Below are positions 1-64,000 of a stretch of 64,000 nucleotides of DNA, piece after piece. Where the stretch lies: the NCBI GenBank assembly GCA_041690135.1, contig JAWLHY010000006.1:230337-294336 (forward strand), given 5' to 3'. The translations under genes and the position numbers were made by a program. Below the pieces are notes generated by a model that saw only the letters and a list, made by a program, of their open reading frames with translations, was not told where the DNA came from and did not search any database. The stretch is from Armatimonadota bacterium. GTDB taxonomy: Bacteria > Armatimonadota > SYMT01. Within the stretch, counting starts at the first letter, position 1. Each line of letters begins with the position of its first letter.

Positions 1-112
1 CGTGCGGGGGGGCGCGCCGTGCTGCCCCCCCCCCCCCCGCCAAAGGTATACGACATGGGGAATCGAGAGGGGTGAGGCGTCGCGATTCCACGCAGCGACG
101 GCCCAGCCGCCT

Positions 113-415
113 CTACTCTTCTTCGCCTGCTGGAGTGCGACGCCGGCGCCCGCGTGGAGTTGGTTGCTTGGCTTCCACGGTTTGATAGAAGGCCCAATCG
201 TCCCAATCGGGGCGCACCTCTTTGATGGCCTGGACCGTCCACTTGGCGCTCGCAAACTGTTTTGCAACTTTTTCTTCGAGCTTGCCGACCTCCGATTGGC
301 TGTTCTTCAGACGGCGGATCTGCTGCCGCAGCTCGGATTGGCGCTGCTTCAACATTTCCATCTCTTGTTCGAGCGCGGAAACATCCACGCTGCTTCGACG
401 ACGTCCCCTGGGCAT
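113..415 (-). CDS. Small basic coiled-coil hypothetical protein (100 aa) with PRGRRR motifs at both ends
   Basis: ORF 113-460. GGAGG RBS precedes the ATG at 415 (MPRGRRR...). Heptad-like segment LEQEMEMLKQRQSELRQQIRRLK. Confidence 0.75.
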   Translation of the reverse strand: MPRGRRRSSVDVSALEQEMEMLKQRQSELRQQIRRLKNSQSEVGKLEEKVAKQFASAKWTVQAIKEVRPDWDDWAFYQTVEAKQPTPRGRRRRTPAGEEE

Positions 416-773
416 GTGTCCTCCGTTCTTGTTATTTTTTGGGCGAACCCAGTACTGCATAGCCGGGAAGATTGAATTCGCAAGAGTTCATCTTCAATCC
501 ATGCGAATCCCCGGCTATTATACAACGAACTCTTGAGGCTCGCCTTCCGAGAACTTAATCGGAGTTCAGTGCTTCCTTGCGCTGGCGAAAAGGTCTATTG
601 GATTCCCGGCAATTTATCTTCGCAGCCGCATTCAGTACAAAACGGCATCCGTGAAAACAGCAATACAGTCCGGAAAGCAACCCGGGTGGGTTTTGCGGTG
701 ACGGAAGCCACTGCTCCCCGCCGTATCCGGGGGCAACATGCCGGATAAGCCCTGCCAGCCGGGATAGAGGCAC

Positions 774-804
774 AAAAAGACCCCCCGGCAAATACCGGGA
801 GGTC
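774..804 (-). terminator. Intrinsic terminator downstream of tRNA-Glu
   Basis: Minus strand reads GACCTCCCGG-TATTTG-CCGGGGGGTC followed by TTTTT. Confidence 0.8.
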
Positions 805-808
805 GATA

Positions 809-881
809 TAGGGCGTACGGGATTCGAACCCGTGGCCTTCACCTTGAAAGGGTGACGTGATAACCGCTTCACTAACGCCCC
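809..881 (-). tRNA. tRNA-Glu (anticodon TTC), CCA not encoded
   Basis: Minus strand GGGGCGTTAGTGAAGCGGTTATCACGTCACCCTTTCAAGGTGAAGGCCACGGGTTCGAATCCCGTACGCCCTA. Acceptor stem GGGGCGT/ACGCCCT, anticodon arm TCACC-CTTTCAA-GGTGA, T-loop GTTCGAATC. Confidence 0.97.
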
Positions 882-891
882 AAGCAGGTTT

Positions 892-920
892 ACTATACCC
901 GAAAACCGACGGGTTGAGAA
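892..920 (-). promoter_or_regulatory. Sigma70-like promoter of tRNA-Glu
   Basis: TTCTCA (920-915), 17-bp spacer, TATAGT (897-892), 10 nt upstream of the tRNA. Confidence 0.55.
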
Positions 921-1216
921 GGGGGTATTCCGGGTTCTTTTCGGGCGCAGGATTAACTCCACATTTCGCCCGCCCCCCCAGGCGCGACGACGCCGAGCCT
1001 GCCTACGGCTCCGCGGACGGGTTTCCGCCGCGTGGTTCAGGTTACTTCACCGCGCATGGCACCGCGGCCCCTCCAGGCCTCATCTGAGCTGGCGTGAGGT
1101 TCGGCGGTTCACACCCTCCGCCCGCTCGCAGGCACCCGTGCCTCACCGTCCCTCCGGGGCTACGGATCTCGTTCTTCGCCGCGCTTGTGGTCCTGAGGTC
1201 GTGCGCCGGCGGCGGG

Positions 1217-1267
1217 TTTAAGCTAGCGTTAAGGTCCGTGCTGCTTTCCTTAATCCGTAGATAACCA
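1217..1267 (+). promoter_or_regulatory. Putative Pho-box array upstream of pstS
   Basis: TTAAG (1218), TTAAG (1229), TTAAT (1250), ATAAC (1261): two pairs at 11-bp spacing in a GC-rich background, resembling SphR/PhoP-type direct repeats. Confidence 0.55.
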
Positions 1268-1344
1268 GTACGTAGGACGGAGCGGGTACCTGAGTATCGC
1301 TTGCAAGGCACGCAACGTCTACAAAACCAAGAAGGAGAACGCAC

Positions 1345-2430
1345 ATGGGTGAACTCACCCGAAGAGGCTTGTTGACCGCGGGAATCGCCATCCTGTTCGT
1401 CGGGGGCTGCGGGCAGAACACCGAGCGATCCGCCGGCGGTACGGGCGACGGCGCGAACGGGCCGGGCCAGGGGGCTTCCGCGACGAACCTGCGAGGTACG
1501 ATCCAGGTTGACGGCTCCAGCACGGTATTCCCCATCACCGAGGCCGTGGCCGAGGAGTTCCAGAAGGCCCACCCCGGGGTGAAGGTCACCGTAGGCGTCT
1601 CCGGAACGGGTGGGGGCTTCAAGAAGTTCGGCGCAGGTGAGACGGATATTTCGAATGCCTCGCGCCCAATCAAAGAGTCGGAAGCCGAAGCGGCCGGGAA
1701 GAACACTGTCGAATTCATCGAACTTCCCGTGGCTTACGACGCCATCTCCGTCGTCGTGAATCCGCAGAACGATTGGGCCAACGACATCACCGTCGCCGAA
1801 CTTAAAAAGATCTGGGAGCCTGCGGCGCAGGGTAAGATCACGAACTGGAGCCAGGTGCGCCAGGGCTGGCCGGACGTACCCCTCAAACTTTACGGACCGG
1901 GCACGGATTCCGGCACGTTCGACTACTTCACCGACGCGGTCGTGGGCGAGGAGAAGGCGAGCCGCGGCGACTACACCGCCAGTGAAGACGACAACGTTCT
2001 GGTGACCGGCGTCTCCCGCGACCGGGGCGGCCTCGGGTACTTCGGGCTGGCGTACTATCTCGAGAACGAGGGGAAGCTGAAAGCCTTGCCGGTAGACGAC
2101 AATGATCCGGCGAACGGCGAAGGCGCGCAGATGCCGACCGTGGAAAACGTGGTTGCGGGCACCTACCAACCCTTAGCTCGCCCGATCTTCATCTATGTGA
2201 GCAAGCAGGCGGCGGAAAAGCCGGAGATTCAGGAGTTCATCCGTTTCTACCTGCAGAAGGCTCCCGAATTGACGACGGAAGTCGGCTACGTACCTTTGCA
2301 ATCGGAGGTTTATCAATTGGCCCTGGAGCGTTTCGATAAGCGCACCACCGGAACGATGTTCGCGTCCGGTGGGTCCCAGGTTGGCGCCAAGTTGGACCAA
2401 CTGATGAAGGGAAGCGGCACGGCCGAGTGA
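1345..2430 (+). CDS. pstS: Phosphate ABC transporter substrate-binding lipoprotein PstS
   Basis: Motifs [47 protein letters not shown]. Lipobox VGGC. AAGGAG RBS. Confidence 0.95.
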
Positions 2431-2462
2431 TCGTGGTCCCGCGGTCGTACTGAGTTCACCCC

Positions 2463-2506
2463 GCGAGTGCCCGCCGACCTGAATTTCCAGGTGGGCGGGC
2501 ACTCGC
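2463..2506 (+). terminator. Strong hairpin after pstS (terminator or mRNA stabiliser)
   Basis: 13-bp inverted repeat GCGAGTGCCCGCC/GGCGGGCACTCGC plus inner ACCTG/CAGGT. No U-tract. Confidence 0.55.
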
Positions 2507-2835
2507 CGCCTGGAGTGACCTGAATGGTGCTTCCGCGCTAGCATCCGACCGGAAGACACCAACACCGAGAGAGCTCAGGCGCGCGAACAGAACTTCCCAG
2601 GCCGAATAGGAGGGGCGCCATCCCCAATGGGTGTTAAGCCGCATTTAGTCAGGATGTCTTCCTCTCGATCTTGGGGGAAGTTATAATCCCCCAAAGGACT
2701 GGTACCGATCGATACCGGACGGCGCGGACCGGCTCATGCAAAGAAGCGAGCACCAGCACACGGAGCACCTTCCCGGTTAGAACACTCTTTGCGCGGGGTA
2801 GACCAGAGCAAACAATCACCACCAGGAACACACAC

Positions 2836-3630
2836 GTGCCCGGCTCTCTGCGCCACAATTTCGAACATCAGCTCGCCGAACTTCAAGATGACATCCTCCG
2901 GATGGGCAGCTTTGTGGTGCAGATGCTCTCCCTCTCGATGCAGGCGTTGGCGAAGCAGGATGTGGAGTTGGCCAACCGTGTCATCGGGATGGACGACACG
3001 GCCGACGAGATGGACCTGCAGATTGAGCACAACTGCATGCGCCTCCTGGCCCTGCAGCAGCCGATGTCGCGGGACCTCCGGGTCATCGGGACCGCGCTGA
3101 AAGTCATCACGGACCTGGAGAGAATCGGGGACTTCGCCGTCGACATTGCCAAAACGGCGCGTCGCCTCACGATGGACCCATTCTACAAGCCGGTCAACGA
3201 CCTGTCCCGCATGGCGGTTGCGGTCGAATGGATGGTGCGGGCTTCCATTCATGCCTACGTCGACCACGACCTCGATCTGGTTACTCAGGTCGTGGCGCGC
3301 GACGACGAAGTGGATGACTGTTATGATCGGATCTTCACCGAGCTGCTCGAGCGCATGGAAGAAGACCGCTGGCTGATTCGCCAATCTACGTGGTTACTCC
3401 ATGTCGCTCGGTTCCTGGAACGCATCGGCGATCACGCGGTAAACGTAGTGGAGCGAGTGTACTACATGGAAACCGGCGAGCTGAAGCAGTTAGCCCGGAG
3501 CCATCAGGCAGAACAGAATGCCCGCGAAAACGGCAAACATCGCCTCAGTCCGAACGGTGCGGACGGGGGCAGCTCCAACGGCATGCATTCAAACGGCGTG
3601 CACCTTCCGAAGCTGCCGGACCTCGATTGA
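2836..3630 (+). CDS. phoU: Phosphate signalling complex protein PhoU
   Basis: Motifs LALQQPMSRDLR, DLERIGDFA, FLERIGDHAVNV. Start taken as GTG 2836 after AGGA; the ORF track extends to 2671. Confidence 0.93.
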   Translation: MPGSLRHNFEHQLAELQDDILRMGSFVVQMLSLSMQALAKQDVELANRVIGMDDTADEMDLQIEHNCMRLLALQQPMSRDLRVIGTALKVITDLERIGDFAVDIAKTARRLTMDPFYKPVNDLSRMAVAVEWMVRASIHAYVDHDLDLVTQVVARDDEVDDCYDRIFTELLERMEEDRWLIRQSTWLLHVARFLERIGDHAVNVVERVYYMETGELKQLARSHQAEQNARENGKHRLSPNGADGGSSNGMHSNGVHLPKLPDLD

Positions 3631-3673
3631 ATAGCGGCGTGCGATTCGCCATCCGGTAAATCCCCGGCCACCC

Positions 3674-4828
3674 TCATCGTGCGGGGCGGGGAGCGGTGGG
3701 TCTCCAGGGCACCCGGTCGTAGCTTTCGTAGCGCACTTCCAGGTGGGGAGTTTCCAGGCGGATGTGACCCTGATAACGAGAGTCGAGCGCCGCTTCCAGC
3801 ACCCCGGAGGCGAGGAGCGTCCGCTCCACCGGATAACTCGGCTTCCCAGTCACGAACATCTCTTCGACGTTCAGGCTGAGGTAGCTGAAGTGCCCGTGCG
3901 GCGGACCGTCCTGCAGGTGCACCTCTGCGTTACGAATCTCCCCTTCCGTGTCAGCCGCGAACCCGAACGTCTGGATATACCCATTCAACAGGAACACAGA
4001 GGCGCGGAAACCGTCGAGGTACTCCACGATAAAAACGGCTGGGTTCTCACAATGGTCTTCGATGCGGCCGTCCGGTTTGTCCGGGATGGGAGCACAAGCG
4101 GCTTCCAGTAGCGACCGGGAATAGAGTCCGTGCTCCGCCGCTTCCCATACAGCCGCTCCTTCCAGACAGGTAACCGCGGCAACCCCCGTTTCCCCGCCCT
4201 GCCGCCGTTCGACCATACATTGCAGCACTTCCAGGGTATGGAACCCGTAGATATCCAGACCGGAAAACCCCACCGCCACGGCCTCGCGCATCGGGGTCCC
4301 CTTGTCGAACTCCAACCAGGGACTGCGCCAACCCACGACGGCTGATGAGCCGGCCATAAACGGCGCCCCCAACTGGCGTGCCCGGTCGTACATCCAGCGC
4401 GCATCGTGCCAATTGTAGGAGAGGTGTTTGTCGTTGAAGATGGGAACGGAACGCTTGCTGGTGGCCATGACCCCGCAAATCTGTTCCATGAAGTACTTCC
4501 GCGGATAGAGTTGCTGGTCTTTTTCATTCCAGGCGTAATCGCCATGTTCGCCGATCAGGAGCACCCCGTCCACGGCCAACTCTTTGCCGCCCAGGGTCAG
4601 GGCCTGAACGATACTGCCGTAGATCGGCACCCCGTATTCCTCGGAGATGCGACGACTCATGTCCGTATCCGGAAACTGGTCCACGTACATCGAAGCGATG
4701 TCGGTGCGGGCGGGAAGCAAACCCTCGTCCGTGGGAAAACCCTCCAGGAACTTGGTAACGATCACATCCGCGTGCGAGAGCGGCCGGTAGACGGTGAGAA
4801 TGGCGGCGATCCGCTTGCGTTCGGACAT
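3674..4828 (-). CDS. Conserved hypothetical protein, distantly Gfo/Idh/MocA-like
   Basis: 384-aa ORF. Motifs VDGVLLIGEHGDY, FNDKHLSY, YGFHTLE resemble a degenerate Rossmann oxidoreductase. Confidence 0.7.
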   Translation of the reverse strand: MSERKRIAAILTVYRPLSHADVIVTKFLEGFPTDEGLLPARTDIASMYVDQFPDTDMSRRISEEYGVPIYGSIVQALTLGGKELAVDGVLLIGEHGDYAWNEKDQQLYPRKYFMEQICGVMATSKRSVPIFNDKHLSYNWHDARWMYDRARQLGAPFMAGSSAVVGWRSPWLEFDKGTPMREAVAVGFSGLDIYGFHTLEVLQCMVERRQGGETGVAAVTCLEGAAVWEAAEHGLYSRSLLEAACAPIPDKPDGRIEDHCENPAVFIVEYLDGFRASVFLLNGYIQTFGFAADTEGEIRNAEVHLQDGPPHGHFSYLSLNVEEMFVTGKPSYPVERTLLASGVLEAALDSRYQGHIRLETPHLEVRYESYDRVPWRPTAPRPAR

Positions 4829-5271
4829 CAGTACTCCTTATGCATCACCAGAGTGCCGCGAATGAGCCGGCCCGCGTCGCGGAAGCGGAAGTTCGCCTTG
4901 AGGCGATTGGCCCGTACGTGCACCGTTCCCTGCAGCGTTCCCACCGTTTCCTCGGTGTCGCCCTTGATCGCGGCGCGAAACTTACTGCGCCCGATCAACT
5001 TCCCGTTGATCGGCAAGGGATAAATCAGACCGAAGTCCGAAAACAGGGTAAAGCCGCCCACGACCTGCCGTCCCCCGCCCGCATCTCCCGCGAAGTTCGC
5101 CTCAACCACGCCCGCATCGCGGCCCGTCGCGCGGAAGGTGCCGACCCAATAGCCGCTCATGTCATAGAGCGGGCGCGGCGCGGCGGCTACCGGTCGCCCT
5201 GCCTGTGCCACCAAGAACATGGCTGCGGTCAGAACGGCGCTCCCAAACCAGGCGCTGGAACGATACTTCAT
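4828..5271 (-). CDS. Secreted hypothetical beta-rich protein
   Basis: Signal peptide MKYRSSAWFGSAVLTAAMFLVAQA, GGAGG RBS, DMSGYWVG motif. Stop overlaps the next gene's start. Confidence 0.65.
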   Translation of the reverse strand: MKYRSSAWFGSAVLTAAMFLVAQAGRPVAAAPRPLYDMSGYWVGTFRATGRDAGVVEANFAGDAGGGRQVVGGFTLFSDFGLIYPLPINGKLIGRSKFRAAIKGDTEETVGTLQGTVHVRANRLKANFRFRDAGRLIRGTLVMHKEY

Positions 5272-5494
5272 CCGTGCGGCCTCCTGTACTGCCAATCACC
5301 AAGGTAGTTCGGGCCTGTGGGACAACCAACGGGCCGTGTTCATTATTCTCCCCGCTCCATCCCCGGCTCCTGCCTGTCACACACTTGCAACGGGACCGGA
5401 GCGCAAGGGAGTCCGGGGCATTGTATAGAATAAGCCGTTGGGCAGCCCCAGTTCGTATCGATCCTCACCCTGCCTCACCCGGAAAGTCACATCC

Positions 5495-6373
5495 ATGCAA
5501 CGCAGATCTCTCATACTCCTGGCTTTGGGCCTGGCAGCCGCACCCACCGTCCGCGCCGCGGTGCCTTCCGCCGCCGACAAAGGCGCCAGCATCAACTACG
5601 TCAACGCGCTCCGGAACGCCGACGGCGGATACCGGATGGGGGCAATCGACGCCCCTTCTCAGCTTGCCGCCACCAACAGTGCTCTTCGGGCCGTGAAGTA
5701 CTTTGGCGGAAAGCCGGGGAAGAAGAAAGCGACGGATCGGTTCGTGGAGTCCTGCTACGACCCCGCCACGGGAGGCTTCGCCAATGTGCCCGGAGGCAAG
5801 CCCGACGTTCGCTCCACTGCTATGGGTCTGATGTCCATGGCCGAACTGAAGGCTCCGGTCGAGCGAAAGGCGAATGCCATCACGGACTATTTCCAAAAGA
5901 ATGCCAGGGGGCTGCCGGACATTTACATAGCCGCGGCGGCTCTCGACGCGGCGGGGCTCCGACCGGCGAACCCCTCCGCGTGGGTAGCCGAATTTGAAGC
6001 GACCCGCAACGCGGATGGCAGCTACGGCAAGAGCGTATCGGATACTGCCGGCGCGGCAATCACCATTCTCCGGGTAGGCGGTGTATTCAAAGATCGGGAG
6101 AATGCGGCGCGCCAGTTAAAGACTGCCCAGAAGGCTGACGGGGGCTGGTCCGCAGCGGGTGACGCCTCCGACCTCGGCACGACCTATCGCGTGATGCGGG
6201 CCCTCCGGATGCTAAAGGCCGTTCCGGATGTGGACAAGGTCCGTGCCTTTGTGGCACGCTGCCGCAACGCCGACGGGGGATACGGAGCGTCTCCGGGACA
6301 GCCTTCTGGAATTGGCCCCACCTATTTCGCCTCTATCGTACTGCACTGGGCGGATGAGATGGCCCGCCGCTAA
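5495..6373 (+). CDS. Secreted prenyltransferase/squalene-oxidase repeat protein
   Basis: Repeated motifs RNADGGY, RNADGSY, QKADGGW, CRNADGGY. N-terminal signal peptide with RR. Confidence 0.85.
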   Translation: MQRRSLILLALGLAAAPTVRAAVPSAADKGASINYVNALRNADGGYRMGAIDAPSQLAATNSALRAVKYFGGKPGKKKATDRFVESCYDPATGGFANVPGGKPDVRSTAMGLMSMAELKAPVERKANAITDYFQKNARGLPDIYIAAAALDAAGLRPANPSAWVAEFEATRNADGSYGKSVSDTAGAAITILRVGGVFKDRENAARQLKTAQKADGGWSAAGDASDLGTTYRVMRALRMLKAVPDVDKVRAFVARCRNADGGYGASPGQPSGIGPTYFASIVLHWADEMARR

Positions 6374-6720
6374 GGGGTGCATCCGGTAAGTGCCAGTAAG
6401 ATTTTCCTGGCGCCGGAACACGTCCGGCGGAGCGGGTCGGGTCCCGTCCGGGCGAGCCATTGACAGCGGCACCGGTAGGGAACGTCTCGCCGCAGCGTTC
6501 CGCCGTCCTGGGGCTGAACCCGTTCTGCCAATGCGTGGCAGCACCGGCGCCGGTCCGGTTCGGTTTGGCGCAACGGGATCAGCGTCCCCGACGGCGGAAT
6601 GGAACGGCGTCACATTCCCTACTGTCCGGGCCACCGAGGGCACGTCATTGGCCCGGTAGCTTGCGTGGTGACTGCGATGCCACCTACGGAAAACTGACTT
6701 CCACTTGCTGGATGCACCAC
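6374..6720. mobile_element. MITE-like non-autonomous element 1 (347 bp)
   Basis: Terminal inverted repeats 6374-6407 and 6688-6720 (27 of 34 identical). Flanked by TAA direct repeats at 6371-6373 and 6721-6723. Long internal hairpin. No transposase. Confidence 0.7.
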
Positions 6721-6723
6721 TAA

Positions 6724-6902
6724 GGGGTTGGGAGAAGTATCTGAACAGTTTTTGACTACGCGCCACGAACCTGTTTCTCCTCGCATGTCACCGAGGCTTG
6801 CCGGAGTGACGGCGCCGGGTACCCACCGGGTACCCACGCAGTGGGTGGGGTGTCGGCCTCCCTCTGGGGAGGCGTACCTGCTCAGTTACTTGCACAGACC
6901 CC
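6724..6902. mobile_element. MITE-like element 2 (179 bp), more degenerate
   Basis: Inverted repeats 6724-6748 and 6878-6902 (18 of 25 identical, both start GGGGT). Flanks are TAA and TCA. Confidence 0.45.
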
Positions 6903-7128
6903 TCAGCCTATTCCCGATCCGGGATCGCTGCGTGCCGGAAGTCTCCGCCTTCGGGCCCCTTCCGGCTGCAGTGATTGCTCAGCGGGTGAGAGTTCCCGGC
7001 TCCGTTCCCGTGCGTTGAGCCATCCCACACACCCGAAGGTGTAGGTGCGCAGGATCGCGGCACCTGTTGGACGAAGTGGCAAGGGGGGCGCGCGGCACAT
7101 TCGCCTCCACGCGTGGACGGAACAGGGC

Positions 7129-8175
7129 ATGGGATTGAGACCGCATGGGAATCTCCGGGCCGTTATGGTCGGCTGCGGAAAGATGTCGGCCGCCTGGCTG
7201 AAAGCCGCCCGCCAGATCGAGGGTCTGGATGTGGTCGGGTTCGTCGATCTCGATGAAGCGACGGCCCGGATGCGGCGAGACGAGTTTCTGTACTCTGGCG
7301 CGGTCACCGGTACGGACCTCCGGACGGTGCTGGAGCATACCCAGCCCGACCTCGTCTTCGACTGCACGGTACCGGAAGCACACACCAGCGTCACGGTGAC
7401 GGCTCTCCGCCACGGGTGTCACGTACTGGGCGAAAAGCCACTGGCCGACAGTATGGAACATGCCCGCGAGGCGGTCCGGGCTGCAGCCGAGACGGGAAAG
7501 CTTTATGCGGTCATTCAAAACCGGCGATATGACCCGCGAGCACGGCGGCTGCGCGCCTTCATCGAGAGTGGAGCGTTAGGGCCACTGACTACGCTCCACA
7601 GTGACTTTTTCATCGGAGCACACTTCGGCGGATTCCGCGACCGGATGGAGCACGTGCTGCTGCTCGATATGGCCATCCACACGTTTGACATGGCGCGTTA
7701 CCTCACGGGCGCCGACCCCGTTTCCGTTTACTGTAAAGAATGGAACCCCGCCGGCTCCTGGTATGACCACGAAGCGTCGGCAGTGGCCGTGTTCCAGATG
7801 ACCGGGGACCTCATCTACACCTACCGGGGAAGCTGGTGCTCGGAGGGGCTCAACACCTCCTGGGAAGCCGAATGGCGTGCCATCGGACAATGGGGGTCCG
7901 CCTTTTGGAACGGTGATGACCAATATCATGCGCAGCGAGTACGTCCGGGCGCCGGGCCGGAGTTCCGGATGCCGTTGGACGACGTGGAGGTTCCGGACGC
8001 ACCCGGCGACACAAAAGATGGCGGGCACCTGGGAGTAATCCGCGAGTTTGTGGCCTGCGTGCGTACCGGCGGAACTCCAGAGACCGTCTGCACCGATAAC
8101 ATCAAGAGCCTCGCAATGGTTTTCGGGGCCATTGCCAGCGCTCGGGAAGGACGCGAAGTCCCCATCGAGTGGTAA
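7129..8175 (+). CDS. Gfo/Idh/MocA family oxidoreductase
   Basis: Motifs VGCGKM, HVLGEKPLA, LLDMAIHTFD. Start uncertain (7045-7165). Confidence 0.9.
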   Translation: MGLRPHGNLRAVMVGCGKMSAAWLKAARQIEGLDVVGFVDLDEATARMRRDEFLYSGAVTGTDLRTVLEHTQPDLVFDCTVPEAHTSVTVTALRHGCHVLGEKPLADSMEHAREAVRAAAETGKLYAVIQNRRYDPRARRLRAFIESGALGPLTTLHSDFFIGAHFGGFRDRMEHVLLLDMAIHTFDMARYLTGADPVSVYCKEWNPAGSWYDHEASAVAVFQMTGDLIYTYRGSWCSEGLNTSWEAEWRAIGQWGSAFWNGDDQYHAQRVRPGAGPEFRMPLDDVEVPDAPGDTKDGGHLGVIREFVACVRTGGTPETVCTDNIKSLAMVFGAIASAREGREVPIEW

Positions 8176-8253
8176 TTTCTGGAAGTCCCGCCGGCCCACC
8201 TATCGCAGCCTTCCGGAGGCAGGCCCGCGGAAATACCCCCACAGGATAGACCG

Positions 8254-11200
8254 ATGCGAAGCACTTTTTCCACCACCCTCGTCCTGCTGGCGGCCGGCAC
8301 CACCGTCGCCGCGTCGGCCGCCGGCGAGAAGCATACCCTGATCCTCAAAGCCAAGCCCGGCCAGTTGGTTCGCTACCGAACTACCGTGAACCTGACGCTG
8401 GAAGCCAACGGGCAGAAGGCGCTCATGGAAATCAAGGAAACCGAGAAGGTCACGTTCGCGGGGGTCGCACCCAACGGAGACATCACCACGGAGCGGGAAA
8501 CAGAGTCCTCCGAGATGTCGATCAATGGGACAAAGCTTCCTCCCAGCACAGACCCGCCGGAAAAAGCCACCGTTGTCTTCCGGTCCAACAACTCGCTCGT
8601 CTCTTACAAATCGGGAACGCCCGATGGTGACAGCGACAAGCTCTCCGTGCGGATGATTACGGCGACCAACCCCATCTTCCCGGCGCAACCCGTGGGTCCG
8701 GGCGACAAATGGACCCATGAGTTCAAGGCGGACTCGGCCACGGGAGCGCGTGCCGGTAAGGGTGAGTTCGAAGTGCTGTCCTTCGAGAAGTCCCCCAATG
8801 GGGTGGACGCGGTCAAGATCCGCATGGCCTACCGGGAAACGGAAGGGAACCCGGCGATCGCCAGCAAGGGGACCTACTGGGTCGAACGCTCTTCCGGCGA
8901 TCAGGTCGTCAGCGATATCGAACTGGAGAATGTGCCGTTTGGGCCTCCCGGCAGCAACGCGCTCGCCAGCGGAAAAGTGAAACAGGAGCGCACGGAAGGG
9001 AGCGCCCTGGGCGACGCCGGAAGCGCCAGTGCAGCTCCCAGGCCCAAGACGATCGACGATGTGGTCAAGGGGTACACGAAGGAAGAGGGTCTCCTCACGC
9101 TCTACCGGAAGAAAGACAACAACCGGGAAACCCTCTACCTGGAGATCCGCGAGGAACAGCTCAACCAGTTGATGATGCTGCAGGCCACGGCTGCTACCGG
9201 CACGGGAGAAGCGATCATCGCCGGGGATCCATTGGCCGATATCGTCTTCCGGTGGGAGAAGCTCGGCGAAGACAAGCTCGTCATGGTCGTTCCCAACATC
9301 GCGTTCCGAGCCGATCCCCAGGCGCCGATCGCCCGCGCGGTGAAGCGTTCCTTTCCCGACGCTTACCTCCAGGACTTCAAGATCGAAGCACGCCAGCCGG
9401 AACGGACGAGCCTGCTCATCAACATCACCGATTACTTCCGCAATGACATCGCCCAACTGGGGCAGGCGCTCACCACGGGCGGACTCATCGGCATGGGTGT
9501 GGTGCCGGGAGTGTCCTATGCCCTGGATCGGGAAAAGACACTCCTTCAATCCGTCAAATCCTTCCCGGAGAATTTCTGCGTAGAGACCTCCTACCACTTT
9601 CTCCGCGGGGGTCCTCCCGCAGCCGTATTCGGGCGGAGCACCACCCTGGCGGATCCCCGGAGCGTGCCGTTGCGCGTGCAGTTCAATCTGTTTCCGTTAA
9701 AGAACAACGGGTACCAACCGCGCCTGGCAGATCCGCGGGTCGGCTATTTCTACACGGAGTTCCAGGACTTCACCGACGACGGGCGCGACACGCAGATGAC
9801 GCGCTACATCTATCGCTGGAATGTGGAGAAGGCCGATCCGAAGGCTCCCCTTTCCTCCCCGAAGAAACCGATCACCTTCTGGCTGGACAACGCCATCCCC
9901 ACCGAGTACCGCGCCGCCGTCCGCGACGGACTGCTCATGTGGAACGCGGCGTTCGCAAAGATCGGCATCCGAGACGCTATTGTGGTCAAGCAGATGCCGG
10001 ACGACGCGGAGTGGGACCACGCGGACATGCGCTACAACGTGATCCGGTGGTCCACCACGCAGACGCCGCCCTACGGCGCCATTGCCCTCTTCCGCGTCAA
10101 CCCGCTGACCGGTGAGATTCTGAACGCGGGCATCACGGTAGACGCCACCCTGACCCGCGGCACCAAGTTCGAGCGGCGCCGCATCGTAGAACCTTCGACC
10201 CGGTTTGAACAATTGGAGCGTGATCCGCAGAGCAATGCGCTTTCCACCCGCGCGTGCCGCTGCGAACTGGCCGAAGGCGCCATGGAACAGGCCTGGTTCG
10301 GCTTCACCGCACTGGAACTCCTGGCGGCACCGGGGACAAAGGTCGACGAGAAGGCCTACACGGAAAGTTACCTGCGCTCCATCGTCGCCCATGAAATGGG
10401 GCACATCCTGGGTCTCTTCCACAACTTCGCGGCGAGCACCGAGCTGAGCCTGGAAGAGTTGAAGGACCCGAAAAAGGTAAAAGACCGCGGGACGGTGGCC
10501 TCCGTGATGGACTACTACCCGTTCAACATCGCGGCACTGCGGTCGCGCGACGTGGAATACTGGCCGACCAAGGTGGGCGCCTACGATCTGTGGGCCGTGC
10601 GGTACGGCTATTCGCCCACGCCCGCGGAGAAGCCGGAGGCCGACCGGTCGCGCCTGAAGGAAATTGCCTCCCAGGGAAATCTTCCCGGGCGGGCCTTCCA
10701 CAACGACATCCTCGCGGACGGGTTCGACCCGGCGGTGTCGCGCTTCGATCTCAGCAAAGAGCCCCTGGAGTACCACGACCGGCTGATGCGCGTGAGCCGC
10801 CACCTGCTGATGACCCTCGACCAACGCGAACCGAAGAAGGGGGAGAGCTACTGGGAGTTCACCCGCCTGTTTAACGGTTTGCTCAACCAGTATGCCAGCG
10901 GAGCCGCCCAGGCGACCCGCTACATCGGCGGGCTGCACATGAACCGCAACCACCGGGGCGATGCGGGAGAAAAGCCCACGCTGGTTCCCGTGGCCGCGGA
11001 AAAGCAGAAGCGGGCGCTGAAACTGCTGAACGACTACGTGCTGGCCGAGCGTGCCTTCAACTTTCCAAAGTCGTACTACGCGCGCTTCACAAACAACCCG
11101 TTCCCCGACGCCCGCTCCTTTGCTTCCGGCGGAGGCCCGGACTTTCCGGTGCTGGACTCAATCGCCAACATGCAGCGAGCCGCGCTCCGGCGCCTCTACA

Positions 11201-11574
11201 CCACGGCCGTGCTGAATCGCGTGGCCAATAACGAGTACAAAACAGCGGAAAGCCCGAACACCTTTACCCTGGCGGAACTGTTCGGCACGGTGGGAACGAC
11301 GGTCTGGTCCGAGTTGGAGGGCGGAAAAGAGATCGACACGCTGCGCCGGCGGCTGCAGCGGGCACATCTCGAGGAGATGGTACGCCTTGCCAACACCGGC
11401 AGCGGCGCACCGGAAGACGCGCGCATGCTGGCCTGGGACCAGCTTCGGCGGTTGAAGTCCCGGATCACGTCCGCCCGACGGCGGAAACCGGGACAGTACA
11501 CACAGGTCCACCTGGATGAGTCACTGGTCCGGATCAACCGGGCCCTGAATGCCACTCAAACCTTAAGCAACTAA
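8254..11574 (+). CDS. Secreted zinc metalloprotease (EcxA/DUF5117-DUF4953 type) with an extra N-terminal domain
   Basis: Metzincin motif HEMGHILGLFHNF, Met-turn SVMDY, PRLADPRVGYF, signal peptide. Confidence 0.9.
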   Translation: MRSTFSTTLVLLAAGTTVAASAAGEKHTLILKAKPGQLVRYRTTVNLTLEANGQKALMEIKETEKVTFAGVAPNGDITTERETESSEMSINGTKLPPSTDPPEKATVVFRSNNSLVSYKSGTPDGDSDKLSVRMITATNPIFPAQPVGPGDKWTHEFKADSATGARAGKGEFEVLSFEKSPNGVDAVKIRMAYRETEGNPAIASKGTYWVERSSGDQVVSDIELENVPFGPPGSNALASGKVKQERTEGSALGDAGSASAAPRPKTIDDVVKGYTKEEGLLTLYRKKDNNRETLYLEIREEQLNQLMMLQATAATGTGEAIIAGDPLADIVFRWEKLGEDKLVMVVPNIAFRADPQAPIARAVKRSFPDAYLQDFKIEARQPERTSLLINITDYFRNDIAQLGQALTTGGLIGMGVVPGVSYALDREKTLLQSVKSFPENFCVETSYHFLRGGPPAAVFGRSTTLADPRSVPLRVQFNLFPLKNNGYQPRLADPRVGYFYTEFQDFTDDGRDTQMTRYIYRWNVEKADPKAPLSSPKKPITFWLDNAIPTEYRAAVRDGLLMWNAAFAKIGIRDAIVVKQMPDDAEWDHADMRYNVIRWSTTQTPPYGAIALFRVNPLTGEILNAGITVDATLTRGTKFERRRIVEPSTRFEQLERDPQSNALSTRACRCELAEGAMEQAWFGFTALELLAAPGTKVDEKAYTESYLRSIVAHEMGHILGLFHNFAASTELSLEELKDPKKVKDRGTVASVMDYYPFNIAALRSRDVEYWPTKVGAYDLWAVRYGYSPTPAEKPEADRSRLKEIASQGNLPGRAFHNDILADGFDPAVSRFDLSKEPLEYHDRLMRVSRHLLMTLDQREPKKGESYWEFTRLFNGLLNQYASGAAQATRYIGGLHMNRNHRGDAGEKPTLVPVAAEKQKRALKLLNDYVLAERAFNFPKSYYARFTNNPFPDARSFASGGGPDFPVLDSIANMQRAALRRLYTTAVLNRVANNEYKTAESPNTFTLAELFGTVGTTVWSELEGGKEIDTLRRRLQRAHLEEMVRLANTGSGAPEDARMLAWDQLRRLKSRITSARRRKPGQYTQVHLDESLVRINRALNATQTLSN

Positions 11575-11597
11575 AAGCTAGCCGCACGAGTGTTCAG

Positions 11598-11636
11598 CGG
11601 GGTGGGATCCTCTTCCGAACAGAGGATCCCACCCCG
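11598..11636. terminator. Hairpin between convergent genes (probable bidirectional terminator)
   Basis: 16-bp perfect inverted repeat CGGGGTGGGATCCTCT/AGAGGATCCCACCCCG. Confidence 0.75.
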
Positions 11637-11650
11637 TTTGACATGAGGGA

Positions 11651-12655
11651 TCAGCCCAGGGTCACCGACTCTGCGGATACAGCGGAAACGAAGATGGCGT
11701 CGATCAGGCCCATGGAGGCCCGTAGCTCTTCTCCCGTCACGTTGGGCGCCGCTTCGCCCCGACATGCGGCGAGCAGATTATCGTAGAGCTCGTCGATCAC
11801 GTTCACCGGCTCCAGCACCTCCGGCTCCGACATGCCGTCCGCCAGCAGCGTTATCGGACCGTTCACCTTCTCCGCCGTAATGCAGCCTTCCGTACCGATC
11901 ACGTACCAGTGCGGGGCAGGTAGGCGAGAAAGGTTGCTCGCTTCGAGATAAGCCGTTGCCCCGCCCTCGAACCGGAGGAGGCAAGAGAAGTGGTCGTCCA
12001 CTTCGTTGCTGAACCGGATCCCCCGGGCATCGGCGAACACCGTGCGGACCGGCTCTCCGATCAGGTGGAGTACCTGATCGCCGAGGTGGGGAGCATAGTC
12101 GTACACCATGCCCCCCCCGAACGCCCGCTGCACGCGCCAGGTGGGGTTGAACCCTTCAATTCCCCACGTGGCCCAGCCCATCCCGAACTGCGACCAGACG
12201 CGCCGTACGTGCTCCACCCGTCCAATGCGGCCGGCTCGCACCGCCTGAAGAATCGCACGATATTCGCCATCATAGCGGCGCGACTGGTGGCAGTGCATTA
12301 CCACGCCGTTCGCCTGGGCCGCGGCAAGCATCGCTTCCGCTTCGCCGAGCGTCATCGCGAACGGTTTGTCCACGAAGACGTGCTTTCCGGCTTCCGCCGC
12401 CTGCACTGCCAGGTCGCGGTGGCTATTCGGTGGCGTGGTCACGATGACCAGGTCCACATTCGGGTCCGCCAGCAGATCCTCAAACCGCTCGTAAATGCGG
12501 GCGTCCGGGTTCTCCTCCTGGGCAGCGGTGCGGCGCACTTCCGTCGTGTCGCTCACCGCCACGAGCTTTGCCGTTTCGCGGGCGGTAACCCAGCGACGAT
12601 GCGCGCCCGCACCGACTTTGCCGTAGCCCACGATCCCCACTCCGATGGGAGGCAT
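11651..12655 (-). CDS. Gfo/Idh/MocA family oxidoreductase
   Basis: Motifs GIVGYGKVG, HVFVDKPFA, GGGMVYDYAPHLGD. Confidence 0.92.
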   Translation of the reverse strand: MPPIGVGIVGYGKVGAGAHRRWVTARETAKLVAVSDTTEVRRTAAQEENPDARIYERFEDLLADPNVDLVIVTTPPNSHRDLAVQAAEAGKHVFVDKPFAMTLGEAEAMLAAAQANGVVMHCHQSRRYDGEYRAILQAVRAGRIGRVEHVRRVWSQFGMGWATWGIEGFNPTWRVQRAFGGGMVYDYAPHLGDQVLHLIGEPVRTVFADARGIRFSNEVDDHFSCLLRFEGGATAYLEASNLSRLPAPHWYVIGTEGCITAEKVNGPITLLADGMSEPEVLEPVNVIDELYDNLLAACRGEAAPNVTGEELRASMGLIDAIFVSAVSAESVTLG

Positions 12656-12743
12656 CCGGATCTCCTATCTTCTCCACCCGTGCGCTGCGAGCCCGCGAAT
12701 TCGCGGCACAGCTCGCAGCGCGCCGCTGCCGGCAACCGACCGC

Positions 12744-13118
12744 CTACTTCTGCGCTTTGCTGGCGTCGAAGGCCTCAGTCAGAAGCCGGCTCCACCGGGC
12801 GGCCACCGTGGCAACCTTCTTCTGCCTTTCGGCCGCGGCATCCTCGGGAGTGACGACCGCAATCAGCTCATTGTTGAGGAAGAGTTTGATATTCTTCCCG
12901 GCAGGTTTCGAGGTCACCTTGCAGACCTTGCCGCCCAGGTACTTGTTGATGACGTCCATGGCCGCGCCGGCTCGCGCTTCGGGCTCTTTCCCCTCCGCGG
13001 CGACACGGAAGTAAAAGCAGGTGAAGGAACCGCAATAGACGGGGACCCGCATCTGGGCGGCGGCAAGCCCCCCGATCAGACTGGCGGTAGCGAGGGAAAG
13101 GAGAACGCGACGAAACAT
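12744..13118 (-). CDS. Secreted hypothetical protein
   Basis: Signal peptide MFRRVLLSLATASLIGGLAAA. AGGAG RBS. Confidence 0.7.
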   Translation of the reverse strand: MFRRVLLSLATASLIGGLAAAQMRVPVYCGSFTCFYFRVAAEGKEPEARAGAAMDVINKYLGGKVCKVTSKPAGKNIKLFLNNELIAVVTPEDAAAERQKKVATVAARWSRLLTEAFDASKAQK

Positions 13119-13304
13119 GGGGCAACTCCTGGGACGAAGACAAGGACGGCCGGTTGGAGATACCGTCCTACCCGGGATATTCGGCCGAAACGCCGGGGAA
13201 CGCCACCCCGGGCGGATGGCGGTAAGGATAAGGACCGGGAGAGGAAGAAGATGCAGTTAAGGAGACCCACAACGGCTAACTCACTAGCCGCCCGGAGATA
13301 CAAG

Positions 13305-13754
13305 ATGGCGGATATTCCTGGAAAGCGTCACGTCAGGCCCGAAGAAGTCGCGACCTCCACCTTCGGGTGGGGCCAGATCAAGTTCCTATGCGATCCCCAG
13401 CTAACGAATGCGGAACATCTTACGGTTGGCCACGTTCGGTTGGCTCCGGGCCAGGGTCACCTCCGGCACAACCATCCTGGGTCCGAGGAAATCCTTTTCA
13501 TTCTCTCCGGTGAAGGAGAGCAGATGGTGGAGAGTGACCTGGAGGAGAACGGCGGTGAGCCGCGCTACTTCCGGGTCAAGGCGGGAGACCTGGTCCACAT
13601 CCCGACCTCGGTTTACCACCAGACGATCAACGATGGCCCCACCACCATGGAACTGCTGGCCGTCTACAGCCCCTGCGGGCCGGAGGAAGTCATCCGCGCC
13701 TTGCCGGACCACCAGGAGTTACCCACCGGGCCCTGGCCCGCCGTAGAAAGCTAA
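13305..13754 (+). CDS. Cupin domain protein
   Basis: Metal-binding motifs HLRHNHPGSEEILFILSGEG and GDLVHIPTSVYH. GGAG RBS before ATG 13305. Confidence 0.9.
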   Translation: MADIPGKRHVRPEEVATSTFGWGQIKFLCDPQLTNAEHLTVGHVRLAPGQGHLRHNHPGSEEILFILSGEGEQMVESDLEENGGEPRYFRVKAGDLVHIPTSVYHQTINDGPTTMELLAVYSPCGPEEVIRALPDHQELPTGPWPAVES

Positions 13755-13912
13755 GCGACCGGGCCGGCAGCGGATTTTGAGCCCAGGTCTTTGCTTCCGT
13801 GTATCCAGGTAGGAAGATTCGACTGGACACGGAAATACTGTTGCAGGGGTCTCAACACAAACCCCTATATGTCGGATCCATCCCTGGTGCGCCTACTGCT
13901 GGAGGAACCCAG

Positions 13913-14611
13913 ATGCGAAGACGCGCATTTACCTTGATCGAGCTTCTCGTGGTGATAGCCATTATCGCCATTCTTGCCGCCATCCTCTTTCCCGTTTTTG
14001 CACGCGCCCGTGAGTCCGCACGACGATCTGCCTGCCTCAGCAACTGCAAGCAGATCGCCACGGCAGTCATGATCTACACGCAGGATTATGACGAGATCAT
14101 GCCGATCGTCTCCTACGGCGGCCAGTACCGGGCAGCCACCCAATGCCCCCACGGAGCGGGTTATACGTCCCGAAACGTGGACGGCCTGGATCGCTACCTG
14201 GTGCCGGTTCTGCTCCCCTACACGAAAAACGAGGGTATCTTCAAATGCCCGAATGCTCCGGCGGACCGGATGGGTGCGCCGGGCATCGCGCAGTTGTGGG
14301 GCCAGACCTACTGGTACTGGTGCATTCGGGATACCGACTCCCAGAACGCGACCCGCGCCTTCTTCCCTCCCAACGGCATCAAGTCGAACGTGTGCGGCGT
14401 ATCGCTTGCCAGCTTCGCCGCGCCCGCGGACAAGGTGATCATGGCGGACGGAAACCCGGGCTGGCACACCCGCGGCGGGACGCAAATCGGAGTGCCCACG
14501 ACGGAAACCGGTTACTCGAACGCGGTCTTCGCGGACGGCCACGCAAAAATGCTCACCTACGTGGGAGCTCCGGATTACTACAAAAAGGTCTGGACTGCGC
14601 GCGAGCCCTGA
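13913..14611 (+). CDS. Prepilin-type N-methylation / DUF1559-family protein
   Basis: [48 protein letters not shown]-terminal [18 protein letters not shown]. Confidence 0.93.
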
Positions 14612-14635
14612 CCCGAGTAGGGTCTGAAATCAGCG

Positions 14636-14671
14636 GCGAGCGACACCATGAGCTGGTGTCGCTCGCTTTTT
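14636..14671 (+). terminator. Intrinsic terminator
   Basis: 13-bp stem GCGAGCGACACCA/TGGTGTCGCTCGC followed by TTTTT. Confidence 0.85.
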
Positions 14672-14674
14672 CAC

Positions 14675-16186
14675 TTAGCCTTCCGCAGGCACCTCACTTC
14701 GGTCCTTAAGGGTCCAAACCGTAAGGCCCCGGAGCGACTCGGCGGGCGGCGGAGGGAAGAGCAGGCTTACGGGCCAGGCAACCAGCAGCACCACGGCCAT
14801 TCCTACTCCGGAAAAGAGGAAGAACGAAACGGGACGCGGCTGAGCGAAAAATACAGCCGCCATCACCACCACGGAGGCGGCCACACCCGCCAGCACACCC
14901 GCCGAGTTGATCCGCCGGCTGAGCAACCCCGCCAGGAAAAGGCCCACCAGCGACCCTCCGAACAGTCCCAGCAACTGGATCGCCTGTTCCCAAAGTGAGC
15001 GGTCGTTGAGACGATCCAACACTAGAGCTCCCCCGATGGCCATCAGCCCCCAAAAGACGGTCATCCACCGGGCCACGCGCAGATACTCACGCTCGTCCCG
15101 GTCCGGATGCCGGCGCCGGTAGAAGTCCTGCACCGAGATCGTCGCCATACTGTTCAGGCTGGAGTCGAGGGTAGACATCGTCGCGGCGAAGATCGCTGCT
15201 AACACCAGGCCAGCCAGTCCCCCACTCATGTGCTGAACCAGGAAGAACGGAACCACGGAGTCGCGGTGGGCCAGGCCCTCGATCTGGCCGGGGTGCGCCT
15301 GGTAATAAGCCCACAGGGCGCTGCCGATGCTGAAGAAGAGGAAGTTGATGGGGATCACCGCCGCGGCCAGGAGCCAGAGCGATCGCCGCGCCGCCGCTTC
15401 GGTAGGAGTGGTGAGATAGCGCTGGACCACAGCCTGATCGGCACAGTACGGCACCAGACCCAGGAACCAGCCGCCAACGAATATGACGAAGGTGTTTTCC
15501 TGGTTGAGCGCGAGGCCCGGCGCAAAGAGCCTGAACTTCTCCTGCGCCGCTCCCATCGCCAGGATCTCGGGAACGCCGCCCGGAACTCCCGTGATGATCT
15601 TTCCCAGCATCAGCGTAGCGGCCAGCGAGAAGATCACAACCTGCACCACGTCCGTCCAGATCACGGCTTCGATCCCGCCAAGGACTGTGTACACGAGTGT
15701 GAGCACCCCGACGAGGATCACCATCGTCACCACGCTGAGACCCGTCACTTGATGCAAGGCCAATGCGGGCAGGTATTGGACGACCGCAATCCGCCCCAAC
15801 TGCATCAGGAAGAAGAGGATGGAGCCTAGCGTATGGCAGGTGGGGCCAAAACGCTGGCCCAGGTACTCATAGGCGGAAACGATCCGCTGGCGCCGGAAGA
15901 AAGGCAGGAAGAGAAAGCCCGCCACTGGGGTTACCAGCATCACGGCGGCGGTGCCGATGAAGTAGGTCCAATCCCGCGCAAAGATCTGCGCCGGGATTGC
16001 CATGAACATGATGGCGCTGATCTGCGTGCCGACGATGCTGAGGCCCGCGGCCCACCAGGGAATCCGCTGGCCTGCCAGAAAGAAGTCGCCCGTGCTCTTT
16101 TCCCGCCGGGAACAGAGGCTGCCGAGCACGGCAATCCCCAACAAGTAGATCCCTGCCACCACATAGTCAAGCGCCGTAAGGGTCAT
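14675..16186 (-). CDS. Sodium:solute symporter (SSS family)
   Basis: Motifs DFFLAGQRIPWW, SAYEYLGQRFG, GGIEAVIWTDVVQ, DQAVVQRYL, AATMSTLDS. Many hydrophobic segments. Confidence 0.95.
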   Translation of the reverse strand: MTLTALDYVVAGIYLLGIAVLGSLCSRREKSTGDFFLAGQRIPWWAAGLSIVGTQISAIMFMAIPAQIFARDWTYFIGTAAVMLVTPVAGFLFLPFFRRQRIVSAYEYLGQRFGPTCHTLGSILFFLMQLGRIAVVQYLPALALHQVTGLSVVTMVILVGVLTLVYTVLGGIEAVIWTDVVQVVIFSLAATLMLGKIITGVPGGVPEILAMGAAQEKFRLFAPGLALNQENTFVIFVGGWFLGLVPYCADQAVVQRYLTTPTEAAARRSLWLLAAAVIPINFLFFSIGSALWAYYQAHPGQIEGLAHRDSVVPFFLVQHMSGGLAGLVLAAIFAATMSTLDSSLNSMATISVQDFYRRRHPDRDEREYLRVARWMTVFWGLMAIGGALVLDRLNDRSLWEQAIQLLGLFGGSLVGLFLAGLLSRRINSAGVLAGVAASVVVMAAVFFAQPRPVSFFLFSGVGMAVVLLVAWPVSLLFPPPPAESLRGLTVWTLKDRSEVPAEG

Positions 16187-16305
16187 GGTAGGACGTTACA
16201 CTCCGATTGCGCGCCGGAACCGCCGGCAAACCGCTTAACGCACTGCTACGGCGAGAGAGGTCTCTTCTCCTCTGCGCATTTCGGGAATGTGCAGACCCGC
16301 TTCAT

Positions 16306-17001
16306 TCACATGAGACCCAGGTGCTTGAGACTCACCCAGCGACCGTCTCCAATGATGATATGGTCCAACAGCTCGATCCCCAGGATCTTCCCGGCCTCGA
16401 CCAGCCGCTTCGTCGTGGCGAGATCCTCCGGCGACGGCTCCGGGTCGCCGGAAGGATGGTTGTGTACCAGCACGATGCTGGCGGCATTAAACCGGATTGC
16501 CTCCGCGTACACCTCCCGCGGGTGGACGAGACTTTCGGTCAGCGTCCCGCTGGAGACCCTGCGCTGGTGACGGAGCTGATTGCGGGCATCCAGAACCATC
16601 ACATAGAGGTGCTCGCGCGTCTCGTACCGGAGTTCCGCCATCATCAACTGGGCCACCTCCGCTGGGGATCGTATGATCGGCCGCGCTTCCTCGTTGGAGG
16701 CCGCCAGCCGTTTGGCCAGCTCGACCGCCGCTTTGACTTCAATCGCCTTCACGCGCCCGACACCCGGCACGCTCGCCAGTTCTTCCAGCGTGGCCGTAGC
16801 CAGCCGGGAAAGGCCACCCAGGTTCTTGAACACTTCCTCCGCCACCTGCACGGCGTTGCGCTGTGGCGTGCCCGTGCGGAAGAGGATGGCCAGCAACTCC
16901 GGATTCGTCAGGCTTTCCGGACCCGACCGTTCCAACCTCTCCCGAGGTCGGGCATCCGGTGCCATATCGGCGATCCGCATCGCGTTATACATATCGGCCA
17001 T
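16306..17001 (-). CDS. radC: RadC family JAB-domain protein
   Basis: Motifs RPRERL, ELLAILFRTG, VHPREV, HNHPSGDPEPSPED, LLDHIIIG. Confidence 0.95.
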   Translation of the reverse strand: MADMYNAMRIADMAPDARPRERLERSGPESLTNPELLAILFRTGTPQRNAVQVAEEVFKNLGGLSRLATATLEELASVPGVGRVKAIEVKAAVELAKRLAASNEEARPIIRSPAEVAQLMMAELRYETREHLYVMVLDARNQLRHQRRVSSGTLTESLVHPREVYAEAIRFNAASIVLVHNHPSGDPEPSPEDLATTKRLVEAGKILGIELLDHIIIGDGRWVSLKHLGLM

Positions 17002-17019
17002 CCAGTGCTCCTCTCGTCC

Positions 17020-17633
17020 TCACACCCGTTCATTTCCATCCCACGACGCCTCATCCGAAGCGTAGCCGCACAGCGCAAAGAAGGGTACCCCCTTTGAAGC
17101 TCCCGTTCTCCAATGCCGCCCCCCCACTGCAGGAGCGTCCTCCAGTTCCCCGTCAGGCGACGCCGCTTCCGGATCCAGCCAGCCTCTTCCCATGGCTCCT
17201 GCTCGAAGGCATCCAACGACTTGCGGAAATCTGCACGAAATGCCCGCAAGTCTCCTTGCATAAAAAACACCTCATAGGGATCGAAGTACAGATACTGCCT
17301 GCTTCTCGTCTCGACGTACTGGAGCCAGGACTCAAATGCTGGCAGACGGTTCGGGCCCAGAGCGGCGCAAATGCCCGAACTTCGATCCCTGGCCCGAGCC
17401 AGTGCCGAGCCCGTCTCCGAGACGAGAAAGGGATACTTCTCAGGACCAGCGATAGGATCCGCCTCCTCGTCCGAAAGCGTGTCTAGGGCCGTCCGAAGCG
17501 AATTCACCTCGAACAGTGCAAACCAGAGGGAAGGGATCAAGTTGCAACCGTAGCAGAGGCTGATCGTGTCTGCGGATCCGCGGGCCGGCTTCTCCGGAGT
17601 ATCCGAGGTAACGAGCTCACTATAGTTTGCCAT
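17020..17633 (-). pseudogene. Hypothetical protein with a probable 1-nt frameshift in a G5 run (real lesion or sequencing error)
   Basis: As read, the ORF overlaps radC by about 94 nt. One extra G at 17088-17092 gives ...QRGVPFFALCGYASDEASWDGNERV* ending at 17020, just before the radC RBS. Confidence 0.5.
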
Positions 17634-17850
17634 ACCCATCCTCTCCCGAAGCAAGGGCCATGCTTAACCTGCGTTCCTTGCCAAGCCGTTCTCTAAACAA
17701 GAAGGCTACCGGTTGCACAGTACTTAGTTGGTGGGCCGGCAGGTTCCGACCTCCAAAGCCCGAGCAGGACGCGCGTGACGGCGACTGGAACTCAGCAGCG
17801 GTTGGGCGACCTATTCCTTCGGTAGGAAAGCGGCTGGCGACGGAGGTTCC

Positions 17851-20268
17851 ATGACGTACACATCCCGGATTCTTGCACTGTTCACCCTGGGCGGGTTGCT
17901 TCTCCCCCTGGCGCCCGGATTGGCTTCCGGTGAGGGCTATCGCAAACCCCCGGAGTCGATCCGCAAGGTTCTGGATGCGCCCCCTCCCCCACTCGTAAGC
18001 ATCAGTCCCAAGCGCGACCAGATGGTACTGATCGACTGGGTGCGCTATCCGCCCCTCGCGGATCTGGCGCAGCCCATGCTGCGGCTGGCGGGCCTGCGGA
18101 TCAATCCGAACACCAACGGACCGCATGAGCCGCGGCAGTTCGTCGGCTTCCGCATCAAGACGATTCCCAGCGGTCAGGAGCGCCGGATCGCACTCCCCGC
18201 CGGCGCGGACCTGGGGGCACCGGTGTGGACGCCCGATGGAAAACGGTTCGCCTTTACTCTCACCCGCCCTAACGGCATTCAACTCTGGCTAGCGGACGCG
18301 GTCGCGGGCACTGCGCGCCAACTGCCGAACATCCAACTCAACGCCGCCTACGGCACGCCCGTGCAGTGGATGCCCGGTGGCAAGACCTTGCTGGTGCAAA
18401 CGGTCGCATCCGGCCGCGGCAAGGTTCCCGCGGCACCAACGGTCCCCCCGGGGCCCACCATCCAGGAGAGCGCCGGCCGTGCCGCCCCGGTCCGCACCTA
18501 TCAGGATCTGCTCAAGAACCCTCATGACGAGGCCCTCTTCGATCACTACGCCACTTCCCAGTTGACGCTGGTGGAGGCCTCCGGCGGGAAAGCCGTTCCC
18601 GTGGGCAAACCCGGCATCTTTGCTGACGTGGAACCCTCACCTGATGGCAAATATCTGCTGGTAGCGCGCAACCACCGACCCTACTCCTACCTGATTGGCT
18701 ACTGGGCATTCCCGAAGAAGGTTGAGGTGTGGGACCGAACCGGACGCCCGGCCCACAAGCTGGCGGATCTGCCACTGGCCGAGCGCGTGCCCATAGGCGG
18801 CGTACCCACGGGTCCCCGTGGCTATCACTGGATGCCGACGGACCCAGCAACACTGGTGTGGGTCGAAGCGTTGGACGAAGGAGATCCGAAGAAGAAGGTG
18901 GCGCACCGCGATCGGGTTCGGCTCTTGCCCGCCCCCTTTCGGACCGACCCCACGGATCTGGCTAAAACGGAACACCGCTACGCGGGTCTCCACTGGATCG
19001 AGCGGGGTGGGCAGGTCCTGTTGTCCGAATACGATCGGGACCGGCTCTGGCGCCGCACCTGGCTGATCGATCGCGCCAATCTGGATAGGCGCCTGGTTTG
19101 GGATCTCTCGGTCAACGATCGCTACAAGGCCCCCGGCGAGCCGGTCTACCGGACACTGGCCAACGGGCATCGCGCCGTGCGCCGGGAGGGCAACTCAATT
19201 TACCTGGAAGGTCCGGGCGCCTCGCCGGAAGGAGACCGCCCCTTCCTGGACCGGCTGAACCTCGAGTCCCTGCAGGCGGAACGCCTTTTTCACAGCCCCG
19301 CCGGCTCTTACGAATCGTTCGTCGCCCTTATAGACGCGGACCGGTTCATCACCCGGCGTGAAACCCTCACCGAGCCGCCGAACTATCTTCTCCGCTCCCT
19401 GGGCGAGGCGAAGCCAACGGCCCTCACCCGTTTTCCGGACCCGGCGCCCCAGCTGCGCTCCATCCAGAAACGGCTGGTGACCTACAAGCGCGCCGACGGT
19501 GTCCCGCTTTCCTTCACTCTGTACCTACCCCCGGATTATAAGGAGGGCGAGCGCCTTCCCACCTTCGTATGGGCGTATCCGCGGGAGTACGGCGATGCCG
19601 CCACTGCCGGCCAGGTTTCGGGCTCGCCCCATCGCTTCACCACGATCACCGGCATTTCCCACCTGTTCCTGGTGCTGGAGGGCTACGCCGTACTGGATAA
19701 TGCGACGATGCCGGTCGTGGGCCCTCCGGAAACAGTGAACGACACCTTCATCGAGCAGATCGTCGGGAGCGCAAAGGCAGCCATCGACAAGGCCGTAGAA
19801 TTGGGAGTCACGGACCCGGAGCGGGTCGCGGTGGGCGGCCACAGCTACGGCGCATTTATGACCGCCAACCTGCTTGCACACTCCGACCTGTTCCGCACAG
19901 GCATTGCTCGCAGCGGCGCCTACAACCGCACCCTCACCCCGTTTGGGTTTCAGAGCGAGCGGCGGACCGTATGGGAGGCGCCGGAGGTCTACACGCGGCT
20001 CTCGCCCTTCATGCACGCCCACAAGATCAACGAGCCCTTGCTGTTGATCCACGGAGAAGCGGACGACAACCCCGGTACCTTTCCGATGCAGAGCGAACGA
20101 ATGTATCACGCCGTCAAGGGCAACGGCGGCACCGTGCGGTACGTGGAACTACCGCATGAGTCGCACGGTTATGTTGCGCGAGAGTCGGTGGCTCACACAC
20201 TCTGGGAAATGGCGTCGTGGTGCGACCGGTTTCTCAAGCAGGGATCAGCGAACCAAACCAAGCGGTAG
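17851..20268 (+). CDS. Secreted S9 family (prolyl oligopeptidase / glutamyl peptidase-like) peptidase
   Basis: Nucleophile motif GGHSYG, ARSGAYNRTLTPFGFQ, HGEADDN, ESHGY, signal peptide. Confidence 0.93.
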   Translation: MTYTSRILALFTLGGLLLPLAPGLASGEGYRKPPESIRKVLDAPPPPLVSISPKRDQMVLIDWVRYPPLADLAQPMLRLAGLRINPNTNGPHEPRQFVGFRIKTIPSGQERRIALPAGADLGAPVWTPDGKRFAFTLTRPNGIQLWLADAVAGTARQLPNIQLNAAYGTPVQWMPGGKTLLVQTVASGRGKVPAAPTVPPGPTIQESAGRAAPVRTYQDLLKNPHDEALFDHYATSQLTLVEASGGKAVPVGKPGIFADVEPSPDGKYLLVARNHRPYSYLIGYWAFPKKVEVWDRTGRPAHKLADLPLAERVPIGGVPTGPRGYHWMPTDPATLVWVEALDEGDPKKKVAHRDRVRLLPAPFRTDPTDLAKTEHRYAGLHWIERGGQVLLSEYDRDRLWRRTWLIDRANLDRRLVWDLSVNDRYKAPGEPVYRTLANGHRAVRREGNSIYLEGPGASPEGDRPFLDRLNLESLQAERLFHSPAGSYESFVALIDADRFITRRETLTEPPNYLLRSLGEAKPTALTRFPDPAPQLRSIQKRLVTYKRADGVPLSFTLYLPPDYKEGERLPTFVWAYPREYGDAATAGQVSGSPHRFTTITGISHLFLVLEGYAVLDNATMPVVGPPETVNDTFIEQIVGSAKAAIDKAVELGVTDPERVAVGGHSYGAFMTANLLAHSDLFRTGIARSGAYNRTLTPFGFQSERRTVWEAPEVYTRLSPFMHAHKINEPLLLIHGEADDNPGTFPMQSERMYHAVKGNGGTVRYVELPHESHGYVARESVAHTLWEMASWCDRFLKQGSANQTKR

Positions 20269-20285
20269 CCCAGCAGAAAAGCTAG

Positions 20286-20318
20286 CGGGGGGGGATCGCC
20301 ACTGGCGATCTCCCCCCG
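20286..20318. terminator. Hairpin between convergent genes
   Basis: CGGGGGGGGATCGCCA/TGGCGATCTCCCCCCG inverted repeat. Confidence 0.65.
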
Positions 20319-20349
20319 ATACCCTTAAATACTTGTTGAAAACGGAAGC

Positions 20350-20730
20350 CTATCCAGGAACCGGGCGACCTAGGGACTTGTAGATATCCTCGATCATCTT
20401 CTTATCCCGGGCGGCGGCTGCATGCTTGGGATTCAACTCCAGGGCGCGGCGGTACTTTTTCAACGCACCGGGGTACTTCACACGCGGAGGAAGGTCCGGA
20501 TTGTTCATCATCGTGAAGCCGACCTGGTAGTTCGCTTCCGCCACTTCCTTCTTCAACTTGGCGTCCTTCGGGCTCTTGGCAAGCTTGGCCTCCAGAGCCT
20601 TCAACTTCGCCTCATCATACTTCTTAGCCGCCGCGGCAGCCGGTTTGGCGACCGGCTTGGCGGCAAAAGCCGTTCCTGCCGGAGCCACGGCACACAGCCC
20701 CAGAGCGAGGGCCAGGACCGTCATTCGCAT
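20350..20730 (-). CDS. Small secreted TPR-like protein
   Basis: Signal peptide, Ala/Lys-rich linker, TPR-like ALKKYRRALELNPKH. AGGAG RBS. Confidence 0.8.
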   Translation of the reverse strand: MRMTVLALALGLCAVAPAGTAFAAKPVAKPAAAAAKKYDEAKLKALEAKLAKSPKDAKLKKEVAEANYQVGFTMMNNPDLPPRVKYPGALKKYRRALELNPKHAAAARDKKMIEDIYKSLGRPVPG

Positions 20731-20979
20731 CGCTCTCTTCTCCTTCTCCGGGCGGCGCGCCCGGGCATCTACCTCCCCATGATACGACAGTCAACCCCTC
20801 GCGGTTTGCCCATAATTTCGCAAGAATCGAGGATACCCGGAACTTTCAGCAGTTAAACACCCGTCTTTAGCCGTGGCACACTGCCATAGCAATCGGACTT
20901 TGCCGGTCGCCTCCGGTCTTCCTGACCCTCACCTCCGAGGCCCGGCAGCCCAGATCAGAACCACGGAGAAGCGTGTTTT

Positions 20980-21693
20980 ATGCTGTACCGCACAGCCCGT
21001 GCCCTGACCATACCTGCTAGTGTTACGCTGCTTTGCTGTTTGGAAGCGAAACCGCCGCGCTGGCTGACCCCCCCGGCGCTGCGCCGGCCGGTCCAGGTCG
21101 AAGCTCCCAAGCCGGAAATCAAACCGTTCGAAGAACCCAGGATCCTGGCCGTGAATAAGCGGATCGCGAAGCGGATCAACGCGCTGCGTCCCTGTGTTAA
21201 AGAGCGCCTCGTTCGCGTAACCCAGAAGCTCCCGAAGAAGGTGACGCTGCTGGTCACGTCCGCAACCCGCACCCGCGAAGAGCAGGCAGCCCTACGCCCC
21301 ACCTTCGGAGTGAAGGCCCGGCCGGGAACCAGCACCCATGAAGACGGTCGTGCCATTGATCTCAACGTGATTGTCGATGGGAAGCGCGTGAGCCCGCGCA
21401 TGAACCAGAAGATCATCGGTAAAGTGATGGCCAGCGAGGGCTTCCGCCACCTCGGCCGGATCGACCCGGTCCACTACAGCGTACCCAAGGAAAAGATCGA
21501 CGTCTCTCTCACATCGGGACCCGATCTTCAGGTCATGACGATGGCTGAAGCCGAGGAGTTGCGCAGCGAAGTGGAAGAACTCCGGGCCGCCGCGGATCAA
21601 GAAGCTGAAAGCACCGGTGCTGCGATCCGCGCGCCTTTGAACCCCACCTCTGCTGCCCAATCGGCGATCTCATTCCTGCCCGCCGGCCTTTAA
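20980..21693 (+). CDS. M15-like zinc peptidoglycan peptidase (D-Ala-D-Ala carboxypeptidase fold)
   Basis: Motifs TSATRTREEQ, PGTSTHEDGRAID, DPVHYS. Confidence 0.75.
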   Translation: MLYRTARALTIPASVTLLCCLEAKPPRWLTPPALRRPVQVEAPKPEIKPFEEPRILAVNKRIAKRINALRPCVKERLVRVTQKLPKKVTLLVTSATRTREEQAALRPTFGVKARPGTSTHEDGRAIDLNVIVDGKRVSPRMNQKIIGKVMASEGFRHLGRIDPVHYSVPKEKIDVSLTSGPDLQVMTMAEAEELRSEVEELRAAADQEAESTGAAIRAPLNPTSAAQSAISFLPAGL

Positions 21694-21833
21694 GAGCTGG
21701 TATAAGCGGCACGTCACACTCTTCCTTGCTCCGGCACTTATTCACTGGCTGCCTTGACTTGTGCGGCTCCGGCCGCGACGGGCCGACAGGGGCAGCCGAT
21801 GGGGTCCCCTGGAGGAGTGAGGACGGAGTCAGC

Positions 21834-24500
21834 GTGAGTACCTCGGTTTGGATGGGGTCGGGCCTGGCGGCCAGAGCGTGGCTTGCGGCGACCGCGTTTC
21901 TCTTTCTGGTTGCCGCGGCGGCCGCGGGGTCCGACCAGAACGCGGCTCCGCGCGGCGAAGGACTGCTGGTCGCCTTTCAGGATCACGCTCCTTTGTCCGC
22001 GCGTCTCGCCGTGCTCCAGCGGTTCGGGCTCGCTCCGGACTCCCGGTTCAAAAGCGCGCATGTGGCACGCCTCACTCCGGTGCGAAGCCCAACTTCAGCG
22101 GCCTCCCAGGCTGGTCACTTCCGCCAACTCGTCAGTCGCCTCCGCCACGATCCCGCCGTCCGCGTCGTCGAACCGGATTACACGGTTCGCGCGTCCGGTA
22201 TTCCCAACGACCCCGAATTCCACCGGCTGTGGGGCTTGCGCAACACTGGTCAGACGGAGGGCTTGCCGGGCGCGGATATCGAGGCGCCCGCCGCGTGGGA
22301 CATCACCAGCGGGCGACCGGAAACCATCGTCGCCGTGATCGATACAGGGGTCGACTACAATCATCCCGATCTGCGGGACAATATCCTTCGGGACGCAAAT
22401 GGGGCCGTTGTGGGATACGACTTCGCCAATGACGACCCCAACCCCATGGACGACAACAACCACGGCACTCACGTCGCCGGAACCGTGGGGGCCGTGGCGG
22501 GGAACAGCCTGGGAATTGCCGGCGTCTGCCCCCGCGTGCGAATCATGCCGCTCAAGTTTCTCGACGGCGCCGGAAACGGCGCCACTTCCGACGCAATCGA
22601 AGCGATCGATTTCGCCCTGGCCCATGGAGCCCACGTGCTCAACAACAGTTGGGGAGGTGGAAGCTACAGCCAGTTGCTAAAGGAAGCGATCGATCGGGCG
22701 CGGGCAAAAGGGGTGCTCGTCGTTGCGGCCGCCGGCAATGAAGCGGCCAATAACGACGAGATCGCCACCTATCCCGCCGCCTACAACCGGGTTTGCGAGA
22801 ACGTCATCAGCGTAGCGGCCACGGATGACCGTGACCGGGTAGCCTCGTTCTCTAACTTCGGCCCGGCAACCGTCGATGTGGCGGCACCCGGCGTCCGGAT
22901 TTACAGTACCCTTCCGGGCAACCGATACGGCTACCTGAACGGCACTTCGATGGCGGCGCCGCACGTTTCCGGCGCCGCCGCTCTCGTGCGCGCGCACTAC
23001 CCCATGATTTCCACTTCGATGTGGAAGGCGAGGCTCCTCGGAACCGCGGAAAAGGTCGCCTCCCTGGAGAGGAAGATCAAGGGCGGGCGCCTGAACCTAC
23101 GGACTACCCTCCTGCCGGACAATGTTCCACCCGGTCCGCCCGCCGATCTTCGGGTCACCCACCACGCCACCAACGCACTCCTGTTGGCCTGGACCGCCTC
23201 CGGCGAGGACGGTTCAACCGGGGCCGCCGCTGCCTTCGACCTTCGGTACAGCACTCAACCTATTACAGCCCGAAACTTCGAGACTGCCGCGGGCGCAAGC
23301 GAATTACCGGCTCCAGGTGTTGCAGGCTATCCCCACCAGTATCTGCTCCCCAACCTCCTCGCCGATCGGGAGTACTACCTGGCGCTCCGAGCTATCGATC
23401 GGGTCGGCAATTTATCCGCGCCGGTGGTCCTGGGTCCCGTGCGTACCCGCTCGAGTGGTACGGACATCTATCTGGTGGAGGACTCGGTGGAAGCCCATCC
23501 CCAGTTTTATGGCGATTGGAGTGTGACCACCGAGCGCGCCGCCAGCCCCACCCACGCGTACACGGATAGCCCAGGACGCCCCTACCCGGCGTCGGCGGTG
23601 CGTCATCTGACCCAACTGGCGCCGGTTTCCCTGGTGGGGGTAGTACCGGTCCTGCGTTTTCGCGCCGAGACCGACCTGGAAACAGGCTATGATTTCCTCT
23701 GCGTGGATGTCTCCACTGACGAGGGAGCCTCGTGGGAGCGCCAGCCCCTGTCGATCACCGGGACAAACGGCTGGAGCGATTACGAAGTGCCCTTGCACCA
23801 ATACTACGGCCATCGCATTCAAGCGCGTTTTCGCCTGGTGAGCGATCACGTCGTGCACCAGGATGGAGCCTGGATCGATAATATCCGCCTGGGTGGAACG
23901 CCCCTGCTGGCAGCGGGGAACCCGGATGCGCCACTACCACAGGTCCCTACCGGGCTGACAGCGACTGCGGGAAGCGCCCAGGTCTCACTTTCGTGGCTTC
24001 CCGGCCGGCATGCCTCCGCCTACAACATCAAGAGAGCGCCGACCGCCACCGGCTCCTTTACCCGCGTGGGCACCACCACTACCTCGACGCAGTTCACGGA
24101 TGTGGGTCTCAAGAACGGCGTAACCTACTACTATCTCGTCAGCTCCGTGAACGCTGCGGGGGAGAGCGAGCATTCCAATCTGGCAACGGCTACTCCTCAG
24201 CCCCCAGCGCCACCCCGCTCACCGCGAAACCTAACCGCCCGACCAGGCAAGGGATTCGTGACGCTGCGGTGGATCCAACCGGGCCCTGCGGCGCGGCATC
24301 GCATTTACCGTTCCGAAGTCCGGGGGAGGAACTATTCGCTGCTCGCCTCGATTCCGGCTGGTCGGACATATACGGACCGCGTGGTGGCGGGTAGGAAGAG
24401 GTACTACTACCAGGTCACCGCGCTGAGTGCGGAGGGGGTGGAAAGCGGACGATCCCCTGCGGCCTCTGCCGCGGCCAGGGCCAACGCCGCGCGACGGTAG
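21834..24500 (+). CDS. S8 subtilisin-like serine protease with FN3 repeats and an immune-inhibitor-A-like beta domain
   Basis: Catalytic triad motifs VIDTGVD, HGTHVAG, GTSMAAPHVSG. FN3-like repeats. Start uncertain. Confidence 0.92.
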   Translation: MSTSVWMGSGLAARAWLAATAFLFLVAAAAAGSDQNAAPRGEGLLVAFQDHAPLSARLAVLQRFGLAPDSRFKSAHVARLTPVRSPTSAASQAGHFRQLVSRLRHDPAVRVVEPDYTVRASGIPNDPEFHRLWGLRNTGQTEGLPGADIEAPAAWDITSGRPETIVAVIDTGVDYNHPDLRDNILRDANGAVVGYDFANDDPNPMDDNNHGTHVAGTVGAVAGNSLGIAGVCPRVRIMPLKFLDGAGNGATSDAIEAIDFALAHGAHVLNNSWGGGSYSQLLKEAIDRARAKGVLVVAAAGNEAANNDEIATYPAAYNRVCENVISVAATDDRDRVASFSNFGPATVDVAAPGVRIYSTLPGNRYGYLNGTSMAAPHVSGAAALVRAHYPMISTSMWKARLLGTAEKVASLERKIKGGRLNLRTTLLPDNVPPGPPADLRVTHHATNALLLAWTASGEDGSTGAAAAFDLRYSTQPITARNFETAAGASELPAPGVAGYPHQYLLPNLLADREYYLALRAIDRVGNLSAPVVLGPVRTRSSGTDIYLVEDSVEAHPQFYGDWSVTTERAASPTHAYTDSPGRPYPASAVRHLTQLAPVSLVGVVPVLRFRAETDLETGYDFLCVDVSTDEGASWERQPLSITGTNGWSDYEVPLHQYYGHRIQARFRLVSDHVVHQDGAWIDNIRLGGTPLLAAGNPDAPLPQVPTGLTATAGSAQVSLSWLPGRHASAYNIKRAPTATGSFTRVGTTTTSTQFTDVGLKNGVTYYYLVSSVNAAGESEHSNLATATPQPPAPPRSPRNLTARPGKGFVTLRWIQPGPAARHRIYRSEVRGRNYSLLASIPAGRTYTDRVVAGRKRYYYQVTALSAEGVESGRSPAASAAARANAARR

Positions 24501-24507
24501 GGGCCGT

Positions 24508-24840
24508 TCACTGCCCCATCCAGGTGCGTTCCGTGCTCGGCCCTCCCGCGGGTTCGCCTCGATAGGCCGCCGAAAGAGCGGGGATTTCCTCTTCCGCATA
24601 CTCCTGGCACTGGGGACAGAGGAATCCCAGTTCCACGGGCATGGGCCGGCCGTAGAGGGCCTGGAACAGGTACTCGACTTTGGCGCGGTTCTCGATACTG
24701 ATCGGTACGCCGCACTGTTTGAAAGTGATTCCCGGGTGCCGCCACTCCGGATATCCTTCCGCAGTCAATTCGCCGCGGAACCACTCCCCCAGCGATGGTC
24801 TCCTGCCACAACCATCACAGCGCATCTGGGTCAACAGCAT
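24508..24840 (-). CDS. Hypothetical protein with CxxC...CxxC (putative zinc-binding)
   Basis: CDGC and CPQC motifs. GAGGTG RBS. 13 nt downstream of comEA. Confidence 0.65.
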   Translation of the reverse strand: MLLTQMRCDGCGRRPSLGEWFRGELTAEGYPEWRHPGITFKQCGVPISIENRAKVEYLFQALYGRPMPVELGFLCPQCQEYAEEEIPALSAAYRGEPAGGPSTERTWMGQ

Positions 24841-24853
24841 CGGTGCACCTCAA

Positions 24854-25585
24854 CTACGGAGCGGTAACGAGACTGCGAATCTGATCGAAGCGACCCTCGC
24901 CAATCCCCCGCACGTTCAGCAGGTCTTCGGGTTGCGTGAAGGGGCCGGACTGCCGTCGGTAGGCGAGGATCGCTTCCGCGGTCGATGGTCCGATACCGGG
25001 TAGTTCCTCAAGTTGTTTCTGGGTGGCCGTGTTGAGGTTCAGCGGGAATTGCGTCTTACCGGCGGGGCCGGACGAGCTACGTACCACCACGGGAGAACTT
25101 ACCGCCTCGGCAGACAGCGTGAAGGGATACCGACCGGACCGGTTACCCCCCACCGTCGATTGAACGGGGCCCGGTTCCGGGGCGGGCTGGTGGCTGGTGA
25201 GACGCTGAGGCCGGCCGCGCAGGGGGATCCGGACCTGCTCCCCATCTTTCACCGGATCGGCCAGGTTGATCGCGTCGAGATCCGCCTGTTGCGTGGGTCC
25301 GCCGGCCCGCTTCATGGCGTCCACCACGCGCGCCCATTCCGGAAGAGAGTAGACACCCGGCTTTTTCACCGCCCCGGCCACGTGGACGCGGATCGGCCCG
25401 CTCTTGTCGAACAGGCGCGGAGCCATCGGGTCCGTATCTTCGGGACTAACCGGCCCTGAAACCAGCGCGGCTCGCTGTTCCGGCGTAACCGGAGTGTTCC
25501 GGTAGCCGTTGAGGCTCACGCCGACCGCCGTAAGAATACCTCCCACGGCTAACGAGCCCATGATCCACGCCAGTCGGTTGCTCAC
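24854..25585 (-). CDS. comEA: ComEA DNA-binding competence protein (SLBB + HhH)
   Basis: N-terminal TM segment, VHVAGAVKKPGVY, NLNTAT...LPGIGPSTAEAI, VRGIG. Confidence 0.93.
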   Translation of the reverse strand: MSNRLAWIMGSLAVGGILTAVGVSLNGYRNTPVTPEQRAALVSGPVSPEDTDPMAPRLFDKSGPIRVHVAGAVKKPGVYSLPEWARVVDAMKRAGGPTQQADLDAINLADPVKDGEQVRIPLRGRPQRLTSHQPAPEPGPVQSTVGGNRSGRYPFTLSAEAVSSPVVVRSSSGPAGKTQFPLNLNTATQKQLEELPGIGPSTAEAILAYRRQSGPFTQPEDLLNVRGIGEGRFDQIRSLVTAP

Positions 25586-25614
25586 GATGGTACCTGTTTT
25601 GGCTCGGAGGGGCG

Positions 25615-26367
25615 TTAAAGCACGCCTGCCAGGGCATCCGGCCCTACCCGCATCCCGGTCAGGAAGGGACCGAACTCCGCATACTTGGCGCTGACCTCGT
25701 CAAAGCGCATCTCATAAACCAGCTTCTTGAATTGGAGCGGATCTTCCGTAAACAGAGTCACCCCCCACTCCCAATCATCGAACCCCACAGAGCCGGTGAT
25801 CATCTGCTGCACCACGCCGAAGTACTTATGGCCGATGGTCCCGTGGCTGCGCATCATGCCGCGGCGCTCCTCCATCGGCAACATGTACCAGTTGAGGTCC
25901 TCGCCGCGCTTCTTGTTCATGGGGTAGAAAACCATGTAGCGACGCTCCGCGGGAATCTGGAACTTCAAGCGCGCCTTGACGAACGGCACTTCCATCGGAT
26001 TCTCGATGGCCCCTCGGGACTGGGCCTCATAGAGACCCAATTCGGTTACGGAAAAATAGGAGTACGGGCGGGTGGTGAAATCGGCCAGGCGTGTCTGCGC
26101 GAAGGCGTGTTCGAGAGCATCCAGTTCGTCCGGAGTGGATCGCAGGTGCAAGTACATCAGGTCGGCCTTGTGCCCGATGATGCTGTAGAGCGCACTCGAC
26201 CCCTCTGGCGCGTCCGCGTGGGCTTCCGCTCCGCACAGGAATTCGGCCGCTTCGGCGAGGGCCGCCTCCCGTTCCGCGGAGGGCAGGGCCTTCCATCGCG
26301 GCCAATCGATCTGGCGGAAGTCGTGCAGGCAGTACCACCCTTCCAGGGTTCCGGGCACTTCAGGCAT
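25615..26367 (-). CDS. hemQ: Coproheme decarboxylase HemQ/ChdC
   Basis: Motifs TLEGWYCLHDFR, GHKADL, FYPMNKKR, MRSHG, GFDDWEWGVTLF, YEMRFDEVSAKYAEFG. Confidence 0.92.
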   Translation of the reverse strand: MPEVPGTLEGWYCLHDFRQIDWPRWKALPSAEREAALAEAAEFLCGAEAHADAPEGSSALYSIIGHKADLMYLHLRSTPDELDALEHAFAQTRLADFTTRPYSYFSVTELGLYEAQSRGAIENPMEVPFVKARLKFQIPAERRYMVFYPMNKKRGEDLNWYMLPMEERRGMMRSHGTIGHKYFGVVQQMITGSVGFDDWEWGVTLFTEDPLQFKKLVYEMRFDEVSAKYAEFGPFLTGMRVGPDALAGVL

Positions 26368-26539
26368 CTGGTTCTCACTCCTGGTCAGTGTCGCTCGCCG
26401 GCATGCCGCGGCACGCAAAATGCGGTGCTGCGAGAAACCGAAATCGCGTCTAAGATGGTGTTAAGGCTGGGCCGAACCGGCCACTCCTGGTCGATGATAC
26501 CACACCCTTCAGGACGGTGATAGTTTCCCTGGAGTTGCG

Positions 26540-27763
26540 ATGTTTGTCGAAGAATATCCGCGCCTGCGTCCTCTCGAAGCTGTTCCGGACCCCAAAAACC
26601 ACCGGGTTATCCTCCGGGACCCTACCCAACTCGCCGCCGGCATGCTGGTGGTAGGCCTGCGCGACCTGGCCCTGATCACCCTGCTGGATGGCTCGCGGAG
26701 CCGGGTGCAGATCCAGGCGGAGTACGCGCGCCAGACTGGGCAACTCCTCGTGACTGCAGATCTGGAGGCTCTGCTCGCCCAATTGGGACAGGGCGGTTTT
26801 CTCGACGGCGCAGCCTTCGAAACCTACTACGCGGAATTGGTGGAAGAGTACCTCGCGAAGCCGTACCGTCCCCTCCGGGATCTGAACGGATACGGGGCTC
26901 CGGCGGAGCGCCTTCCGGATTACCTGGACGGGGCCCTCGCGGAGGCGGAACTCGGGTCCCGTTTTGGGGTCGGTCGCCGACCTTATGCAATCGTTACCCC
27001 GCATCTCGACTTCCCACGCGGCCGGAGTTGTTATGCAGAGGGTTACGCCGCATTGAGGTCCAGCGGCTGGAAGCCACGGCGGGTCGTGATCCTGGGAACC
27101 AACCACTTCGGCCGTTCGCGCAGCCTCGTAGCGACCACCCGCGATTTCGAGACACCCTGGGGGATCGTTCCGACCGACCGCGCGTTCCTGGAGCTTCTCC
27201 AGGCGGAGTGCACGGGTAGCCTGTTCCCCTATGAGCTCGATCACCTGCGGGAGCACTCCATCGAGCTTCAGGTTACGTGGCTCCACCACGTTCTTGGGAA
27301 CGGTTTCGCCATCGTGCCGGTGCTCTGTCCCGACCCGAGCGCGCCCCGGGGCACCCGTCCGGGCGATCCGAACGGTGTCGATCTCCGGGAGTTCTCCCAC
27401 GCCCTGGGGCGGCTGATCCGCGATGATCCCGAGTCGACCCTGATCGTCGCCAGCGCCGACCTCAGCCATGTGGGAGGCTACTTTGGGGATGAGACGGCTC
27501 TGGACGAAGGGTTTCTGGGAGAAGTACGGAGCGGTGACGAGGCAGCACTATCCTGGGTGGACCGGAACGACCCAGAAGGTTTCCGCGCTCACATGGCTTC
27601 CACGGGCAACCCCACCCGCGTCTGCTCCGTGGGGTGTCTTTATGCTTTGATGACGGCGTTGGGGTCCTCTATCCGGGCCGAACGACTGCGTTACCACCAG
27701 GCCGTGACCCCCGAACTCGAAAATGCAGTGACGTGCGCCGCCTACGCGTTCGGAGAGTGGTAA
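26540..27763 (+). CDS. MEMO1-family / AmmeMemoRadiSam protein B, long form
   Basis: Motifs PHLDFPRG, ILGTNH, ETPWG, EHSIELQ, ASADLSHVG, plus an N-terminal extension of about 110 aa. Confidence 0.88.
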   Translation: MFVEEYPRLRPLEAVPDPKNHRVILRDPTQLAAGMLVVGLRDLALITLLDGSRSRVQIQAEYARQTGQLLVTADLEALLAQLGQGGFLDGAAFETYYAELVEEYLAKPYRPLRDLNGYGAPAERLPDYLDGALAEAELGSRFGVGRRPYAIVTPHLDFPRGRSCYAEGYAALRSSGWKPRRVVILGTNHFGRSRSLVATTRDFETPWGIVPTDRAFLELLQAECTGSLFPYELDHLREHSIELQVTWLHHVLGNGFAIVPVLCPDPSAPRGTRPGDPNGVDLREFSHALGRLIRDDPESTLIVASADLSHVGGYFGDETALDEGFLGEVRSGDEAALSWVDRNDPEGFRAHMASTGNPTRVCSVGCLYALMTALGSSIRAERLRYHQAVTPELENAVTCAAYAFGEW

Positions 27764-27775
27764 CAAGCCGCTTTG

Positions 27776-28320
27776 TTATGCGCCGAGTTGCTTCCGGAAC
27801 GCTTCGAGACTCTCCGCCCGCACCGATGCTCGCTGAAGCACCCGCAAACGCTCCGGATCGTTGATGGCCCATACCGCTTCCGCGAGATCCGCAGGCACCT
27901 CCCCGTGATCGAAGGTCAGATTCTCCAGGATAACGTTCTGGAGTGCTCGACGCTCGCCTCTTTGCTCGCCAATTCTCTCACCAACCTCTTGTCCCCGGCG
28001 CTCACCGATACGTTCCCAACTCGTAACGTAAGGCATCTTTTGTTCCCTTTCCCAGGTTTCCATTTCCGCCCAGAAGCGTTCTTCCAAACTTTCCGGCAAG
28101 TTCAGGAGCCAGTCCACCAGGCGAAGCAACTCGAGTACTTCATCGCGAGAGAAACTACTTCGATACAGTTCCTTTACCAGCTCGATTTTACCGCGTAAAC
28201 GCTGCGCTGGGGACCTACGAGTCACCTGAGCACGGCGATGGGCGCGGATCACCGCGGCGATGGGATTCTGGGGGACAACGCTTCCTTCCAGGGATTGTCG
28301 TAGTCGGTGGGCTTTAGCAT
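27776..28320 (-). pseudogene. Internally deleted, frameshifted Rpn/YhgA-like (RpnC/YadD-type) gene
   Basis: ATG 28320 gives MLKPTDYDNPWKEAL, then a stop at 28249. Another frame resumes with NPIAAVIRAH...LLRLVDWLLNLP...MPYVTSWERIG. The PD-(D/E)XK core is absent. Confidence 0.8.
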
Positions 28321-28325
28321 CGGTT

Positions 28326-28934
28326 TTAGTGGCGAAAGCCTACCAGGCGCTCCAGGAGGGGTCGGGCTTCCTGCAGCGCCCGACCCCGGTGGCTGATGCG
28401 GTTCTTAACGGCGGGGTCCAACTCCGCCATCGTGCAGCCATACTCCGGGACGTAGAAGTGCGGATCGTATCCAAAGCCGCCGTCGCCTCGGGGTTCATCC
28501 ACGATCAGCCCCTCACAGGACCCTTCCGAAAGCCACACCCGTCCGTCGGGGGCAGCGATTGCTATGACTGCCCGGTAGCGGGCGGTCCGCCCTTCGGCGG
28601 GCACCCCCTCCAGTAATTTGAGCAGCGCGTGGTTGCGCTCGACTTCGGTGGTGTTTGGGCCCGCAAACCGGTTGGAATGCACTCCGGGCCTGCCGTCGAG
28701 CGCATCGACCTCGAGGCCGGAGTCGTCGGCGATCGCCCACTGTCCGGACCATTCCGCCGCGGCCCGAGCCTTCAACTCGGCGTTCTCCGCGAAAGTCGAA
28801 CCGGTCTCATCCACCTCGGGCATCGTGTCGGCGGCGGTGAGCTCCACCTCCAGGTCGGCAAGCAGCGCCCGCAGCTCCCGTACTTTCCCGGCATTCTTGG
28901 TAGCCACCACCAGCTGATGAATCCGCTCGGACAT
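28326..28934 (-). CDS. rdgB: XTP/dITP diphosphatase RdgB
   Basis: Motifs ATKNAGK, ADDSGLEVDAL, GFGYDP, SHRGRA. Confidence 0.96.
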   Translation of the reverse strand: MSERIHQLVVATKNAGKVRELRALLADLEVELTAADTMPEVDETGSTFAENAELKARAAAEWSGQWAIADDSGLEVDALDGRPGVHSNRFAGPNTTEVERNHALLKLLEGVPAEGRTARYRAVIAIAAPDGRVWLSEGSCEGLIVDEPRGDGGFGYDPHFYVPEYGCTMAELDPAVKNRISHRGRALQEARPLLERLVGFRH

Positions 28935-28937
28935 GAA

Positions 28938-29678
28938 TCAACGCTTTCTCGGCTGGATGAGGTCTTTCAACGCTTCCTGCTGAAGGCCGAACAGGTGCTT
29001 CACGCCCTTATCGGCGGCCTGCATCAGCTGGTCCATCTGGGCGCGGGAGAAAGGGTCTCCTTCGGCGGTCCCCTGGACCTCCACCAGCCGACCATCGCCG
29101 GTCATCACGATGTTCATGTCGACTGCGGCCATCGAGTCTTCGTCGTAGTTGAGATCGATGCAGATCTGCCCAGAGTAAATGCCCACGCTGACGGCTGCCA
29201 ACTGGTCCAGCAATGGCCAGCCCTTGAGTTGCCCTGCGGCCCGCATCTTCCCCAGGCACTCGACCAGGGCGACGTAAGCGCCCGTAATCGAGGCGGTCCG
29301 AGTTCCCCCATCGGCCTGGATTACATCGCAGTCGATCCAGATCGTGCGCTCTCCCAGGCCAGTCCGATCCACTACCGAGCGGAGGGAGCGGCCGATCAGG
29401 CGCTGGATTTCCACCGTGCGCCCGCTGGGAGCCTTCCCGACATCACGCGGCGTGCGCTGGCGGTTGGCCCGGGGAATCATCGCGTATTCGGCGGTCACCC
29501 ACCCCACTCCCTGGCCTTTGAGAAACGGGGGTACCCGATCTTCGAGGGAGGCGGTACAGATGACCTGGGTCTCCCCCACTTCAATGAGGCAGGAGCCTTC
29601 GGCGTATCGGTTGAAACCACGCGTAATCTTTACGGGCCGCATCTCGCCGGGGGCGCGACCATCGGGCCGGACGGACAT
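28938..29678 (-). CDS. rph: Ribonuclease PH
   Basis: Motifs [45 protein letters not shown]. Conserved rph-rdgB order. Confidence 0.97.
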
Positions 29679-29879
29679 GAGACTGGGTTCCTTTACTACC
29701 GTCTTGAGTGTGCACCAAACGGACAGTCGGTTGGACAGGAGACGGTTCGCGCTTGCGCGGCCCGTCTCCTGTCCCCTGGCGGCATGCGTACGGGCGTACG
29801 GGATCCGGCGCGCCGCCACCGAAGCTTACGGCACCCATGATACGGTATTAGACGGTGAAGAGGCCGATCTGCGGAGAGA

Positions 29880-31541
29880 GTGGAGAGTTTTGGGATGGAC
29901 AACCAACCACACGACGGACGACAGCGGCGCTGGGAACTGACCGGAGCTGGGCTGAACAACCTGGATCTGGTGGAGCGGGAGATCCCGCGGCCGTCCGCGG
30001 ACGAGTTGCTCGTACGCATCGACGCATGCGGCGTTTGTTTCAGCGACATCAAAATCCTGAACCTGGGGCCCAACCATCCGCGTCTCCAGGGCCGCGACCT
30101 CTCCGTGGACCCAGTCGTCATGGGCCACGAGACGGCCATGACGGTGCTGGAGGTCGGCAGCAAGTGGGCCGACCGTTTTCGGCCAGGCCAGCGGTTCCTG
30201 ATTCAGGCCGACGTCTACTACCAGGGCGAGGGGATGGCGTTCGGTTACCGTCTACCGGGTGGCTACAGCCAGTATCAGCTCATCACTCACCCCATTCTGG
30301 AAGGCGATGAGGGCTGCTACCTTCTCCCGGTGTCGGAAGGGGTCAGCCACGCGCAGGCGGCCCTCTGTGAGCCGTGGGCCTGCGTGGAAGCCTCTTACCG
30401 CTACCAGCCCCGGATGCAGCCACGCCAGGGTGGAGACTCGGTTGTCTTCCTCCTCGACACGGAACTGGTCGGCGACATTGCGGCCGAGGTCCGGGCCGCC
30501 GGTAACGCCCGCGTGCTCACCCCCGCCGAGACACCATGGATCCGCGATCCCGCGCGGGCGGCAGAGGGTGTAGAGGCGCTACTGAGCGACCAGCCCGCGG
30601 GATTTGACGATGTCTTCCTTTTCGGAATGCCAAATCCGGAACTGGCACGCGAGGCCACCCGGCTACTGAAAAATGGCGGAGTGTACGCCATTCAGGGAGA
30701 GGGCTCCACCGGCCCTCTCCCGGTGGACGTGGGCAGCGTCCACTACCGCGACCACTGGTACACCGGCTCGCCCGCCGGAAATGTCCTGGCCTGGGGCCGG
30801 ACCACGGAACTCTCGCCCGGCGGGGTGGCCTGGTTTATCGGCGCCGGCGGGCCGCTTGGGCAGATGCACATCCAACGCGCGCTGGCACTACCGCATCCGC
30901 CTTCGAAGATCATCATCTCCCAGCGCGGAGGCCCGCGCCTGGAAGAACTGCGTCGCCGTTTCGCCGCCACCGCTAGCGAAAGAGGAGTCGAGCTCGTCCT
31001 CCTCGATGCAGGAGAGTTGGGCGAGGGCGTATATGCGGCCGTCCGAGAAGCCTCGGGAGGACGGGGCTGCGACGACGTCGTCGTGATCATTCCCAACGCC
31101 GAGGTCGTGGCCCGTGCCTTCGAAGCTCTCGCTCCCGGCGGCGGCCTGAACATCTTCGCCGGGGTCGCGGTCGGAACCACCGCCGACATCGATCTGGGCC
31201 GCGTGGCTTCCGATGGCGTGCGCCTCTGGGGCACGAGCGGCAGCAAGATCTCCGACCTCCAGAGCATTGTCGATAAGATGGAAACGGGTGGTCTCCCGAC
31301 GGATCGCGTCGTCGCCGCCGTGGGAGGCATCGAGGCCGTGAAACAGGGGCTCGAGGCGGTGCGCGACGGCGTGTTTCTCGGCAAGACGCTCATTTATCCT
31401 CACTGCAAAAACTTGCCGCTGATCACGGTCGCCGACCTGGCTGAAAAGCATCCCTCGATTAAGGAACGCATGCTCGAGGGCCACTACTGGACCCCGGAAG
31501 CCGAGGCGGAGTTGCTCCGGCTTTACAGGGCCGCGGACTGA
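29880..31541 (+). CDS. Long zinc-binding MDR dehydrogenase, L-sorbose-1-phosphate reductase (SorE)-like
   Basis: Motifs CGVCFSDIK, MGHE, FLIQAD, GYRLPGGYSQY, CEPWACV, GAGGPLG. Start at 29880 or 29895. Confidence 0.8.
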   Translation: MESFGMDNQPHDGRQRRWELTGAGLNNLDLVEREIPRPSADELLVRIDACGVCFSDIKILNLGPNHPRLQGRDLSVDPVVMGHETAMTVLEVGSKWADRFRPGQRFLIQADVYYQGEGMAFGYRLPGGYSQYQLITHPILEGDEGCYLLPVSEGVSHAQAALCEPWACVEASYRYQPRMQPRQGGDSVVFLLDTELVGDIAAEVRAAGNARVLTPAETPWIRDPARAAEGVEALLSDQPAGFDDVFLFGMPNPELAREATRLLKNGGVYAIQGEGSTGPLPVDVGSVHYRDHWYTGSPAGNVLAWGRTTELSPGGVAWFIGAGGPLGQMHIQRALALPHPPSKIIISQRGGPRLEELRRRFAATASERGVELVLLDAGELGEGVYAAVREASGGRGCDDVVVIIPNAEVVARAFEALAPGGGLNIFAGVAVGTTADIDLGRVASDGVRLWGTSGSKISDLQSIVDKMETGGLPTDRVVAAVGGIEAVKQGLEAVRDGVFLGKTLIYPHCKNLPLITVADLAEKHPSIKERMLEGHYWTPEAEAELLRLYRAAD

Positions 31542-31560
31542 AGTCGCATAGGAGAACACC

Positions 31561-32349
31561 ATGCCCAGATTGGAGGGACGCGTCGCCCTGGTCACGGGTG
31601 CCGGGCAAGGACTGGGAGAGGCATTGGCGCGCCGCCTCGCCGCCGAAGGGGCTGCGGTCGCCGTCGCGGATGTGAACGGTGACGCCGCGGAAACGGTGGC
31701 CGTCTCCCTTCGCGAGAACGGCACCCACTCCATTGGGATTTCGGCGAACGTCGCGGACGAAGATCAGGTGGCCTCGATGGTCCGGCGCACCGTCGAGGAG
31801 TTGGGTGGACTGGACATCCTGGTGGCCAACGCGGGCGTACTCCGGGCTCATGACATCCAGGAGTTTCCTCTGGCTGATTGGAAGCTGGTCCTCGACGTGA
31901 ACCTGACGGGCTACTTCCTCTGCGCCCGTGAGGCGGCGCGGGTGATGGCCCCCCAGCGCCGCGGGGTCATCATCCAGATCAATTCCAAGAGCGGAAAAAA
32001 GGGAAGCTTCCGTAACAGCGCCTACGCGGCCAGCAAGTTCGGGGGCGTGGGCCTGACCCAGAGCCTCGCGCTCGACCTGGCCCCCTACGGCGTGCGAGTG
32101 AACGCCGTATGCCCGGGCAACCTGCTAGACGGAACCCTGTGGAGCCAGAGCCTCTACGAGCAATATGCGAAGAAGTGGGGCCTCACGCCGGAGGAAGTGC
32201 GCAAGAAGTACGAAGACCAGGTCCCGCTTGGCCGCGGGTGCACCTATGAAGATGTGGGCAACGTGGTCGTCTTCCTGGCCAGCGATGAGAGCAGCTACAT
32301 GACCGGACAGGCGCTTAACGTGACCGGAGGCCAGCAACTCAGTCCTTAA
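31561..32349 (+). CDS. srlD: Sorbitol-6-phosphate 2-dehydrogenase (SDR)
   Basis: TGAGQGLG, IQINSKSGKKGSFRNSAYAASKFGGVGLTQSLALDLA, QVPLGRGC, TGQALNVTGGQ. Confidence 0.85.
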   Translation: MPRLEGRVALVTGAGQGLGEALARRLAAEGAAVAVADVNGDAAETVAVSLRENGTHSIGISANVADEDQVASMVRRTVEELGGLDILVANAGVLRAHDIQEFPLADWKLVLDVNLTGYFLCAREAARVMAPQRRGVIIQINSKSGKKGSFRNSAYAASKFGGVGLTQSLALDLAPYGVRVNAVCPGNLLDGTLWSQSLYEQYAKKWGLTPEEVRKKYEDQVPLGRGCTYEDVGNVVVFLASDESSYMTGQALNVTGGQQLSP

Positions 32350-32370
32350 GGTCCAGTTTGCCTGATTACT

Positions 32371-33684
32371 TCACAGTAACTGCCGGTACTTTAGCTCCAG
32401 GTACCGATTGACGAGGTTCATCGACAACTCGTCGGGAGAAGTATCCAGTACGACTGCCCCCAGCTTGTGAAGGCTGTCGAGGATGCGACGGCGCTCGTTG
32501 AGCAAATCGATTGCCACGGTGCGCTCGTACATCTGCTCCGCCATTTCGCTGGGGCGCCGGGAGGTCGCCAGCACCTGCTCGTCCTGGAGCGTTACGCAGA
32601 GGGGAAGGTGAACGGGGCGCAGTAGCCGCAGGTAGGTGACCAGGTCGGCCGAAGTGTCCTCATCGACCAGGTCCGTGAAGAAGACCACCAGCGAGCGCCG
32701 CTTGCACCGCTGGGCGATCTGCTCCAGCGCGCCGCGGTAGTCCACGTGGCAGAGGCGTGCTTCCACCCCGTAGAGCAGTTCCAGGCACTGCTTGAAGTGG
32801 CCCGGGCTCTTCCCCAACGGCAGGTACGCGTCAACGCTGTCGGAAACGATCATCAGGCCCACGCGGTCCCCCGCCTTGAGCGCCACGTGCGCCAGCATGA
32901 GCGCGGCGTTGACTGCATAGTCCAGCTTGGCCAACTTCCCCACGCGTCCCGCCATCATCCGCCCCGCGTCGAGTACCAGGAACACGTTCTGACTCTTCTC
33001 GACTTCGTAGACGCGCGTCATCGGCCGGTGCCTGCGGGCGGTCGCCTTCCAGTCGATCTGACGGTACTCGTCGTCCGGCGTGTAGTCGCGGATGCGTTCG
33101 AACTCCGTCCCCCTGCCGACCATACGAGAGCGGTGGATGCCGAACTCCCCCAGCCGGCTCCGGCGCGCCATCAACTCATAGCGGGTCACTTCCCGGAGAT
33201 CCGGATAGATGCGGACCTCTTCCGGCGCGGAGAGACTTAGCTGCCGCACCGCCAGACCGGGCGCCTGTTCCACCCGGGCATAGAGGTCGCCGAACTGGAA
33301 CCGCCCCCGCGCACCCGGCGTGACGTAATACGTCAGGGTCGCCTCCTCTTTGGCGCCCACGAGCACTTCCGCGGGCAATCCTTCCGCCTCAAAGGCTTGG
33401 GGAACGGTATCGGTGACGAGAATCCGGGCGGGAGCGCGACCGAAATTCCGCACCCGCAGTTCGACCTTTTCCCGCTCGCCCAGCGAAAGACGCGACGGGA
33501 CCGACCGCGTGATGGTCACCTCTTCGGGGCGGAGTCCCACCAGATAGGTCCCGGCCAGGAACGCGCAGCAGATGACGAAGTAGGCCAGCGCCAGAGAGAA
33601 CAGTCCCGGCACAAACGTGCCCAGTGCTGCCGGCACGAGCCCAAGGGCGATCAGAAATAGGAATTTGCGGCTGGGAATCACCAT
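32371..33684 (-). CDS. DUF58 (vWA-like) protein
   Basis: GTEFERIRDYTPDDEYRQIDWKATAR, LDAGRMM, N-terminal TM segments. Confidence 0.93.
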   Translation of the reverse strand: MVIPSRKFLFLIALGLVPAALGTFVPGLFSLALAYFVICCAFLAGTYLVGLRPEEVTITRSVPSRLSLGEREKVELRVRNFGRAPARILVTDTVPQAFEAEGLPAEVLVGAKEEATLTYYVTPGARGRFQFGDLYARVEQAPGLAVRQLSLSAPEEVRIYPDLREVTRYELMARRSRLGEFGIHRSRMVGRGTEFERIRDYTPDDEYRQIDWKATARRHRPMTRVYEVEKSQNVFLVLDAGRMMAGRVGKLAKLDYAVNAALMLAHVALKAGDRVGLMIVSDSVDAYLPLGKSPGHFKQCLELLYGVEARLCHVDYRGALEQIAQRCKRRSLVVFFTDLVDEDTSADLVTYLRLLRPVHLPLCVTLQDEQVLATSRRPSEMAEQMYERTVAIDLLNERRRILDSLHKLGAVVLDTSPDELSMNLVNRYLELKYRQLL

Positions 33685-33687
33685 TGG

Positions 33688-34650
33688 TTACCGGGGCACG
33701 GGCACTTTCTGCATGACAATCCGCAGCACATCATCCGAGGTCAGGCCGTTGGCTTCCGCTTCGGGTTGGAGCACGATGCGGTGGCGGAGGGTGGGGAGCA
33801 CCATGGATTGGATGTCATCCGGAGTGACGAACTCGCGACCGGCAAATGCGGCGGTCGCCTTGGCGGCCATGAGGAGGTGGATGCCGCCCCGGGGGCCGGA
33901 ACCCACCAGGATCTCGTCCGAGAGACGCGTGGCGGTGATCAACTCGCGGACGTAGGTCACCAACTCGGAGCGCATTGCCAGCGCCTTGATGACCGTGCGG
34001 CAGCGGTCCAGTTCTTCCGGCGTCATCACCGGTTGGATTTGCGCATCTTCGACGTTGTGCGGCTCCTCGCCGCGGTTGTACATTTCGAGGATTCGCTCTT
34101 CTTCCGCCGCCTCCGGGTAGCCTACGTGGACTTTCATCATGAAGCGGTCCAGTTGGGCCTCTGGCAGGGGGTAGGTACCCTCGTACTCGATGGGGTTCTG
34201 GGTAGCGAACACGGTGAAAAACCGGGTGAGCTCGTAGGGTGCGCCATCGATGGTGCAGCGTCGCTCCTGCATCGCCTCCAGCAGGGCGGCCTGGGTTTTG
34301 GCGGGGCTCCGATTGATCTCGTCCCCCAGGAGGAGATCCGTAAACACCGGGCCCTTGCGCAGGATGAACTGCCCCTTCTGGAGGTCGAAGATATTCGTCC
34401 CGATCACGTCGGAAGGCATCAAGTCCGGGGTGAACTGGATGCGTCCGAAAGTCAGGCTCATCGAGCGCGCCAGGGCACGGACCATGAGCGTCTTGGCGGT
34501 ACCGGGCACCCCCTCCAGGAGCACGTGACCGCTGCAGTAGACCGCCACCAGCAGCGATCGGATCACCTCTTCCTGGCCGACGACCACCCGGCTCATCTGC
34601 TGGAACACCTGGGTCGTTTTCTCGTTAACGAAAGTAAGTCCGTCCATCAT
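33688..34650 (-). CDS. MoxR family AAA+ ATPase
   Basis: Motifs GVPGTAKT, RIQFTPDLMPSD, DEINR, ATQNPIEYEGTYPLPEAQLDRF. Confidence 0.96.
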   Translation of the reverse strand: MMDGLTFVNEKTTQVFQQMSRVVVGQEEVIRSLLVAVYCSGHVLLEGVPGTAKTLMVRALARSMSLTFGRIQFTPDLMPSDVIGTNIFDLQKGQFILRKGPVFTDLLLGDEINRSPAKTQAALLEAMQERRCTIDGAPYELTRFFTVFATQNPIEYEGTYPLPEAQLDRFMMKVHVGYPEAAEEERILEMYNRGEEPHNVEDAQIQPVMTPEELDRCRTVIKALAMRSELVTYVRELITATRLSDEILVGSGPRGGIHLLMAAKATAAFAGREFVTPDDIQSMVLPTLRHRIVLQPEAEANGLTSDDVLRIVMQKVPVPR

Positions 34651-35948
34651 TCTTTCTTGTCCGTGCCAGGGGGATGAAGCGCCTGATCGAGACGCGTCAA
34701 CTGCTCGCAAAACTCCAGGGCTTCCTTTTCCGAAAGCCGTTCTCGCGCCAACGCCGCCTCGGTCTGCACCAGCACCATCCGGGCTTCAATCGCGGGCCGT
34801 CCCGTGCGTCGCTCATAGCGCCGGCCCACCTCTTCCAGGTCCGTCAAGCCGTCCATCCGGAGCGCCCCTGCCAGTCGGCGCCGGAAGTCCAGGAAGATTG
34901 TATTCAGTGCGTCGCGGGCTACGCCGGCGTTCCGGTAGAGTTGCGCCACCGCCCGGACATATTCCGCGCTGTCGCGCTGCCGGTCGGCCACCAGCGGTTC
35001 GGGGGCGCCGAAGCGGACTCCCGTACGCCAGAAGACGAGGCCCAGCAGCAGAAGTCCATACACCAGCACCGGCACGAGCGCCCGGTCACGGAGATAGGCG
35101 ATTAGCCCGCGCTCCACATCTCGTTTGTGGAATTCATCAAACCAGATCGTCCCGCCGGATGGCCGCATGGCGGCGAGGTTCAGCACGAAGCGAGAGTTGT
35201 CGGCGGCGGTGACCCCCAGATTGCTGGCGGGATAGGCATCGTTCACGGCGACGTAAAGCCCCCTCCCGCGGACCGCGGTCACCACTTGCGGCACTTTGCG
35301 CGGCCCATCCTCCTTCACAAAGAGCGGCAGCCACTCCTCCGCGGGAATGGGCGGGATGGGAGGCTCCGGCTCGTCGACTTCGAGCATTTTCGCCATGGCA
35401 TCCTTCTGCCGCCCGAACTTGAACCCAAACTGGGTTTGGGTCTGCAACTCGCTGAGGCCTTGCGCCAGAAGACTGGGCTGTGTTGGCAATGCCGGCTTCC
35501 CGGAAAGGCTCTTCGGCTCATCAACGATCAGGCCCAGGCCCGCATAGAGGGGATTGGTAACGGACGACATGACGACCACCACATTCCCCTCTCGGACCCA
35601 ACGGTCCAGAGCCTCCAGTTCGTGAGGGAGGATGTCGCCGCGACCGCCCACCTCCTGTCCCCCGCCGAGCACGAACTGGCCGCGGGCGGGAGCGATCAAG
35701 ATCAGCAGCCCCGGCTCCTTCAGGCGCGTGAACTCGGAGTTCCAGATACGTGGCGACAGCCCGGCACCCTGGTAGAGCCGGTACGCGATGGCGGCGCCGC
35801 GATCGTCGGTGCGGTGGACGGAGTACTCCGGGTGCCGGGTATCGCGCCGGGTGTCCTGCGTCCAGAGGAGCCACGCGCCGGCGATCAACACTCCCAGCAC
35901 CGCCATCAACCAGAGGATAATCGCTACGGACGAGCGTCGATCAGCCAC
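34647..35948 (-). CDS. DUF4350-domain membrane protein
   Basis: N-terminal TM, WVREGN, IWFDEFH, WRTGVRFG, EYVRAVAQLY. MoxR operon context. GTG start overlaps the upstream stop. Confidence 0.85.
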   Translation of the reverse strand: MADRRSSVAIILWLMAVLGVLIAGAWLLWTQDTRRDTRHPEYSVHRTDDRGAAIAYRLYQGAGLSPRIWNSEFTRLKEPGLLILIAPARGQFVLGGGQEVGGRGDILPHELEALDRWVREGNVVVVMSSVTNPLYAGLGLIVDEPKSLSGKPALPTQPSLLAQGLSELQTQTQFGFKFGRQKDAMAKMLEVDEPEPPIPPIPAEEWLPLFVKEDGPRKVPQVVTAVRGRGLYVAVNDAYPASNLGVTAADNSRFVLNLAAMRPSGGTIWFDEFHKRDVERGLIAYLRDRALVPVLVYGLLLLGLVFWRTGVRFGAPEPLVADRQRDSAEYVRAVAQLYRNAGVARDALNTIFLDFRRRLAGALRMDGLTDLEEVGRRYERRTGRPAIEARMVLVQTEAALARERLSEKEALEFCEQLTRLDQALHPPGTDKKE

Positions 35949-37869
35949 GCACACCCCCAGAGCCGGTTACGAAAGGAGCTGGGGTTCCGAGCGATCTTAC
36001 TCCTTCCTCAAAGCGATGGTAGACTTCCTCGCCGCAGGGACGTTCTCCGTACCACACCTCATCGAAGACCTGGGTCAGTTGACGAAGAGTGCTTCGCTGC
36101 TCCGATTCACCGCGGAACTGACGAACGTAGATCCAGTTGGTCAGGGCGCGGTTGTATTCAATCTTGCGCTCGCGATGCAGGTGGACCAGGGTCGCAAGGT
36201 AGAGGGCACGGATCGCCTGGCGTACGTCCCCCTGTCCCAGCCACTGTTGGGCGAACCTTTCCCACTCGTCCACGGTGTGATCCAGGGCGTTCTCCGTCGT
36301 CGAAGCTTCCAGGGGTGGCGCCGCGCCGGATGCGACAGCCGCTGCGCGGCCTCGGTCGCTCATAGGCCGTTCAATAAGCCAGCGGATCAACATCGCCAGC
36401 AGGTAGAGCACGGCCAGAGCCAGAAGGATCCAGAACACCGGTTCGAGCTGGCCCAGGTTGGGCAGGGTCCCGTCTGGGGCATCCACTTCCGGCCGGGCGG
36501 GTTGAAACAGTTTCTCACGGACCCACTTCCAGAACCCGGTCCACCAGTTAGCCGGTTGGCGGAAGTTGACGTTCTTGAGCAATTCCCGCAGTTCCGGGCG
36601 GTCGGCGAGGGGCTGAAACTCAGGCTGCTGGAGAATCTGCTTAACTGCCTCCTTCGGGTCGTGACCTCCGGCGCCGACAGTTACGGGGACCCTCTGTTCC
36701 GCCTGGGTTCCCCCACTCTCTCCTGAGGCCACGCCCGCGAGCGAGCGCTCCAACGCTTCCAGCCTTCGAAGCAAGGCATTCTTCTCGGCGGAACTCTCGC
36801 CCTCGCCGTTCTCCCACCGCCGGAGTCCCTCGGAAATCCAGGTGTTGTCCACGGAAAGCTTACGGTCCCCTGGAAGCTCGACGGTGGTGTGTCCGAGACC
36901 ATCCAGCACCCGGGGATTAACCGAGTCCGGTCTGGGCGCGGCCTGAATCTGTTTGCGGGCAGCACGCACTTGCTCGACATAGCGGTCCAGCGGCGCGGCA
37001 GCGGTCGGCGTGGCAAAGAGCACCAGGAACACCGTCACCAGACCGGCAGCGGAACGAAGGCGCAGCAGTTGCCCCTGGAGATCGGCCCCTTCCCGCCGGA
37101 TGCGCAAATCGAGATAGAACAGCGCGTCGATGGTCGTCTTGATAGGATCCAATAAGACCAGCAGCACCGCGGCAAGAAACAGGGTGTAGGCCTGGTTACC
37201 GAGACTCAACCGGGGTCTCAAGCCGCTCAACTCCAGACCGAGGAAGTCCGCAGCCACTCCCAGACCCAACTGCAAAAGCAGGTGCAGGTTGAGGATGCCC
37301 AGCGCCCCCACTCCCACCAGGAGCAGCCAAAGACCCAGTGAGCGGAGGCGATAGCCCTCCGTCAAACGCCAGCTTCGGCGCAGCGCCGCGACATAGGGAC
37401 GGCGCTCGTCCAGCAGCACGGGCCGCGCCACCCACCAGCCCATAACCAGCATCAAACCTGGCGCCAGCAGGCATGTAGCGCCGGCCCACGCCAGCGAGAA
37501 GCCGGCGAGACCGACGAACGCGCTGCCCAGCGCCGCGCGACGGGCTTCTCCCCAGGCGCCACGCAGGTCGACAGGTTCACCCCGGAGCGCCGATAGCGCC
37601 AGGCGGGTGACTGCGGCACGGGAAACGGAGTGGACCGTCCATGCAAGCGTCATCAGTAGCGCCCACCATGCCGTACCCTGATAGAACTCGCGGTTCTCCA
37701 CCTCTCCCACCAGCCGACCCAGCCACAAAAAATATCCGATCGTCAACACGGCTACCGGAACCGTTCCGGCGGTAGACGCGGCAAAGAGGGGGAGCCAGTG
37801 GCGTCGGACCACCAGCCAGGCCGCATCCAGGAGTTCCACGGTATTTAAGGGTCGAAGGTCGGTGGCCAT
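35941..37869 (-). CDS. Membrane protein with C-terminal DUF4129 domain
   Basis: LRPLNTVELLDA, YLDLRIRREGAD, AIRALY, TNWIY, FDEVWYG. Operon context. Confidence 0.85.
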   Translation of the reverse strand: MATDLRPLNTVELLDAAWLVVRRHWLPLFAASTAGTVPVAVLTIGYFLWLGRLVGEVENREFYQGTAWWALLMTLAWTVHSVSRAAVTRLALSALRGEPVDLRGAWGEARRAALGSAFVGLAGFSLAWAGATCLLAPGLMLVMGWWVARPVLLDERRPYVAALRRSWRLTEGYRLRSLGLWLLLVGVGALGILNLHLLLQLGLGVAADFLGLELSGLRPRLSLGNQAYTLFLAAVLLVLLDPIKTTIDALFYLDLRIRREGADLQGQLLRLRSAAGLVTVFLVLFATPTAAAPLDRYVEQVRAARKQIQAAPRPDSVNPRVLDGLGHTTVELPGDRKLSVDNTWISEGLRRWENGEGESSAEKNALLRRLEALERSLAGVASGESGGTQAEQRVPVTVGAGGHDPKEAVKQILQQPEFQPLADRPELRELLKNVNFRQPANWWTGFWKWVREKLFQPARPEVDAPDGTLPNLGQLEPVFWILLALAVLYLLAMLIRWLIERPMSDRGRAAAVASGAAPPLEASTTENALDHTVDEWERFAQQWLGQGDVRQAIRALYLATLVHLHRERKIEYNRALTNWIYVRQFRGESEQRSTLRQLTQVFDEVWYGERPCGEEVYHRFEEGVRSLGTPAPFVTGSGGVRG

Positions 37870-37875
37870 TTCGGG

Positions 37876-38211
37876 CTATTCGGCCGACACGCCGCCGCCC
37901 ATCCACAGGCGGGTCAGGGCCAGCAACCAGCCCAGCACGGCAAAAACAGCAGTGGTCAGTAGAAATGCACCGATCAGGAGCGGTACGCCCAGGATTCTCT
38001 CGCGCGCGAGGTTCTCAGGCGGCGCGCTGCTCGTCGGTTCCGCTGTGCGGAGGCACCGGATGCAGTAGTTCATCCGGTCCACGCGGGTCGAACACTCAAC
38101 GCACACTACCGTCCGGCACTGAACGCAGATTCCCACACCTTCTCGATCGGGATGGTTACGACATCGGAAAGTGTGCGGTAAGTTAGGGTGGTGCGTGTAG
38201 GGTTGCGACAT
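37876..38211 (-). CDS. B-box-like zinc-finger membrane protein
   Basis: CRNHPDREGVGICVQCRTVVCVEC...YCIRC followed by one TM helix. Confidence 0.8.
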   Translation of the reverse strand: MSQPYTHHPNLPHTFRCRNHPDREGVGICVQCRTVVCVECSTRVDRMNYCIRCLRTAEPTSSAPPENLARERILGVPLLIGAFLLTTAVFAVLGWLLALTRLWMGGGVSAE

Positions 38212-38467
38212 CGACTCGGCGTGGCTCTGCAGTGTATAACGGTTAGCGACTTCCCCGCGTTCCGTTCCACCCTGCGAGCGCGCTTTCCTTTAATGGCCCG
38301 CAACCCTACCGAGAGCGATCCGGCGCAGGAAGTTGTAGATCCGAACGTCAATATCAATTCTAGAGCGAACGACCAACCACCTGAAGGGTAGTCCACCTTT
38401 CGCATGCCGGTGTTTCAAGCCCGCCGGAATGTGGCTACGCTTTTAGGGTTTACGGCAGAGAAAAACC

Positions 38468-39325
38468 ATGGCCCAAACTTCAACCCGAATTCCAGAAGTG
38501 CTCGCCAAGCACGAGACCGCGCTTCTCGCCGCGTGGATAGGCGAACTCTCCGGCTCCATCCGACGACGGGATCTCATCAGCGAATCGGAGCTGCGGATCC
38601 AGTGTGAGGAGTTCATCCGCCTGGTGCGCGCGGCTTCCGAGAGCGGCAACATCAGTAACACTCAGGCTTCCGAGTGGGCGCCGGTCCGCGAAGTGCTGGG
38701 GGACCTGTCCCGCTCCCGTGCTCGGCAGGGCTTTACACCTCGTGAAACCGCCCTCTTCGTGTTCTCCTTCAAGAGCCCCCTTTTCAGCTGTTTGCGGGAG
38801 GAATACGGAAAGGACGCCGAAGGTCTCACCGACGACATCTGGAACGCGACGCAACTTCTGGATGGCCTGGGGCTCTGGACGACAGAAGTCTTCCAGCAGA
38901 CCCGGGAGGAAGTGATCGCCCGCCAGCAAGAGGAACTGATGGAGCTCTCCACGCCCGTCGTGAAGCTCTGGGACGGCATTCTCGCACTTCCGCTCATCGG
39001 CACACTCGACAGCGCCCGGACGCAGACGGTGATGGAGAACTTGCTCCAGCGGATCGTGGAAACCGAGGCGGAAGTCGCTATCATCGACATCACCGGCGTG
39101 CCCACGGTAGACACCCTCACCGCCCAGCACCTGATCAAGGCAATCACCGCTGCCCGGTTGATGGGCGCGGATTGCATCATCAGCGGCATCCGCCCGCAGA
39201 TCGCGCAAACTATCGTGCACCTGGGAGTTGACCTGGGTGAGGTGGTCACCAAGTCCAGCCTCGCCGACGCCTTCCAGTTGGCCCTGAAGCGCCGCGGCGT
39301 CGCGCTGCAGCGGCCTGCCGTCTGA
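38468..39325 (+). CDS. rsbR: Stressosome RsbR-type STAS protein
   Basis: ELSTPVVKLWDGILALPLIGTLDS, IDITGVPTVDT, GIRPQIAQT. N-terminal RsbRD_N-like helical domain. Confidence 0.93.
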   Translation: MAQTSTRIPEVLAKHETALLAAWIGELSGSIRRRDLISESELRIQCEEFIRLVRAASESGNISNTQASEWAPVREVLGDLSRSRARQGFTPRETALFVFSFKSPLFSCLREEYGKDAEGLTDDIWNATQLLDGLGLWTTEVFQQTREEVIARQQEELMELSTPVVKLWDGILALPLIGTLDSARTQTVMENLLQRIVETEAEVAIIDITGVPTVDTLTAQHLIKAITAARLMGADCIISGIRPQIAQTIVHLGVDLGEVVTKSSLADAFQLALKRRGVALQRPAV

Positions 39326-39338
39326 GGGGTAAAGTACC

Positions 39339-39695
39339 ATGGACCGGATTCCCATCCTTCGCATGGGCCCCTTCCTGCTCGTCACGATCCAGGTGGACAT
39401 GCATGATCAACTGGCGTTGACACTGCAGGATGACCTGACCAATAAGATCTCCGAAACCGGCGCCAAAGGTGTGCTGATCGATATCTCCTCTCTAGAGATG
39501 GTCGACTCGTTTATCGGGCGGGTTATTGCCAATATTGCGGCGATGGCACGCGTCCTCGACGCCCAAACGGTGGTCGTGGGGATGCAGCCTGCCGTGGCCA
39601 TCACCCTCGTGGAGCTCGGGCTCTCACTGCCGGGAGTGCGTACCGCGCTGAACGTGGAAAAGGGAATGGATCTCCTTCGGACCGCACTCGGCTAG
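39339..39695 (+). CDS. rsbS: Stressosome RsbS
   Basis: [14 protein letters not shown] (phospho-Ser motif), [14 protein letters not shown]. Confidence 0.95.
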
Positions 39696-39711
39696 ACGGG
39701 AACGCCAGAGA

Positions 39712-40119
39712 ATGCTTGCCGTCAAGAGAGAAGAGACCTATCCCATCCGCTCCGACGCGGACGTCGTGCTGGCCCGCCAGGCCGTCCGCAAGGCGGCTAC
39801 CAGTCTCAGCTTCAGCCTGGTGGACCAGACCAAAATCGTCACTGCTGCGAGCGAACTCGCGCGCAACGCCGTCATCCACGGTGGAGGCGGCCAGATGCGT
39901 CTTGAAGTAGTGGAACAGGGATTCCGCAAGGGCCTGCGCCTGGTGTTCGAAGACCAGGGGCCGGGCATTGCGGATATCGACCTGGCATTGAAGGACGGGT
40001 ATACCACGGGCAGCGGATTGGGTATGGGACTGAGTGGGTCCCGCCGGCTGGTCAATGAGTTCGAAATCGATTCGCGGCCGGGCGAAGGCACGCGTGTCAC
40101 TATCATCCGCTGGAAATAG
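39712..40119 (+). CDS. rsbT: Ser/Thr kinase RsbT
   Basis: TAASELARN, DQGPGIADIDLALKDGYTTGSGLGMGL. Confidence 0.95.
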   Translation: MLAVKREETYPIRSDADVVLARQAVRKAATSLSFSLVDQTKIVTAASELARNAVIHGGGGQMRLEVVEQGFRKGLRLVFEDQGPGIADIDLALKDGYTTGSGLGMGLSGSRRLVNEFEIDSRPGEGTRVTIIRWK

Positions 40120-40132
40120 CAGTGAAGCAGTA

Positions 40133-41161
40133 ATGAGAGAATCCGTGGTCCTGCCGATGCAGGAGCCGAGCCAGGTGGGCGAGGCGAGAAGAATCGCCGT
40201 GACCCTGGCCGACCGCGCCGGCTTCAGCGAAGAACGGCAGGGCCGCGTGGCCCTCATCGTTACGGAAGCCGGCACCAATCTCGTCCGCCATGCACACAAT
40301 GGCGAGCTGATCCTCACCCAATTGCGGCAATCCGGCGTGGCGGGCCTGGAGATGCTGGCCCTCGACCAGGGACCGGGTATCGAGCGTCTTGATGAATGTA
40401 TGCGCGACGGCTTCTCCACGGCAGGAACTGCCGGAGGAGGCATGGGAGCCATCCGCCGGATGTCGGACCAGTTCGATCTCTACACCCAACCCGGCGTAGG
40501 CACAGCGGTCGTGGCGCGCGTCTGGCAAAGCGCTCCAACGTCACGGCCCGCCGGGAATACCTCCGGGTTCGAGATCGGAGGGCTGAGTGCACCCCTCACC
40601 GGGGAAAGCCGCTGTGGCGATGCCTGGGCGTGTTGGGCAGATGAGCACCGCGCCGTTGTCATGGTAGCCGATGGCCTGGGACATGGTCCGGCCGCGGCGG
40701 ATGCCTCTGCGGAGGCGGTCGAATGCTTCTACGATCGCCCCGAATTATCACCGGACGAAATCCTGGAAGCCGTGCATCTGGCACTACGCGGCACTCGCGG
40801 TGCAGCGGTAGCGGTCTGCGAGATCCGTAGGACGCAAGGCAACGTTCGCTTTGCGGGGGTGGGCAATATCGGCGGCGTAATCGTCCGCCCCGAGGATTCG
40901 CAGCACATGGTTTCCCACCATGGCACCATCGGACACCTGGCGCGCCGGTTTCAATCCTTCACCTACGACTGGACGCCCGATTCCCTGCTCCTCATGTATT
41001 CCGATGGATTGACCTCCCAATGGCGGCTGGATCGTTATCCTGGCTTGATCGCCCGACATCCAAGCCTCATCGCGGGTACACTGTACCGGGACTTCAAACG
41101 AGAACGTGACGACACTTCGATAGTTGCCGTCCGTTATTCGTCCCCACGACCAAACTTTTAG
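40133..41161 (+). CDS. HATPase + SpoIIE/PP2C phosphatase fusion (RsbX-like)
   Basis: TEAGTNL, DQGPG, CGDAW, ADGLGHG, YSDGL, DDTS. Confidence 0.9.
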   Translation: MRESVVLPMQEPSQVGEARRIAVTLADRAGFSEERQGRVALIVTEAGTNLVRHAHNGELILTQLRQSGVAGLEMLALDQGPGIERLDECMRDGFSTAGTAGGGMGAIRRMSDQFDLYTQPGVGTAVVARVWQSAPTSRPAGNTSGFEIGGLSAPLTGESRCGDAWACWADEHRAVVMVADGLGHGPAAADASAEAVECFYDRPELSPDEILEAVHLALRGTRGAAVAVCEIRRTQGNVRFAGVGNIGGVIVRPEDSQHMVSHHGTIGHLARRFQSFTYDWTPDSLLLMYSDGLTSQWRLDRYPGLIARHPSLIAGTLYRDFKRERDDTSIVAVRYSSPRPNF

Positions 41162-41163
41162 CC

Positions 41164-43332
41164 ATGCCCGCTCGCCGGACTCGTATCCTCGTACTGAAAA
41201 TCGCAAGTGAACCCGATGTGGTGCTCGCCCGCCAGCGGGCCCGCCAGATTGCGGGAGCCCTGAGTTTCGACCCTCTCGACCAGACCCGGATCGCTACAGC
41301 CGTCTCCGAGATTGCGAGGAACGCCTACCAGTACGCCGGCGGCGGCACCGTCGAATACGCGGTGGAAGGTCAGAACCCCACCCTTTTCGAGGTGCGCATC
41401 CAGGACCAGGGCCCGGGTATCACCGAGCGCGCGAGGCGTGGGCGCGGTGATTGGAGCACCGGAGGATTGGGCATCGGCATCAGCGGCAGCCGGGCGCTGA
41501 TGGATCGCTTCGAGATCGAGTCAGTTCCAGGAAAGACCACCATTCTGCTGGGGAAGTATCTCCCCCACGCTGCCCCCCCGGTCACCAATAGTCTGCTCAA
41601 CAAGCTGTCCGGGGAGTTGACGGCGGCCCGTGATGGCGGCGCGTTACAAGAGGCACTTCAACAGAACCATGAGCTTCTTCAGGCCCTGGAAGATTTGTGC
41701 GCCCGCCAGTCGGAGATCGAGCAACTAAACGCGGAACTCGACGACACCAATCGCGGCGTGATGGCGCTGTACAGCGAACTCGAGGAGAAGGCCGAGTACC
41801 TGCGGCGGATCAACGACCAGAAGAGCCGGTTCTTCTCCAACATGAGCCATGAGTTCCGTACGCCGCTGAATGCCATTCTGAGTCTTTCCCGGCTGCTCCT
41901 GGACCGCATCGATGGAGAACTCACCCCGGAACAGGAAAAGCAGGTTACTTTCATCCGGCGTTCGGCCGAGGGACTTTCGGAACTGGTCAACGATCTCCTC
42001 GACATGGCCAAGGCCGAAGCGGGCAAGATCACCATTCGCCCCAGCGACTTCAGTGTCGATTCGCTTTTCGGCACGGTGCGCGGAATGCTGCGCCCCATCA
42101 TCAGCCCTGGACGTGTTGAGTTGTCCTTTGAAGATCCGGCCGGGATCTCCAACCTGCACACCGACGAAGGGAAACTGTCTCAGATCCTCCGCAACTTCAT
42201 TTCCAACGCGCTCAAGTTCACGGTGGAAGGCTCGGTTCGCGTCACTGCCAGTATGGGGCCGGCCGATACCGTCGTCTTTTCGGTCATTGATACGGGCATT
42301 GGGATCGCCCCGGAACAACAAGAGCGGGTTTTCGAAGAATTCGCGCAGGTCGAGGGTCCCATGCAGCACCGGTTCCGCGGTACCGGCCTGGGGCTGCCGC
42401 TCTCCAAGAAGCTTGCGGAACTGCTGGGGGGCACGGTCTCCCTGCATTCCGAGCCGGGAAAGGGTTCTACTTTCACCGTTCGAGTGCCCCGTATCTACTC
42501 CGGGCCCGCCGCCGTAGCCTATGTGCCGGAATCAGGATGGCAGATCGACCCAACCCGGACCCCGGTGCTGATCGTGGAGAGTGATCCGGAGACCCTCTTC
42601 ACCTATGAGACTATGCTGCGTGGCACCGGCTTCCAGGGGATTCCGGCGAGGAGCATCCAGGACGCCCGCAGAGCCATACGGGACGTACATCCGGCCGTCG
42701 TCGTGGTGGCACACCTCGAGGGCGCGAGCACCGCCGCCGACCTGGTGCGAGACTTCAAGGCCGACGCCCGCTACCGGGCGACTCCCATTCTTGCCGTGTC
42801 GCCACCCGAGTTCCACGAGATGCTGCGTCTATCCGGCGTGGACGGCTTTCTCAAGGGGCACTCGGATCGGGAGGGTTTCATCAAGCAACTCCAACGGGTA
42901 ACCCAGCGCACCCGTGACGACGTCATTCTCGCCATCGACGACGATCCGGTGGCCCGCTACCTCATGAAGCGCCTCCTGTCGGATACGCGTTATGAGTATG
43001 TCGAGGCCACCGGGGGTCGAGAGGGCCTTCGCATCGCGCGGATCGAGAAGCCTCAGGTGGTCCTGCTCGATCTCTCCATGCCGGACATGTCCGGGGCGGA
43101 AGTCCTGACTGAATTCCACAATGACGACGAACTCCGCGACGTACCTGTGTTGATCGTTACGGGATTGCCCCTCAGCGACGACGAACGGGACGAGCTCAGT
43201 GGCCGGTCAGCAGGGATTCTCTCCAAGCAGGCTCTATCACGCGAGGCACTCGTGAATGCCATTCGAGAGGTTCTGGAAGCCGGCGCGGGGGCGCACGGGT
43301 CAGGCGCCACGCGGGAGGCCGCCGGTGTCTGA
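41164..43332 (+). CDS. Hybrid histidine kinase: RsbT-like HATPase, HisKA, HATPase, pseudo-REC, REC
   Basis: ATAVSEIARNA, MSHEFRTPL, NFISNALKF, DTGIGI, GTGLGL, terminal LLDLSMP. Confidence 0.92.
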   Translation: MPARRTRILVLKIASEPDVVLARQRARQIAGALSFDPLDQTRIATAVSEIARNAYQYAGGGTVEYAVEGQNPTLFEVRIQDQGPGITERARRGRGDWSTGGLGIGISGSRALMDRFEIESVPGKTTILLGKYLPHAAPPVTNSLLNKLSGELTAARDGGALQEALQQNHELLQALEDLCARQSEIEQLNAELDDTNRGVMALYSELEEKAEYLRRINDQKSRFFSNMSHEFRTPLNAILSLSRLLLDRIDGELTPEQEKQVTFIRRSAEGLSELVNDLLDMAKAEAGKITIRPSDFSVDSLFGTVRGMLRPIISPGRVELSFEDPAGISNLHTDEGKLSQILRNFISNALKFTVEGSVRVTASMGPADTVVFSVIDTGIGIAPEQQERVFEEFAQVEGPMQHRFRGTGLGLPLSKKLAELLGGTVSLHSEPGKGSTFTVRVPRIYSGPAAVAYVPESGWQIDPTRTPVLIVESDPETLFTYETMLRGTGFQGIPARSIQDARRAIRDVHPAVVVVAHLEGASTAADLVRDFKADARYRATPILAVSPPEFHEMLRLSGVDGFLKGHSDREGFIKQLQRVTQRTRDDVILAIDDDPVARYLMKRLLSDTRYEYVEATGGREGLRIARIEKPQVVLLDLSMPDMSGAEVLTEFHNDDELRDVPVLIVTGLPLSDDERDELSGRSAGILSKQALSREALVNAIREVLEAGAGAHGSGATREAAGV

Positions 43333-43336
43333 ACCC

Positions 43337-45283
43337 ATGTCCAAGCGCATCGTGCTGGTGGACGACGACGAGCCGAACCGTTACGCCGTTGGCCGGATCT
43401 TACGGAACGCCGGGATGGAAGTCTTGGAGGCCGGACGCGGCGATGAGGCTCTCCTACTGGCGAAGGATAATCCCGACCTGGTCATTCTGGACGTCAACCT
43501 CCCCGACATGAACGGCATGGAAGTCTGCCGTCTCATCAAGACGAATCCGGCGACCGCTTGCATCCCCGTCATTCATCTTTCCGCGAGTAAGGTCCAATCT
43601 CGCCACCGGGTGCAAGGGCTGGAATCCGGAGCCGACGGCTACCTGATCCAACCAATTGAGCCGGAGGAATTGATCGCCACGGTGCACGCGTTGCTGCGCG
43701 CGCGCACCGCCGAGGCTGCGCTGCGGGCTGCGGCCCGGGAGTGGAAGACCACATTCGACGCACTGAGCGACGCGATTTGCCTGGTGGCGGCCGACGGCGA
43801 GCTCTTGCGATGGAACGCGGCCATGGCGGAGTTGATCGGTCCGCATGGAGAGTGCGAGGTCGGTTCCTCTTACCTCGCACTCCCTCGCGAGGTTCGCCTT
43901 CTGGGCTTTCCCCTCCTCGAAAGGGCCCTCGAAAGCGGAAAGCGGCAAACCACGGAAGGTCGGCTGGGAGAGAAATGGTTCCGCCTGGCTGCCGATCCGG
44001 TACTGGATGAGAGCGGCGAGGTTTCGGCGGTCGTGCAGATCCTCACCGATATCACGGACCTCAAACAACTGGAAGAGGCCGCCCGGCAACGTGCCGACGA
44101 TCTGGCGTCTGCCGCTCGAGCCAAGGACGAGTTCCTGGCCATGCTCGGTCACGAGCTCCGTAACCCGCTGGGAGCCATCAGCAACTCGCTTTACATCCTG
44201 AACCAGGTCGGTGGACAGAATGAGCCGGCAATCCGCCAGCGTTCGCTCCTCCTACGACAGATTGGCCACCTCACTCGCATGGTCGATGATCTTCTCGATG
44301 TGTCGCGGATCACCCGCGGTAAGATCGAGTTGCGGAGAGAGCCCGTCGACCTGCGTCAACTGGCGCTCAGCGCCGTGGCTCCGCTAGAGCCGATGATTGC
44401 GGGCAACCAGCAACGGCTTACGGTAACCCTTCCGGACGAGCCGGTAATGGTCCTGGCGGATACGACCCGCGTCGATCAAATCATCAGCAACCTGCTCAAC
44501 AACGCGTCCAAGTATACCGATGCGGGGGGAAGCATCCATCTGAGCCTCAAGATCGAGGCAGCGCCGGAAAGCTGCCGTTTGCTTCCAAGCGATCCCGAAC
44601 CCGCCGGATGCGCCGTCCTTCAGGTTGTCGACACCGGCATCGGCATTTCGCCCCAAATGCTGCCCCGCATCTTCGATCTTTTCGCGCAGGTGGACCAAAC
44701 CCTCGACCGTACGCGAGGGGGCCTGGGAATTGGGTTGACCCTCGTTAGAAACCTGGTGGAAATGCATCAAGGTACCATAACGGCGGAGAGTGCCGGTCCG
44801 GGACGGGGAAGTACCTTCACGGTCCACTTCCCACTTGCCGACGCAGCCGACCTGCTATCACCCGTAGCGGGTTCACCGGCTGCCGCCCCCGCCGGAGCGG
44901 AGGGTGAAAACCCGTTGGCACCCGCAACAACCCGCCGAGTTCTGGTGATCGAAGATCAGGAAGATGCTCGGGAAACACTCTGCGACTTGCTGGAACTATG
45001 GGGCTTTGAAGTGGTGGCGGCGAACTCCGGCTTGGACGGCCTGGAGCAGGTCCGTGGGTTCCGGCCGGACGTGGCGCTGATCGATATCGGGCTTCCAGGT
45101 CTATCCGGATACGAAGTGGCCAGAGCCGTGCGGGCCGAGCCGGAGTTCTCGCCGACCCGCCTGATCGCTCTGACCGGCTACGGACAGGAAGAGGATCGAC
45201 GGCGGGCGCAACAGGCGGGGTTTGACGAGCACCTCACGAAGCCCGTGGACCCGGAGGTCCTCCGACCGCTCCTGTGCCGGTAG
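43337..45283 (+). CDS. Hybrid histidine kinase: REC, PAS, HisKA, HATPase, REC
   Basis: LDVNLPD, LGHELRNPL, NLLNNASKY, GGLGIGL, IDIGLPG. Start at 43325 or 43337. Confidence 0.93.
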   Translation: MSKRIVLVDDDEPNRYAVGRILRNAGMEVLEAGRGDEALLLAKDNPDLVILDVNLPDMNGMEVCRLIKTNPATACIPVIHLSASKVQSRHRVQGLESGADGYLIQPIEPEELIATVHALLRARTAEAALRAAAREWKTTFDALSDAICLVAADGELLRWNAAMAELIGPHGECEVGSSYLALPREVRLLGFPLLERALESGKRQTTEGRLGEKWFRLAADPVLDESGEVSAVVQILTDITDLKQLEEAARQRADDLASAARAKDEFLAMLGHELRNPLGAISNSLYILNQVGGQNEPAIRQRSLLLRQIGHLTRMVDDLLDVSRITRGKIELRREPVDLRQLALSAVAPLEPMIAGNQQRLTVTLPDEPVMVLADTTRVDQIISNLLNNASKYTDAGGSIHLSLKIEAAPESCRLLPSDPEPAGCAVLQVVDTGIGISPQMLPRIFDLFAQVDQTLDRTRGGLGIGLTLVRNLVEMHQGTITAESAGPGRGSTFTVHFPLADAADLLSPVAGSPAAAPAGAEGENPLAPATTRRVLVIEDQEDARETLCDLLELWGFEVVAANSGLDGLEQVRGFRPDVALIDIGLPGLSGYEVARAVRAEPEFSPTRLIALTGYGQEEDRRRAQQAGFDEHLTKPVDPEVLRPLLCR

Positions 45284-45380
45284 AGCAGCCCACTTCCAGT
45301 GAAGCCCGCAAACCGTGGGAGGCGGAAATTCAGGACTCCCGGGCCGCTGCGGCGAACCTGCATCGGTATGGGAGACCCGC

Positions 45381-46805
45381 ATGTCACAGAATAGACCTCC
45401 ACGAACCAGGAGGAACCTGCCGATCTACCTTCAGGTGCTGGTTGGCGTCGTGCTCGGCGCGGCCCTGGGGGTGATCTTCGAAACCCGCCCCTACCTCTTC
45501 GGGCTACGCAACGACGACCTCGGCCAACTCGGGTTGCTCGTCATCCGCCTGCTCAAAGCCCTCGCCGTTCCCCTCATCCTCTTTGCCATCCTGGACGCCT
45601 TCGTGCGAACGCGCCTCTCCGCCCGCAGCGGTGGTCGGTTGGTTCTGATCTGTCTGGTGAATGTCACCGTCGCGATGACGATCGGCCTGCTGATCATGAA
45701 CACGCTGAAGCCGGGACTCCAGTGGCGCGGACGGATGGATGAGTTGCAAAGCCTGGTGCAAACCGCGTCGCACACCGCACCGGCACCGGCCGGCGCGGCA
45801 CCCCAGGTTTCCGCCCCCCAAACGGCAGCTAAAGCCGACGGACCGACTCTGAACCCGATCAAGAACATCGCGGGTTACGTTCCGGAGAGCCTGGTCGATC
45901 CCTTTGTAAAGAACAACGTGATCAGCGTGGTACTTCTGGCGCTTCTGCTGGGAGCCGCACTGCGCCGGGTCCGCGACGTACAGCGCGAAACGGGTGAGGA
46001 TACGATCGAGGCCGTCGAACGGTTCGTGAAGGCAAGTTACGAGATCTTCCTGCAAATGCTGGAGTGGGTCGTGCGGATGGTACCGTTCGCGGTCTTCGGC
46101 GTGGTCGCACAGGTAGTCGGCAAGTCCGGCCTGGGCATCTTCAGCATCCTCTGGGTCTTTCTCGGGACCGCCATGCTGGGGCTATCGATCCATGCCCTGC
46201 TCTACTATCCGTTGGTGGCCTGGCTGGTCGGCAAGAAGTCCCCACGGGAGTACATCGGCAAAGGCGCGGACGCGATCATCACCGGTCTTTCAATCAACAG
46301 CAGCCTGGCCACCGTCCCCGTCACCCTGCGCTGTCTCACCCAGAAGATGGGTGTTTCGGAGCAGTCCGCGCGCCTCTCGGCATGCGTGGGCACCAACCTG
46401 AACAACGATGGGGTCACCCTTTACGAGGCGATGGCCGCGCTCTTCCTTACCCAGGCGCTGGGGATGACCCTGGGCCTGGAGCAGCAATTCATCGTAGTGC
46501 TCGCCTCCATCATGGCCGGGGTGGGTATCGCGGGCATACCCGAAGCGGGGCTCGTGGTACTGCCGCTGGTGCTCGGCGCGGCCGGGCTGCCCGAGGGCGC
46601 CATCGCCGCCGCCATCCCGCTCATCATCCCCGTAGACTGGATCATCGCGCGCCTCCGCTCCGGCGTGAACGTGATGAGCGACATGCTGGTCGCTATTCTG
46701 CTCGACGTCGGCCGCAAGCCGGAGACCGAACCCGGCATCGGATCGGATGGCCAGGACGGTTCTTGTGTACTGGCGGATGCTGTCGCGGAGATGACCCCTC
46801 GCTAA
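45381..46805 (+). CDS. Dicarboxylate/amino acid:cation symporter (DAACS)
   Basis: Motifs NSSLATVP, GTNLNNDG, GIAGIP, VDWIIARLRSGVNV. Confidence 0.92.
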   Translation: MSQNRPPRTRRNLPIYLQVLVGVVLGAALGVIFETRPYLFGLRNDDLGQLGLLVIRLLKALAVPLILFAILDAFVRTRLSARSGGRLVLICLVNVTVAMTIGLLIMNTLKPGLQWRGRMDELQSLVQTASHTAPAPAGAAPQVSAPQTAAKADGPTLNPIKNIAGYVPESLVDPFVKNNVISVVLLALLLGAALRRVRDVQRETGEDTIEAVERFVKASYEIFLQMLEWVVRMVPFAVFGVVAQVVGKSGLGIFSILWVFLGTAMLGLSIHALLYYPLVAWLVGKKSPREYIGKGADAIITGLSINSSLATVPVTLRCLTQKMGVSEQSARLSACVGTNLNNDGVTLYEAMAALFLTQALGMTLGLEQQFIVVLASIMAGVGIAGIPEAGLVVLPLVLGAAGLPEGAIAAAIPLIIPVDWIIARLRSGVNVMSDMLVAILLDVGRKPETEPGIGSDGQDGSCVLADAVAEMTPR

Positions 46806-46833
46806 CCATCCTACGGGTTGAAACCCGCAAATC

Positions 46834-48621
46834 CTAGCCGAGTGCCTGCTCGCGGTGGGTTTCGACCTCCCGGGCCGCCACCTTCAGGAGCACCGGGATG
46901 GCGATCACGTTCGCCACGGCATAGAGCATGGGCAGCCCCAGGATGATTTCCTCGGGTCGCGCCAGGTTTTTGGCAAAAGCCCAGAGCAACAAGAGCGGCT
47001 CCGCCAGCACGATCGCTCCGACCGCACCCTGCGTGGTGAATAGATCGCGCCACCGGGTCATGGTACGTAGGGAAGCGGAGCAGCCGACGGCAATGACGAA
47101 CGCCAGGCTCAGGAACCACGCACCGAGGGCGAGACTGAGCCCGTAGTCGTCTCCTTCCGTCGCGATGAGCAGGAAGAAGTAGAAACTGGCGATCCACGGC
47201 ACCGACGTGAGCAGGCCCTCGATCAGCGCCGCCGCGAGCCGGCCGCGAATGATCTCGCGTCCGGCCAGGGGGGTGAGGAGGAGCTGACTGACCGTGTTCA
47301 TCCGGCGCTCGCTGCCCCACTGCGCGGCGGCACGGGAGCCGATCCGAATCGCCGTGACAAAGGCTACCCAGCCCAGGATAGAGCACATCATCCCGGCGAA
47401 GGCCGCCACCAAGAGGCCGCCACCCCGAGGCACGCCCCACGGCCCGGCGACCAGCAGCGCCATCATCGCGAGGCCGATGAGCACGATTCCCAGGCACTGA
47501 CCCAGGAAGGTCCAGAGGAGGCCGCTCCCCCGCAGCGCGACTCGGAGGTCGCGGATGAGGACCGGGTTATCCCAGCGGCGCTGGAGGGATAGAATCTCTC
47601 CCGCGGTGCGCGCTCCTTCTTTGCGGGGCTTGACCTTTCGATCCTTTCCTGGCTGTTGGGCCTGCCGCTCCTGCCCGCCCTGACGATAAAGCCGCAGCAC
47701 CTGCACGAGGGGAAAGCCGATGACCATGACCTTCCAGATCCACCAACTCCCCACCCAGGTAAGCCCCAGCAGGATCAGGTACCCTACCGTAACGGTGGTC
47801 ACTTGCATACCCGTCCGCAAACGCCGTGCGAGCGGGCTTGCCGGGTTTGCCCAGGTCCAGGCAGCCGCCAGCGCGTACGCCAGGAACAGCGCCAGCAGCA
47901 AACCCACGATCTGATCCTGTCGCAGCCAGATCGCGGCAAAGAGCCGCCTGGGGAACAACCCAAGCGGCTTGCCTGCCGCGGCATCAACGATCCATCGGCC
48001 GCCAATGGATAGCAGCATCCAGCCGATCCCCATGGGCAGCACGCGGTGAATGCTCGTCTCGAGGCGCTCCGTCAGTGGACGCGTGCGCTCATTCACCGGC
48101 GGCGCCCCGATCCGCTCAGGCGCGATCACCAGAGCCGCTGCAAACGCCAGCAGTCCAATGCACGCCGAGAGGATGAGGCCGGGCCAGAGGTCGCGCGGGA
48201 GGAACTCCCCGCGCATCACCAGGGCGAAGTAGCCGGGGAGGGCCGCCGCCCAGATAAGCGCAAGCGCATAGACTGGGAAGGCCAGCTTCTGCAGAACCCA
48301 CCACCAGGGGGACACCGAAATGAGACGCAGGCTTTCCAGAGTTTTCTGCCGGTACTCTGCTCCGAACACGCGCACCCCAAGCAGCCATCCCGCGGTAGCG
48401 CACACGCCCCCATGGGTGAGGCCCACCGCGACCAGAACCATCGCCCTCAGGAACGTCTCCATCATCCGATTTTCCGTTTCGGAAAACCGCTCCCCGAGCC
48501 AGAGGGGAAACAAGGGAAAAAGCGCGCCCGCAAGAAGTAGCCACGCCAGAGGTGACCAGGCCTTCCGAGAATAGGCGCGTACTTCACGAACGAAAAACGG
48601 GTTCTCCACTCCGAACATCAT
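46834..48621 (-). CDS. Membrane protein with two ABC-2 permease-like halves
   Basis: NPFFVREVR...EYRQKTLESLRL and NPVLIRDLR...ERRMNTVSQLLLTPL. Start uncertain (48618-48693). Confidence 0.75.
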   Translation of the reverse strand: MMFGVENPFFVREVRAYSRKAWSPLAWLLLAGALFPLFPLWLGERFSETENRMMETFLRAMVLVAVGLTHGGVCATAGWLLGVRVFGAEYRQKTLESLRLISVSPWWWVLQKLAFPVYALALIWAAALPGYFALVMRGEFLPRDLWPGLILSACIGLLAFAAALVIAPERIGAPPVNERTRPLTERLETSIHRVLPMGIGWMLLSIGGRWIVDAAAGKPLGLFPRRLFAAIWLRQDQIVGLLLALFLAYALAAAWTWANPASPLARRLRTGMQVTTVTVGYLILLGLTWVGSWWIWKVMVIGFPLVQVLRLYRQGGQERQAQQPGKDRKVKPRKEGARTAGEILSLQRRWDNPVLIRDLRVALRGSGLLWTFLGQCLGIVLIGLAMMALLVAGPWGVPRGGGLLVAAFAGMMCSILGWVAFVTAIRIGSRAAAQWGSERRMNTVSQLLLTPLAGREIIRGRLAAALIEGLLTSVPWIASFYFFLLIATEGDDYGLSLALGAWFLSLAFVIAVGCSASLRTMTRWRDLFTTQGAVGAIVLAEPLLLLWAFAKNLARPEEIILGLPMLYAVANVIAIPVLLKVAAREVETHREQALG

Positions 48622-49217
48622 CCCCTCAGGCCCACCGGCGCTCGACGCCCGGTCTCCACGTTCAACCACAACCCCATGTGCCGGCCCATCCACCGCGCCC
48701 TGCTACCCGATAGCCCGGTACGACCCAGCCCGCGGGAGGCCCAGGTACGTCTCCATCCATCCAACGTAGAACCACCGGTGACAAGTTACGCCCGAGCCTC
48801 ACCGTCCCTGAGGAAAGTGCCGTACCCTGGAGTTCGCGATAGGCCTCCCAAAGTACTGCATCCGAGATGCGCAACCTGCCCAGGGAACATTCCGTTTGTA
48901 ATACCGGTAAGATGAGTATGTAAGGATATGGCAACGGCCCGGCAACCGCCGTGGGCTCAACCCTTTCCAGATCCAAAATCAGGTGCCGAGCTCCGCGGCA
49001 GCGGAGGCGGGGGACCCGTGGTAGTTGGGGCATATTCCGGAACACCCGGAACGAGGACTCTTCCCCTCGCGCCCGTCAGCTAACCTCGTAGGCACGGCGC
49101 GAAGAGTCACCTACACCTAACGACTTCCCATGCCGGAACGTCGTCCTGTTTTTGGCACTCCTCCCGCCGTTCCTCCCTCGCATCTTCTCCTGCCGCGCGA
49201 GCCGGCGGGAGTGAACG

Positions 49218-50246
49218 ATGTCAAGCACGCAATTCCGCGGACCCCGGCCGGCTAAGTGGCAAGGCTGGGCCGCATTCTGTTCCATTACCTTGCTCGCCGG
49301 TGGCGCCACCCACTCGCTCTGGTTGCCGCGAATCACCATGGCGGGCGACAGTCTTCGCGAGACGCCGAAGCCCGCTGCCCAAAGACCCGCTGCCAAAGAC
49401 AAGAGCCAGGCCACCGACAGGACCCGGGTGAGCGGCAAGTCAAAAGCCGGGGCCACGAAGTCACCGAAGAAAACCGCGAAGACGGCTAAGAAAGCTGCGA
49501 CCTCACCGGTGGCCTACCGGAAGATCATCGTCCGCGGGGTACCGATGCACGTGGTTCAGGTGGACCCTCGCAATCCCAATGTCCGGCTCGGAGTGGTCAC
49601 ACCGAAGTACGGAATTGGGGCCCGGGAGTCGTGGTCGGACCTCGTCGACCGTGCGCGGCCGGCAGCGGCCATCACCGGCACGTACTTTTGCACTTCGTCC
49701 GGCATTCCGGTCGGAAGTATCATCGCCGCGGGCAGAACGGTCCATCGCGGTGGAATCGGCACCGCCTTCACCTTCAGCCCGGCGAAGGGGGCGCAAGTCG
49801 TTACCTGCCTCCCTAACCGCGGCTATGACTGGAAGGGGGCCGACACGGTGCTGCGCGCCGGACCCCGCCTGTTGACCGCCGGCCAGCGCACCCTATGGCC
49901 CGAAGCCGAAGGGTTCAAGGACCCGGCCGTCTATCAGCGCAAGCGCCGCACGGCCGTGGCTGTGACGAAGCACGGAAAGCTTCTGTTGGTGGCCGTGAAC
50001 AAGCCGGTGCTGCTGCGGACCCTGGCCGATTCCCTGCGGGATCTCGGAGCGGTGGACGCTATGTGTCTCGACGGCGGTGGATCGACCGGTCTCTACACCC
50101 GCGGCAAAACCCAAATCAAGCCGGATCGTCCTCTCACCAACCTGCTTGTCGTTTACGACTCGCCAGCGCGCTACGCACAGCAGGTGGGGCGCCTCAACCC
50201 GACCGATACGCAGATCGTGCGGCTGGAGGCGAGCCCGAGTGGTTAG
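49218..50246 (+). CDS. Phosphodiester glycosidase (NAGPA-like) family protein
   Basis: AAITGTYF, AGPRLL, RRTAVAV, AMCLDGGGST. N-terminal hydrophobic segment and Lys/Ala-rich linker. Confidence 0.88.
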   Translation: MSSTQFRGPRPAKWQGWAAFCSITLLAGGATHSLWLPRITMAGDSLRETPKPAAQRPAAKDKSQATDRTRVSGKSKAGATKSPKKTAKTAKKAATSPVAYRKIIVRGVPMHVVQVDPRNPNVRLGVVTPKYGIGARESWSDLVDRARPAAAITGTYFCTSSGIPVGSIIAAGRTVHRGGIGTAFTFSPAKGAQVVTCLPNRGYDWKGADTVLRAGPRLLTAGQRTLWPEAEGFKDPAVYQRKRRTAVAVTKHGKLLLVAVNKPVLLRTLADSLRDLGAVDAMCLDGGGSTGLYTRGKTQIKPDRPLTNLLVVYDSPARYAQQVGRLNPTDTQIVRLEASPSG

Positions 50247-50343
50247 GGGTTTCGGGGTGCGAGTTGGGAGTCCGGACGAAGTCCGGTTCTCCCTCGCGAC
50301 CGCCGGATCCGAACCCCGGACTGGCACCCGGACTCCCAACTCG
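50244..50343. repeat. Palindromic element with loose heptamer periodicity
   Basis: 16-bp perfect inverted repeat CGAGTTGGGAGTCCGG (50260-50275) and CCGGACTCCCAACTCG (50328-50343). Confidence 0.7.
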
Positions 50344-50530
50344 GGCGCGGAGAGGCTGGTAACCACAGGCCGACGCCACGTGGCGTTGCGGCAGCTCTGC
50401 GACCCGGACGCTCACACAGCAATACAACTGTGCCCTAAGACCGACCGTTGGTCAGTTTAGGTGCGAGGGCAAGAATCTGATGGCGCAAGCGACCTGACCC
50501 TTTGGTCGCTGAACAATGAACCGAAACGGC

Positions 50531-50585
50531 TCCGGTTGCCAACTTCCTTCCTGGCCTCTCGGCAGGTAAGACGTTGGCAACCGGA
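50531..50585 (-). other. Long 3' stem-loop downstream of the selenoprotein gene
   Basis: 13-bp perfect stem (50531-50543 and 50573-50585) enclosing CCUG/CAGG and a GAGA tetraloop on the minus strand. Confidence 0.7.
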
Positions 50586-50606
50586 ACTTGAGTGCCAGGG
50601 GACCCC

Positions 50607-52100
50607 TCAGGGCTTTTCCGCCAGGAGAGCCTTAACCTGGTCGAGCACGCCCTGCTCGTTGAAGCCGGCTTCCAGGTAGCGCAGCACGCCTTTCCGGTCG
50701 ATGACTGCGACCGTGGGGAAAGCCTGCACCTGGTAAGCCTGGGAGGCCACATCGTCCAGGTCCATCATGACCGGATAGGTCACCCCGTGCTTGTCCACGA
50801 ACTCGCGGGCCATGCGCATCGGATCGGAGCGCTCACCGGCGTTGACGCCGAACACCATCAAACCCTGCTCGCGATACTTGTTCCAGATCTCTTTTTCCAT
50901 ACGCGGAGCCTCCGCGTTGCAGGGTCCTCACCAGGAGGCGAACCAGTTCAGCAGCACCACCTTACCGCGGTGCTCTGAAAGCTTCGCCTCTTTTCCATCG
51001 AGAGTTTTGAGCTGGACCTCCGGCGCGGGCTTGCCGACCGAAGCGAAGCGCGCGGCCTGCTTTTCGTGCAGGGCCTTCACTTCCGCCAGGGTGAGTTCCC
51101 GATCCCCCTGTTTGTAACGGACCGGAGGATCGAATCGCCCGTCCGCCACCAGGGTGCCCGCGGGGAAATCGACCGTCAACTCTTCCGGGCGGACCGGGAC
51201 GTTGATCTGCGAGCCTTCGATCTTGTAGGTGGAGAGCATGCCCCGGTTCAGGGCCCCGGTGATGTAGATGAGGTGTTCGACGCTCTTCAGGGCAAGGCCG
51301 CTCTTGGTGACCTCGTGCGTGATCTTCAGCTCCTGCCCTCGCGCCACCGGGCCCTGGGGCGTAACGGTATCGCCCGCCATCATCAGCTTCTCCAGGGCAT
51401 AGCGCGGCGCGGTCCGGAGAATCGCGGTCACCCGGTCTTCACCCCGCGTTCCGCTGAGGGTCATCAGACCCTTCGAAGGCTTGGCCGAGGACCAGGTGAT
51501 CCCTTCGAGCAGGTCGGCACCCCGCATCACCAGCAAACGGTCCGGCGCTGTCTGGTCCGGTTGCGGGCCTACCTGGCCCACGCGCTCCAGCTTTTCGGCA
51601 CGGCCAGTCTCCTGGAGCACCCGGCCCAGGTCCTTCGCCACACCGACGAGGTAGTGGGCTTGGGTGTCCCCCTGGGCATCCATCACCGTGACATCACGCT
51701 TCCAATCGTCACCGGAAAAGAGGAGGTATTCGCGCCGCTGGGTACCGACCGGTGCCTTCGCAATGGCCGATCGCACAGTCGCACGCTGGGTGCCCTCCGG
51801 CAGATCGACCTGGCGTTGTGCCACGTGCAGCGAGATGCGACCGCTCTTGACCCGAGCCTCATCCTTCTTGAGTTGAGCTACGGCCTTTTCCGCAAGAGCA
51901 GATCCCTTGGGCGAATTGGCCGATTTAGGCGCCGCGGGCCTGGCGGGCGGTTTGGCAGCGGTTGCCCTGGTGGCGGCAGACTTTTTGGCCGCGGGAGGGG
52001 CCAGGGTAGCCGACACCGGCTGGCACCCCACGCTGGCGGCCGTGATTCCGGCCGCGGCCACCGCTCCGAGAGCACAGCGGATCCGGGTCTTCTCGTTCAT
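50607..52100 (-). CDS. Selenocysteine-containing TlpA/redoxin lipoprotein (497 aa, Sec391, motif WUGPC) with an N-terminal LolA-like beta domain
   Basis: In-frame TGA at 50928-50930 in GKVVLLNWFASW*GPCNAEAP. The frame continues through VFGVN and AFPTVAVIDRKG to the stop at 50607. Lipobox SVGC. Confidence 0.92.
50898..50919 (-). promoter_or_regulatory. Bacterial SECIS-like hairpin
   Basis: ACGCGGA-GGC-UCCGCGU: a 7-bp perfect stem from nt 11 after the UGA, with a loop G at nt 18. Confidence 0.8.
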
Positions 52101-53527
52101 TGCATCTCCTTATCGAGGAGGCCCCACGCGGCGGCCAGTGCGGCGGCCTGGACCTTCTTGACCGGCGCCCCGGTCGCAGCCGAACATTTACGGCAATCCT
52201 CGTATTCGGGGGTTGCGGTGCGGATCTCACCATCCTGCCGCGCAACCTTCACCCTGACTTCTCCATACGGTGTTTCCACCGCAAGCCATTCCCGTGGGAG
52301 GCAATCCCGGCTCCAGCTCGAATACCGCACCCCAAATGTTGTGGTCTCCTGGAATAGAACCCGGGTGAGTACTTCGCGTTTCGCCGGATCACACAGCACA
52401 CTCAGGGTAAGGGCCGGCCGGTTCTTCTTCATCTGGATCGGCGTCCACCACACGTCCAGCGCCCCGGCGGCGAAAAGCCCCTCCATCACCGGCTCGAACA
52501 ACTGCGGGGACTGATCGTCGATATTCGCCTCGATCAACGTGACCTGCGTGGGCTCGGACTCTACCTCGGCCAGCTCCCCGATCACCACCCGGAGCAGGTT
52601 GGGGAACGGAAAGTTTTTCATCCCTGCCCCGTACCCGATTTCGTGTACGGTGAGCGGCGGCAGGTCCCCGAACTCTGGGGACAACGTACTGGCGAGGGCA
52701 GCCCCGGTGGGGGTGACCAGCTCTCCTTCCACGTCCACGTGGCGTAGGGGGCAGCCTTTGAGTAACTCCATGGTGGCCGGGGGCGGCACCGGCATCATTC
52801 CGTGCGCGCACCTCACGAAGCCATGCCCCGTCGGCAACGGTGAGCACACCACGCGCTCCACTCTTAGCAGGTGCAATGCATAGACGGAGCCCACCACATC
52901 CACAATGCTGTCTACAGCGCCCACTTCGTGGAAATGAACTGCCTCCAGGGTGGACCCGTGGACGGCCGCTTCGGCCTCCGCCAACCGTCGATAGACCCGT
53001 TCGGCATCCCGCTTCACCCCCTCCGGTAACCCACTCGCACGGATCAGGGCCGCTACCTCAGTGAAGGTGCGGGTGCCGGCGTGAGCATTGGGCATTGGGC
53101 ACTCAGACGTTGGGCGATCAGGCGTTGGGGACTGGGGATCGTGATCGTGATCGTGATCGTGATCGGCTTCCCTTCTCTCCTCGCCGTGAGAATGGCTATG
53201 GCCGTGGGAATGCTGCGTGTGCTCGTGGGTGTGGTGCGAGTGTTCGTGGGTGTGGGTGTGGCCGGAGGGTTCTGGGAGGGGGGCGTCGGTGGGTGGGAGG
53301 CGCAGGAGGGGCGCGGAGCCGGCGACCTCGCCGTGGACCAGGACCTCCACATGCGTCGCGGCAATGCCGGATTTCCAGGCGCGCCTGACTTCGAGGTCCC
53401 AGCCGGGCAGGTCGAGGGTGTGCAGGCCTTCCACCAACAACCCCGCATCCACCCCCGCGTCCAGCAGGGCACCCAGCATCATGTCGCCGCTGATTCCACC
53501 GATGCAATCCAGGTAGGCTACTCGCAT
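52097..53527 (-). CDS. larC: Nickel-pincer cofactor biosynthesis protein LarC (single unsplit ORF)
   Basis: GISGDMMLGALLD, His-rich linker, HFHEVGAVDSIVD, GELVTPTGAA, EANIDD, MKKNRP, ETTTFGVR, PEYED. Confidence 0.96.
   Translation of the reverse strand: MRVAYLDCIGGISGDMMLGALLDAGVDAGLLVEGLHTLDLPGWDLEVRRAWKSGIAATHVEVLVHGEVAGSAPLLRLPPTDAPLPEPSGHTHTHEHSHHTHEHTQHSHGHSHSHGEERREADHDHDHDHDPQSPTPDRPTSECPMPNAHAGTRTFTEVAALIRASGLPEGVKRDAERVYRRLAEAEAAVHGSTLEAVHFHEVGAVDSIVDVVGSVYALHLLRVERVVCSPLPTGHGFVRCAHGMMPVPPPATMELLKGCPLRHVDVEGELVTPTGAALASTLSPEFGDLPPLTVHEIGYGAGMKNFPFPNLLRVVIGELAEVESEPTQVTLIEANIDDQSPQLFEPVMEGLFAAGALDVWWTPIQMKKNRPALTLSVLCDPAKREVLTRVLFQETTTFGVRYSSWSRDCLPREWLAVETPYGEVRVKVARQDGEIRTATPEYEDCRKCSAATGAPVKKVQAAALAAAWGLLDKEMQ
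53082..53165. repeat. Heptamer-like (TGGGCAT-type) and hexamer (GATCGT) tandem repeats inside larC
   Basis: tgagcat-tgggcat-tgggcac...ttgggga-ctgggga followed by gatcgt x4. Encodes DHDHDHDHDPQSPTPDRPTSECPMPNAH. Confidence 0.7.
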
Positions 53528-53528
53528 A

Positions 53529-54278
53529 TTAATCCCGGCAGATGAGGTGCGCCACGTACCCGGCGCCGAAGCCGTTGTCGATGTTGACGACCACTACCCC
53601 CGTCGCGCACGAATTGAGCATGCCCAGAAGCGCGGCCACTCCCTGGAAGCTGGCGCCGTAGCCCACGCTGGTGGGGACGGCGATCACCGGCACTTCCACG
53701 AGGCCACCAACCACGCTGGGCAGAGCGCCCTCCATTCCGGCGACAACCACCAGGGCCTTCGCTTTGACCAGGGCATCCCGTGCGGCGAGAATCCGATGGA
53801 GACCGGCCACTCCGCAGTCGTACAACCGCTCCACCCGACTCCCTAACGCTTCCGCAGTAACAGCGGCTTCCTCCGCCACCGGTTGGTCGGAGGTCCCCGC
53901 GCTCACCACGAGAACATGGGGAGCATCCGCGGGTGGTTCCGGACGAGGCTCCGCTCGCAACTCCACGATCCGTGCGGGGGAATGCAAAACGGCTTCCGGA
54001 AAGATCTCCGCAACTGCGGCAAACTGTTCCGGGGAGATGCGCGTACCCAGGACGAACCCGTGCCGCTCGTAGAGCCGTGCCGCGATGGCGACCACCTGGT
54101 CCGCCGTCTTGCCGGCGCAGTAGATCACCTCGGGCACGCCCTTGCGGAGGTGGCGGTGCGTGTCCACACGCGCGAAACCCAGGTCTTCGTAGGGCGCCCA
54201 CTTGAGCGCTGCCACCGCATCTTCGATGGTGAGGATGCCGGACTGGACGCCGGCCAGGATCTCTCGAATGTTGTCCAC
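53529..54278 (-). CDS. larB: Nickel-pincer cofactor biosynthesis protein LarB
   Basis: [58 protein letters not shown]. Confidence 0.96.
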
Positions 54279-54512
54279 GCTCGCTTTTGCCTCGAACCAA
54301 GTTCACGGGGTTGGGATTAGAATCTGCCCGCGGAACACACGGAAGAACGCGGAGAAAGAAAGAAGAAGGCGGAAGAAAACTCCGCGAAACGCCTTCTCCC
54401 GTGATGCTTCGGCTTTTCCAGTGAGTCGCGTCTTTGCTGGTGCTGGTTAGCCAATCTCTCTTCAGTTTACCACTGCGGTGGACGGGGCGCATGGGCGGAA
54501 AGGAGAGGCCGG

Positions 54513-54535
54513 AAAAGGCGGGCAAGATGACCGCC
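54513..54535. repeat. REP-like GGCGGGCAAGATG-CCGCC palindrome, imperfect copy
   Basis: aaaaggcgggcaagatgaccgcc, nearly identical to the copy at 54700-54729. Confidence 0.55.
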
Positions 54536-54699
54536 CCACGGGGCGGCTACCGTCGTGCAGGACAGGGCCGGTGGGCAGGTCCGTTTTCAGATTTTTCTGC
54601 CGCGGTGCAGTCCGAGAGCGTCGGCAAGGTCCTGGTCGGCGACAGCGAGCCGACCCTACCGGTGCGCAGTCCAGGTGCGGAGGCAGAGGCGTGGATGTG

Positions 54700-54729
54700 A
54701 AAAAAGGGCGGGCAAGATGCCCGCCCTTT
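54700..54729 (-). terminator. Intrinsic terminator ending the pyr-car gene run (REP-like core)
   Basis: Minus strand AAAGGGCGGGCA-TCT-TGCCCGCCC followed by TTTTTT. Confidence 0.8.
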
Positions 54730-54785
54730 AGTGCGTCCTGATTGCGAGAGGGCACAGGCCCCCCCTTTTCTTGAGCCACGGTGGG

Positions 54786-55853
54786 TTATCCCAGCTTGAG
54801 CGGCTGGCCGCGGCGAGCGCTTTCGTAGACCGCGGTCATGATCTCGATGGTGTGCCGGGTCGTTTCGATGCTGTTGGCCGGCTCCTCGCCGCGCCGGATC
54901 GCCGCGGCAAACCCCTCGAACTGCTTCAGGTGGCCGCGGGTGGCGAAAGCGAACGGGTCGGAGGCAATGGTGGCATCGCGCGGGCCCTTGGGGCCGAAGC
55001 GGGCCAGCATCGCCGCTTCCTCTTCCTTCTCCGCCTCACGGCTCTCGCCGGCAATCGTCCAGGCGGTCAACTCGTCGTCTTCGACCGTGATGCTGCCTTT
55101 GGAGCCGTGGATCAGGAGGGTCCGGCTGAGGCCCGGGTAGGCCGCCGTCGTCGTGGTCATCGTGCCCAGGGCACCATTCGCGAAGGTCAGCACCGCGACC
55201 GTCTTGTCCTCGGATTCGATGTTGTGGGCAAACACGCCGTACTTGCCGTAGACCTCGACCACGGGGCCGCCCAGCCACTGGACGATGTCGAGCGTGTGGA
55301 TTCCCTGGTTGGCCAGCGATCCGCCACCGTCCAGCTTCCAGGTGCCCTTCCAGCCGCCTGGAGGTCCGTAGTATTCATCGGAGCGCCACCAGTTGACCTC
55401 GCCATGTACACCGACCAGCCGGCCGAGGCGACCGCTCTCGATCGTCTTCCGGATCTCCTGGTAGAGGGGCTCGAAGCGGGACTGGAAGATCACCATCAAG
55501 TGCTTCCCGGCCTCCTGCTTCGCCGCGATCATCCGGTCCACGGCTTCCAGGGTGACATCCGGCGGCTTCTCGCAGATGACATGTTTGCCGGACTGGAGCG
55601 CCTTCACGCTGAGGTCGGCGTGCGTGCCGGAAGGAGTGCAGATGTTCACGACATCCACGTCGGCATCGTTCAGGAAGTCGTCGTAGGAGGTGTAGGCGCG
55701 GACGCCGAACTCCTGGCGGTTCTGTTCCAGGCGTGGCTCGTTGGCGTCGCAGATGGCCGCCAACTCACAGCCTGCGGCATCGACCAGGTCGCGGCAGTGC
55801 TGCACGCCCATTCCGAGGCCTACGACTCCAAATCGGAGGGGTTTATCACTCAT
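54786..55853 (-). CDS. Gfo/Idh/MocA family oxidoreductase
   Basis: GVVGLGMG, HVICEKPP, DGGGSLANQGIHTLD. Confidence 0.93.
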   Translation of the reverse strand: MSDKPLRFGVVGLGMGVQHCRDLVDAAGCELAAICDANEPRLEQNRQEFGVRAYTSYDDFLNDADVDVVNICTPSGTHADLSVKALQSGKHVICEKPPDVTLEAVDRMIAAKQEAGKHLMVIFQSRFEPLYQEIRKTIESGRLGRLVGVHGEVNWWRSDEYYGPPGGWKGTWKLDGGGSLANQGIHTLDIVQWLGGPVVEVYGKYGVFAHNIESEDKTVAVLTFANGALGTMTTTTAAYPGLSRTLLIHGSKGSITVEDDELTAWTIAGESREAEKEEEAAMLARFGPKGPRDATIASDPFAFATRGHLKQFEGFAAAIRRGEEPANSIETTRHTIEIMTAVYESARRGQPLKLG

Positions 55854-56238
55854 GGGTGTTCTCGTTCTTTTGTGGGCCGTCAAACCCAGCATCACCTTGT
55901 TCTACGAGGGCAACGTGGGCTTCCAACATTGAGATTAGCGCGGGAAGATCTAATTCCAGCGTGTCCCACACTCTCTCGGGATCTATATCCCAATAAGCAT
56001 GCACCAATCGGTTCCGCATACCGATGACACTTCTCCAGGGAATGTTGGGATACTCCGCCTTCGCTTCCTCCGAAAGCCGGGTGGCAGCCTCGCCAATTAT
56101 CTCAATACACCGGACAACGGCAAGCGCGAACATCCGATCATGCTCTAGATCGTCCCGCGTTCGTGTACTGGCGAAGCCGACTGCCTCGCGAGCGGCCTCC
56201 ACCATGTGGCGAACACGATTCTGGTCTTCACGCCGCAT
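55846..56238 (-). CDS. HepT-like HEPN RNase toxin (DUF86)
   Basis: IEIIGEA, IPWRSVIGMRNRLVHAYWDID (R-X4-H-X-Y motif). Confidence 0.92.
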   Translation of the reverse strand: MRREDQNRVRHMVEAAREAVGFASTRTRDDLEHDRMFALAVVRCIEIIGEAATRLSEEAKAEYPNIPWRSVIGMRNRLVHAYWDIDPERVWDTLELDLPALISMLEAHVALVEQGDAGFDGPQKNENTHE

Positions 56239-56527
56239 ACTGGATCTCTGCAGCTTGCTCTACTTCCTCGCGAAAGTGCCGGCTGAGCTCCCGTGGCGTG
56301 CGGAGGTCGACTCGCCGGCCGAAGAGTTCGGATAGCTCCTCTTCCATTTTGGCCATCGCCAGCAATCCGGCCCGTACGTCGGGTTCGAACTCAACGAGGA
56401 CATCCACATCGCTCTCCGGAGTGAAGTCGCTTCGCAGAACTGAGCCGAAGAGTGACAGTTTGCGAATCCCGTTTCGCCGACAAAACTCTGCAATCCGGTT
56501 TCGGTCTACTGTCACTCTCGCGTCCAT
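56228..56527 (-). CDS. MntA-like minimal nucleotidyltransferase antitoxin
   Basis: LFGSVLRSDFTPESDVDVLVEF (GS-X10-DXD), GRRVDL. Overlaps the HEPN gene. Confidence 0.93.
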   Translation of the reverse strand: MDARVTVDRNRIAEFCRRNGIRKLSLFGSVLRSDFTPESDVDVLVEFEPDVRAGLLAMAKMEEELSELFGRRVDLRTPRELSRHFREEVEQAAEIQYAA

Positions 56528-56536
56528 GGATCTAGC

Positions 56537-59500
56537 TTACCGCTTTCCCTTGCAGTACTCGTCGATGGTGAGGCAGTGGGGGCGCATGTCTTCACCGCCG
56601 CCGTTGGCGCGGGCGGAGAGGGCTTCGAGCAGGGCGCCTACCGTGTCCAGGCTGGTGAGACAGGGCACGCCGTTCTCCACCGCCGCCCGGCGCAGGAGGA
56701 TCGCTTCCTGCTCGGACTTCTTGTTGCGGGAGACGGTGTTGATCAGCAGGTTGACCTTTCCTTCCTGGATCAGGGAGATGAGGGTGCGCCCGCCTTCGTG
56801 GATCTTATTCGCCTGCTCGGCATCGATGCCGTTCTGCTGGAGGTACTTCGCCGTGCCGGCCGTGGCATAGATCTTGTAACCCATCTGCGCGTAGCCCCGC
56901 AACATGGGCAGGGCTTCCAGCTTGTCCGGGTCCGCAATGGTCGCGATGATGGCGCCGTGCGTCGGCACATCGACCCCGCTGGCGATCATCGCCTTGTAGA
57001 GGGCGCGCGGGTAATCGAGGTCGGTGCCCATGATCTCGCCGGTGGACTTCATCTCGGGGCCGAGGCTCACATCGACCTTGGTAAGCTTGGCGAAGCTGAA
57101 GACGGGCGCCTTCACCGAAACGTGATGGGCGGGCCGCTCCGCGCCGCCGGCGTAGAGGCCGGAGGTGTAGCCCAGGTCCTTCAGCCGGTCGCCCAACATA
57201 CAACGGGTGGCGAGATGCACCATCGGGACGCCCGTGATCTTGGAAAGGTAGGGAACCGTGCGGCTGGAGCGCGGGTTCACTTCGAGGATGTAGACCTCCT
57301 CGCCCTCGACCACGAACTGGATGTTCATCAGGCCAACGACTTTGAGCGCCCGCGCCACGCGGATGGCGTAGTCGCACATCTTGTCCTGGACGACCTGCGA
57401 CAGAGACTGCGGCGGAAACACCGCCATCGAGTCGCCGCTGTGGACGCCGGCCCGCTCGATATGCTCCATGATGCCGGGGATGAGACAGTCCACGCCATCG
57501 GAGATGACGTCGACTTCCGCTTCCTTACCCAGGACATACTTGTCGACCAGGATGGGCGCGTCCGGGCTCACTTCCACCACATACCGCATGTAGTTGAGCA
57601 GTGCTTCACGAGTGTGGATGATCTCCATCGCCCGGCCGCCCAGCACGTAGGACGGGCGGACCAGCACCGGATAGCCGATCTCATCCGCTACCTCGACGGC
57701 CGCCTCAATGGAGCGGACCGCGCGTCCCGGAGGCTTGGGAATGCCCAGGTCGCTAAGCATCTGCTCGAAGAGGTCCCGATCTTCCGCGGCATCGATCCCC
57801 TCGACCGTGGTCCCGAGGATCGGCACGCCGGCCTCCTTCAACGGCTTCGCCAGGTTGATGGCCGTTTGCCCGCCGAACTGGACGATCACCCCTTCCGGCT
57901 TCTCCTCGGCCACGATCGCCAGCACGTTCTCCAGGGTTAGCGGCTCGAAGTAGAGGCGGTCGGAGGTATCGAAGTCGGTGGAGACCGTTTCCGGATTGTT
58001 GTTGATGACGATCGATTCGTAGCCGGCCTCGCGGAGCGCCCACACGCCATGCACGGTACAGTAGTCGAATTCGATCCCCTGTCCGATCCGGATCGGCCCG
58101 GAGCCGATCACGATAGCCTTCTTCTTAGGGGCTAGGGGCTGGGGGTCGGGGGTCGGGGTGGTCGGGGAAGCGGGGGAATTGACAATTGTCAATTGGGCAT
58201 CTGCTTCTGACCCCTGGCCCCTGGCCCCTGGCCCCTCACCGCCATCAGCAGCTTCGTCTTCGGTTTCGTAGGTGCTGTAGAAGTAGGGGGTGGCAGCCTC
58301 GAATTCGGCGGCGCAGGTGTCCACCATCTTGTAGACGGGCTTGATGCCGTTCGCCCAGCGCAGGTCACGGATTTCCTTCTCCGTCACCCCGCACTTCTCG
58401 GCCAGCGTTCGGTCACTGATGCCGCAGCGCTTGGCGGCCGCCAGATCCGCCAGGAACTGCGGATCGGCGGACGGCTGCCGCCCCTCGAAGCTGTCTTCGA
58501 GGCGGACCAGCTCGCGCACCTTCCAGAGGAACCAGGGGTCGACGTGGGTAAGCGACTGGACCTCTTTGATTTCCCACCCGCGCCGGAAAGCCTCGGCGAT
58601 GGCGAAGAGACGCTCGTCCGTCGCCTTGCGGAGACCGACCTCGAGCTCCATCTCGCTCCAGCCATGGGTATTCCGCGCGGAAAGGCCGTGGACCCCCACT
58701 TCGAGCGAGCGGATTGCCTTCAACAGTGCGGACTCGAAGGTGCGCCCGATGGACATCACCTCGCCGGTGGCCTTCATCTGGGTGCCGATGGTCCGGTCCG
58801 CGGTCACGAACTTGTCGAAGGGCCAGCGTGGGATCTTAACGACGCAGTAATCGAGCGCCGGTTCGAAGCAGGCCAGCGTCTTGCGGGTCACTTCGTTCCG
58901 GATCTCGTCCAGCCGAAGCCCGATACAAATCTTGGCGGAAACGCGTGCGATCGGGTAACCCGTCGCCTTGGAAGCCAGCGCGGAGGAGCGGCTGACCCGC
59001 GGGTTCACCTCGATCACGTAGTACTGGAAGCTCTTCGGGTCGAGGGCGAGCTGGACGTTGCAGCCCCCTTCGATCCCCAGCGCGCGGATGATCTTGAGGG
59101 AGGCGGACCGGAGCATCTGGTACTCCTTGTCCGACAGCGTCTGGCTCGGCGCCACCACGATGGAGTCCCCAGTATGAACGCCCATCGGGTCGAAATTCTC
59201 CATGTTACAGATGGTGATACAGGTATCCGCGCCGTCGCGCATCACCTCGTATTCCACCTCTTTCCAGCCGGCGAGATACCGCTCCACCAGGATCTGGTGC
59301 CGCATGGAGAGTTTCAGGCCCAGCGCGCCAATCTCCATCAACTCATTCCGGTCCTGGGCGATTCCGCCGCCGGTCCCACCCAGCGTGTAGGCCGGACGCA
59401 CGATCAGCGGCCACGGCAGATCGTCCTGGCCGGCCAGCTCACGGAGCTGTTCCATGCTCTCGATGATCCAGCTCTCCGGCACCGGCTCGCCGATGCGGCG

Positions 59501-59908
59501 CATGAGGGAGCGGAACTCCTCGCGGTCCTCGGCCATCCGGATCGAAGGAAGAGGCGTGCCCAGCAGTTCGACGTCGTACTTCTCCAGCACGCCCGCCGCG
59601 GCCAGCTTGGTGGCCAGGTTCAGACCCATCTGTCCGCCCAGGCCCGGCGCGAGGCCGTCCGGACGCTCGCGGGCGATGACCTTCTCCGCGAACTCGACCG
59701 TGAGCGGCTCGATGTAAACCCGGTCCGCCATCTCCGTATCGGTCATGATGGTGGCGGGGTTGGAGTTAATGAGGACGACCTCACACCCTTCCTCGCGTAA
59801 GGACTGGCAAGCCTGGGTGCCCGCGTAGTCGAACTCTGCGGCCTGGCCGATGATGATCGGCCCGGAGCCGATGACCATTACTTTCTTGATGTGCGGTTTC
59901 TTTGGCAT
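56537..59908 (-). CDS. carB: Carbamoyl-phosphate synthase large subunit
   Basis: [26 protein letters not shown], a second CPSase half, and an MGS domain. Confidence 0.98.
58126..58238. repeat. Heptamer-repeat palindromic element inserted in frame in carB
   Basis: taggggc-taggggc-tgggggt-cgggggt, then the perfect 18-bp palindrome AATTGACAATTGTCAATT (58177-58194), then gacccct-ggcccct x3. Confidence 0.85.
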
Positions 59909-59924
59909 ACGTCCTGCTATCGTC

Positions 59925-60527
59925 CTACAACAAACCGAACCGGATCAGGGGCCAGGTTACCAGGAACCCCCGTCCAACGAAATTCTCCCGGAAGGCCGCG
60001 CCCCACTCGTGACTGTCCCGGCTGAAGTTCCGGTTGTCACCCAGCACCCAGTACTCCCGAGCCTCTAGCTTCAGCGGCTTCGTGGTGTAAAGCATCGGCT
60101 GCCCTTCCTCGATGTACGGCTCCGGGAGCACCTTGCCGTCGATGAACAACTTTCCGTCGCGCACCTCGATCGTATCGCCGGGAAGACCAACCACCCGCTT
60201 CACCAGGAAGGGCCCGTTGCCATCTTCCGGCGTGGGATTGCGCAGCACCCAGATCTCTCCACGGCGCGGACCCACCCGAGGCGCGATGAGTATGTCCGCC
60301 CGGAAGCGGTCCCCCTCCTGCAGTCGCGGGAACATCGAACTCGATGGCACGAAGTACGGCTGCGTCCCCGTGAAGTAAATGGAGAGCGCAAGGCCCGCCA
60401 CCAGGATCAACAGAAACTTTTGCCACCCCGGAACCGCGGCCCAACCGGTCTTCCGGTTGCCGCGCGGCGCGTATGGATCGCGTGCTTCCAACTCCGGATC
60501 GTCCGGCCGGCGCCACGCCTCGCTCAA
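59925..60527 (-). CDS. lepB: Signal peptidase I
   Basis: [33 protein letters not shown], one TM segment. Confidence 0.93.
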
Positions 60528-60743
60528 CCGCTCCGGCGCCCGCTCGCGCAGGCTCTCCCCGGAACGGGACCGGGATCGCGAGGATCTCTCGCCCCGATGA
60601 GAAGGCTCGCTGCCGTGCGAGCGGCTGCTCCCCTGGGAGCGACCGTGGCCATGCGATCTCCCACTGCGGTGAGACCGGCCGCTGCCCCGTGACCCCTCTC
60701 GGGAGTCGCCTTCGCGATGCCTCGGCTTTTCCGGGTCCAGGGT

Positions 60744-61838
60744 TTAGCTCTCCTCCATCGCTTCGATGAAGCGGTTGAACAGATAGGCGCTGTCGCGCGG
60801 GCCGGGGTTCGCTTCCGGATGGTACTGAATGGTGAATACCGGCAGCTCCCGGTGGCGCAGCCCCTCGACCGTTCCGTCGTTCAGGTTTACGTGGCTGACC
60901 TCCAACCCGCTCTTCTCCAGCCCCTCCGGATTGACGGCATAGCCGTGATTCTGGCTGGTGATATAGACGCGGTCCGTGGCCAGTTCCTTGACCGGGTGGT
61001 TGCCGCCCCGGTGTCCGAACGGCAGCTTGAAGGTCCCCGCACCGAACGCCTTTCCCACGATCTGGTTGCCCAGGCAAATCCCGAAGACCGGCCGGCCGCT
61101 GTGGATGAGGGTGCGGGCCGTGTCCACCACCCCGCCCAGGCGGTCCGGGTCGCCGGGACCGGGCGAGAAGGCGATGCCGTCGGGATTTCGCTCCAGGATC
61201 TCCTCGGCACGCGTAGTGCAGGGGAAGACGGTGGTACGCACCCCGCACTCGCCGAGCGCGCGCAGGATGTTGTACTTCACGCCGCAGTCGACCAGGCTCA
61301 CCTCCAGCACGCGGCCATCGGGGCGGGTCGCCGTGGGCTCCCACACGTAGGGTTCCGCCGTGGTCACCTTCTGCACGTAACTGATACTGCTGTAGTGCGG
61401 GCTCTCGCGCAGGCGCTGCAGGGCCGCTTCCGGCTCCAGCTCCGAGGAGATGAGCCCCATCATCACGCCCTGGACGCGCAGCCGACGGGTGAGGGCACGG
61501 GTGTCGATCCCCTGGATCCCCACGACGCCCTGGCGCGTGAGGAACGACTGTAGATCCTCCCCGCTGCGCCAGTTGCTGGGCGCCTCACAAAGCTGTTTGA
61601 TGATGAACCCGGAGGCCTGAATGCCCCGCGACTCGAAGTCCGCTTCCGTGACCCCATAGTTGCCGATGAGGGGATAGGTGAGGGTGAGGAGCTGCCCCGC
61701 GTACGAAGGGTCGCTCAACATCTCCTGGTAACCGGTCATGGAGGTGCTGAACACCACCTCGCCGGCTACCGTCCCCGGAGCTCCGATGGCCTGGCCTTCG
61801 AATACCGAGCCGTCTTCCAGAACCAGTAAACTACGCAT
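60744..61838 (-). CDS. carA: Carbamoyl-phosphate synthase small subunit
   Basis: LVLEDGS, SPGPGDP, FGICLG, FGHRGGNHP, QYHPEA. Confidence 0.97.
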   Translation of the reverse strand: MRSLLVLEDGSVFEGQAIGAPGTVAGEVVFSTSMTGYQEMLSDPSYAGQLLTLTYPLIGNYGVTEADFESRGIQASGFIIKQLCEAPSNWRSGEDLQSFLTRQGVVGIQGIDTRALTRRLRVQGVMMGLISSELEPEAALQRLRESPHYSSISYVQKVTTAEPYVWEPTATRPDGRVLEVSLVDCGVKYNILRALGECGVRTTVFPCTTRAEEILERNPDGIAFSPGPGDPDRLGGVVDTARTLIHSGRPVFGICLGNQIVGKAFGAGTFKLPFGHRGGNHPVKELATDRVYITSQNHGYAVNPEGLEKSGLEVSHVNLNDGTVEGLRHRELPVFTIQYHPEANPGPRDSAYLFNRFIEAMEES

Positions 61839-63156
61839 CCAGTACGATCCCATCCCGCATCAAAACCCGGCCACCGGAAACGGTGGCGCAGGCGGCACCC
61901 TTCAATTCCCAACCCGCGAACGGCGTGTTCTTGCTCCGGCTGTAGAGCTTCTCCGGCTCCACCACGTACTCGCGGTCCAGGTCGAGGACCGTGACGTCGC
62001 CGGGCGCCCCCACCTGGAGCGTGCCCAGCAGCGGATGTACCCCCGCCGGCAGCCGGTAGCCATCGCCCTTCAGCACCGCCGCGGGGTGCGTCGAGAGCTT
62101 CGCAACCGCCTCCGACAGCGACACGACCCCCGGCCGGACCAGCTTATCCAGCGTGAGCGGCACCGCCGTTTCCAGCCCGACCATTCCGAACATCGCCAGG
62201 TCGAACTCGCATTCCTTCTCGTTCACCGCGTGCGGGGCGTGATCGGTGGCGATGCAATCGATCGTCCCGTCGGCCAGCCCCTCCAGCACGGCGGCCACGT
62301 CGTCCGCGCTGCGCAGCGGCGGATTCACCTTGGCCTGCGTGTTGTAGTTGAGGCAGGCCTCGTCCGTGAGGCAGAAGTGGTGGGGACACCCCTCCGCCGT
62401 GACCGGCAGCCCCTGCGCCTTCGCCCGGCGGACCAGATCCACCGACACCCGCGTGGAAACGTGGAGGATGTGCAGCCGGACCCCGGTGAGACGGCAAAGC
62501 TCGATATTCCGCGCCACATGGACATCTTCGGCCGCATTGGGGATTCCGCGGATGCCGAGGAGGGTGGAGACCGGCCCCTCGTTCATGTGGCCGCCTTCCG
62601 CCAGGGATTTGTCCTCGCAGTGGAGGGCCACCCCCCGGTGGAGCATCCGGGCGTACTCCATCGCCCGCCGCATCACCTCGGTGTCCTGGATCGGGAAGGC
62701 GTCATCCGAGAAGAGCGCGGCGCCGGCATCCGCCAGGCGGCCCATCTCGGCCAGCTCCTTGCCGGCATTCGCCTTCGTCATCGCGGCGAGCACGTGAACC
62801 TTCACGCCGACCGCGGCTTCCGTCTTGTCCTGGATCAGCCGCACGACGGAGGGATCGTCGATGGCCGGATCGGTGTTCGGCATGCAGCAGGCGTGTACGA
62901 ACCCACCCGCGGCGGCCGATTTCGCCCCGGTGGCGATCGTTTCCTTATACTCCTGTCCCGGTTCCCGCATGTGCACGTGCAGGTCGATGAAGCCGGGGCA
63001 GACGACGCGGTCCGACGCATCGAGGGTTTCGTGGTTGCCCGCCGCCAGGCCGCGCTCGACGGCGACGACGTGGCCCGCCTCGATGAGCACGTCGGCTTCG
63101 CGGTCCAGGTTTTGCGACGGGTCGATCACCCGCCCGTTTTTGATCAGAAGTCCCAT
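61831..63156 (-). CDS. pyrC: Dihydroorotase (type I)
   Basis: DLHVHMREPG, MPNT, HCED, KVNPPLR, ATDHAPH, SKNTPF. Confidence 0.96.
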   Translation of the reverse strand: MGLLIKNGRVIDPSQNLDREADVLIEAGHVVAVERGLAAGNHETLDASDRVVCPGFIDLHVHMREPGQEYKETIATGAKSAAAGGFVHACCMPNTDPAIDDPSVVRLIQDKTEAAVGVKVHVLAAMTKANAGKELAEMGRLADAGAALFSDDAFPIQDTEVMRRAMEYARMLHRGVALHCEDKSLAEGGHMNEGPVSTLLGIRGIPNAAEDVHVARNIELCRLTGVRLHILHVSTRVSVDLVRRAKAQGLPVTAEGCPHHFCLTDEACLNYNTQAKVNPPLRSADDVAAVLEGLADGTIDCIATDHAPHAVNEKECEFDLAMFGMVGLETAVPLTLDKLVRPGVVSLSEAVAKLSTHPAAVLKGDGYRLPAGVHPLLGTLQVGAPGDVTVLDLDREYVVEPEKLYSRSKNTPFAGWELKGAACATVSGGRVLMRDGIVLDA

Positions 63157-63177
63157 TGTTTTGGATTAGGACAAGCG

Positions 63178-63209
63178 AAGATAAAGATAAGGATAAAGAC
63201 AAAGACCAA
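63178..63209. repeat. Short hexamer tandem repeat between pyrB and pyrC
   Basis: gataaa-gataag-gataaa-gacaaa-gaccaa. Confidence 0.6.
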
Positions 63210-63215
63210 CCAGGG

Positions 63216-64000
63216 CTACCCCGTCTGCCCCCCAAGTAGCAGGTAAAGGAGGGCCATGCGGACGGCTACGCCGTTGGTTACCTGGGCGGTGATGACGCTG
63301 TAGCCGGCATCGGCCACTTCCGGATTGATTTCGACGCCGCGGTTCATGGGACCGGGGTGCATGACGGTGACGTTGTCGGCGGCGCGCTCCAGGCGGCGGG
63401 GGTTGACGCCGAACCGCTCGCTGTACTCGCGCAGGGTGGGAAAGAGGCCGCGCTCCTGGCGCTCGAGTTGGATGCGGAGCACGTTGACCACATCTACCCC
63501 CTCGATCGCGTCGTCGAGGTCTTCGTAGACCCGCGCGCCGAGCCGTTCGATGCCGTGCGGGATGAGGGTGGATGGTCCGCAGAGGCGCACCTCGGCGCCG
63601 AGCTTGAGGAGGCCCCAGATGTTGGAGCGCGCCACCCGGCTGTGCGCGATATCGCCGACGATGAGGACTTTGAGCCCCTCGATGCTGCCCCGGGTTTCCT
63701 GCAGCGTGAAGAGGTCCAGCAGGCCCTGGGTGGGATGCTCGTGGGTGCCGTCGCCGGCGTTGATGACCGGAATGCCGACCGTCCGCGCCACGAAGTCCGG
63801 CGCGCCGCTCCGGGGGTGGCGGATGACGATCATGTCCATCCCCATCGCTTCCAGGGTGAGGGCCGTGTCCTTCAGGGACTCCCCCTTGGCCACGCTGCTG
63901 GAGCTGGCGGAGATGTTGACCGCATCGGCCGACATCATCTTCGCGGCGAGCTCGAAGGAGGCGCGGGTGCGAGTGGAGTTCTCATAGAAGAGGGTGACCA
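63216..64000 (-). CDS. pyrB: Aspartate carbamoyltransferase catalytic subunit (5' end beyond the window)
   Basis: [48 protein letters not shown]. Confidence 0.97.

Follow-up and report, generated by a model that had tools for sequence, protein, structure and literature searches.

A reading frame interrupted by a single TGA codon

The window, a stretch of 64,000 nucleotides from an Armatimonadota bacterium, carries on its minus strand a reading frame that runs from an ATG at 52100 to a TGA stop codon at 50609-50607 and that is broken only by a TGA at 50930-50928, which sits within the motif W-TGA-G-P-C. This is exactly the frame that an earlier, sequence-only reading of the same DNA had described. 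In keeping with a further claim of that reading, that gene callers split the gene, the called ORF (52100..50928, minus strand, 390 aa) terminates as ...GKVVLLNWFASW-TGA. Beyond the TGA the same frame resumes as GPCNAEAPRMEKE..., and the downstream half is intact, with both the F-P-T loop and IDRKG present. Translation with read-through of the TGA gives a product of the proposed length of 497 aa, in which selenocysteine (Sec, U) would be residue 391. The start codon overlaps the stop codon of an upstream LarC-like gene in the arrangement ATGA, and the upstream ORF (52097-53527) matches Ni_insertion/LarC (E = 6e-143). Note that TGA is an ordinary stop codon in this genome, where it terminates both the LarC-like gene and the interrupted gene itself. 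The features of the locus are collected in Table 1.

Table 1. Features of the interrupted gene, in window positions.
Feature	Positions	Strand	Basis
Predicted selenoprotein CDS, complete, 497 aa	50610..52100	-	Full-length Cys homologues (459-477 aa) align end to end
In-frame UGA, predicted Sec U391, first position of W-U-G-P-C	50928..50930	-	Cys column in homologues; TGA in 26 distinct DNA stretches
SECIS-like hairpin	50901..50917	-	Fold, plus conservation among TGA forms
Signal peptide with possible lipobox, residues 1-26, ...AASVG-C26	52023..52100	-	Read by eye
Ala/Pro/Lys-rich linker, predicted disordered, residues 27-64	51909..52022	-	Low pLDDT
Predicted LolA-superfamily domain, approximately residues 65-335	51096..51908	-	Predicted structure, fold matches
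ResA/TlpA-like thioredoxin fold (Redoxin/AhpC-TSA), residues 355-484	50649..51038	-	Pfam, Foldseek
Shine-Dalgarno-like AAGGAG, 5 nt upstream of ATG	52106..52111	-	Sequence

Signal peptide and LolA-like domain

The N-terminus of the protein, MNEKTRIR-C-ALGAVAAAGITAASVG-C26, fits by eye the lipobox pattern, in which the end of a signal peptide carries an invariant Cys. Cys26 lies in an insertion, no conserved Cys is found there in the 26 homologues that have an N-terminus, and the signal peptides of the homologues mostly have A-x-A-type ends. On the sequence we give a lipid anchor at Cys26 an even chance. Thus the earlier claim of a lipoprotein stands as plausible for the window protein only and does not carry over to its homologues. 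In the predicted structure the first 50 residues have a pLDDT under 50, and the values stay low up to approximately residue 60.

The LolA fold is an unclosed antiparallel beta barrel to which a helix adds a lid or plug. Residues 62-350 were modelled at a pLDDT of 95.5, with a single helix at the N-terminus and then a long antiparallel sheet that is curved. The top Foldseek matches to this part of the model were all LolA-like (LolA3 and LolA, E = 1e-6 to 1e-5), and VIA-align returned Z scores of 14.4 for DUF1329 (4z48), 14.2 for LolA3 (9tp6), 14.1 for E. coli LolA (6f3z_B) and 13.8 for LolB (9tpm), in alignments of 184-214 residues with an rmsd of 3.3-4.6 A and 7-12% identity. (Matches without a LolA fold, including transmembrane barrels, begin at Z = 9.7.) At the level of sequence, residues 1-337 were without a match in Pfam (E<=1) or NCBIfam (E<=0.1), and these searches place them in none of the LolA, LolB or DUF1329 families. 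A LolA-superfamily fold for the middle domain is therefore supported by the predicted model, with Z of about 14, which bears out in its LolA part the LolA/RseB-like fold suggested from the sequence alone. Within the family the LolA-like domain always occurs together with the redoxin domain.

The redoxin domain and its active site

A Pfam Redoxin/AhpC-TSA match to residues 355-484 (E = 1e-24) straddles the internal TGA, so that each ORF fragment holds one half of a single domain. This C-terminal domain is a thioredoxin fold of the ResA/TlpA-like type, for which the family entries are cd02966 and PF08534/PF00578. Foldseek aligned it with the ResA structures 1su9 and 1st9 (E = 1e-13, target TM 0.89-0.91, approximately 30% identity), and its best NCBIfam matches were ResA, DsbE and TlpA, all three of them under the cut-offs of the respective models (99.8 bits against 170, 56.9 against 123 and 44.9 against 230). 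No NCBIfam selenoprotein model reaches its cut-off on the window protein; WAxxUGC_long, the model for ResA-like WAxxUGC selenoproteins, scores 52.2 bits against a cut-off of 300. In the active site W-U-G-P-C, U occupies the first Cys column of W-C-x-x-C, and P462 of the F-P-T loop, which we take to be the cis-Pro of the thioredoxin-fold family, is invariant in our alignment (A5).

By analogy with these relatives, the product is probably an extracytoplasmic thiol-disulfide reductase. It could instead be a real selenoprotein that works as a Prx-like or GPx-like peroxidase, for example on lipid hydroperoxides held in the LolA-like cavity. LolA-fold proteins bind acyl chains, as is established for LolA, which would suit such a substrate. 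In addition, AhpC-TSA is the top Pfam family (E = 1.3e-24, with Redoxin at 1.6e-24), a weak GSHPx match lies under its cut-off (22.8 bits against 27), and 'Prx-like UxxC' selenoproteins are a known class (PMC1088965). Against this stand the nearest structures, which are ResA and other TlpA-like reductases at a TM of 0.9, and the three best NCBIfam matches. The peroxiredoxin active-site motif is P-x-x-x-T-x-x-C, whereas that of the thioredoxin/TlpA type is W-x-G-P-C; the window protein has the latter, and in L-N-W-F-A-S-W-U-G-P-C the Pro and Thr required by P-x-x-x-T/S-x-x-C/U are at the wrong spacing. We therefore consider a peroxidase unlikely and retain the reductase assignment.

Exchange of Sec and Cys among homologues

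Homologues of two kinds, with Cys and with a conserved TGA at the codon in question, were found. Among 28 homologues with the full architecture, 23 have Cys (as C-x-x-C) at the Sec column, and these Cys forms are always full length; in the remaining five the called ORF ends directly behind ...WFASW. The UGA is thus aligned with Cys in homologues and flanked by conservation on both sides, as is expected of a selenoprotein gene. A search with the N-terminal domain against 1.84 billion proteins gave 42 representatives, of which 11 end in ...ASW and seven have W-CxxC. Of 401 genomes of the phylum that were searched, 16 gave a match at E<=1e-40; among the matches listed, 15 of 17 have exactly one TGA. 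(A scan of genome contigs for homologues gave four loci, one of them identical to a stretch already in the set.) The genome that contains the window has a second gene of the family, on contig C19.

In a quick tree, in which the Sec state of 11 of the 12 'Sec' rows was read only from the end of the called ORF, Sec forms are scattered among Cys forms, and a Cys form is the sister of the window protein (support 98). As judged from these sequences, Sec and Cys have been swapped several times in the family. A sister clade keeps both domains and has no CxxC at all, which argues that the two-domain scaffold also works without redox chemistry.

These data bear on the idea that the UGA is mainly a selenium-dependent switch, such that the usual product would be a LolA-like protein of 390 aa and the redoxin domain would be made only when selenium is available. 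Bacterial Sec insertion is known to compete with termination, and the scaffold of the sister clade manages without redox chemistry, both of which fit a switch. The 390-aa product would, however, break off among the opening strands of the thioredoxin fold, given that the Redoxin match takes in residues 355-390, so that an unstable stub is likely, and the Cys forms of the family are never shorter than the full architecture. A switch thus appears quite improbable, and full-length translation remains the reading that we prefer.

A conserved hairpin follows the UGA

The sequence-only reading had pointed to a 7-bp hairpin with a G-led loop downstream of the UGA, and we recovered it at 50917-50901, that is, at nt +11 to +27 after the UGA, with the stem ACGCGGA/UCCGCGU and the triloop GGC. 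It is located inside the codons for N-A-E-A-P-R. As a single sequence it folds in a manner that is only mildly unusual (76 nt, z = -1.9; 8 of 200 shuffles fold as well), and the significance of the hairpin is therefore due to comparative data.

In particular, the hairpin is present in all 26 distinct DNA stretches of the TGA form, each of which has the TGA in the context W-TGA-x-x-C; these stretches come from the phylum of the window and from metagenomes (14 genomes or more, and several contigs from metagenomes), and many of them are from one genus (12 genomes) and so are not independent. Fold energies are -8.8 to -14.5 kcal/mol for the TGA forms and -1.4 to -6.8 kcal/mol for seven distinct Cys forms, in which the hairpin is lost. 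The TGA forms do not vary in the GGC loop or at the synonymous positions of GAG-GCU-CC, whereas two Cys forms (L008 and L037) encode the identical A-E-A-P with other codons. Moreover, the stem shows compensatory changes, from C-G to U-A at two pairs and from A-U to G-C or C-G at a third, and four of eight pairs vary on both sides. The covariation score was 0.130, compared to 0.069 in shuffles, and was reached by none of 500 shuffles; 92% of cells are paired for the proposed structure, compared to 27-55% in slid controls. Note that the conservation of the hairpin is partly a protein constraint, as its codons encode the conserved A-E-A-P-R.

According to PMC1088965, a bacterial SECIS element is a stem-loop that follows the UGA directly and has G in its small apical loop; the window hairpin has a small G-containing apical loop close after the UGA. 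A search of Rfam with 50500-51100 at E<=1 gave two chance-level microRNA matches only, with no bacterial SECIS family among the matches. When the genome was scanned for open-frame TGAs followed by this hairpin core, ten candidates were found, only two of them in a redoxin context; the other eight were rejected as they look like chance. (An apical loop of 3 nt is near the lower size limit described for bacterial SECIS elements, which counts against it.)

The genome encodes the Sec machinery

All four of selA, selB, selC and selD, which a genome that decodes UGA as Sec would be expected to carry, were found. A cluster on contig C1 contains selA (481 bits), selD (370 bits, itself carrying one in-frame TGA) and, adjoining both, a tRNA-SeC with the anticodon tca; the SelB wing domain (82 bits) lies in a frame of 644 aa. 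SelA is also present in four of five other genomes with TGA forms, the fifth being 86% complete. The SECIS of selD resembles the window hairpin in its 7-bp stem and its triloop GUG, which also begins with G, with the difference that it lies approximately 26 nt after its UGA; we regard this resemblance as suggestive and give it no weight in the argument.

We considered whether the TGA might have arisen by nonsense mutation or by faulty assembly, which would leave a pseudogene or a truncated LolA-like protein. Gene callers do stop there, and the base has no confirmation from public reads: four DNA runs contain 8-15% of the sampled words, the contigs assembled over the TGA are short, fragmentary and less than 90% alike, with none spanning the gene, and no RNA run is listed with the sampled words of the gene. 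Weighing against it, the same codon is TGA in each of the 26 stretches, the downstream half is conserved as well as intact, the hairpin accompanies TGA and vanishes with TGC, and the Sec machinery is in the genome. A nonsense mutation or assembly error is thus close to refuted, and we hold it to be very improbable.

The sequence data argue that the gene very probably encodes a real selenoprotein. Of the refuting conditions named in the earlier reading, none that we examined spoke against it. We favour, with a probability of roughly 0.85 for the explanation as a whole, a single gene for an exported selenoprotein of 497 aa that consists of a signal peptide, a linker, a LolA-superfamily domain and a ResA/TlpA-type domain.

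How the probable selenoprotein might be made and might act

Drawing on the anatomy of the locus and on established knowledge of bacterial Sec insertion, we propose that when the ribosome arrives at the UGA (50930-50928), SelB with Sec-tRNA(Sec) would bind the GC-rich hairpin with its GGC loop 11 nt downstream, and that selenocysteine would then be inserted from the SelB-bound Sec-tRNA(Sec) in place of termination. For the chemistry we draw on the protein family: outside the cytoplasmic membrane, Sec391 would attack an oxidised sulfur species such as a substrate disulfide, Cys394 would resolve the mixed selenenylsulfide, and the U-C pair would be re-reduced, most likely by the CcdA/DsbD-type membrane electron carrier, of which the genome has a single gene (DsbD_TM/CcdA, 99.5 bits; contig C15). 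The LolA-like domain may serve as a docking or ligand-binding module.

A more specific possibility is that a hydrophobic molecule, for example the acyl chains of lipoproteins or a membrane lipid that has been oxidised, is held by the LolA-like barrel beside the selenolate, which would make the protein a 'lipid-guided' envelope seleno-reductase that might, for instance, reduce lipid hydroperoxides in the periplasm or repair lipoprotein thiols. The obligate fusion of the two domains, the repeated exchange of Sec and Cys and the sister clade lacking CxxC are compatible with this idea, which we nevertheless regard as speculative and unlikely to be correct in this form. On this view the sister clade would point to a scaffold that serves primarily for binding. 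The coupling of lipoprotein handling to thiol redox control that the earlier reading had suggested is likewise speculation.

Relation to known proteins

Selenoproteins of the UxxC type with TlpA-like, Prx-like and redoxin domains are already catalogued (PMC13188914, PMC1088965); the table of PMC13188914 has 'Redoxin family' and 'Thiol-disulfide isomerase-like' selenoproteins. The window protein shares with them the families PF00578/PF08534, Sec at the first position of UxxC, the existence of Cys homologues and, after the UGA, a stem-loop whose small apical loop contains G; it is set apart, going by those descriptions, by an additional N-terminal LolA-fold domain of approximately 290 residues. 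With ResA of Bacillus subtilis and with TlpA and CcmG/DsbE it has in common the fold, a W-x-x-P-C type site, the conserved Pro of the F-P-T loop, export, and the presence of a CcdA/DsbD-type partner in the genome. Unlike them, it has Sec for the nucleophilic Cys, G-P as in thioredoxin where ResA has E-P, scores under the ResA, DsbE and TlpA cut-offs, an extra domain, and no cytochrome-c biogenesis neighbours. Its likeness to the LolA/LolB superfamily (LolA, LolA3 and LolB of Porphyromonas gingivalis; DUF1329, 4z48; 'outer membrane lipoprotein-sorting protein' domains, 3bk5) is one of predicted fold, and our data give no link to LolCDE or lipoprotein sorting; the domain is longer (approximately 270 residues, compared to approximately 180 for LolA) and is fused permanently to a redoxin domain. 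A literature search for a LolA-fold domain paired with a TlpA-like redox centre found none. The protein thus represents a new subfamily and architecture of the catalogued UxxC kind, as far as the descriptions in the catalogue set it apart, and the combination of domains is apparently undescribed. Its function is predicted.

Because UxxC selenoproteins with a thioredoxin fold are well known, a specialist would be only moderately surprised by this protein. Public gene calls are wrong wherever the family uses Sec, in that only the N-terminal 350-390 aa are annotated, as a 'hypothetical protein', while the half with the redoxin domain is missing; re-annotation is needed for the window gene, for the gene on contig C19 and for tandem genes in another genus. 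The family also offers an unusually clean natural experiment on the evolution of a SECIS element in a coding region, in which the codons for A-E-A-P are locked by the hairpin together with UGA and drift together with UGC. The pairing of a LolA fold with a TlpA-like domain suggests a redox role in the envelope, with a partner that is hydrophobic or a lipoprotein.

Genomic neighbourhood

The neighbours of the gene are larB/larC-like genes, and no cytochrome-c, copper or Msr gene adjoins it. This synteny is not kept beside the homologues in two other genomes (G005 and G063), and for this reason a functional link to nickel-pincer cofactor genes was dropped. A scan for promoters and terminators gave nothing above shuffle expectation near the gene. 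Related Sec-redoxins occur in tandem in the genus g52 and share with the window gene the redoxin domain and the SECIS module. (A shared N-terminal domain was dropped, as sequence-profile comparison did not detect one and its alignment was confined to the beginning of the redoxin domain.) These g52 genes are located between hemA and a cytochrome-c assembly gene.

An in-frame TGA within a redoxin gene

We consider it very likely (probability about 0.9) that the window gene is a genuine selenoprotein gene that has been mis-split, a reading supported overall by Sec machinery, by homologues with Cys or TGA, and by a conserved hairpin. Its first ORF of 390 codons ends ...GKVVLLNWFASW at a TGA, beyond which the frame continues unchanged (GPCNAEAPRMEKE...) as far as a second TGA, so that the read-through product has 497 residues and the internal TGA is residue 391 (U391). 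A Pfam Redoxin/AhpC-TSA match (E about 1e-24) runs from residue 355 to residue 484 and therefore spans this codon. The coordinates and motifs of the sequence-only reading were all correct, as judged by sequence, ORFs, read-through frame and hairpin position.

The gene start overlaps the stop codon of the upstream LarC-like gene (ATGA). This gene (Ni_insertion, E 6e-143) and a LarB-like gene (AIRC) lie immediately upstream on the same strand; the larB/larC-like neighbourhood is absent beside homologues in genomes G005 and G063. The stop codon is closely followed by an inverted repeat of 12 nt, CCGGTTGCCAAC ... GTTGGCAACCGG, and then by a T-rich stretch; this may be a terminator, which a consensus terminator scan missed because the loop is long.

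Positions of features in the window, in other contigs and in the alignment of TGA-form DNA stretches (A4)
Feature	Position	Strand	Detail or basis
AAGGAG upstream of ATG	52111-52106	minus	sequence
Start codon ATG	52100	minus	sequence and ORF calls
Internal TGA	50930-50928	minus	
Hairpin ACGCGGA-GGC-UCCGCGU	50917-50901, +11 to +27 after UGA	minus	sequence and fold
Stop TGA	50609-50607	minus	
Inverted repeat	50530-50585	minus	
LarC-like and LarB-like genes	52097-54278	minus	
selA, selD and tRNA-Sec cluster (loci L001, L005)	G000 C1:1149693-1152363		
In-frame TGA of selD	C1:1150907		...VKCGG-TGA-ASK...
Second split selenoprotein, TGA	G000 C19:85004	minus	locus L049 4682-6565 (minus)
Tandem Sec-redoxin example L048	G066:C20:33000-46000		TGAs at about 4633, 6164, 7585
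Further tandem Sec-redoxin loci	L019-L030		
A4 pair	columns 23-33		C-G 25 rows, U-A 1
A4 pair	columns 21-35		C-G 24 rows, U-A 2
A4 pair	columns 20-36		A-U 21 rows, G-C 2, C-G 1, G-U 1
A4 outer pair	columns 19-37		weak, since paired in only 11 of 26 rows

Sec machinery and homologues

The sequence-only reading had named selA, selB, selC and selD as a check, and all four Sec components are present in the 9.1-Mb assembly of the window's genome (G000). In particular, selA scored 481 bits and selD, directly downstream, 370 bits; a tRNA-SeC with anticodon tca lies about 460 nt past selD, and a SelB winged-helix domain (82 bits) was found in a 644-aa frame. selD contains one in-frame TGA and is therefore probably a selenoprotein gene too. 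Otherwise TGA is an ordinary stop in this genome, terminating both the window gene and the LarC-like gene. SelA was found in four of the five other TGA-carrying genomes checked; the genome without it is 86% complete.

A word-indexed protein search gave 48 hits, 28 with the whole architecture or its N-terminal part. The sequence-only reading had also suggested looking for homologues with Cys or TGA at this codon, and both were found, the TGA stretches in DNA. In the 29-row protein alignment A1, the column of U391 is Cys in 23 homologues (predominantly CGPC; CPPC, CEPC and CPAC are also present), and in the remaining five (P0023, P0025, P0026, P0027 and P0033; 348-365 aa) the called ORFs stop exactly at ...WFASW.

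Conservation of the hairpin

Judged from the window sequence alone, the local fold at the hairpin is unremarkable (z -1.9; 8 of 200 shuffles equally stable). We used a translated genome search that passes through stops and counts them. Matches were obtained in 7 of 7 genomes within the family (E<=1e-20) and in 16 of 401 sampled genomes across the phylum (E<=1e-40), with exactly one TGA in 15 of the 17 matches listed from the latter search. Four genome-contig loci and 11 metagenome loci were added to the DNA set, and a script locating the pattern G[KRQ]...W-[*/C]-x-x-C gave 26 distinct TGA and 7 TGC stretches.

The claim of a SECIS-like hairpin was supported: all 26 TGA stretches have the stop at W-*-x-x-C and a stem-loop at constant distance, with 27-nt fold energies of -8.8 to -14.5 kcal/mol, whereas the seven Cys stretches fold more weakly (-1.4 to -6.8). 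Cys forms L008 (GCG GAA GCA CCC), L037 (GCC GAG GCG CCC) and L020 (...CCA CAC) retain A-E-A-P with different codons, and the stem is broken in each; in TGA forms the GGC loop and the synonymous sites of GAG-GCU-CC are invariant. Across A4, whose rows are not independent because 12 genomes come from one genus and whose stem sits within conserved codons, 92.3% of cells are paired (27-55% in slid controls), with both-sided changes in 4 of 8 pairs and a covariation score of 0.130 versus 0.069 in shuffles, a value reached by 0 of 500. Selection on a SECIS would be expected to produce this difference between TGA and Cys forms, and the family offers a neat comparison of the two for a SECIS embedded in codons.

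A quick tree, which left out fragments and P0068, was built from 45 N-terminal parts: 12 Sec rows, 24 Cys rows and 9 rows that lack CxxC. In 11 of the 12 Sec rows, that state was assigned solely from the ORF end. Sec and Cys forms are intermixed, with at least three changes forced by starred branches and 8-9 for the tree as drawn; the window protein has a Cys form as its sister (support 98).

A LolA-like domain joined to a ResA-like redoxin

The full model from 29 aligned sequences (mean pLDDT 87, pTM 0.72) is disordered over residues 1-50. By Foldseek, the C-terminal domain matches TlpA-like reductases, among them ResA (1su9/1st9: E about 1e-13, target TM 0.89-0.91, about 30% identity). ResA, DsbE, a WAxxUGC ResA-like selenoprotein model, StoA and TlpA rank highest in NCBIfam, none reaching its cut-off.

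Modelled alone, residues 62-350 (pLDDT 95.5, pTM 0.89) form a single helix and then a long antiparallel sheet. Foldseek matched LolA3, LolA, a 'lipoprotein-sorting protein domain' and DUF1329 (E 1e-6 to 1e-4), and a Foldseek-independent search of 48,161 chains gave DUF1329 4z48 (Z 14.4), LolA3 (14.2), E. coli LolA (14.1) and LolB (13.8), transmembrane barrels and other rows that are not LolA-fold matches starting at Z 9.7. A language-model look-up, a lead only, returned 'outer membrane lipoprotein-sorting protein' and TP_0789-like clusters. The earlier guess of a LolA-like domain is therefore borne out at the fold level; Pfam and NCBIfam gave no sequence family match in this region.

An exhaustive search with the N-domain only yielded 42 representatives at E<=0.001 among 1.84 billion: 11 end ...ASW, 7 have W-CxxC, 11 have no CxxC (317-534 aa) and 13 are fragments or other proteins. 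Every full-length relative checked also has a redoxin or AhpC-TSA domain, and the two domains thus appear to work together. Distant relatives P0067, P0068, P0072, P0075, P0078, P0079, P0081, P0082, P0083, P0085 and P0086 (N-domain identity 24-30%) keep LolA-like and AhpC-TSA/Redoxin domains; CxxC occurs in 0 of these 11, which have only 0-2 Cys in total, so the redoxin domain is probably redox-dead. Nine CxxC-less relatives form one clade on the quick tree (support 99), which suggests a binding role of the scaffold independent of catalysis. P0069 (2403 aa, with the type IX secretion sorting domain Por_Secre_tail) matches N-domain residues 246-280 in 14 repeated stretches, which probably reflects repetition of a short beta-hairpin and not homology.

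The protein had also been called an exported lipoprotein. Homologue signal peptides mostly end in A-x-A, followed by an Ala/Pro/Lys-rich stretch, and export is well supported for the family. By eye, the N-terminus MNEKTRIRCALGAVAAAGITAASVG-C26 resembles a lipoprotein signal; C26 lies within an insertion, with no conserved Cys at that place in homologues, so a lipid anchor is only plausible, and for the window protein only.

Proposed mechanism and related Sec-redoxins

The anatomy described here, read with knowledge of SelB/SECIS decoding and TlpA/ResA-type reductases, suggests that SelB loaded with Sec-tRNA would bind the hairpin and Sec would be inserted at the UGA. In the envelope, the U391 selenolate would attack an oxidised substrate, C394 would resolve the intermediate, and the pair would be recycled via a CcdA/DsbD-type carrier, for which the genome has one gene (99.5 bits). 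The earlier idea that the protein couples lipoprotein handling to thiol redox control is speculative.

This kind of selenoprotein is already known; within this familiar class, the window protein apparently represents a new subfamily with a new domain architecture. Among the matches listed, the full-text literature held no LolA-like fusion to thioredoxin/TlpA; selenoproteome supplements could contain one. For Armatimonadota with selenocysteine or selenoprotein, the one match naming the phylum is on hydrogenases.

Related Sec-redoxins of another genus, from which 12 genomes were sampled, have the same hairpin and are about 45% identical in the redoxin domain; sequence-profile comparison of their N-terminal parts (about 320 aa) gave no match to the LolA-like profile. 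Their genes stand in tandem, two to three at a time, with hemA (glutamyl-tRNA reductase) on one side and a gene for cytochrome-c assembly (PF01578) on the other. This context is consistent with a ResA-like role of these relatives; neither neighbour occurs beside the window gene.

G000 carries a second split selenoprotein, on contig C19, in which a YNCE/NHL-like beta-propeller domain precedes ...NFFASW-TGA-GPCNAEAP... and the remaining redoxin domain. Its gene shares the GCGGAGGCUCCGC core with the window gene and adjoins an ECF sigma-factor gene.
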